Below are positions 1 through 28,054 of a stretch of 28,054 bases of DNA, piece by piece. The position numbers and the translations under genes are program-made. This DNA comes from Gammaproteobacteria bacterium. GTDB taxonomy: Bacteria > Pseudomonadota > Gammaproteobacteria > Pseudomonadales > Azotimanducaceae. The notes beneath the pieces are model-generated. The model worked only from the letters and a program-made list of their open reading frames with translations, did no database searches and was not told the origin of the DNA. Each line of letters starts with the position of its first letter. The first letter of the stretch is position 1. The DNA is taken from the NCBI GenBank assembly GCA_003228415.1, contig QIDL01000190.1, forward strand, positions 1 through 28,054. The letters run 5' to 3'.

Positions 1-772
1 TGCCGGTGCCGCCGGCCGAGCCGAGCACATAGGCGTTGATGAAGTCGCCGGGCATTTCATTCAAGCCCAGCGCGACATTCTTCGAGGTCGGGCGGCGTCC
101 CAGCAGCGAGTTCTGGAACATACCGCCATAGCCTTCGTTGTCGAGTTGCCCCATGGCAGAGCCGGAATAGACCGCGAACTGGTCCGGTGGCACCCGAGCT
201 TTCAGCACCTCGAGGTCGATGCCGGTGGATCTGAGCGCATCCGAACCGCCGTAGACGGTCAGTTGCAATCCGCGAGGGTGATTGCGCGACTGATACAGAT
301 CGTCGGGAAGGAATCCGCTGGGCAGTTGTCCCGCACTACCGACCTTTGAGGTTCGTTCATCCGGAAACAGCACATCCAGTCGGTCGGCAACGGTGACTTT
401 GACTTCCGAATCGTTCACCGCTTCCACCTGCCAGCCCTCCGGCACCCTCTCCGGGACATAGCGGTTGCTCATGATGAAGGTGAGGGGCGAGTCTGGATCG
501 GCGTTGTGCAGGCGGGCCGTCTTGTGGACCAGCACACGGTCTGGATCGAAAAGCTCGATGCGCCGGATCAACGTGTGGTCGCGGATCTGTTGACGTGTCG
601 CCGCGGAACCAGGATCTGTCAATCTCATGAGACTGGCGAGACTCGCATAGGTGGTGTCTTGATCGGCGCTGCCGAGCACGTCGATGACCAGGCGCCGATA
701 GGCATGATGAAACGAAACGCGACCTGCGGGATTGATACCGCCCAGACCTGTGATGACCGGAAATCGATTCAA
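1..772 (-). CDS. fabY: Beta-ketoacyl synthase FabY (KAS I/II fold, acetyl-CoA-primed initiation enzyme); 5' part only, runs off the window edge
   Basis: Not in the ORF track; translated by hand. TTG at 772-770, preceded by AGGTGA, with an in-frame TGA upstream at 790-788. Open for 257 codons to the edge: MNRFPVITGLGGINPAGRVSFHHAYRRLVI...SAGQLPSGF...YQSRNHPRGLQLTVYGGSDALRSTGID...FAVYSGSAMGQLDNEGYGG...MPGDFINAYVLGS. These blocks match P. aeruginosa FabY as I recall it (PVIVGFGGYNAAGRSSFHH, SAGQLPTGF, HPRGLQ, DFINAYVLGS). Confidence 0.9.
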   Translation of the reverse strand, partial: MNRFPVITGLGGINPAGRVSFHHAYRRLVIDVLGSADQDTTYASLASLMRLTDPGSAATRQQIRDHTLIRRIELFDPDRVLVHKTARLHNADPDSPLTFIMSNRYVPERVPEGWQVEAVNDSEVKVTVADRLDVLFPDERTSKVGSAGQLPSGFLPDDLYQSRNHPRGLQLTVYGGSDALRSTGIDLEVLKARVPPDQFAVYSGSAMGQLDNEGYGGMFQNSLLGRRPTSKNVALGLNEMPGDFINAYVLGSAGGTG

Positions 773-838
773 TCTTTCACCTATGGTTCAGCCTGATCAG
801 TTGAGACGTGAGAAAACGTGCCTTGTTCCCAGCCCGGC

Positions 839-1999
839 CTATTCCCGCGACAGCGCAACAGCGGTGGCTTCGCCTCCTCCGATACAGAGAGCGGCGATGC
901 CACGTTTCTTATCGAGTCGTTGCATCGCATGGGCCAGGGTCACGATGAGTCGGCTGCCGGTGGATCCGATCGGGTGACCCTGGGCGCAGGCACCTCCGTA
1001 GATGTTGACACGCACCGGATCCAGATTCAGATCGTTGATCGCGATCATGGTCACCATGGCAAACGCTTCGTTGATCTCGAACAGGTCCACATCGTCTGTT
1101 GTCCAGCCGAGCCTGTCGAGCAGCTTGGCGATCGCTCCGACGGGGGCGATGGTGAATTCCGATGGGTGTCTCGAGTGGGTCGAATGGCCCGCAATTCTCG
1201 CCAGTGGTTCGGAGTCATCGAGGGCGCCTTCAGCGCCGAGAACGAGCGCAGAAGCACCATCCGATATGGAGCTGGCATTGGCGGCCGTGATGGTACCAGC
1301 CGCTTTGAAGGCCGGCCTCAAGGTAGGTATCTTTTCAATTTTTGCGCGTCCGGGCTGCTCGTCATCGCCGATTAGAGCTTCGCCCACCGTCAGTGGAGCA
1401 ACTTCCTGGCGCAGTTGGCCTTCTTTCATGGCCCTGCGAGCACGCTCCAGCGAGGTAATGGCGAAGCCATCCATTGCCTCGCGGGTGAGCTGGTAGTCGT
1501 CGGCAGTATCCTGCGCAAAGCTACCCATGGATTCGCCGGTTTCGGCATCTTCCAATCCGTCGGTAAACATGGCATCAAGGATCTGACCGTGCCCCATGCG
1601 CTGCCCGCTGCGAGCCTTGCTGAGCAGATAGGGAGCATTGGTCATGCTTTCCATCCCGCCGCAGACGATGCAGTTCGCGCTGCCGGCGCGAATGAGATCG
1701 TGGCCGAGCATGGTGGCTTTCATGCCGGAGCCGCAGACCTTGTTGACCGTCAGCGCCCCACAGGAATCCGGCAGACCGGCTAAACGCATCGCCTGCCGTG
1801 CTGGTGCCTGCTTGAGTCCGGCACTGATGACGTTGCCGATGATCACTTCGTCGATCTGGTCGATGGTGGTCCCTGCCGCGGAGAGCGCAGCTCGAATGGC
1901 GTGGGCACCGAGCTCGGGCGCGCTAAGGGAAGCCAGCACCCCCTGGAACGAGCCGATGGGGGTTCTGGAGGCACCGAGGATGTATACGTTGTCAGTCAA
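839..1999 (-). CDS. Acetyl-CoA C-acyltransferase (classical thiolase, AtoB/PhaA-like)
   Basis: All four canonical motifs are present: NKVCGSG (nucleophile Cys), NEAF, GHPIG and CIGGG. TTG start with a perfect AGGAGG 5 nt upstream. Confidence 0.95.
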   Translation of the reverse strand: MTDNVYILGASRTPIGSFQGVLASLSAPELGAHAIRAALSAAGTTIDQIDEVIIGNVISAGLKQAPARQAMRLAGLPDSCGALTVNKVCGSGMKATMLGHDLIRAGSANCIVCGGMESMTNAPYLLSKARSGQRMGHGQILDAMFTDGLEDAETGESMGSFAQDTADDYQLTREAMDGFAITSLERARRAMKEGQLRQEVAPLTVGEALIGDDEQPGRAKIEKIPTLRPAFKAAGTITAANASSISDGASALVLGAEGALDDSEPLARIAGHSTHSRHPSEFTIAPVGAIAKLLDRLGWTTDDVDLFEINEAFAMVTMIAINDLNLDPVRVNIYGGACAQGHPIGSTGSRLIVTLAHAMQRLDKKRGIAALCIGGGEATAVALSRE

Positions 2000-2010
2000 A
2001 GGTACCTCCT

Positions 2011-2037
2011 GTGTTGAGTGTGTTGAGTGTGTTGAGT
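2011..2037. repeat. Perfect 9-bp tandem repeat x3 (GTGTTGAGT; ACTCAACAC on the mRNA strand) abutting the thiolase Shine-Dalgarno
   Basis: GTGTTGAGT at 2011-2019, 2020-2028 and 2029-2037, followed directly on the minus strand by AGGAGG (2010-2005). Confidence 0.97.
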
Positions 2038-2059
2038 TTCAATATCATGAGGACGCGGC

Positions 2060-2089
2060 ATTCTACCCGGCGGACAATCGTATCGGCTA
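2060..2089 (-). promoter_or_regulatory. Possible sigma70 promoter for the thiolase-fabY unit
   Basis: Minus-strand TAGAAT at 2065-2060 followed by a GC-rich discriminator-like GCCGCG. The -35 candidate TAGCCG (2089-2084, 18-nt spacer) is weak. Confidence 0.35.
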
Positions 2090-2590
2090 GCTCTCGCGGA
2101 ATCTGGGTAACAGTTCTACGAAGTTACACGGTCCCGTTGCGCTGTTGAGTTGGGGACTCAATATTCTCTCCCACGCGGTTCTGACCGCGTTGCTCGATCC
2201 AGGGAGCACGAAGATCAGGGTCCCATTGGCGAGACCACCCAGAGACCGGGACTGGATGGTCGATGCGCCGATCTCTTCGAAGGAGACCTGGCGGAACAGT
2301 TCGCCGAAGCCATCGATGGTCTTGTCGAAAAGCGGCAACAGTGCTTCCGGAGTGCTGTCACGGCCAGTGAATCCCGTCCCTCCGGTGGAGAGAATGACCT
2401 GTACCGCTTCGTCCGCAATCCACGCCGATACAACGGAGCGTATCTGATAGACGTCGTCCCGGACCAGGCTGCGGTCCACCACCTGGTGTCCATCGGTGGT
2501 GATGAGTTCCTGGAGTAGTGCCCCTGAGGTATCCTCTTCGATGGATCGGCTGTCGGAGACTGTGAGAACGCTGCAATTCAAGGCGGTCAT
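2087..2590 (-). CDS. moaB: Molybdenum cofactor biosynthesis protein B (MoaB/MogA family)
   Basis: VLTVSDSR...[40 protein letters not shown] and LPGS motifs; 167 aa. Confidence 0.93.
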
Positions 2591-2652
2591 GTGATCTGGT
2601 CCAGAATTCGTAGAAATTTCGGCAACTTAGCCATCCATACCGGTTCGCTGCA

Positions 2653-2681
2653 TTGCCTTCGCCGAGGCAAGTGGCTAGAGT
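2653..2681 (+). promoter_or_regulatory. Possible sigma70 promoter for the fused carboxylase, with its -35 inside an 18-bp dyad
   Basis: TTGCCT (2653-2658), a 17-nt spacer, then TAGAGT (2676-2681). TTGCCT-N6-AGGCAA (2653-2670) is a perfect inverted repeat. Confidence 0.4.
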
Positions 2682-2711
2682 ACCGGCCAATTTTAAGCCG
2701 TTGTCTCGCCT

Positions 2712-5700
2712 GTGGATAAGCATCTACAAGAAGGCGACAGACTTTACCTGATTGCAGAGAGTCTGGCGCAGGATTTCTCCTTGTTTCCGAGCACGGAAAG
2801 CGATGAGTTGTTGCCGGGCTGTCTCGGCAAGCGGGAAATCTTTCGGCGACAACAACATCTGAGCCGATTGGACGTGGATTCCTATATCGAGGCGGTGATC
2901 ACGCCTGCGGAAGATCCCGGTCGGATTTCGGCCCCGGTCATCATCCGTCAACTCGGCCGGGTGCTCGAGGAAGCATCCGAGGGATCCTTCTACTCCGCAA
3001 TTATAGAGATGGATTTCGACGGGGATACCCGCGCGGTAGGTTTCATCGCTCAGGACCGATCCTATCGCAATGGTGAATGGGGTCCGTCTCATCATCTGCA
3101 GGCGGCCGATCGATTGCAGGCTTTCTCGCGACGTGCCATTCCCATCGTGACGCTGATGGATACGCCGGGTGCGGATGCCAAGGATGAAGCCAACCGTCAC
3201 AACCAGGCTCATAGCATTTCCCGGCTGATTGCAGAGGCGAGCAACGTCGACGTGCCCAGTGTCGGGATCGTCTATGGGCTTGGCTATTCTGGCGGCGCGA
3301 TACCGCTGGCGGCCAGCAATATGATTCTGGCGCTCAAGGATGCCGTGTTCAGCACCATTCAACCTAAATCGCTGGCAAGCATTGCCCGGCGCCTGAACCT
3401 GTCGTGGCAGGAATGCGCCAAATACGTGGGCCTGTCTGCCTACGAGCTGTGCGAGCAGGGCAACATAGACGGCGTGGTGGATTTCTCGCCGGCCGACCCC
3501 AGCGTGGAAAACCTGCGCGCAGCAATTGTGGCGGGCATAAAGCGTGTGGAAGATTCGTGCCTCGAGTTCGTCGCAGAAAACCCGTATATCCTCGATCACT
3601 ACCGACAGAGCCTGCGGCGATTCCTCAACCCCTCTGAACATCTCAAGCGCATGCAGGCCGGGGCCGCACTGAAGCGTTCTCGAAATCCCACCGAATATCT
3701 GAATGTTTTCGGTGTGGCTTTCAGATACCTGAGATATCTGAAGGTGAGACAGCGCATCAAGGCCACCACCACCTCTCAGTATGGCCGACTGTCCAATCAG
3801 GAACTCCCCAAAGGCGAACTCGATAAGCGTGCCGAACTGGAACGGCGCCTGACCTTTCTGAAGTGGTTGCAGGATCCCGATCGGGTGGTTTACGACGAAG
3901 CCCTGTCCAGATCCTGGAAAAACTACAACGAGAAAAAGCAGGCGGTTCACGATGAACGAGGCCGCATTGCCCAGTTGCTGTTCGGCGAACCCAAGAAGAA
4001 CTACGAAGAAGCCCGGTCGGGCATACTTTCATCGGTCGGCGTGTTCCTTTACAACCGCTGGAAGGCGGAAGCCGTGGGGAACTTACGGGCGCTGAAGGAA
4101 TTTCTTGCCCAGCCCGATGACATCCGGCAGATCCTGAGAGTCTCGGACATCAGTGATGCGCGTGCGTTGATCGAAGCGCTTGGCGAAGATTCCGAACTGC
4201 TGGCCACTCTCAGGAAGAGCTTCTCCCACGAAGGTAAGAAATTGCTGGCAGGGACGAGAGATCTGGATGAGAAGTCAGATCAGTATCTCAGCACGCAACT
4301 TGCAGTCGAACTCAATCTGGCCATCACCGGTGGGTCCCTCACCGGCGATGAAACTGCCAGTCTGGCAACGAATCGGCGCGTGTTGGGCGAGCGTTTCAGC
4401 GGTCTGATCAAGCCGGTCGACGAAGTGCGATCGCCGGTCGCGTTCAGCGACCTGACCGTGCTGGATGTGCTGGTGGAAGATGATCTGCGCCCAGATTTCA
4501 TCAAAGAATGCGAGAACCTGCTGCTGTTCGATTCTGTTTACGATCAGATCATCGCCAACCTGGATCGTATCGCTGAAGAAGCTCAGGCCGGACAGTCCTT
4601 ATCGAAGGACTCTCTGGCCGAACTCATTGAAGCGACGCTCAGCCTTGCGGCTCAGGGCATCACTCTGGGCGGCGAAGAATCGGCTGGTGAAAGCGCGGCT
4701 GTTCGTCAGGCAGTGCTGGCCGAACAGATGACCGACTGGTATCTCAGAATTCAGGGCATGCCGAAGAATACCGAGTTTTTCCGTTTCGTCGAGGAGTGGA
4801 AAAAGGTCGTGTTTCCGCACTTATCGGATGCGCTCTTTGTCGTGGTCACACATTTGTTCGAAAACCTGCTGCTTTCCTACATCCAGTCGGAGCGAGAAGG
4901 TAAGAATTATCAGGGTCGTATCGCGCCGAAGAACATAGGGCGCCGCAAGGACTTCTGGAACAATCTGAACATGGCCTACCGCGACCTCCGTATCCAGAAT
5001 GTGTTACGTGATGTAAAGAATCAGAAGCAGACTGGTTATCAGAAGTTCATCGATCGGTTCTTCACGGACTTCGAAGAGCGGTACGCGGATCTCCTGAGTT
5101 CCGATCCGCGCAGTTTCCCCGGTTTTCGCATCGCCATCGAACAGGCGCTGGATCACAACTTGCCACCGTGCGGCGTGGTTGTGGGTCTTGGTAACTTCGT
5201 CGGTGGCGATGCCCCGATTCGGGTCGGTACGCTGATCTCCAACTTTGGTTTTCAAGCCGGATCGTTTGATATGGCGAGTGCCGAGAAATTCTGCAAGCTG
5301 CTGGTGGATTGTGCCGAACAACATCTGCCGGTCATCTGCTTCATCTCATCCGGCGGCATGCAGACCAAGGAAGGCGCGGGTGCGCTGTTTTCCATGGCTG
5401 CGGTCAACGATCGGCTGACCCGCTTTGTGCGGGATCACGATCTACCGATCATAATTTTTGGTTTCGGCGATTGCACCGGGGGGGCTCAAGCCAGCTTCGT
5501 GACCCATCCACTGGTGCAGACCTACTACTTCAGCGGCACCACCATGCCGTTTGCGGGCCAGATCGTGGTGCAATCGAACCTGCCTCTGAACTCAACACTG
5601 TCCAACTACCTGTCTCAGGTGGATGGAGCGATGCAGGGTCTCGTGCAACACCCGTTTCATCCCGAGCTCGATGAGGCGCTGAGAATGATCGACCCCGACA

Positions 5701-7559
5701 TTCCGCTGCCTCATGAATCGGTGGGCGAAGTCGTTTCCCGGGTTTTATCCGGCGTTCTCAGTCAGAAGCGTCCTGTTGTGGTTGCCCATCGCCAGCGTTA
5801 CACAGACCAGGAACTGATCAGACCGGTGCGGAGGGTTTTGATTCATGCCAGGGGCTGCACGGCGGCAAAGCTGATACGAATCGCGCAGAAGAACGACATC
5901 GAGGTGGTCCTGGTGCAGTCCGATCCGGATATGGAGTCGGCTGCCGTCGATCAGTTGCTGCCGCGTGATCATCTGGTGTGTATCGGTGGCAACACGCCGG
6001 ACGAGAGCTATCTCAACGCCATGAGCGTTTTGCGGGTGGCCGAGCTCGAACGGGTCGATGCTCTGCATCCGGGGATCGGTTTCCTGTCTGAGAATTCCGG
6101 TTTCGCGGAACTCTGTCGCAGCCATGGCATCAACTTCATCGGCCCGCCCGTTGCCAGCATGGAGACCATGGGTAACAAGTCCAATGCAATCAGCACCGCT
6201 CTCGAGCTCGAGGTACCTGTCGTTCCCGGTAGCCACGGAATTCTCACCGATGTGGAAAGTGCCTCGCGGGTTGCCGGGTCACTGGGCTATCCGGTACTGA
6301 TCAAGGCCGTGCATGGGGGCGGTGGCAAGGGCATCCAGATCGTCGAGCACCCGGACGAATTTCATGAGTTGTTCCAGCGCGTTACCGTTGAAGCCCGGGC
6401 GGCGTTTGGGAACGGCGATGTCTATCTGGAAAAGTACGTCACCTCACTACGCCATATCGAGGTCCAGTTGCTGAGAGACACCTATGGCAATACCAAGGTG
6501 CTGGGTCTCAGAGATTGCAGCATCCAGCGCGACAAGCAGAAGGTGTTCGAGGAATCGGATGCCACGATGTTGCCGGCGGATCTCAGAGCAGCGGTACTCA
6601 AGCACACATCAGATATCGCGGACGAAGTAGGCTATGTCGGTGCCGGAACGGTGGAATTCATCCACGACCTCGAGAGCGAGGCCATTTACTTCATGGAGAT
6701 GAATACCCGCTTGCAGGTGGAGCACCCGGTGACAGAGTGGGTCTCCGGGATCGATATCGTCTCCGAGCAGTTTCGGATAGCTTCCGGGGAATCCATTGCC
6801 GATCTGGAACCCGCGAACGATGGCTACGCCATCGAGGCTCGGATCAACGCTGAGCGGATCGAGGTTGGAGCAGATGGTGAGCTGGCATTCCGGCCGCACC
6901 CGGGGCAGATCACTGTTTTTGAGCTTCCACAAGAAGATGGAGTTGAGATCATTTCGGCCGTATCCGAGGGTAAATTCGTCTCACCCTTTTACGACAGCAT
7001 GATTGCCCAGGTCATCGTTCACGCCTCGGATCGGAACGCGGCCGTTACCAAATTGCTCGGCTATCTCGACACTGTGTCGATTCAGGGCATCAGTACCAAT
7101 GTGCCGCTGCTGAAGCGGGTTCTGCAGGATTCGGTGTTTCTGGACGGCATATACGATACCGGCTATCTGCGTGAATTCCTGACGCGTATCGACGTGGAGA
7201 AGCTCAGCGAAGAGATTGACGCGTCGGCTGGGGAGATCGGTGGTGGCATTGACAGGGAAGCCATCCGGATCGAAGACAGCGCGGAATTGAAGGTGCTGTC
7301 TCCCGCCACTGCCATTTTCTACACGACCCCCACTCCGACCGAGCCGGAGTTTGTGACCGTCGGTGACAAGATCAGGATTTCGGATACCATCGGGCAACTC
7401 GAGGCGATGAAGATCTTCACCCCGCTCAAACTCGCCGACTTCAATGGTGATGTGGAGCTTTACGACCCGGCACAGGAGTTCGAGGTCACCAGGATCAATA
7501 TGGCAACAGGTCAACAGGTCAACGTCGGTGATCTGCTGTTCGTGGTGAAGGCGCTTTGA
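2712..7559 (+). CDS. Single-chain multidomain biotin-dependent acyl-CoA carboxylase: CT-alpha (AccA-like), unknown helical region, CT-beta (AccD-like), biotin carboxylase (AccC-like), BCCP (AccB-like)
   Basis: AccA-like IVTLMDTPGA and GLGYSGGAIPLA (about aa 150-200). AccD-like FQAGSFD, LPVICFISSGGM, CTGGAQASF and PFAGQIVV (about aa 775-960). BC motifs HPGIGFLSEN, IKAVHGGGGKG, RHIEVQ, RDCSIQR, EMNTRLQVEHPVTE and YDSMIAQ (about aa 1037-1490). Biotinyl motif EAMK (Lys1567). The start is uncertain: GTG2712 has no SD, and TTG2781 has AGGA 7 nt upstream. Confidence 0.93.
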   Translation: MDKHLQEGDRLYLIAESLAQDFSLFPSTESDELLPGCLGKREIFRRQQHLSRLDVDSYIEAVITPAEDPGRISAPVIIRQLGRVLEEASEGSFYSAIIEMDFDGDTRAVGFIAQDRSYRNGEWGPSHHLQAADRLQAFSRRAIPIVTLMDTPGADAKDEANRHNQAHSISRLIAEASNVDVPSVGIVYGLGYSGGAIPLAASNMILALKDAVFSTIQPKSLASIARRLNLSWQECAKYVGLSAYELCEQGNIDGVVDFSPADPSVENLRAAIVAGIKRVEDSCLEFVAENPYILDHYRQSLRRFLNPSEHLKRMQAGAALKRSRNPTEYLNVFGVAFRYLRYLKVRQRIKATTTSQYGRLSNQELPKGELDKRAELERRLTFLKWLQDPDRVVYDEALSRSWKNYNEKKQAVHDERGRIAQLLFGEPKKNYEEARSGILSSVGVFLYNRWKAEAVGNLRALKEFLAQPDDIRQILRVSDISDARALIEALGEDSELLATLRKSFSHEGKKLLAGTRDLDEKSDQYLSTQLAVELNLAITGGSLTGDETASLATNRRVLGERFSGLIKPVDEVRSPVAFSDLTVLDVLVEDDLRPDFIKECENLLLFDSVYDQIIANLDRIAEEAQAGQSLSKDSLAELIEATLSLAAQGITLGGEESAGESAAVRQAVLAEQMTDWYLRIQGMPKNTEFFRFVEEWKKVVFPHLSDALFVVVTHLFENLLLSYIQSEREGKNYQGRIAPKNIGRRKDFWNNLNMAYRDLRIQNVLRDVKNQKQTGYQKFIDRFFTDFEERYADLLSSDPRSFPGFRIAIEQALDHNLPPCGVVVGLGNFVGGDAPIRVGTLISNFGFQAGSFDMASAEKFCKLLVDCAEQHLPVICFISSGGMQTKEGAGALFSMAAVNDRLTRFVRDHDLPIIIFGFGDCTGGAQASFVTHPLVQTYYFSGTTMPFAGQIVVQSNLPLNSTLSNYLSQVDGAMQGLVQHPFHPELDEALRMIDPDIPLPHESVGEVVSRVLSGVLSQKRPVVVAHRQRYTDQELIRPVRRVLIHARGCTAAKLIRIAQKNDIEVVLVQSDPDMESAAVDQLLPRDHLVCIGGNTPDESYLNAMSVLRVAELERVDALHPGIGFLSENSGFAELCRSHGINFIGPPVASMETMGNKSNAISTALELEVPVVPGSHGILTDVESASRVAGSLGYPVLIKAVHGGGGKGIQIVEHPDEFHELFQRVTVEARAAFGNGDVYLEKYVTSLRHIEVQLLRDTYGNTKVLGLRDCSIQRDKQKVFEESDATMLPADLRAAVLKHTSDIADEVGYVGAGTVEFIHDLESEAIYFMEMNTRLQVEHPVTEWVSGIDIVSEQFRIASGESIADLEPANDGYAIEARINAERIEVGADGELAFRPHPGQITVFELPQEDGVEIISAVSEGKFVSPFYDSMIAQVIVHASDRNAAVTKLLGYLDTVSIQGISTNVPLLKRVLQDSVFLDGIYDTGYLREFLTRIDVEKLSEEIDASAGEIGGGIDREAIRIEDSAELKVLSPATAIFYTTPTPTEPEFVTVGDKIRISDTIGQLEAMKIFTPLKLADFNGDVELYDPAQEFEVTRINMATGQQVNVGDLLFVVKAL

Positions 7560-7577
7560 GCCGGAAGTGGTTCCGGC
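7560..7577. terminator. GC-rich stem-loop between the convergent carboxylase and TSUP genes
   Basis: GCCGGAA-GTGG-TTCCGGC, a perfect 7-bp stem immediately after the carboxylase stop. No U-tract on either side, so it may be a stability hairpin rather than an intrinsic terminator. Confidence 0.4.
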
Positions 7578-7609
7578 CCGTCCGGCCGGGGGCGAACTGA
7601 CAGATCGGC

Positions 7610-8344
7610 CTAGTTGAAACCGAGTAATCCGGTGGCTCCCCTGGCGAACAGGAGGGTGGCGATGGCGAGGATCACCCAGCTGCTCGCTGTCCGGAACCGT
7701 TTATCTGTCAGCCGTACCAGCATGCGAGTCCCGATTCGGGTCCCGATCACAGCGGTCACAATCGCCAGAGCGTAGACCCAGTCTGGCATCGCGTCGCTGA
7801 CCCCGATGATCAGGCCGTAATAAAAAAGTTTCAGCAGATGTCCGAGCGTCTGGGTGAACGCCTTGCTGGCAATGACCTCGAAGCGATTCAATCGCGTGTT
7901 GAGGTAGAAGACATCGAGCAGAGGGCCGGATGCACCGGCAAAGAGTTGTGCGGCAGTGACCGCGATTCCGCAGGCAAAGGTGGTAGGCGGATGATTGATG
8001 TCCAGACCGTGGAGCCTGGGAGTGAGGCGAGCCAGCCAGGGGAAGATGCCGACAATCATCAGAATCAGATTGGCATCCGGAAGCACTGCCAGAACGCTGA
8101 AGGCGGCGACGGTGATGGCAGCACCGAGGGCGTATGGCGGCAGGATGTGCCATTGTATGTGAGCCCTTAGAAACCAGGCGCGCGACCCGTTCGCGGTGGC
8201 CTGTACGGCTCCGTGGAGCATCATGGCCGCTCCCACCGAAAGCACAGAGACCAGAATTGCCATCAGAATCATGCCGCCCGCCATTCCGATAAATCCGGAT
8301 AACGCGCTGGTAGCCAGCACGGCGGTGAGGATCAGTGGGATCAT
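7610..8344 (-). CDS. Sulfite exporter TauE/SafE (TSUP) family membrane transporter
   Basis: Multiple hydrophobic segments, with the N-terminal SGFIGMAGGMIL and second-half AGASGPLL glycine motifs typical of TSUP. I moved the start from 8497 (which overlaps the LysR gene) to ATG8344 (MIPLILT); ATG8374 is an alternative. Confidence 0.8.
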   Translation of the reverse strand: MIPLILTAVLATSALSGFIGMAGGMILMAILVSVLSVGAAMMLHGAVQATANGSRAWFLRAHIQWHILPPYALGAAITVAAFSVLAVLPDANLILMIVGIFPWLARLTPRLHGLDINHPPTTFACGIAVTAAQLFAGASGPLLDVFYLNTRLNRFEVIASKAFTQTLGHLLKLFYYGLIIGVSDAMPDWVYALAIVTAVIGTRIGTRMLVRLTDKRFRTASSWVILAIATLLFARGATGLLGFN

Positions 8345-8423
8345 GGCGGGGCAGGATGCCGACGCTCCGATCATGAAAAAAGCGAATAGTTGGAATATGA
8401 TCTGGTCGGAATAGGAAACTATT

Positions 8424-9278
8424 GTGCTGGAAAATCTGGAAACGCTTGTGACCCTGTCGAGAACGGGGACCATGATGGAGACGGCCACGGTGCTCAAGGT
8501 CTCTCAATCTGCCGTGAGTAAACGCATCGCAGCGCTGGAGCGCTACTACGATCGAGCCCTCATCGAACGCCATGGCCGGCGGGTAGTGCTCACCCACCAC
8601 GGCACCAAGCTGGTGGAGAAGGTGACCCCACTCATTTCGGAACTGCGTGGGGTATTTCTCACCGATAACGCGCTGCGGAAGGGCAAAATCATCCTCGGAG
8701 TTTCGGAAGCGATACTGTGCAGCTGGGGCCCGAAGCTGTTCGCCGATGTGCAGGAGCTCATGCCGGAGGTGGAGTTCACCTTTCATGCTCAGCGATCGCC
8801 GGTGGTTCTCGACCGGCTCCGCTCGGGGGAGTACATGGTCGGTATCTGCACCGGCACGTCGGATGCGGATACCGATCTGCAGAGTGAGGTGATCCGCCGT
8901 GAGCCGATGGTGATACTGCCTGCCGGGCTCAGAACGTTGGACTACGAAATTGGAGATCGGCTCGACGTCATCACCATTGAGTCCAGATCGGGTGCCTGGC
9001 GATCCATCGAAGACGACATGGGTCGCTTGAACCTGGTTCGTCGAGAATCCCTGGAGTCGTTTTTTGCGGTCGCGCAGATGGCGATGGCGGGTTTCGGCAA
9101 CGGCCTGGTTCCTGCAGGTGTCGCCAGAACTCTGGGTGTTCGGGAATCCGACTGGATTGACCTTACGGTGGCCGGTCTCAACCGACCGGTGCGCTTTGTA
9201 GCCCGTAAATCGATGTTTGCCCAACCTCTGGTGCAGAACTTTTATCAGGCGGTGTCGGAACGGGTCCAATTCGTCTAA
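8424..9278 (+). CDS. LysR-family transcriptional regulator, divergent from the TSUP gene
   Basis: N-terminal HTH LETLVTLSRTGTMMETATVLKVSQSAVSKRIAALE, then LIERHGRRVVLTHHG and a GKIILGVS effector-domain start. GTG start preceded by AGGA; 284 aa. Confidence 0.93.
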   Translation: MLENLETLVTLSRTGTMMETATVLKVSQSAVSKRIAALERYYDRALIERHGRRVVLTHHGTKLVEKVTPLISELRGVFLTDNALRKGKIILGVSEAILCSWGPKLFADVQELMPEVEFTFHAQRSPVVLDRLRSGEYMVGICTGTSDADTDLQSEVIRREPMVILPAGLRTLDYEIGDRLDVITIESRSGAWRSIEDDMGRLNLVRRESLESFFAVAQMAMAGFGNGLVPAGVARTLGVRESDWIDLTVAGLNRPVRFVARKSMFAQPLVQNFYQAVSERVQFV

Positions 9279-10300
9279 CCGGGCGTTGAGCCGCTACGAC
9301 ACCAGTTCGCAATTGCGGCAACCCAGTCCGCGTCGTCATTGAGACAGGGAACGAGTGTCAGGGTATCGCCTCCGGCCGCGAGGAAACGCCTCCGACCGGC
9401 AATGCCGATCTCTTCCAGGGTTTCCAGGTTGTCGGCGACGAACGCCGGGCAGGCGACAACGAGATTGCGGATGCCTCGTTCGGCCAACTGGATCAATGTT
9501 TCCGCCGTATAAGGCGATAACCAGGGCAATCGGCCTAGTCGGGATTGAAAGCTGACGCTATAGCGATCTGGATCGATATTCAGAATAGCCACAAGACGTC
9601 GGGTGGTCTCGAAAACCTGGTGACGGTAACAGGTCGGGTGCGCGGTGGATGCAACCTGGCAACAGTCCGGGCTCGACAGGCAATGGCTGTTGGTCGGGTC
9701 AGCTTTGATCAGATGGCGTTCCGGTAGACCATGATAGCTCAGCAACAGGTGATCCCATGGCTCGTTCAGGTGTCGGCGGATCAGATTCGCTTGCGCTCGA
9801 AGGTAATCGTCCTCGTCGAAAAAAGGCGCTGCCACCTCGAGTTCCATTGTTTCGGGTAACTGTGCCTTCAGCGCCTGTATGGTGGTTTCCCGGGTGGAAT
9901 CGGCGTGTTGAGGGTAAAGGGCGATGAGGAGAATTTCCCTGGCGTTGCTTGCGGCGAGCTTTTGCAGGCCCTGGCGGATACTCGGTTGGCCATAACGCAT
10001 GGCGATCTCGCAGGGCATGTCTTTGAGCCGACGCTGCACTGCACTGCCGAGCTTCCGAGTGAAGTGCAGGAGCGGAGAACCGGTTCCCGGCCCTGCGGCA
10101 TCCCAGATTTTCTGGTATGCGGCGGCGCTCTTGCGTGGCCGAAACGGCAGGATGAAGCCAGACACGACGATCTGCCGGAGTGGGGCAGGCAGGTCGATGA
10201 CGTAGGGATCGTTCAAAAACTCCCCCAGGTAGGCACGCACATCACCAACCGCCGGCGATGCCGGGGTACCCAGGTTGACCAGCAGAACACCACGAGTCAT
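9275..10300 (-). CDS. hemH: Protoporphyrin ferrochelatase
   Basis: GVLLVNLGTP, YLGEFLNDPYV, MRYGQPSI, LYPQHA, SYHGLP, FQSRLG-x2-PWL-x-PYT and FVADNLETLEEI motifs. It also carries an internal C-x5-CC-x9-C insertion. Confidence 0.96.
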   Translation of the reverse strand: MTRGVLLVNLGTPASPAVGDVRAYLGEFLNDPYVIDLPAPLRQIVVSGFILPFRPRKSAAAYQKIWDAAGPGTGSPLLHFTRKLGSAVQRRLKDMPCEIAMRYGQPSIRQGLQKLAASNAREILLIALYPQHADSTRETTIQALKAQLPETMELEVAAPFFDEDDYLRAQANLIRRHLNEPWDHLLLSYHGLPERHLIKADPTNSHCLSSPDCCQVASTAHPTCYRHQVFETTRRLVAILNIDPDRYSVSFQSRLGRLPWLSPYTAETLIQLAERGIRNLVVACPAFVADNLETLEEIGIAGRRRFLAAGGDTLTLVPCLNDDADWVAAIANWCRSGSTPG

Positions 10301-10407
10301 TTGTTCAGTTGTGCTCCTCTTGGATTGTTGAAGGCGTTTACCGATAATTGGTTGTCGAAGCCGGTTGCGATAGTATCCGCGGTCTTTTTTGAAGTCATGT
10401 GGGAATC

Positions 10408-11037
10408 ATGAATCAGCGCACAGCCGTGATCATCGATTACGATGCCGGGAATCTGAAGAGCGTGCAGCGCGCCTGTGCCGAGGTGGGTCTGTCGGCTTCG
10501 ATCAGCGCCGACCCGGAGGTCGTGCGACGGGCCGAACGGGTGATATTTCCTGGTGTTGGAGCCGCGGGCAGTGCGATGCGCAGCATGACCCGCGCAGGCA
10601 TGGGTGAGGCCTTGAAAGAGGTGATTCGCAGTGGGGTGCCGGTGCTCGGCATCTGCCTGGGGTTACAGATCTCGCTGGATTACTCGGAAGAAGACGATCA
10701 GGCCACGCTGGGATTACTCCCTGGTCGGGTTGTCAGATTCCGCTTCGATAAACCGGAGTTGAAAATTCCACACATGGGCTGGAATGAGGTGCGGGTGACG
10801 AAGCCGCATCCGATCCTCGAGGGAATTGAGCCTGGCGATGAGTTCTACTTCGTGCACGGCTACTATCCCGAGCCTGAGCAAACCGGGCAGGTCTATGCGT
10901 TGACCGAATACGAATCGGACTTCGCCAGCGCCGTTGGTCAGGACAATTACTTTGCCACGCAGTTTCATCCTGAGAAAAGCGGCAGGGTGGGGCTGCGCTT
11001 GTTGTCGGCGTTTTCAGAGTGGAACGGCCGATGTTGA
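10408..11037 (+). CDS. hisH: Imidazole glycerol phosphate synthase, glutamine amidotransferase subunit
   Basis: [24 protein letters not shown] (catalytic Cys), KIPHMGWN and QFHPEKSG (His-x-Glu). ATG10408 is preferred over GTG10399. Confidence 0.93.
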
Positions 11038-11810
11038 GCAAACGACTCATTGCCTGTCTTGATGTGCGTGACGGCAAGCTTGCGAAAAGTATCAGGTTCG
11101 TCGATACCAGGGATATCGGTGACCCGGTGGAGAAAGCGCGCGAATACTATCTCGATGGGTTGGATGAGCTGGTATTCTATGACATTACCGCGTCGAGTGA
11201 TAAGCGTAACATCATGCTGGACGTTGTGGAGGCCGTGGCCGAGCAGGTGTTCATTCCCTTGTCTGTCGGTGGGGGTATCCGCTCGGTAGCTGACGCGACC
11301 GACCTGCGGCTCGCGGGAGCGGAGAAGATCAATGTAAATTCCGCGGCCGTCCAGCGTCCGGCTCTGATCAGCGAATGTGCAGAGGCGATCGGCTCGCAGA
11401 ACATCGTGCTGTCGATGGACATCCGCGCGGTCGATGTAAGCGAAACCTGCCAAAGCGGCTACCAAATCGTCATCAACGGCGGCCGCACCCCGATGGGTCT
11501 TGATGCGCTTGCCTGGGCGCTGCAGGGAGAGCGTCTCGGCGCGGGTGAACTGGTGATTAATTCCATCGATGCCGACGGCACACAGAAGGGTTACGAGTTG
11601 AAACTGACTGCCATGCTCGCCGAGGCCGTGCGAATTCCCGTCATCGCCTCCGGAGGTGCCGGAACACCGGATCATCTCGTCGATGTACTGACCCAAGGCA
11701 AGGCCGATGCAGCCCTTGTGGCGTCGATGGTGCACTATGGCGCCTATACGATCAGCGAACTCAAACAGCACCTGCATGCTCATGGCGTGAAGATGCGTAT
11801 GTCCTGGTAG
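11031..11810 (+). CDS. hisF: Imidazole glycerol phosphate synthase, cyclase subunit
   Basis: [53 protein letters not shown] and PVIASGGAG. Its start overlaps the hisH stop (ATGTTGA, 11031-11037). Confidence 0.95.
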
Positions 11811-11839
11811 CGACCACTTTTCATACCAATGGAGTATCC

Positions 11840-12808
11840 ATGAAGGCCATAAAAGTCGAGCGCGATGAACTTCTCTGGATGGAGGCCGAGTCACCGGCTC
11901 TCGGTGTTGGAGAAGTCAGGATACGGGTGTTGGCGAGCGCGGTGAATCGAGCCGATCTCGTTCAGCGTTCCGGGGGTTATCCACCACCGCCTGGAGCCAG
12001 CGACATTCTCGGTCTGGAATGTGCTGGTGAGGTGCTGGAAATCGGCGAGGGGGTGGGCCGGGTGCAACCGGGTGATCCGGTTTGCGCGCTGCTGGCCGGT
12101 GGTGGCTACGCTGAAGAAGTGGTCGTTCCGGCCGGACAGGTATTGCCGATCCCCGATGGTCTGAGTGCTGTTGAAGCGGCGGCGTTACCGGAGGTGTTTG
12201 CCACTGCGTTTCTGAACCTCTATATGGAGGCCAACCTCACACCTGGTGAGAAAGTGCTGTTGCACGCCGGTGCGAGCGGTGTGGGAACCGCCGCTATTCA
12301 GCTCTGCAAACTGACCCACAACGACTGTTTCGTGACCGTCGGCAACGCCGGAAAGATTGATGAGTGCGTCCGGCTCGGTGCTGCCGGTGGCTGGAATCGG
12401 CACGAGGGAGAGTTCAAACAGGCGGTTCAAGAGTGGTCTGGTGGTGGGGTCGACGTCATCCTGGATCCGGTCGGTGCGGCTTATCTGTCGGACAATCTTC
12501 TGGTCCTGAATCCGGACGGACGGCTGGTCGTCATCGGCTTGATGGGTGGCGTCGAGACCTCGGTCAATCTGGGGCTCATGTTGGTCAAACGTTTGCGCAT
12601 TGTCGGTTCGACGCTGCGAGCCAGGTCGATACCCGCCAAGGCGCTGGTCATGGATCGGTTGCGTGATGAAGTCTGGCCACATATTGCCACCGGTGACATT
12701 CGCCCGGTGATCGATACGGTGATTCCCATCGAAGAGGCGGATCGGGCCCACGCGCTCGTTGCAGGAGATCAGACCGTGGGTAAGGTGGTATTGAAGGTCT
12801 CTGAATAA
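11840..12808 (+). CDS. NAD(P)H-quinone oxidoreductase, zeta-crystallin/PIG3-type MDR
   Basis: AVNRADLVQRSGGYPPPPGAS, LGLECAG, AAALPEVFATA, VLLHAGASGVGTAAIQ, GSTLRAR and GKVVL motifs. Confidence 0.92.
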   Translation: MKAIKVERDELLWMEAESPALGVGEVRIRVLASAVNRADLVQRSGGYPPPPGASDILGLECAGEVLEIGEGVGRVQPGDPVCALLAGGGYAEEVVVPAGQVLPIPDGLSAVEAAALPEVFATAFLNLYMEANLTPGEKVLLHAGASGVGTAAIQLCKLTHNDCFVTVGNAGKIDECVRLGAAGGWNRHEGEFKQAVQEWSGGGVDVILDPVGAAYLSDNLLVLNPDGRLVVIGLMGGVETSVNLGLMLVKRLRIVGSTLRARSIPAKALVMDRLRDEVWPHIATGDIRPVIDTVIPIEEADRAHALVAGDQTVGKVVLKVSE

Positions 12809-12841
12809 ACGTCTGTGGTACTAATGGGCTCCCCGTTGCCC

Positions 12842-15625
12842 TTATTGCAGATTGTCCAATGACTGGAGCTGTTCGCTCAGCACCGCGAGTGACGCGTTCG
12901 CTTCTTGCGCTTTTCGCTGTTCTTTGGCGACGACCTCTGCAGGCGCCTTGGCGACGAAGTTCTGATTGCCGAGTTTCTTCTCGATTCGCTCTAGATCGGC
13001 CTTCTTGCGTTCAATTTCTTTACTGAGCCGTAGCCGCTCACCCTCCACGTCGATCAGACCCGCCAGCGGTACCATGACCTTCAGATCGCCCACCAGCGCC
13101 AGAGCGTTTGGTGGCGGCTGTGCAGGTTCATCCAGCCAGCGAATGGCGGTTACCTTGGCGAGACGCTTGAGCAGCGCTGCGGAATTCTCGGAGAGCGCCC
13201 GATCCTCACTGCCGCCACCCTGCAACAGGAGTTCGATTTCTACGCCCGGCTTGATATTCGCCTCACCGCGAATATTGCGAATTCCATCGATGACGCCCTT
13301 GAGCCACTCCACCGCTGTGTCTGCCTCGATATCGACAGGGAAATCTGCGAGATCCGGGAAGGGCTGCAGCATGATCGTGGGGCCCTCGTTTCCGATCAGA
13401 GGAGCGACCTCGCACCAGATGGTCTCGGTGATGTAAGGGATGATCGGATGAGCGGCGCGCAGCAGACAATCGAGCACACGCAGTAACGTCAGACGGGTGC
13501 CGCGCAGCTCTTCTGCGGAGGCGGATTCATCCCACAGCAGTGGCTTGGTGAGTTCAAGATACCAGTCGCAGTACTCGTGCCAGACAAATTCGTAGATACT
13601 TTTCGCATACAGATCGAAACGATAGGTGGCAATGGCTCGCTCGGCATCTTCGATCATGGCGTGGGAGCGTGAAAGGATCCAACGGTCTGCGAGACTTAAG
13701 GCCACGGGCCCTTCGAGGCTCCCCTCATCGGCGTCTGCGTTCATCAGGACAAACCGTGCTGCGTTCCAGAGCTTGTTGCAGAAGTTGCGGTAACCTTCGA
13801 TCCTGGCAAGATCGAAGCGTACGTCCCTGCCGGTGCCGGCCAGCGCGCAGTAGGTAAAGCGCAGGGCATCGGTACCGTAGGAAGGGACGCCGTCCGGAAA
13901 ATCGCGTCTGGTCTTTGACTCAATACCCGGCGCCATCTGCGGCTGGGTGAGGTTGCTGGTGCGCTTTTCGATCAATTCATCCAGGGTGATCCCTTCAATG
14001 AGATCCAGCGGGTCGAGCCCGTTGCCCTTGGTCTTGGACATTTTCTGACCGTCGGCATCCTTGACGAGGCCGTGTATATAGACCGTTTTGAAGGGGATCT
14101 CGCCGGTGAACTTGAGTGTCATCATGATCATTCTGGCGACCCAGAAGAAGATGATGTCATGGCCGGTCACCAGGGCATCCGTTGGATGAAACTGCGAGAG
14201 CTCCTTGGTTTGCTCGGGCCAGCCAAGGGTGGCAAACGTCCAGAGTGACGAGGAGAACCAGGTCTCCAGCACGTCCGGATCCTGCTCCAGGCGAATACTT
14301 TCACCGAGTCGGTATTTCACCCTGACCTCGGCTTCGCTACGGCCTACATACACTTTTCCCTCGGGATCGTAGTAAGCCGGGATGCGATGGCCCCACCACT
14401 GCTGACGGGATATGCACCAGTCCTGAATGTTGCGCATCCAGGCGAAGTAGACATTCTGGTATTGCCGGGGAATGAATTCGATCTCGCCGTTTTCCACCGC
14501 GGCGATGGCCGGCTCCGCCAACGGCTTTATTTTGACGAACCACTGGTCGGTCAGTAACGGCTCAATGATCGCTGCGGAACGGTCACCTCGGGGAACCATG
14601 AGCTTGTGTGGTTCGACCTTTTCCAGCAGGTCGAGAGCATCCAGGTCGGCGACGATCAGTTTACGGGCATCGAATCGATCGAGCCGACGATACGCTTCGG
14701 GTGCGTTGTCATTGATGGACGCATCCGGGTTGAAGATATTGATCAGAGCCAGGTCGTGCCGGGCGCCAATCTCGTTGTCGTTGAAATCGTGCGCAGGCGT
14801 AATCTTGACACAGCCCGTACCAAAATCCACATCCACATAGTCGTCCGCAATGATCGGTATGTCTCGATCGGCGAGGGGCAGGCGCACCGTTCCACCGATC
14901 AGATTCTTATAGCGTTCGTCATCGGGATGGACGGCGACCGCGCTATCTCCGAGCATGGTCTCAGGCCGAGTCGTGGCGACTACCAGATAGTCTGTTCCTG
15001 TCGAGGTGGTCAGTCCGTCCGTCAGCGGGTAGCGGAAGTGCCAGAGCTGGCCGTCTTCCTCTTCGTTTTCGACTTCCAGATCCGAGATCGCCGTCAGCAG
15101 CTCCGGATCCCAGTTGACCAGCCGCTTGCCACGGTAGATCAGGCCTTCTTCGAAGAGCTGGACGAATACTTCCAGCACGGCCCTGGAGAAGCCTTCATCC
15201 AGGGTGAACCGATCGCGCGACCAATCCAGAGAACTACCCATGCGCCTGAGTTGTTCAGAGATCGTGTTGCCGGAAGAGCGTTTCCAGTCCCAGACCTTTT
15301 CGATAAAGGCCTCCCGGCCAATGTCCAACCGGCTTGTGCCTTCGGCATTCAATTGTCTATCGACCAGCATCTGGGTGGAAATGCCCGCATGGTCGGTTCC
15401 CATCTGCCACAGCGTGCAATTGCCTTTCATTCGATGGTAGCGGATCAGTGCGTCCATCAACGTGTGCTGAAAGCCGTGGCCCATGTGCAGGCTGCCGGTG
15501 ACGTTGGGCGGTGGTATGACAATGCAGTAGCTCGGCCCATTACCCTGGGGTGCAAAGTTTCCGGCTTCTTCCCATTGCTGATAGAGAGTCTGCTCAATGC
15601 CATGTGGATCGAAACTGCTATCCAT
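12842..15625 (-). CDS. valS: Valine--tRNA ligase
   Basis: [13 protein letters not shown] (HIGH), [39 protein letters not shown] (KMSKS) and a C-terminal coiled coil. Start reassigned to ATG15625 (MDSSFDP), which overlaps the upstream stop. Confidence 0.98.
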
Positions 15626-16199
15626 CGGTATCGGAATCGCCCCTTTCGTTGAGTGGAGGTCGAGCTTCCAGAAGCGCTTTGATCTGCTCATTGAGCGCGG
15701 CTTCGGCGGCGCTCAAAATTTCCGCCCGGAGTTCCTGCAGATGTGCTCGAATGGTTTTATGAAGCCACTCGGTGAGCGTGGCGTCGATACGAATCCGCAA
15801 CGCTTCATTCAATTCGTCGGTGTGTTCCGGTGTCCATTCATTGCGTTGCGCTTCGATAGCGCCCCGTGCTTCTGTCATCAGGTCTGCCGCGGTGCGCTGC
15901 CAGTCGTCGCCGAGCAATGCCTGAAAGAGATCTTCGTCCAGGCTGTCCTCGGTAGCATCCATGCCGGTATCCAGGTCGAGTGCAGGCCTCTCGAACGATG
16001 TTTCCTGGAGATCTATACCACCGTCCACTACGTCATCGAGAAGAGGCACGCGAGATTCCGCCGTGGCTTCCTCATCGACGGGCAGTTCCACATCGAGTAG
16101 TTCCCTGATCGACTCGAGATCAACGAGCAGCATGTCGGGTGACTGTTCGTCGACGTCAACCTGCCCACCGGTGTTGCTGGAATCGCTGGCCTTGCTCAT
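15618..16199 (-). CDS. Conserved-position acidic hypothetical protein between holC and valS; PopZ-like architecture (hypothesis)
   Basis: 193 aa, overlapping holC by ATGA and valS by 8 bp. By my count 49 of 193 residues are D/E (30 in the first 100, against 4 K/R). Motifs [20 protein letters not shown] and a C-terminal amphipathic region containing LTEWL. Confidence 0.85.
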
Positions 16200-16642
16200 G
16201 TTGCGGTCTGATCGGTTTCCCAGTCATCGAGTTCATGGTGGTATAGAGGAAAGCCCCGATCTCGATAGAACTTGTATCGATCGCGACCCTCTTCACGAGT
16301 GTCCTGCACCACGATTTCCGCAACTCGATCGAAGCGACCGAAGAATTCCGGTACGGTCCGCGTCAAGTTCACCAGAACGCCATCGTATCGTGGTGGCTCA
16401 CACCACGTCAGCACGATCGGTGCCACTCCGGATGCGCCATCGGATTGCGTGCAGTGCGGCAAGAATCGGCGATCGGGATAGTGCCACAATAACTCGTCGA
16501 CTTCGCTCGCCGCCTGTTCGTCGTCCGTGTGCATGATCACCTGATGCCCGGCGCGAACGGCTTTGGATGCGAGCCGACAGGCAAAGCGATAGAGCGCCGA
16601 TATCGCCACATCCTGCAAAACATAGAAGTCGACGCGGGTCAT
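16196..16642 (-). CDS. holC: DNA polymerase III subunit chi
   Basis: MTRVDFYVL, FACRLASKA, VDELLWHY-x3-RFLPH, VLVNL, PEFFGRFDRVAEIV and RYKFYRDRG; sits between pepA and valS. Confidence 0.95.
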   Translation of the reverse strand: MTRVDFYVLQDVAISALYRFACRLASKAVRAGHQVIMHTDDEQAASEVDELLWHYPDRRFLPHCTQSDGASGVAPIVLTWCEPPRYDGVLVNLTRTVPEFFGRFDRVAEIVVQDTREEGRDRYKFYRDRGFPLYHHELDDWETDQTAT

Positions 16643-18105
16643 GCCTCAGCCTGATCGATGAGAAACCGAAACAGCATACCCAGCGGGCGGCCGGTCGCTC
16701 CGTTTTGTGGCCCGCCCGGGAAAGCCGTCCCGGCCACGTCGAGGTGCGCCCACTTCTGACCTTCGGTAAAGCGGCCCAGGAAGCAGGCGGCGACGATAGA
16801 GCCTGCGCCGCCTTTACCAATGTTCGAAACATCCGCGAACTGGCTTTTCAATCCCACCTGATACTCATCCCATAGCGGCATTCGCCAACCACGATCACCG
16901 CTCGCCTCTCCCGCCTCGAGCAGCGCGTTCGCGAGCGTATCGTCATTGGCATAGACGGCCGAGGCGTGTGCACCGAGTGCCATTATGGCGGCGCCGGTGA
17001 GGGTGGCAACATCGATCAGCACTTTCGGTTTGAAGCGTGCCGCATAGGCCAGGGCGTCACACAGAACCAGGCGACCTTCCGCATCGGTATTGAGAATTTC
17101 CACCGTCTTTCCGGAAAGCGTTTCAACGATGTCTCCCGGTCGCGTTGCACGACCGCTCGGCATGTTCTCGGCGGCTGCCACGATAGTGACCAGATTGATC
17201 GCCAGCCTGGCGTCGACGGCCGCTCTGGTTACACCGAGGACGTTCGCGGCGCCACACATATCGTATTTCATATCCTGCATGCCGCCCGAGGACTTCAGGT
17301 TGATGCCACCGGTATCAAAGGTAATCCCCTTGCCCACCAGGACGACGGGCGCATCGCTCGAGTTCCGAGCCCCTCGATAGCGAACGATGATCATCCTGCC
17401 GGGATTTTCGCTGCCCCGGGTCACGGCCATGAAGGCGCCCATGCCAAGCTCGCCCATCTTTTTTTCATCGAGGGAGGTGACCGTGACCTTGGGGTTGCGG
17501 CCCAGTTTTCTGGCTTCCTTGAGAAGGTAGGAGGGGTTGCAGACGTTGGGTGGCTGATTGGCCAGATCGCGTGCCCAGTCGAGACCCGCTTTGGCGCCCT
17601 GACCGTGACGCACCGCGCGGGCAACAGAACCGCGCGTTCGGGCATCGGCATGCAGGGCGACCGTGTTCAGGGAAATATCCCCATTCTTGCCGGGCTGCCT
17701 GTGCTGGTTGAAAGAATACAGAACGTTGGAAAGGGCGGAGAGGGACGCGCTGGCTTTCCAGTAGACATCTTCAGCTTTGACTCTGGTGCCCGTCAGAGCC
17801 CACAAAGCACTTTTTGCTTTGACGCTTTTCAGTCCAGTGGCAGTTGCCTTGACGGCTTTGCTGAAGTCTTCGCGTGTAACCGAAGCGCCAAGCCCGCCAA
17901 TCACCAACATTTTCTTGATTGGGCTCGAAGGACCAAGATTGACCAGATGTGTTTGACCGATTTTGTCATCGAAATCGGAGGTCGACGTCTCGAAGAAGCG
18001 CGCCGCGCCATGCTGCCTGGCGACTTGTTGGCATTGTTTCAGGTTCGCTATCAGACAATCGGTTCGGGATTCGGCGAGGGTGATGGTGGTGGTCGAATAC
18101 TTCAT
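16639..18105 (-). CDS. pepA: Leucyl aminopeptidase (M17)
   Basis: LVGKGITFDTGG, MKYDMCGAA, VEILNTDAEGRLVLCDAL, IDVATLTGA and WAHLDVAGTA metal-binding motifs. Confidence 0.97.
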   Translation of the reverse strand: MKYSTTTITLAESRTDCLIANLKQCQQVARQHGAARFFETSTSDFDDKIGQTHLVNLGPSSPIKKMLVIGGLGASVTREDFSKAVKATATGLKSVKAKSALWALTGTRVKAEDVYWKASASLSALSNVLYSFNQHRQPGKNGDISLNTVALHADARTRGSVARAVRHGQGAKAGLDWARDLANQPPNVCNPSYLLKEARKLGRNPKVTVTSLDEKKMGELGMGAFMAVTRGSENPGRMIIVRYRGARNSSDAPVVLVGKGITFDTGGINLKSSGGMQDMKYDMCGAANVLGVTRAAVDARLAINLVTIVAAAENMPSGRATRPGDIVETLSGKTVEILNTDAEGRLVLCDALAYAARFKPKVLIDVATLTGAAIMALGAHASAVYANDDTLANALLEAGEASGDRGWRMPLWDEYQVGLKSQFADVSNIGKGGAGSIVAACFLGRFTEGQKWAHLDVAGTAFPGGPQNGATGRPLGMLFRFLIDQAEA

Positions 18106-18166
18106 AATCAGGCTTTGCTTCAGGCTTATTCAATTTGGCGCGCAATTCTAAAGTAAAACAAGAACT

Positions 18167-19237
18167 ATGGTAGTCGCCGCACGTTACATCAATCGCGAGC
18201 TTGTGCTGGTTCTGCTGGTGGTGACTCTGGTCCTGCTGACCGTCACTGTGGGTGGCCGCTTCATCAGCTATCTGCAGGATGCGGCTCTCGGCAAGTATTC
18301 GGCGCAGAGTATCCTGATCATATTGTGGTATCGACTGCCCGGTTTCCTGCAGTTGCTGTTGCCGTTCGCCTTTTTCCTGTCGATATTGCTGACCCTGGGA
18401 CGAATGTATGCCGAGCAGGAGTTCGAAGTGTTGCGTAGCGGTGGCGTCAGCCCGGCCAGGCTCGTAACCTGGCTTGGCCCTGTCACTCTGATCGTTGGTT
18501 CTGCCGTTGGCTATTTCAGCCTGGTTCTGGCGCCGGCAAACGATCGGCTACTGACCGAATTCATTCGCGCTCAACGTGCCAATGCTCAATTCAACGTTGT
18601 TGCCCCGGGAATTTTTCACACCTATCAGCGTGGTCGGCGGGTGACCTATGCGGATGGGGTCAGCGAAGACCGGCTGGTGTTGAACGATGTATTCATGGCT
18701 CAGCTGCAGGCGGGCGAAGACATCGTGACCATTCGAGCCGAGGAGGGCGGTCAGCAGACCGACCCGCTGACCGGCGTTCGATATCTGGTGCTGGTGGATG
18801 GTATTCGCTACCGGGGTGAAAGCGGCCGCGCGGACTATCAGGTGGTCTCTTTCAAACGCCTCAAGCAGCGTCTGGAAGAGGCCCCGAAGAGTACCAGAGT
18901 CGGTATCGAAGCCCGAACCATGGAGGAATTGCTGGCCCGGCAGGATGCTGAAGCCCTGGCAGAGTTGCACTGGCGGATATCACTGCCGCTGGTGGTGGTC
19001 ATTGCGGCGATAGTGGGCATCGGGGTGGCCAGAACCAAACCGCGGCAGGGTCGCTTTGCCCGTGTGGTACCGGGACTGGCCCTTTTTATCGGCTACTATG
19101 CCGCCCTGGTATTCAACAAAGATGTGATCTCCGATGGGCTGTGGCCACCCGCTCTGGGCATGTGGGCGGTGCACGGATTGTTCTTCGTGCTCGGACTGGC
19201 GTTGATTCGAAACGCCGCTCTACCGGCCAGGGTCTGA
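18167..19237 (+). CDS. lptF: LPS export ABC transporter permease LptF
   Basis: RYINREL, RLPGFLQLLLPFAFFLSILLTLGRMYAEQE and AELHWRISLP; three TM segments, a periplasmic domain, then three more; divergent from pepA. Confidence 0.95.
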   Translation: MVVAARYINRELVLVLLVVTLVLLTVTVGGRFISYLQDAALGKYSAQSILIILWYRLPGFLQLLLPFAFFLSILLTLGRMYAEQEFEVLRSGGVSPARLVTWLGPVTLIVGSAVGYFSLVLAPANDRLLTEFIRAQRANAQFNVVAPGIFHTYQRGRRVTYADGVSEDRLVLNDVFMAQLQAGEDIVTIRAEEGGQQTDPLTGVRYLVLVDGIRYRGESGRADYQVVSFKRLKQRLEEAPKSTRVGIEARTMEELLARQDAEALAELHWRISLPLVVVIAAIVGIGVARTKPRQGRFARVVPGLALFIGYYAALVFNKDVISDGLWPPALGMWAVHGLFFVLGLALIRNAALPARV

Positions 19238-19239
19238 GC

Positions 19240-20337
19240 ATGGCCATAGCAATTTCCCAGATGGATCGATATATCGGCACCTCGGTGTTACAGGCCACCG
19301 CCGTGGTGTTCCTGGCTTTTCTGGGGATCATGTCGTTGTTCGCGGTCCTGGAAGAACTGCGTGAGGAGAGTCCCGCTTACAGCTTCGGAGAAATGCTCTG
19401 GTTTGTGTGGATGACCACGCCCCGCCGCCTCTACGAAGTACTACCCTATGTGGTTTTCCTGGGTGCGCTGATCGGCCTCGGGAGTCTGGCCTCTCACTCT
19501 GAAATGGTGATATTCCGCACCGCCGGGGTGTCTCCGGGAAGGATTTTCCTTGGGGTTGCCTGGCCGGCGGCGTTGGTTTTCCTGTTCGGGCTGGTGATCG
19601 GAGAGTGGGTGGCTCCGCAGGGCGAAGAGCGTGCGAAAACCTTCAAGGCGATTGCACTCTCCGGGGCCAATGGCGAGTCAGATATCGTCAAGGTTTCTCG
19701 AGGCTACTGGTATCGGGAAGGCTCGATGATCATGCGGGTGGCCGAGCTTGGTGAGTCAGGCGGACTGCTGAAGATACAGCAGTACTGGTACGGCGAGCAT
19801 CAGCAGCTGGTCCGGACAGTGAAGGCTGAGCGTGCAGAATACATCACCGGCAGCGACCCCTACTGGCGTCTCCTCGATGTGGTTGAAACCCGGATGGAAG
19901 ATGACCAGTTGACTACGCGGGCGCTCGAGGAGCAGCGGTGGGAGGGGCAGGTGGACCCGCGGGTGCTGAGCATCAGGGTGCTGGTTGCGCCGAGGCAACT
20001 CTCTGTAAACGATCTTTATCGTCAGATCGCCTATATGGACCGGGAAGGGTTGAGCGCCGAAGTCTATCGGTTGGCCTATTGGACAAAAATATTCCAGCCA
20101 CTTTCGGTGCTGGGGCTGGCTCTGCTGGCGCTCGGGTTTGTCCTCGGGCCGCTGCGCGAAGTCGGCATGGGCGTTCGATTGAGTGTGGGGATTTTTGCAG
20201 GACTGGGGTTCAAGTACCTGCAGGATCTGTTTGCGCCGATGAGCATGGTTTACGATCTGCCGCCGGTACTTGCCGTGCTGCTGCCGATCGTTGTGTGCTG
20301 GGTGATCGGCGCTTGGGGGCTGTCACGGGTCCGCTGA
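19240..20337 (+). CDS. lptG: LPS export ABC transporter permease LptG
   Basis: MDRYIG, PRRLYEVLP, LGSLASHSEMVIFRTAGVS and GPLREVGMGVRL. Start reassigned to ATG19240, 2 nt after the lptF stop; ATG19261 is an alternative. Confidence 0.95.
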   Translation: MAIAISQMDRYIGTSVLQATAVVFLAFLGIMSLFAVLEELREESPAYSFGEMLWFVWMTTPRRLYEVLPYVVFLGALIGLGSLASHSEMVIFRTAGVSPGRIFLGVAWPAALVFLFGLVIGEWVAPQGEERAKTFKAIALSGANGESDIVKVSRGYWYREGSMIMRVAELGESGGLLKIQQYWYGEHQQLVRTVKAERAEYITGSDPYWRLLDVVETRMEDDQLTTRALEEQRWEGQVDPRVLSIRVLVAPRQLSVNDLYRQIAYMDREGLSAEVYRLAYWTKIFQPLSVLGLALLALGFVLGPLREVGMGVRLSVGIFAGLGFKYLQDLFAPMSMVYDLPPVLAVLLPIVVCWVIGAWGLSRVR

Positions 20338-20349
20338 ACCGGGTTCTCG

Positions 20350-20784
20350 TCAGCTACTGGTCTTCGGGGTGTTCTTCGGGGTGTACAGCACCACCGAATC
20401 AGAGAACAGGTCCGGCCAGCCGCGCTTGAGCGGATCGAAGAGTATCCACAGATAGCCAATACCCAGGCAGGCGAACGACGCCAGGGCGGCAACGAAGCGC
20501 AACACCACCTGGACAAGGGAAATTCGGACACCGCTGGTGGACTCCAGGGAGATGCGCCAGGCCAGCATACCCAGCGTCTGACCTCTGAAGACCCAGAAGT
20601 AGGCGAAAAATCCGAACAACTCCAGAAACAGCAGACTCTGGATGGTGGGGCCGGTGGCCGCAGCATTGGTGAAGGCCACCAGCGGAAACAAGGTGGCCAT
20701 CCATAGCGCCAGAATCAGCAGAGCATCATAGACCATTGCCCCAAGGCGTCGGAGCAGGCCAGCAGGAACGGAGTCTTGCGCCAC
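20350..20784 (-). CDS. RDD family membrane protein
   Basis: AGLLRRLGAMVYD (R-D), GQTLGMLAWRI and WPDLFSDSVV (second D); three hydrophobic segments. Start reassigned to GTG20784, preceded by AGAGGA. Confidence 0.9.
   Translation of the reverse strand: MAQDSVPAGLLRRLGAMVYDALLILALWMATLFPLVAFTNAAATGPTIQSLLFLELFGFFAYFWVFRGQTLGMLAWRISLESTSGVRISLVQVVLRFVAALASFACLGIGYLWILFDPLKRGWPDLFSDSVVLYTPKNTPKTSS
20361..20384. repeat. Perfect 12-bp tandem duplication at the RDD C-terminus
   Basis: TCTTCGGGGTGT at 20361-20372 and 20373-20384; encodes TPKN-TPKT on the minus strand. Confidence 0.9.
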
Positions 20785-20792
20785 GGAATCCT

Positions 20793-22268
20793 CTAAAAAT
20801 GGGCGATGTTGTTGGCCAGCGAAACCGCTCTGCCGCAGAATTCTTCGCAAGCCATGGCGTCCAGCACCTCCCGGTCTTCCAGACTTGCCCAGACACGGCA
20901 ACCGTTGTCGGTCAGTGCGCTCAAATATGCTGTTTTCGGCTCTTCGGTCGAGGCGCCGTACATCACGGTGTAGCTCTCGACCCGGGCTACTCCCTGGTAG
21001 CCGTCCATGACCTCGCGGGTCGCGAACCGGTCGACCTCAGATTGCAGGTCCACGTGCTTAAAGGGTCTCCCTGGCGCCTCGGCCGCATAGACACCGAACG
21101 CGTGCTTCGCCAGATAACCGCCGTTGGCCGTGATCAGCCCTTTGCTGTCGGGTGCTTTCCGGAGTAATTCGACCATCCTGGCGATGGAGTGCATGACGTA
21201 GTTGTTCAACGGACCACCGGCAAAGGTCAAACCGCCGGTGATGGTCAGTGGCCGGGACAGATCCAGGCCGATCTCCCGCGCGCCCACCTGCACGGCCACG
21301 GGAAAGCAGCTGTAGACGTCTACATAGTCGAGTGTTTCGGGGGTCAGGTCTGCGAGTTCGAGTGCGCGCCGACCGGCCAGGCGGATGGCGGGTGACTCGT
21401 AAAAATTGTCTCTGTGGGACGCCAGATAGGCATCGTGAGCATCCGTCCCGGTCCAGGGGTAGACCCATCTGCTTTGATCGATACCGAGCGCGCGGGCCCT
21501 GGTCGTCGAGCACAGGATCAGAGCGGCTGCCTGATCCACATTGCTGTTTGAATTCATGAATTTTGGATAGGGGAAGGAAACGGGCCGATTCACCGCGGAA
21601 ACCGAACGAATCTCCTTCGCAGATTTGGCTTCGCGAATCCAGGCATGTGGATTTTCAGCCGCCACGGCGGAAAAACCCGCCCAGAGTTCGGAGATTCGCT
21701 TGACGTGCTCATCGATCGATTCGCCAAGGTGATGACGCAGTGCGTTCTCGAACATCGGGTAGACCTGAATCGGCTGGCTGATTCCGAGCTCCATCTCAAT
21801 CCGGTGGGCCATGGGAACATCCTCGCCGATCAGCAGATCCGGAGTTCCGGGTGCGCTCTGCCAGTCCAGATCGGTGCGCAGATTCAAACCTGCCTTGAGC
21901 GCCTTCGCCTGGGTATTGCCGCACTCTGCACCGGTAATCAGAATGATGTCGTGCCGGCCTGCTTGAATATCCAGCGCACTCTGGTTGACCGTGGATTGAA
22001 CGAAGTTGCCGCCGTAGGGCGTGATACAGGTCTGGGCACCCGGCACACCCAGTCTCTCACCGATGACTTTGGCGGGATTTTTGTATGGCCAGCGGCCGCG
22101 AACCACTCGGATGCTGCTTGCAGTGCTGAGCAGCCTGGCCGAGCCTGCGTCGGCGCCTGCCAGTTCCAGCGCCTCCAGCATCAGCGCAAGAGGTTCTTTG
22201 CTCTCTCTGGGATCGGAGGATCGTTGCTCCAACTGGGCGATTCCGACCAGTACCGGGGTTTGCATCAT
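20793..22268 (-). CDS. Thiolase-like protein (atypical acetyl-CoA acetyltransferase family, PRK08257/TLP1-like) with a C-terminal extra domain
   Basis: TPVLVGIAQ, GGN, YPMFENALR, YPKFMNSN-x2-VDQAAALILCS, DVYSCFP, LTITGGLTFAGGPLNNY and ANGGYLAKH. 491 aa, about 100 aa longer than a classical thiolase. Confidence 0.85.
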   Translation of the reverse strand: MMQTPVLVGIAQLEQRSSDPRESKEPLALMLEALELAGADAGSARLLSTASSIRVVRGRWPYKNPAKVIGERLGVPGAQTCITPYGGNFVQSTVNQSALDIQAGRHDIILITGAECGNTQAKALKAGLNLRTDLDWQSAPGTPDLLIGEDVPMAHRIEMELGISQPIQVYPMFENALRHHLGESIDEHVKRISELWAGFSAVAAENPHAWIREAKSAKEIRSVSAVNRPVSFPYPKFMNSNSNVDQAAALILCSTTRARALGIDQSRWVYPWTGTDAHDAYLASHRDNFYESPAIRLAGRRALELADLTPETLDYVDVYSCFPVAVQVGAREIGLDLSRPLTITGGLTFAGGPLNNYVMHSIARMVELLRKAPDSKGLITANGGYLAKHAFGVYAAEAPGRPFKHVDLQSEVDRFATREVMDGYQGVARVESYTVMYGASTEEPKTAYLSALTDNGCRVWASLEDREVLDAMACEEFCGRAVSLANNIAHF

Positions 22269-22296
22269 GGTGCTCGACTGTCGAACAAAAGGAACA

Positions 22297-22383
22297 TGGT
22301 AGCTGGGGCGGGAGTCGAACCCGCACTTGGTTGCCCAAACTGGATTTTGAATCCAGCGCGTCTACCAGTTTCGCCACCCAGCC
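22297..22383 (-). tRNA. tRNA-Leu (anticodon CAA), class II long variable arm, CCA encoded
   Basis: GGCTGGG TGGCGAAACTGGTAGACGCG CTGGA-TTCAAAA-TCCAG TTTGGGCAACCAAG T GCGGG-TTCGACT-CCCGC CCCAGCT A CCA. 87 nt, with all stems pairing (G1-U72 wobble) and discriminator A73. Confidence 0.97.
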
Positions 22384-22469
22384 AGAAGGGTGGGGTTTTT
22401 ATCACATTCCCGCGTGGCCTTACCAGCGCGGTCCCGGAAAGGCGATGTGCGCGTGAGGTGTCATTCGAT

Positions 22470-22485
22470 TACAATCCGCCGCCCC
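22470..22485 (+). promoter_or_regulatory. Possible -10 element with a GC-rich discriminator upstream of queA
   Basis: TACAAT at 22470-22475 followed by CCGCCGCCCC; no convincing -35. Confidence 0.3.
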
Positions 22486-22579
22486 CTAAGCACCCGGATT
22501 CTAGCCGATTACAGCTCTGGCCGGTAAAGCCATGAAATCAAAACCCACACCGACAGTACCCGGCGCTGCAGCTGGAGCG

Positions 22580-25070
<2,491 letters not shown>

Positions 25071-25078
25071 ACTGAACC

Positions 25079-27016
25079 ATGGCCAATAGAGCGCCCAGGG
25101 CCGCAAGCACCAGCGTGCTGGGCCTTCCGAAAGGACCGAGCCGGCCCCCGAATACCTCGTCAGTCGGCCGCTACATCGCCGTCGGACTGGTGATATTGAT
25201 CGGCGCCGTTTATGCGTCACCCAATTTTTTTCAGCCGGACAGCGCCTTACAGATCAAATCGGTGACCGACATCGGCAGCACGGCCGAAAGTTCAGAAATC
25301 AATCAGTGGCTGCTGGATCGAGCAGTATCCGCGTTACGGGAGCGGGGGGTACCGGTCATCGGGTCGGAGATCAAGGAAGACTCCGCGCTGATTCGAGTTG
25401 ATAGCGACGAGAGCCAGCTCAAAGGCCAGCGCGTGCTTCTGGACACGCTCAACAGCTCCGGTGACGCTCGCTACGTGATTGCTTTGACCCGGGCTTCCAC
25501 GACACCTCGGTGGCTGGAAGATATCGGTGGCAAGCCTATGTCGCTTGGCCTCGATTTATCGGGCGGGGTTCACTTTCTCCTCCAGGTGGACATGGATAAA
25601 TTTCTGGGTGATCGAATGGTCTCGAATCAGGAGGCGATACGTGATCTTCTGGTGTCCGAGCGGATTCGCTATACCAATCGGGAGTGGGTCGATGGCAGAG
25701 TTCTGAACATCGCTTTTCAGAGTGAAGACGCTCGTGATCGGGCGGCAGATTCGATCGCCGACGAGTTTGATGAATTCCAGCTTCTCGAGCGCACTGTCGA
25801 AGGGCAGCCGGGTCTCCGACTGACGGTGACCGCAGAGAAGATACGAGAGTTGGAAGATCTCGCCATACAGCAGAACCTGCAGAGCTTGCGTAACCGGGTC
25901 AATGAGCTTGGCGTTTCGGAACCACTGGTACAACGCCTGGGTCGTTCGCGCATCGTGCTGGACCTGCCCGGTGTGCAGGATAGCGCTCGGGCCAAAGAAA
26001 TTATAAACAAGTTTGCCAACCTGGAATTCCGTCTGGTGGCATCGTCCAACGCCCGCCCATCCCAGATAGAACGGTTTGACTATGAAGGTGCGCCGGTCGT
26101 TCTGGAGAAATCGAACATCGTCACCGGCGATCAGGTGACAAACGCGGTTCAGGAGTTCGATCCGGACACCGGGCAGCCACAGGTCAGTATCAACCTGGAC
26201 AACGACGGCGGTCGAGCCATGAATGAAGCCACGAAAGGCAACGTGGGTAATTCCATGGCGATTATTTTCAAGGAATTGAAAGTGCAGATGCGCACTGTGG
26301 TGGAAGATGGTGAGCCCGTTGAAGTTCCCTATACCACTGAATTCAATCGTGTGATCAATGTGGCCACCATCCAGTCGGCACTCGGATTCCGCTTCCGGAT
26401 AACCGGTCTGGATCTTGCAGAAGCACGGGATCTGGCGCTATTGCTGCGAGCGGGTGCGCTGGCGGCACCCATGTACATCGTCGAAGAGAGATCGGTCGGC
26501 GCCAGCCTGGGCGATGACAACATCCAGGCCGGTCAACAGTCAGTGATGATCGGCTTCGCGGTGGTACTGCTGTTCATGCTGTTCTACTACCGAGGCTTCG
26601 GTCTCGCAGCAGATATCGCGCTCACTGCCAATCTGGTGCTGCTGATCGCGGTAATGTCTGTGCTCGGAGCGACCCTTACTCTCCCGGGCATTGCCGGGAT
26701 CGTGTTGACGGTTGGTATGGCGGTGGACGCCAATGTGCTCATATTTTCCAGAATCCGTGAAGAACTCGGCGAACGATCCCCGCAAGCGGCTATTCAGCAG
26801 GGATTCGACAAGGCGCTGCTGACGATTCTCGATGCCAATATCACGACTTTTTTCGTGGCGATCATTCTCTTCTCTATCGGTAGCGGGCCGGTAAAGGGCT
26901 TTGCCGTGACGCTCGCCATCGGAATCGTTACCTCCATGTTCACCGCCATCCTCGGTACCAGAGCGCTGGTCAATCTCATGTACGGTGGACGCAGACTGGA
27001 AGTGCTCAAGATATGA
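25079..27016 (+). CDS. secD: Protein translocase subunit SecD
   Basis: MSLGLDLSGGVHFLLQVD, LRNRVNELGVSEPLVQR, LPGVQD, LRAGALAAP, ERSVGASLG, LTLPGIAGIVLTVGMAVDANVLIFSRIREE and GPVKGFAVTL. Confidence 0.98.
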   Translation: MANRAPRAASTSVLGLPKGPSRPPNTSSVGRYIAVGLVILIGAVYASPNFFQPDSALQIKSVTDIGSTAESSEINQWLLDRAVSALRERGVPVIGSEIKEDSALIRVDSDESQLKGQRVLLDTLNSSGDARYVIALTRASTTPRWLEDIGGKPMSLGLDLSGGVHFLLQVDMDKFLGDRMVSNQEAIRDLLVSERIRYTNREWVDGRVLNIAFQSEDARDRAADSIADEFDEFQLLERTVEGQPGLRLTVTAEKIRELEDLAIQQNLQSLRNRVNELGVSEPLVQRLGRSRIVLDLPGVQDSARAKEIINKFANLEFRLVASSNARPSQIERFDYEGAPVVLEKSNIVTGDQVTNAVQEFDPDTGQPQVSINLDNDGGRAMNEATKGNVGNSMAIIFKELKVQMRTVVEDGEPVEVPYTTEFNRVINVATIQSALGFRFRITGLDLAEARDLALLLRAGALAAPMYIVEERSVGASLGDDNIQAGQQSVMIGFAVVLLFMLFYYRGFGLAADIALTANLVLLIAVMSVLGATLTLPGIAGIVLTVGMAVDANVLIFSRIREELGERSPQAAIQQGFDKALLTILDANITTFFVAIILFSIGSGPVKGFAVTLAIGIVTSMFTAILGTRALVNLMYGGRRLEVLKI

Positions 27017-27933
27017 AGACTCCGACCATAGATTTTATGGCCGGACGCCGCATCGCGGGGATTACTTCGATCGTGCTGGTGATGATCTCGATTTTATGGC
27101 TGGCCGTCCAGGGATTGAATCGCGGTCTCGATTTTACCGGGGGTACACTGGTCGAGGTGGCGTTTCCGGCCCCGACGGATGCTGAAAAAATCCGCCGCAC
27201 ACTCGAATCCGCAGGTTATCAGAATGGCGTGGTGCAGTACTTTGGTACCGAGCGTGATCTGTTGATTCGCATGCCGCCCCAGCAGAGCGTTGATCAAGTG
27301 AACATGGGTGATGAGATTATTGCGACCTTGCGCGAACTCTATCCCGGGGTAGAGATGCGCCAGTCTAACTTTGTCGGTCCGGCGGTCGGTGAAGAACTGA
27401 CCGAAGATGCAGGCCTGGCGCTGCTGGCGGCTCTTGGCGTGATCATGCTCTACATTCTGTTTCGCTTCACCAAGCATTTCGCAGTGGGGGCTGTGGTTGC
27501 ATTGATTCACGACGTGGCCATTACTCTTGGAATCTTCGCCCTGATGCAGTGGACGTTCGATCTCTCGGTACTTGCGGCGTTGCTCGCGGTGATCGGCTAC
27601 TCATTGAATGACACCATTGTGGTGAGCGATCGAATTCGAGAAAATTTTCGTAAGATCCGTAAAGGTACTGCGGTAGAGGTGATCAATTTGTCGTTGAACC
27701 AGACACTTGGTCGAACTCTGGTAACGTCAATGACCACCTTGTTTGTGCTGCTGGCGCTTTTGATTGCGGGTGGAGAGGGTATCCGCGGATTTTCTGCGGC
27801 CTTGACGATCGGTGTCGTGGTCGGAACCTACTCGTCTGTTTTCGTGGCGGCGAATGTGCTGTTGCTGTTGAAGATATCCCGGGACGATCTACTCATCCCG
27901 GAGAAGGAGAATCAGGATCAGGCCATCCCCTGA
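27013..27933 (+). CDS. secF: Protein translocase subunit SecF
   Basis: GLDFTGGT, FVGPAVGEEL, ALIHDV, LAVIGYSLNDTIVVSDRIREN, SLNQTLGRT and GTYSSVFVA. Confidence 0.98.
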   Translation: MKTPTIDFMAGRRIAGITSIVLVMISILWLAVQGLNRGLDFTGGTLVEVAFPAPTDAEKIRRTLESAGYQNGVVQYFGTERDLLIRMPPQQSVDQVNMGDEIIATLRELYPGVEMRQSNFVGPAVGEELTEDAGLALLAALGVIMLYILFRFTKHFAVGAVVALIHDVAITLGIFALMQWTFDLSVLAALLAVIGYSLNDTIVVSDRIRENFRKIRKGTAVEVINLSLNQTLGRTLVTSMTTLFVLLALLIAGGEGIRGFSAALTIGVVVGTYSSVFVAANVLLLLKISRDDLLIPEKENQDQAIP

Positions 27934-27959
27934 GAGGGCCGGCAAGGAGGCCTGCCTCA

Positions 27960-27988
27960 ATTCAGGCCGCCGCCCGGATGGCCTGAAT
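27960..27988. terminator. 9-bp inverted repeat over the suhB stop, between convergent secF and suhB
   Basis: ATTCAGGCC (27960-27968) and GGCCTGAAT (27980-27988) with an 11-nt loop; no clear U-tract. Confidence 0.3.
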
Positions 27989-28054
27989 CATCAACTTGAA
28001 GAGTCTGGGATTGGCTGCAACGATATCGCCGCTGTCCATGAAACCATCACCTCC
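27962..28054 (-). CDS. suhB: Inositol monophosphatase family protein SuhB, 3' end only
   Basis: Hand translation gives GGDGFMDSGDIVAANPRLFKLMIQAIRAAA then a stop (TGA at 27964-27962). It resembles the SuhB C-terminus (G-x-IVA-x-NP) and is convergent on secF, as in Pseudomonas. Only 30 aa are visible. Confidence 0.7.
   Translation of the reverse strand, partial: GGDGFMDSGDIVAANPRLFKLMIQAIRAAA

Follow-up and report, generated by a model that had tools for sequence, protein, structure and literature searches.

A predicted AccS-type single-chain acetyl-CoA carboxylase in a genome of the Azotimanducaceae

The window, by which we mean the whole 28,054-nucleotide stretch of contig QIDL01000190.1 that was analysed, comes from a gammaproteobacterial metagenome-assembled genome (GCA_003228415.1; Pseudomonadales, Azotimanducaceae). 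It contains core housekeeping genes (hemH, hisH/F, valS, holC, pepA, lptFG, queA, tgt, yajC and secDF), and among them lies a single open reading frame of 1615 codons that begins with GTG and has no internal stop in the ORF list or the translation (Table 1). A thiolase gene also lies upstream of it. A scan for promoters and terminators around the long gene gave nothing over the shuffled expectation.

Table 1. Features at the accS-type locus. Residue numbers refer to the 1615-aa protein and positions to the window.
Feature	Residues	Positions	Strand	Basis or remark
MoCF_biosynth-domain gene		2087-2590	-	upstream of the accS-type gene
accS-type gene, predicted single-chain acetyl-CoA carboxylase		2712-7559	+	ORF and full-length match to 9kkm_A (AccADCB)
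CT-alpha (AccA-like)	~58-352	2883-3767	+	Pfam ACCA, NCBIfam AccA_sub, model superposition
Ser-Gly-Gly-Ala motif of CT-alpha	193-196	3288-3299	+	invariant in 14 AccS sequences
Helical middle region between CT halves	~353-780	3768-5051	+	no Pfam family; AF2 model, 9kkm_A alignment
Long-form-specific insert	~467-562	4110-4397	+	HMMER break, MSA gap, model
CT-beta (AccD-like)	~781-1016	5052-5759	+	NCBIfam accD 788-954; motifs; model
Biotin carboxylase (BC, ATP-grasp)	1039-1487	5826-7172	+	Pfam Biotin_carb_N, CPSase_L_D2, Biotin_carb_C; NCBIfam accC, 457 bits
BCCP / biotinyl domain	~1528-1613	7293-7550	+	NCBIfam BCCP 1521-1613; weak Pfam Biotin_lipoyl
EAMK motif	1564-1567	7401-7412	+	predicted biotinyl-lysine K1567 at 7410-7412
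LysR gene		8424-9278	+	downstream; only one in window; paired with a TauE-like gene

A sequence-only reading of this stretch had described one uninterrupted frame carrying all four acetyl-CoA carboxylase (ACC) functions with CT-alpha first, and the Pfam and NCBIfam match positions bear this out, giving the order CT-alpha, a helical middle region of ~430 aa, CT-beta, BC and BCCP. The ranges proposed there correspond to residues 60-307 (AccA-like), 774-1020 (AccD-like) and 1037-1493 (BC) and agree with the domain matches. Pfam ACCA covers residues 133-257 (88 bits) and NCBIfam AccA_sub 117-270, Carboxyl_trans matches in two stretches, and the accD model scores 41.9 bits. The BC is covered by Biotin_carb_N (1039-1150), CPSase_L_D2 (1156-1362), Biotin_carb_C (1375-1487) and NCBIfam accC (1040-1489), and the C-terminus by NCBIfam BCCP (39.5 bits) and by Biotin_lipoyl at 1528-1610, which is under its cutoff (18.6 vs 22.1 bits). 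The fused modules score far under the equivalog cutoffs for accA, accD, accC and BCCP, and the CT halves in particular are strongly divergent from canonical AccA (66-88 bits) and AccD (42-45 bits).

The motifs named in the sequence-only reading (EMNTR...QVE, QK, RINAE and EAMK) were all located and are intact. The catalytic roles of the BC and CT motifs follow from what is established for the E. coli BC and CT. In the BC, the motifs kept across the AccS family are GNKSNA (1154), HGGGGKG (1201), QK (1276-1277), GAGTVEF (1310), Glu-Met-Asn-Thr-Arg...Gln-Val-Glu-His (1329-1338) and RINAE (1377-1381). In CT-beta, SGGMQTKEG (880-888) and TGG.QASF (922-929) are near-invariant, and the modelled strand and helix pattern is that of a crotonase-like fold. 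An (E/V)-(A/V)-M-K tetrad is present in 14 of the 14 aligned AccS sequences. These span 39-66% identity and show little or no variation in the BC, CT and biotinylation motifs.

The closest relative of known structure is AccS of Shewanella oneidensis. A phmmer search of the PDB returned 9kkm_A with 1669 bits, aligning query residues 6-466 with chain residues 14-480 and query residues 563-1613 with chain residues 480-1513; the entries 9KKM_A and 9W4A are titled "Acetyl-CoA carboxylase multifunctional enzyme AccADCB" from S. oneidensis. An AF2 monomer model of residues 1-1030 (pLDDT 79.5) matched 9KKM_A in Foldseek with E 1e-70 and a query TM-score of 0.75, a value that refers to the monomer model only. 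Superposition of this model on 9KKM with VIA gave Z 45.9 over 863 aligned residues (48% identical), the middle region among them, and pairs model residues 10-1016 with 9kkm_A residues 18-918. The next-best structural matches are stand-alone AccA chains at Z ~25. The two proteins thus share the domain order, the catalytic and biotinylation motifs and the fold including the middle region, and are ~44-48% identical across the first 1030 residues. The window protein exceeds AccS by 98 aa, most of them in a ~96-residue insert at 467-562, and its host belongs to a different order of Gammaproteobacteria. On this sequence and model evidence the window gene is a member of the AccS/AccADCB family, whose unusual domain order is already known.

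The S. oneidensis enzyme (SO_0840, 1517 aa) was described in 2016 as that organism's only AccA/C/D homologue (PMC4793157). In 2024, a streptavidin blot showed it to be biotinylated, with a band near 170 kDa, the domain order was explicitly noted as non-eukaryotic, and the growth defect of a delta-accR strain, in which AccS is lowered, was rescued by E. coli accA+accD+accBC (PMC11602165). The PDB entries 9KKM (released 2025-11-19) and 9W4A list a cryo-EM holoenzyme dimer, and a methods preprint gives EMD-62392 alongside 9KKM. The view that no enzyme with this order had been characterised is therefore out of date. Since the window protein is homologous to 9KKM_A over its whole length and matches its fold, the architecture is one that has already been structurally characterised, the outcome that the sequence-only reading had itself named as refuting its proposal of a new one. 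Its suggestion that the architecture needs a different carrier-swinging geometry is plausible, and it is a question addressed by the solved structure and not by the window.

Compared with the classical heteromeric enzyme (E. coli AccA, AccD, AccC and AccB; PDB 2F9Y, 8UZ2), the window protein has the same four catalytic modules and chemistry. Its modelled CT-alpha (49/58 to 351/353) superposes on AccA of both E. coli and S. aureus with Z 24-25 (~24.5) and rmsd 1.9-2.1 (~2.0), and its BC matches E. coli BC with E 3e-94. In contrast to the classical enzyme, a single chain holds all the modules together with the added ~430-aa middle region, and the N-terminal Cys4 zinc ribbon of AccD is not visible in the CT-beta. 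Eukaryotic ACC and the LCC type are likewise single-chain, multi-domain, biotin-dependent acyl-CoA carboxylases, but they run BC-BCCP-CT, with the CT beta-then-alpha in one PccB-like unit, whereas here the CT comes first, alpha-then-beta, its halves split by the helical region. The earlier description of a single-chain ACC ordered unlike eukaryotic ACC and the mycobacterial LCC was thus correct. 4RCN and the yeast CT align with the model one half at a time (4RCN at rmsd 18 over both halves), and the AccS type and the eukaryotic ACC / LCC type are independent fusions.

The genome that contains the window is 79.5% complete in 628 contigs, and the absence of accA and accD from it carries little weight on its own. 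The best match to the accA model is the accS-type gene itself (66 bits vs a cutoff of 319), and no gene in the genome exceeds the accD or the accC cutoff. On contig C314 there is aroQ-accB-prmA with no accC, compared with the conserved aroQ-accB-accC-prmA cluster, so an orphan AccB, 154 aa long and with its biotinylation motif intact, is retained; S. oneidensis likewise keeps an orphan accB with no separate accA, accC or accD. The genome also holds other biotin enzymes and is rich in biotin carboxylases. One BCCP-BC pair on contig C13 has a BC that scores 624 bits, 2 bits below the accC cutoff, and was considered as an alternative ACC; it was rejected, as the next gene is pyruvate-carboxylase-B/OadA-like and a 530-aa CT close by is PccB/MmdA-like, with a transporter gene in between. 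The other CT genes of the genome are of the PccB/MccB type, 516-540 aa long.

The order as a whole was surveyed in 120 high-quality genomes (at least 90% complete), with E<=1e-40 as the criterion for an accA match. An AccS-like gene occurs in 17 of the 120. An accA match is absent from 13 of these 17 and present in all 103 non-carriers, and every accA-less genome (13/13) has AccS. Four of the 17 carriers also keep accA, and therefore the AccS-like gene is not always a substitute for the classical enzyme. In five near-complete carriers, including two of the window's family that are 99-100% complete, no accD exceeds the cutoff, and in each of them the accD model finds its best match in the AccS gene.

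Taken with the relation to S. oneidensis AccS, this makes it very likely that the window gene encodes its orthologue, a single-chain and probably homodimeric acetyl-CoA carboxylase that supplies malonyl-CoA as a housekeeping function for type II fatty-acid synthesis in this marine gammaproteobacterium, and it is probably the cell's only malonyl-CoA-making enzyme. The position of the gene among core housekeeping genes fits this role. By analogy with the Shewanella protein, we infer that the window protein is biotinylated, uses acetyl-CoA and forms a dimer. A mechanism can be proposed from the motif conservation and from the structure of the homologue. Biotin would be borne on K1567 of the C-terminal BCCP and be carboxylated by the adjacent BC with ATP and bicarbonate, and the carrier would then bring carboxybiotin to a CT active site between the AccA-like and AccD-like domains, which the helical middle region would keep together. 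Dimerization would restore two assemblies of the multi-subunit enzyme, its BC dimer and its alpha2-beta2 CT.

Two other explanations were weighed. The gene could encode a specialised acyl-CoA carboxylase, acting on propionyl-CoA, on longer acyl-CoAs or on an extender unit for secondary metabolism, with the malonyl-CoA enzyme lying in the 20% of the genome that is missing from the assembly. Such a role would fit the distance of the CT halves from canonical AccA and AccD, the four carriers that keep accA, and an incomplete genome with many other biotin carboxylases. We nevertheless consider it very improbable, given the near-perfect reciprocal distribution with accA among genomes at least 90% complete, the five near-complete carriers in which no accD exceeds the cutoff, the deletion of accC from an otherwise conserved cluster, and the complementation of the Shewanella orthologue by E. 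coli ACC genes (PMC11602165). The remaining CTs of the genome also speak against it, being of the PccB/MccB type, as does the C13 pair, which is followed by a gene that is not an acyl-CoA CT.

The long frame could instead be an artefact of chimeric assembly or of a sequencing error that fused separate acc genes, and the contig does come from a fragmented assembly. However, the same architecture recurs in more than 100 protein clusters on independent contigs, some of them closed or megabase-scale, with 66-83% identity, lengths of 1573-1671 aa and 96-100% length coverage (100% in all but two). Another 17 genomes of the order have it too, as does a protein that has been purified and solved, and the local synteny thiolase-MoCF-accS-TauE-LTTR-hemH recurs in a second genome of the family, one that is 99% complete. 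The artefact reading is effectively refuted, and the gene is best read as an intact AccS.

The middle region is almost entirely helical in the AF2 model, with pLDDT mostly 70-90, and a Pfam scan at E<=10, run on residues 290-790 and on the insert (450-580), returned only a sub-threshold Tex_central_region match (E 0.029). The insert is where the HMMER alignment to 9kkm is interrupted (query 466/563 vs chain 480), and it corresponds to a gap in the multiple alignment in eight sampled short-form genomes, whose proteins are ~1525-1565 aa; neither Shewanella AccS nor the other short forms have it. Modelled alone, it is a compact module of six to seven helices (pLDDT 90.1, pTM 0.83). A PDB fold search with it gave no match (best E 6.2) and an ESM Atlas feature search no usable one. 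Exhaustive searching of 1.84 billion representatives with phmmer yielded 18 matches, among them an N-terminal fragment of AccS and a 1639-aa protein that matches where the insert lies. Repeat bias explains the matches to three repetitive proteins (SpaA_2, WD40 and DUF4773), the others are short ORFs, and among the matches that could be checked or identified there is no sequence evidence of the insert outside AccS. Shape matches to unrelated proteins in AFDB and the Atlas reach TM 0.62-0.70 by query, weak for a 100-aa helical bundle. They include predicted modules inside bacterial Glyco_hydro_129, ABC-2 transporter-like, DUF5667 and FN3 proteins, which we treat as a lead only. That the insert of the long forms (~100-120 aa, predicted to fold by itself) is a portable docking or regulatory module, giving these enzymes a control or quaternary structure unlike that of 9KKM, is an idea we think unlikely to hold. 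As such a module it might promote higher-order assembly or recruit a partner such as the orphan AccB.

The window offers no new enzyme architecture. What is new is comparative support for AccS-type enzymes acting as the housekeeping ACC of several marine gammaproteobacterial families, based on their reciprocal distribution with accA and on the clean loss of accC from aroQ-accB-accC-prmA. Annotation pipelines call these genes "ATP-grasp domain-containing protein" or "carbamoyl-phosphate synthase large subunit", labels that may make fatty-acid synthesis score as incomplete. The family is also relevant to antibiotic targets and to metabolic engineering that wants a one-gene bacterial ACC.

In Shewanella a divergent accR adjoins accS, whereas a search for a divergent AccR-like LysR activator next to the window gene found none. 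The downstream LysR protein did not match the effector-binding domain of AccR (9BCE) at E<=1e-5, and, with this query, no copy of its gene turned up beside accS in four further carriers; it is syntenic only within the same family. An adjoining divergent accR is a feature of the regulon and not a trait of the enzyme family.

The frame at window:2712-7559(+) is a single ORF of 1615 codons with a GTG start, upstream of which the open frame continues for just 5 codons. The sequence-only reading had one ORF carrying all four acetyl-CoA carboxylase (ACC) functions, in the order carboxyltransferase (CT)-alpha, spacer, CT-beta, biotin carboxylase (BC) and biotinyl carrier (BCCP). The Pfam and NCBIfam domain positions confirm this observation, its coordinates and quoted motifs all proved correct when checked against the protein sequence, and its interpretation of function and architecture was right. 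All scores fall well short of the curated acc-equivalog cutoffs (accA 68/319, accD 42/317, accC 457/626, BCCP 39.5/115), so each module can still be recognised but has diverged strongly from its classical counterpart.

Features of the window protein, its neighbourhood and related loci in the same genome
Feature	Location	Strand	Remarks
ACCA	residues 133-257		Pfam
Carboxyl_trans	two stretches of the window protein		Pfam
accD-like stretch	residues 788-954		NCBIfam
Biotin_carb_N	residues 1039-1150		Pfam
CPSase_L_D2	residues 1156-1362		Pfam
Biotin_carb_C	residues 1375-1487		Pfam
BCCP stretch	residues 1521-1613		NCBIfam
Biotin_lipoyl	residues 1528-1610		Pfam, sub-threshold
TauE/SafE-like membrane protein	window 7610-8497	-	directly downstream of accS, divergent from the LysR gene
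LysR-type regulator	window 8424-9278	+	284 aa, downstream of accS
Second biotin-enzyme cluster (L010/L012)	contig C13:7690-14843		
dsbD-aroQ-accB-prmA	L020 (contig C314:1326-4217), 15-2850 of L020		

An alignment of 14 sequences, 39-66% identical to the window protein, shows these motifs as invariant or near-invariant: Ser-Gly-Gly-Ala in CT-alpha (residues 193-196), SGGMQTKEG (880-888) and TGG.QASF (922-929) in CT-beta, GNK/GDK, the glycine-rich loop, QK, GAGT.EF, Glu-Met-Asn...Gln-Val-Glu-His and R.(N/T/I)AE in BC, and (A/V)-M-K in BCCP. The catalytic roles of the BC and CT motifs are putative, and we take them to be those established for E. coli BC and CT.

The suggestion that this architecture was new was wrong, as it has been published, genetically characterised and structurally solved in AccS of Shewanella oneidensis (9KKM, PMC4793157, PMC11602165). 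A sequence search of the PDB returned a single outstanding match, 9kkm_A (also 9w4a), at 1669 bits, with isolated biotin carboxylases as runners-up at ~340 bits. The entry, released 2025-11-19, is a 1517-aa "Acetyl-CoA carboxylase multifunctional enzyme AccADCB", and the alignment falls into two parts (query 6-466 with chain 14-480, query 563-1613 with chain 480-1513). We modelled residues 1-1030 from a 30-sequence alignment (mean pLDDT 79.5, pTM 0.71), and 9KKM_A was the top Foldseek match to this model in the PDB (E 1e-70, TMq 0.75, 44% identity). VIA-align placed 863 residues of model 10-1016 on chain 18-918 of 9KKM_A (Z 45.9), followed by stand-alone AccA chains at Z ~25. The helical "spacer" of ~430 residues matches no Pfam family in the Pfam scan, but because the model superposes on 9KKM it belongs to the solved fold and is not an unknown linker. 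The window protein is a long-form subfamily member of the known, structurally characterised AccS/AccADCB.

Residues ~467-562 are an insertion relative to the solved AccS. The insert is found in all "long" forms (1610-1666 aa), in the window's own family and in three other families sampled, whereas the "short" forms (1517-1567 aa), including Shewanella AccS (9KKM), lack it. Modelled alone, it is predicted with high confidence to form a compact module of six to seven helices (pLDDT 90.1, pTM 0.83). The fold search found no PDB match, and the search of 1.84 billion representatives gave no identified sequence relative outside AccS: of the matches that could be identified, one is a fragment of AccS, one is a protein as long as long-form AccS, and three are repeat proteins matched spuriously. 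Shape searches matched the insert to parts of predicted proteins that are unrelated to AccS (Glyco_hydro_129, ABC-2-like, FN3 and DUF5667 proteins), with TM 0.62-0.70 by query over ~100 residues, and for a small helical bundle such moderate matches may serve only as a lead.

In S. oneidensis, AccS (SO_0840, 1517 aa) is the sole homologue of AccA, AccC and AccD (Luo et al. 2016, Table 2, PMC4793157). It is seen as a biotinylated band of ~170 kDa, and lowered AccS causes a growth defect that is rescued by accS or by E. coli accA+accD+accBC; the same authors note that its domains are ordered differently from those of eukaryotic ACC (Xu et al., PMC11602165). A 2025 paper states in passing that single-chain ACCs occur in Shewanella and some other gammaproteobacteria (PMC12362589).

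The window's own genome is a 79.5%-complete MAG (3.39 Mb, 628 contigs). Within it, the gene that best fits the accA model is accS itself, and profile search found no other accA. No accD scored above cutoff, the remaining matches being 516-540-aa PccB/MccB-type carboxyltransferases, nor did any accC, the nearest (624 bits) being on contig C13. The C13 cluster consists, in order, of genes for a TetR-family regulator, a 530-aa PccB/MmdA-like carboxyltransferase, an MFS transporter, a BCCP-like protein (207 aa), a BC (487 aa) and a pyruvate-carboxylase-B/OadA-like protein. We considered this BC as a part of ACC and rejected it, since its flanking BCCP-like and pyruvate-carboxylase-B/OadA-like genes make it look like a 2-oxoacid carboxylase; the cluster may encode a 2-oxoacid or pyruvate carboxylase in split form. 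G047 and G092, which belong to the same family, showed no counterpart of it.

To allow for the gaps in the MAG, we extended the search to 120 genomes from its order, each at least 90% complete, calling accA present at E<=1e-40. An AccS-like gene occurs in 17 of them, and 13 of these carriers have no accA match, while all 103 non-carriers have one; conversely, every genome without accA carries AccS (13/13). The surveyed genomes are related to each other and are not independent samples; despite this kinship, the reciprocal pattern is the one expected if AccS has taken the place of the classical enzyme. The distribution also speaks against the window protein being a specialised, non-housekeeping carboxylase, which we consider very improbable. 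Core housekeeping genes surround accS in the window. Four high-quality carriers have both genes (G002, G082, G043 and G088). The AccS-like copies of G043 and G088 diverge most (~39% identical to the window protein), and G035, of the same genus as G082, has accA and lacks AccS; AccS may have been acquired recently in such genomes or may act there as a paralogue. In five near-complete carriers there is no accD above cutoff, and the best accD-like sequence in each is AccS. Just one accC-like match above cutoff was found among the carriers examined, in G046, away from accS. An assembly artefact is excluded, since the full-length ORF is conserved in >100 independent clusters, a homologue has been solved (9KKM) and the local synteny recurs in G047.

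The cluster aroQ-accB-accC-prmA is common in gammaproteobacteria, and the cluster on contig C314 is this arrangement with accC cleanly missing: only 3 nt separate the accB stop codon from the prmA start. This accB is canonical (154 aa, TIGR00531 140.6 bits), and its biotinylation motif is intact. The same-family genomes G047 and G092 retain an orphan accB too, and no accB above cutoff was found in carriers G025, G084 and G046, so among the carriers examined a stand-alone accB is kept only in the window's own family. S. oneidensis likewise keeps a separate, orphan AccB, SO_0511 (Luo et al. 2016, PMC4793157).

Xu et al. report a divergently transcribed LysR activator, AccR, in Shewanella (PMC11602165). 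In contrast, the window has no AccR, and a MoCF_biosynth gene and a thiolase lie upstream of accS. A search at E<=1e-5 found no match between the product of the downstream LysR gene and the effector domain of AccR (9BCE), and synteny of this LysR gene with accS is confined to the same family (G047, 75% identity); 'another LTTR' is often found near accS in the same direction (NAR 2024, PMC11602165). A 522-aa ORF at window 7701-9269 (-) without a Pfam match overlaps the TauE-like and LysR ORFs in other frames and, as a long ORF in GC-rich DNA, is most probably spurious. The classical thiolase (839-1999, -) lies two genes upstream of accS, and a 491-aa thiolase-like protein with a TLP1 additional C-terminal domain (PF18313) is encoded at 20793-22268 (-), between lptG and queA.

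Follow-up and report, generated by a model that had tools for sequence, protein, structure and literature searches.

A conserved acidic protein encoded between holC and valS in Gammaproteobacteria, a possible distant relative of PopZ

The stretch of gammaproteobacterial DNA analyzed here (28,054 nt, hereafter the window) contains between holC and valS a real and conserved gene, called gene X below, which belongs to a class-wide, unnamed family of Gammaproteobacteria referred to as the post-holC family. The protein, which is very acidic and half-disordered, and the alphaproteobacterial hub PopZ are alike in build and faintly alike in sequence, which is why the gene X family may, as far as sequence comparison can tell, be kin of PopZ in a class from which PopZ was believed absent. 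The explanation preferred here is that the gene X family is probably related to alphaproteobacterial PopZ at a distance and is its equivalent in gene position. As to function, the balance inclines towards a product that would act as a PopZ-type adaptor or scaffold, and the widespread post-holC family to which it belongs is itself probably distant PopZ kin.

PopZ is the best-studied condensate-forming hub of bacteria. In Caulobacter it consists of an N-terminal client-binding helix, an acidic, Pro-rich disordered linker and a C-terminal self-assembly domain containing the motif LKEWL (DUF2497). It has been reported from Alphaproteobacteria only (PMC9512792). If the kinship is true, the popZ-valS pair would predate the split between Alpha- and Gammaproteobacteria, and the latter, a class with major model organisms and pathogens among its members, would possess an unstudied scaffold, a PopZ relative encoded in a conserved slot between two genes of essential function. 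Even if gene X encodes a mere look-alike of PopZ, the post-holC family is large and uncharacterized, and its invariant IPxL motif, encoded beside holC, offers a tangible starting point for the search for partners.

Gene X, its neighbors and its protein

Gene X overlaps both flanking genes, as the sequence-only reading of this DNA had stated. Its ATG start overlaps the holC stop as ATGA (16196-16199), and its TAG stop lies 8 nt within valS if the latter starts at ATG 15625 (MDSSFDP...), the Met at which ValS alignments begin in 19/19 homologous loci (Table 1). The order pepA-holC-X-valS is kept in all 19 related loci that were fetched. Relatives of gene X number 87 in a 90%-identity collection, with 104 representatives at 50% identity, and in these the frame and the motifs are kept. 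About half of the genera in the bacterial family from which gene X comes are without the gene, holC then abutting valS (with a spacing of 65-90 nt in many such relatives), so that the role of gene X must be a dispensable one. E. coli is also without the gene.

Table 1. Features of the holC-valS region of the window and of the gene X protein
Feature	Position	Strand	Description	Support
pepA (leucyl aminopeptidase)	16639..18105	-	first gene of the row	tblastn 54-78% identity, 19/19 loci
holC (DNA polymerase III chi subunit)	16196..16642	-		Pfam PF04364, E 9e-38
gene X	15618..16199	-	193-aa acidic protein (P0001, pI 4.05), post-holC family	ORF and translation, relatives
N-terminal amphipathic helix, aa 21-35	16095..16139	-	consensus LLgDLESIkeLLDEE	AF2 pLDDT about 80
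acidic disordered linker, aa 36-88	15936..16094	-	34% D/E, 6% Pro	AF2 without secondary structure, pLDDT 50-60
short linear motif VPLLDDVV, aa 51-58	16026..16049	-	hallmark (I/V)P-x-L-x-(D/E)-(V/I)-V	
C-domain helix 1, aa 89-117	15849..15935	-	LFxALLGDxW...ARGAIEA	AF2 pLDDT 83-91
C-domain long helix, aa 124-179	15663..15830	-		AF2 pLDDT 88-97
variable acidic tail, aa 180-193	15621..15662	-	no conservation	pLDDT 63-70
valS (valyl-tRNA synthetase)	12842..15625	-	start ATG 15625	Pfam tRNA-synt_1, Anticodon_1, Val_tRNA-synt_C

The three-part build that had been read from the sequence agrees with the AlphaFold2 (AF2) model, which gives an N-terminal helix, a disordered acidic stretch and C-terminal helices. 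The amphipathic motif placed at aa 23-35 and VPLLDDVV at aa 51-58 both hold, a recount of the first 100 aa again yields 30 D/E against 4 K/R, and the C-terminal region, described as helical-looking, is predicted as two helices. In the close family of gene X, D27, L28, I31 and L35 of the N helix are invariant, as are P52, L53, L54 and D56 of VPLLDDVV and L95, L96, W100 and I115 of the first C-domain helix. The Pro of the hallmark motif, IPxL for short, is invariant across the class-wide alignment; the motif recurs in the slot proteins of the order and of the class and in DUF2486 proteins, and no other element of the post-holC family is as well conserved.

Within the long helix, a segment ending in TEWL starts at aa 129. 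Against solved structures, this helix matches only coiled-coil segments (Z 5.6-5.8; VIA-align, 48,161 chains). A three-copy complex prediction of aa 85-185, folded without alignment, reached a score of 0.02 and a pLDDT of about 50, a result that weighs neither way, and fold searches with gene X (Foldseek against PDB and Swiss-Prot models; ESM Atlas by shape) returned nothing telling. In the proposed mechanism several copies of the protein would be joined through their long C-terminal helices, leaving the N helix and the linker motif to bind a partner protein each; multimerizing helices with two partner-catching elements would amount to a PopZ-type adaptor or scaffold.

The post-holC family and its DUF2486 branch

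Gene X matched none of the Pfam and NCBIfam models, and its family becomes visible through position and profiles. The family profile found weak matches in 48/300 genomes of the order, and each of the 29 loci fetched from these had its gene directly after holC. Comparison of profiles with hhalign links the gene X family to the slot proteins of the order through the N-part (P 1.7e-15) and to the class-wide slot proteins through the C-part (P 6e-7). Of 60 families of the class that were sampled, about 21 have a gene with the IPxL motif upstream of valS, and in most class-wide loci the post-holC gene follows holC, also where valS is no neighbor. The usual arrangement in Gammaproteobacteria has the gene immediately behind holC and, as a rule, immediately ahead of valS. 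An equivalent gene occupies the holC-valS slot across the order, for example in 8/8 genomes of one family with genomes of 3.7-6.7 Mb. PA3833 of P. aeruginosa is presumably another uncharacterized ORF of this slot.

The slot proteins of other Gammaproteobacteria, such as the Sulfuriflexus mobilis hypothetical protein P0203 or the 123-151-aa proteins of the 3.7-6.7 Mb genomes, resemble gene X in their slot and in having an N helix, the IPxL motif and C-terminal helices. The C-domain of the gene X family is longer and much better conserved than theirs, with three invariant Trp residues and a WTPEDTDELN stretch that is replaced in other branches, for instance by an NPF(I/L)P motif. The slot protein that most resembles PopZ (L104), used as a query, retrieved 12 close relatives only. 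The class-wide profile search for homologues was dominated by the close family of gene X.

On the evidence of sequence and gene position, DUF2486 (PF10667) is a branch of the same family, so that a Pfam orphan gains a place in a far larger one. The comparison with DUF2486 suggested in the sequence-only reading therefore points to relatedness, through slot, motif and language-model neighbors. DUF2486 genes lie directly after holC in 23/26 loci and carry the motif SIPxLTDVLVPG, so that the position and an (S)IPxL(T/D)(D/E)V motif are found on both sides, together with an acidic or Pro/Ala-rich linker and C-terminal helices; the language-model neighbors of gene X include DUF2486 clusters. With hhalign, the C-domain of gene X aligns with that of DUF2486 (IAERLR...WLV.QITREVA..LE...W) at P 1.3e-3 over 32 columns (reversed control 0.05), TPEDAQHIAERLRNRL of the long helix pairing with a 16-residue DUF2486 segment; the observed score is 21.9, against at most 16.2 in 100 shuffles. 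Unlike gene X, DUF2486 proteins are without the N-terminal helix and their genes have no valS within 1.4 kb downstream. Carriers amount to 28/81 genomes of one family of about 7-Mb genomes, probably the Burkholderiaceae, and in wider sampling of 401 genomes of the phylum the only carriers were the two genomes of that same family. The Pfam DUF2486 model (gathering score 22 bits) found no match in gene X, in the relatives tested or in the genome of gene X.

Likeness to PopZ and its limits

The first line of evidence for kinship with PopZ is the slot. PopZ (PF10691, DUF2497; PDB 6XRY) and gene X are both encoded directly upstream of valS on the same strand. A DUF2497 gene precedes valS directly and co-oriented in 25/30 loci, and popZ has been reported beside valS in Caulobacter and Agrobacterium (PMC5686542), which bears out the linkage of the two genes stated in the sequence-only reading. 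Gene X follows holC, whereas popZ does not. A further group of long PopZ-type proteins from outside Gammaproteobacteria (group B), close to alphaproteobacterial PopZ in the C-part (P 8e-14) and in the N-part (P 2.5e-8), is encoded upstream of valS in 12/16 loci.

The second line is the N helix. Its family pattern, LL.DLESI(R/K).LLDEE, aligns with H1 of PopZ, MEEILASIRRII.DD, at an hhalign P of about 3e-4, and three family definitions led to one and the same register (P 2.9e-4, 8e-4 and 2.7e-4; 25-45% probability). Reversed profiles gave P 0.2-0.31, and 48 shuffles scored 8.0±1.5 against the observed 22.8. The resemblance of this helix to PopZ, noticed in the sequence-only reading, is therefore reproducible (P 2-8e-4), with reversed and shuffled controls far lower.

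Structural models and searches add to this picture. The order of AF2 elements is alike in the two proteins, namely H21-35, a disordered stretch (aa 36-88), H89-117 and H124-179 in gene X, and H11-25, a disordered stretch, H112-129 and H150-189 in PopZ, and the 193 aa of gene X fall within the 163-296 aa of the PopZ set. When 2.3 million AFDB clusters were searched with Foldseek, PopZ was the best match to gene X from outside its family, at an E of 0.23, which is not significant. In a set of 2,053 ORFs scored with PopZ HMMs, those of the slot came out on top, taking 9 of the first 9 ranks with the N model and 9 of the first 10 with the C model. The C-terminus of DUF2486 matches group B at an hhalign P of 2.9e-5 (reversed 0.22; observed 30.3 against at most 17.9 in 100 shuffles), in the register in which it also meets alphaproteobacterial PopZ. 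Kinship with PopZ is favored because of the valS slot, the N-helix match, the AF2 helix order, the Foldseek rank and the match of the DUF2486 C-terminus.

Other comparisons go against it, and the C-domain is foremost among them. That of the gene X family meets the PopZ C-domain (LRPMLKEWLDxNLPxLVE) at an hhalign P of 0.06, which is noise level, and hhalign selects a register other than the one in which L-x-EWL had been equated with LKEWL of PopZ, so that this equation is not supported. A merged gammaproteobacterial C-profile reaches P 0.0016 against a merged PopZ profile (reversed control 0.017), and the C-domain of the gene X family P 6e-4 against group B; since reversed helical profiles reach about 1e-3, C-terminal links of 1e-3 to 1e-4 lie near the noise of amphipathic periodicity, and the DUF2486 branch alone has a better one (P 2.9e-5 to group B). 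The NLP proline break of the PopZ C-domain is absent from gene X. C-domain registers set by eye on the LP motif were rejected as mutually inconsistent. The IPxL motif, with its invariant Pro, has no significant counterpart in PopZ; its equation with the DVLELT motif of PopZ was rejected (P about 0.5).

Searches with established models also fail to connect the two proteins. The Pfam model PF10691 (gathering score 27 bits) gave no match at E<=10 in gene X, in 30 relatives or in the slot proteins of the order or the class, and none in the whole genome of gene X; the genome of Caulobacter vibrioides, used as a positive control, was matched. Neither the DUF2497 nor the DUF2486 model of Pfam detects the gene X protein. 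Among 37,134 six-frame ORFs of the gene X genome, PopZ HMMs placed gene X 7th with one model (E 11) and between 400th and 3000th with others. A sequence search of the PDB with the gene X family profile found no PopZ match, the positive-control PopZ profile reaching 6XRY at 1e-19. The linkers differ in length (53 aa in gene X, about 85-93 aa in PopZ) and in Pro content, which is 6% in gene X against about 23% in Caulobacterales PopZ (PMC9512792), as had been anticipated when the linker was called less Pro-rich. The proposal of a remote PopZ homologue or analogue consequently stands in part: slot, build and N helix speak for it, the C-domain, the lack of a Pfam match, the Pro-poor linker and the loss of the gene in about half of the genera of its bacterial family against it.

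Alternative readings of the slot protein

A stronger version of kinship would make gene X a true PopZ orthologue, whose product self-assembles into a condensate at the pole or in nucleoid-excluded zones and recruits clients such as ParA/ParB through its N helix. More broadly, the post-holC family as a whole (gene X, the small slot proteins and DUF2486) would be the gammaproteobacterial PopZ and build hubs or condensates by self-assembly, with partners recruited through the N helix and the IPxL motif and the replisome protein chi perhaps tethered to a place in the cell. Both the orthologue and the family-wide hub appear unlikely, if by no means far-fetched. Orthology draws on the same evidence as distant kinship and, in addition, on an acidic fraction of the linker (0.34) that is near the 0.29 of PopZ (PMC9512792). 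A linker half as long as that of PopZ and poor in Pro does not fit it well, and repeated gene loss within one family is unlike a central cell-cycle hub; moreover, Gammaproteobacteria have other polar hubs, for example HubP (PMC8789113).

It is also conceivable, though doubtful, that gene X is no kin of PopZ at all and arose independently as a partner of chi (HolC), with whose gene it is translationally coupled, the PopZ-like build being the result of convergence, a frequent outcome in disordered acidic adaptors. As a chi partner, the protein would dock on chi or other readers of the SSB tail, and thereby tune replication or repair; such a tail (...DDDIPF) is bound by chi, and the acidic D-(I/V)-P-x-L motif of gene X resembles it. 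Gene order agrees with a partnership of this kind, as gene X overlaps the holC stop (ATGA) and holC is the gene before members of its family in 29/29 loci of the order, most of the class-wide loci and 23/26 loci with DUF2486, also where valS is no neighbor. So do the IPxL motif, which is conserved above all other parts of the family and lacks a significant PopZ counterpart, and the likeness of the C-domain to PopZ, which is at noise level for the gene X family. The SSB tail, however, requires a free C-terminal carboxylate, whereas the motif of gene X is internal. The match of the N helix to PopZ H1, moreover, survives its controls, and popZ precedes valS without holC, as do the long genes of group B, which makes valS and not holC the neighbor common to the classes.

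That gene X is a spacer ORF without protein function, kept to couple the translation of holC to that of valS, is highly improbable: overlaps on both sides and a gene dispensable in many relatives (where holC lies 65-90 nt from valS) would suit it, but residues including three Trp are invariant across 30-82 sequences of 25-60% identity, the predicted helices have pLDDT above 90 and motifs are kept across the class, and these invariant residues, confident helices and class-wide motifs show selection on the protein itself.

The gene between holC and valS

X, the candidate PopZ-like gene in the holC–valS gap (the slot), is a real gene. Every sequence feature on which the sequence-only reading drew is present in its product: the amphipathic 13-residue motif occupies aa 23-35, VPLLDDVV aa 51-58 and the helical C-terminal part begins at aa 129, while the first 100 residues hold 30 D/E vs 4 K/R and the pI is 4.05. 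The start codon of X overlaps the holC stop codon as ATGA, and X terminates 8 nt into valS, given a valS start at ATG 15625, the Met at which the alignment starts for 19/19 homologous ValS. The identities of holC, valS and pepA are backed by Pfam and homology, and the order pepA-holC-X-valS is kept in 19/19 loci. A 2017 hydrothermal-vent metagenome run contains 0.90 of the sampled words of the 15000-17000 stretch, and a 2025 sediment metagenome 0.42; none of the RNA runs searched for window DNA contains this stretch.

Coordinates and strands of the features discussed
Feature	Location	Strand	Description
X	window 15618-16199	-	ORF, 193 aa
P0198	L092:3950-5464	-	Example of group B proteins (weak PF10691 matches)
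Carboxylase-like ORF	window 2712-7559	+	ORF, 1,615 aa
Putative ORF	window 7701-9269	-	ORF, 522 aa

A 90%-identity collection contains 87 relatives of X and a 50%-identity library 104 representatives, all without a protein name or Pfam domain; those with a named source are all from uncultured Pseudomonadales, several labelled Candidatus Azotimanducaceae. Across 30 aligned relatives 23 residues are invariant, including four of the N helix (D27, L28, I31, L35), the group P52-L53-L54-D56 and three Trp (W100, W122, W145). Of 30 genera in the window's own GTDB family, about half carry X; since the slot gene is missing from the others, X is dispensable. Three loci of this family (L167, L168, L170) have no slot gene and place valS 65-90 nt after holC, and a fourth (L169) encodes a short 136-aa form that keeps IPLLDD without the N helix. 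The slot gene has disappeared or been shortened more than once inside one GTDB family, a patchy loss that is new here.

A class-wide family encoded after holC

X is firmly placed in a large, class-wide and unnamed family of acidic, half-disordered proteins, whose gene follows holC and usually precedes valS. The profile of its close relatives weakly matches 48/300 other genomes of the order (per-genome E 1e-11 to 1e-3), and in 29/29 fetched order loci the matching gene lies directly after holC, mostly before valS. These slot proteins (123-382 aa), for which a Pfam search gives no match, share an N helix (LL.DLESI+.LL), the motif IP(L/T/V)L.D(V/I)V and a helix at the C-terminus. A class survey anchored on valS sampled 160 families by a single genome each, and 60 upstream regions were read: about 21 contain a slot-type gene, usually after holC and in two cases as a long form (531 and 598 aa), holC abuts valS in 13, and the remainder have other neighbours. 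The branches are tied together by matching profile comparisons (hhalign), namely the N-part of the X family with the order proteins (P 1.7e-15), its C-part with the class-wide set (P 6e-7) and the class-wide with the order slot proteins (P 2.8e-5). The proline of the IPxL motif, (I/V)P-x-L-x-(D/E)-(V/I)-V, is invariant across the class-wide alignment. A literature search found no paper on this post-holC family. Several order slot proteins (loci L051, L052, L054, L057, L058, L060, L062, L076 and L078) have a third conserved motif, NPF(I/L)P.E.(I/L)..L, after the IPxL motif and before the C-terminal helix, where the X family has LF.ALLGD.W instead.

A link to DUF2486 (PF10667), raised in the sequence-only reading, stands as regards slot and motif, but the PF10667 model finds no match in the X family, the order proteins or the class sample. 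A language-model search places clusters bearing PF10667 near X. True members were found only in one family of about 7-Mb genomes (28/81 genomes), which also holds the only two found among 401 phylum genomes. Their gene lies directly after holC in 23/26 loci, SIPxLTDVLVPG is present (loci L172-L199), and TPEDAQHIAERLRNRL aligns with a 16-residue stretch of X (P 1.3e-3; reversed control 0.05). DUF2486 is therefore one branch of the post-holC family, a firm placement that is new here, and differs from X in having neither the N helix nor a valS neighbour (no valS ≤1.4 kb downstream). In L198 and L199, DUF2486 lies inside open frames (726 and 759 aa) running to the locus edge.

Probable relationship to PopZ

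PopZ (PF10691, DUF2497) is stated to occur only in Alphaproteobacteria (PMC9512792). Its expected linkage to valS is borne out: among 30 loci matching PF10691 above its cut-off, valS lies directly downstream and co-oriented in 25, as is also reported for Caulobacter and Agrobacterium (PMC5686542). Weak PF10691 matches in same-phylum genomes outside class Gammaproteobacteria form group B (L080-L095), proteins of 480-990 aa with hyper-acidic repeats (runs such as EPEAEAEPEPE), a PopZ-type N helix in front (PSMEEIL.SLE) and a DUF2497-like C-terminus. They match alpha PopZ in both the C-part (P 8e-14) and the N-part (P 2.5e-8; hhalign). Their genes lie upstream of valS in 12/16 loci, downstream of rlpA-dacC (dacC = PBP5) and without holC, and their ValS clusters with the gamma type, not with the alpha loci. 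PopZ similarity and valS position thus place a popZ-valS pair outside the typical alphaproteobacterial set, which suggests that PopZ-type proteins extend beyond it. The use of these long proteins as a bridge is new here, as are the reversed-profile controls that show which similarities are trustworthy.

The N helix of X aligns with H1, the N-terminal helix of PopZ, in a single register with every family definition (P 2.9e-4, 8e-4 and 2.7e-4; 25-45% probability); column shuffles score 8.0±1.5 vs 22.8 observed, and reversed profiles give P 0.23-0.31. The C-domain of the X family does not match alpha PopZ significantly (P 0.06, hhalign), and its match to group B (P 6e-4) is near noise because reversed helical profiles reach about 1e-3. 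Merging 138 sequences into one profile yields P 0.0016 for the C-domain against PopZ (reversed control 0.017). The best C-terminal bridge is DUF2486 to group B (P 2.9e-5 over 37 columns; reversed control 0.22), with 100 shuffles at ≤17.9 vs 30.3 observed and an identical register against alpha PopZ. PopZ HMMs run on 2,053 ORFs of 89 loci rank slot ORFs first and at the correct protein end, all with E-values >0.1 and forward scores only modestly above those of reversed sequences; on the ORFs of X's own genome they do not single out X.

The AlphaFold2 model of X, built on an alignment of 82 sequences, has helices at 21-35, 89-117 and 124-179, disorder at 36-88 and a C-domain pLDDT around 90; PopZ modelled by the same method has helices at 11-25, 112-129 and 150-189, again with a disordered stretch after the first. 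The linkers are similarly acidic (0.34 in X vs 0.29 in PopZ), but that of X is shorter and Pro-poor (0.06 vs about 0.23; PopZ values from PMC9512792). Foldseek against 2.3 million AlphaFold clusters returns a relative of X first and "Pole-organizing protein PopZ" second, the best match outside X's family, at a non-significant E of 0.23.

The sequence-only reading proposed a remote PopZ homologue. Its valS linkage and three-part build stand, and the N-helix resemblance recurs with every family definition. The C-domain comparison gives no significant match, and PopZ has no significant counterpart of the IPxL motif. We consider a distant kinship of the post-holC family with PopZ somewhat probable, because the position upstream of valS and the helix order are shared, the N-helix match is reproducible and other branches provide one decent C-terminal bridge; it falls short of proof here because the C-domain signal of the X family lies within the noise of amphipathic helices. 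The main rival is that X is an adaptor linked to chi or the replisome, as the tight coupling of X to holC would suggest. A by-eye likeness of D-I-P-x-L to the SSB tail, DDDIPF, would point the same way.

Predicted assembly and other open frames

Fold searches with X among solved and predicted structures match only generic long coiled-coil helices. As a helix of 56 residues cannot exist in isolation, and only coiled coils match among solved structures, the modelled C-domain probably holds copies of X together, while one partner each would probably bind to the N helix and to the IPxL motif.

Elsewhere in the window, a Pfam search at E 1e-5 gives no match for the putative 522-aa ORF, which overlaps opposite-strand ORFs. 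In the 1,615-aa ORF, one chain joins carboxyltransferase (ACCA/Carboxyl_trans, aa about 107-257) and biotin carboxylase (aa 1039-1487) parts, with about 780 aa without assignment between them; the product resembles a giant acyl-CoA carboxylase made as a single chain.
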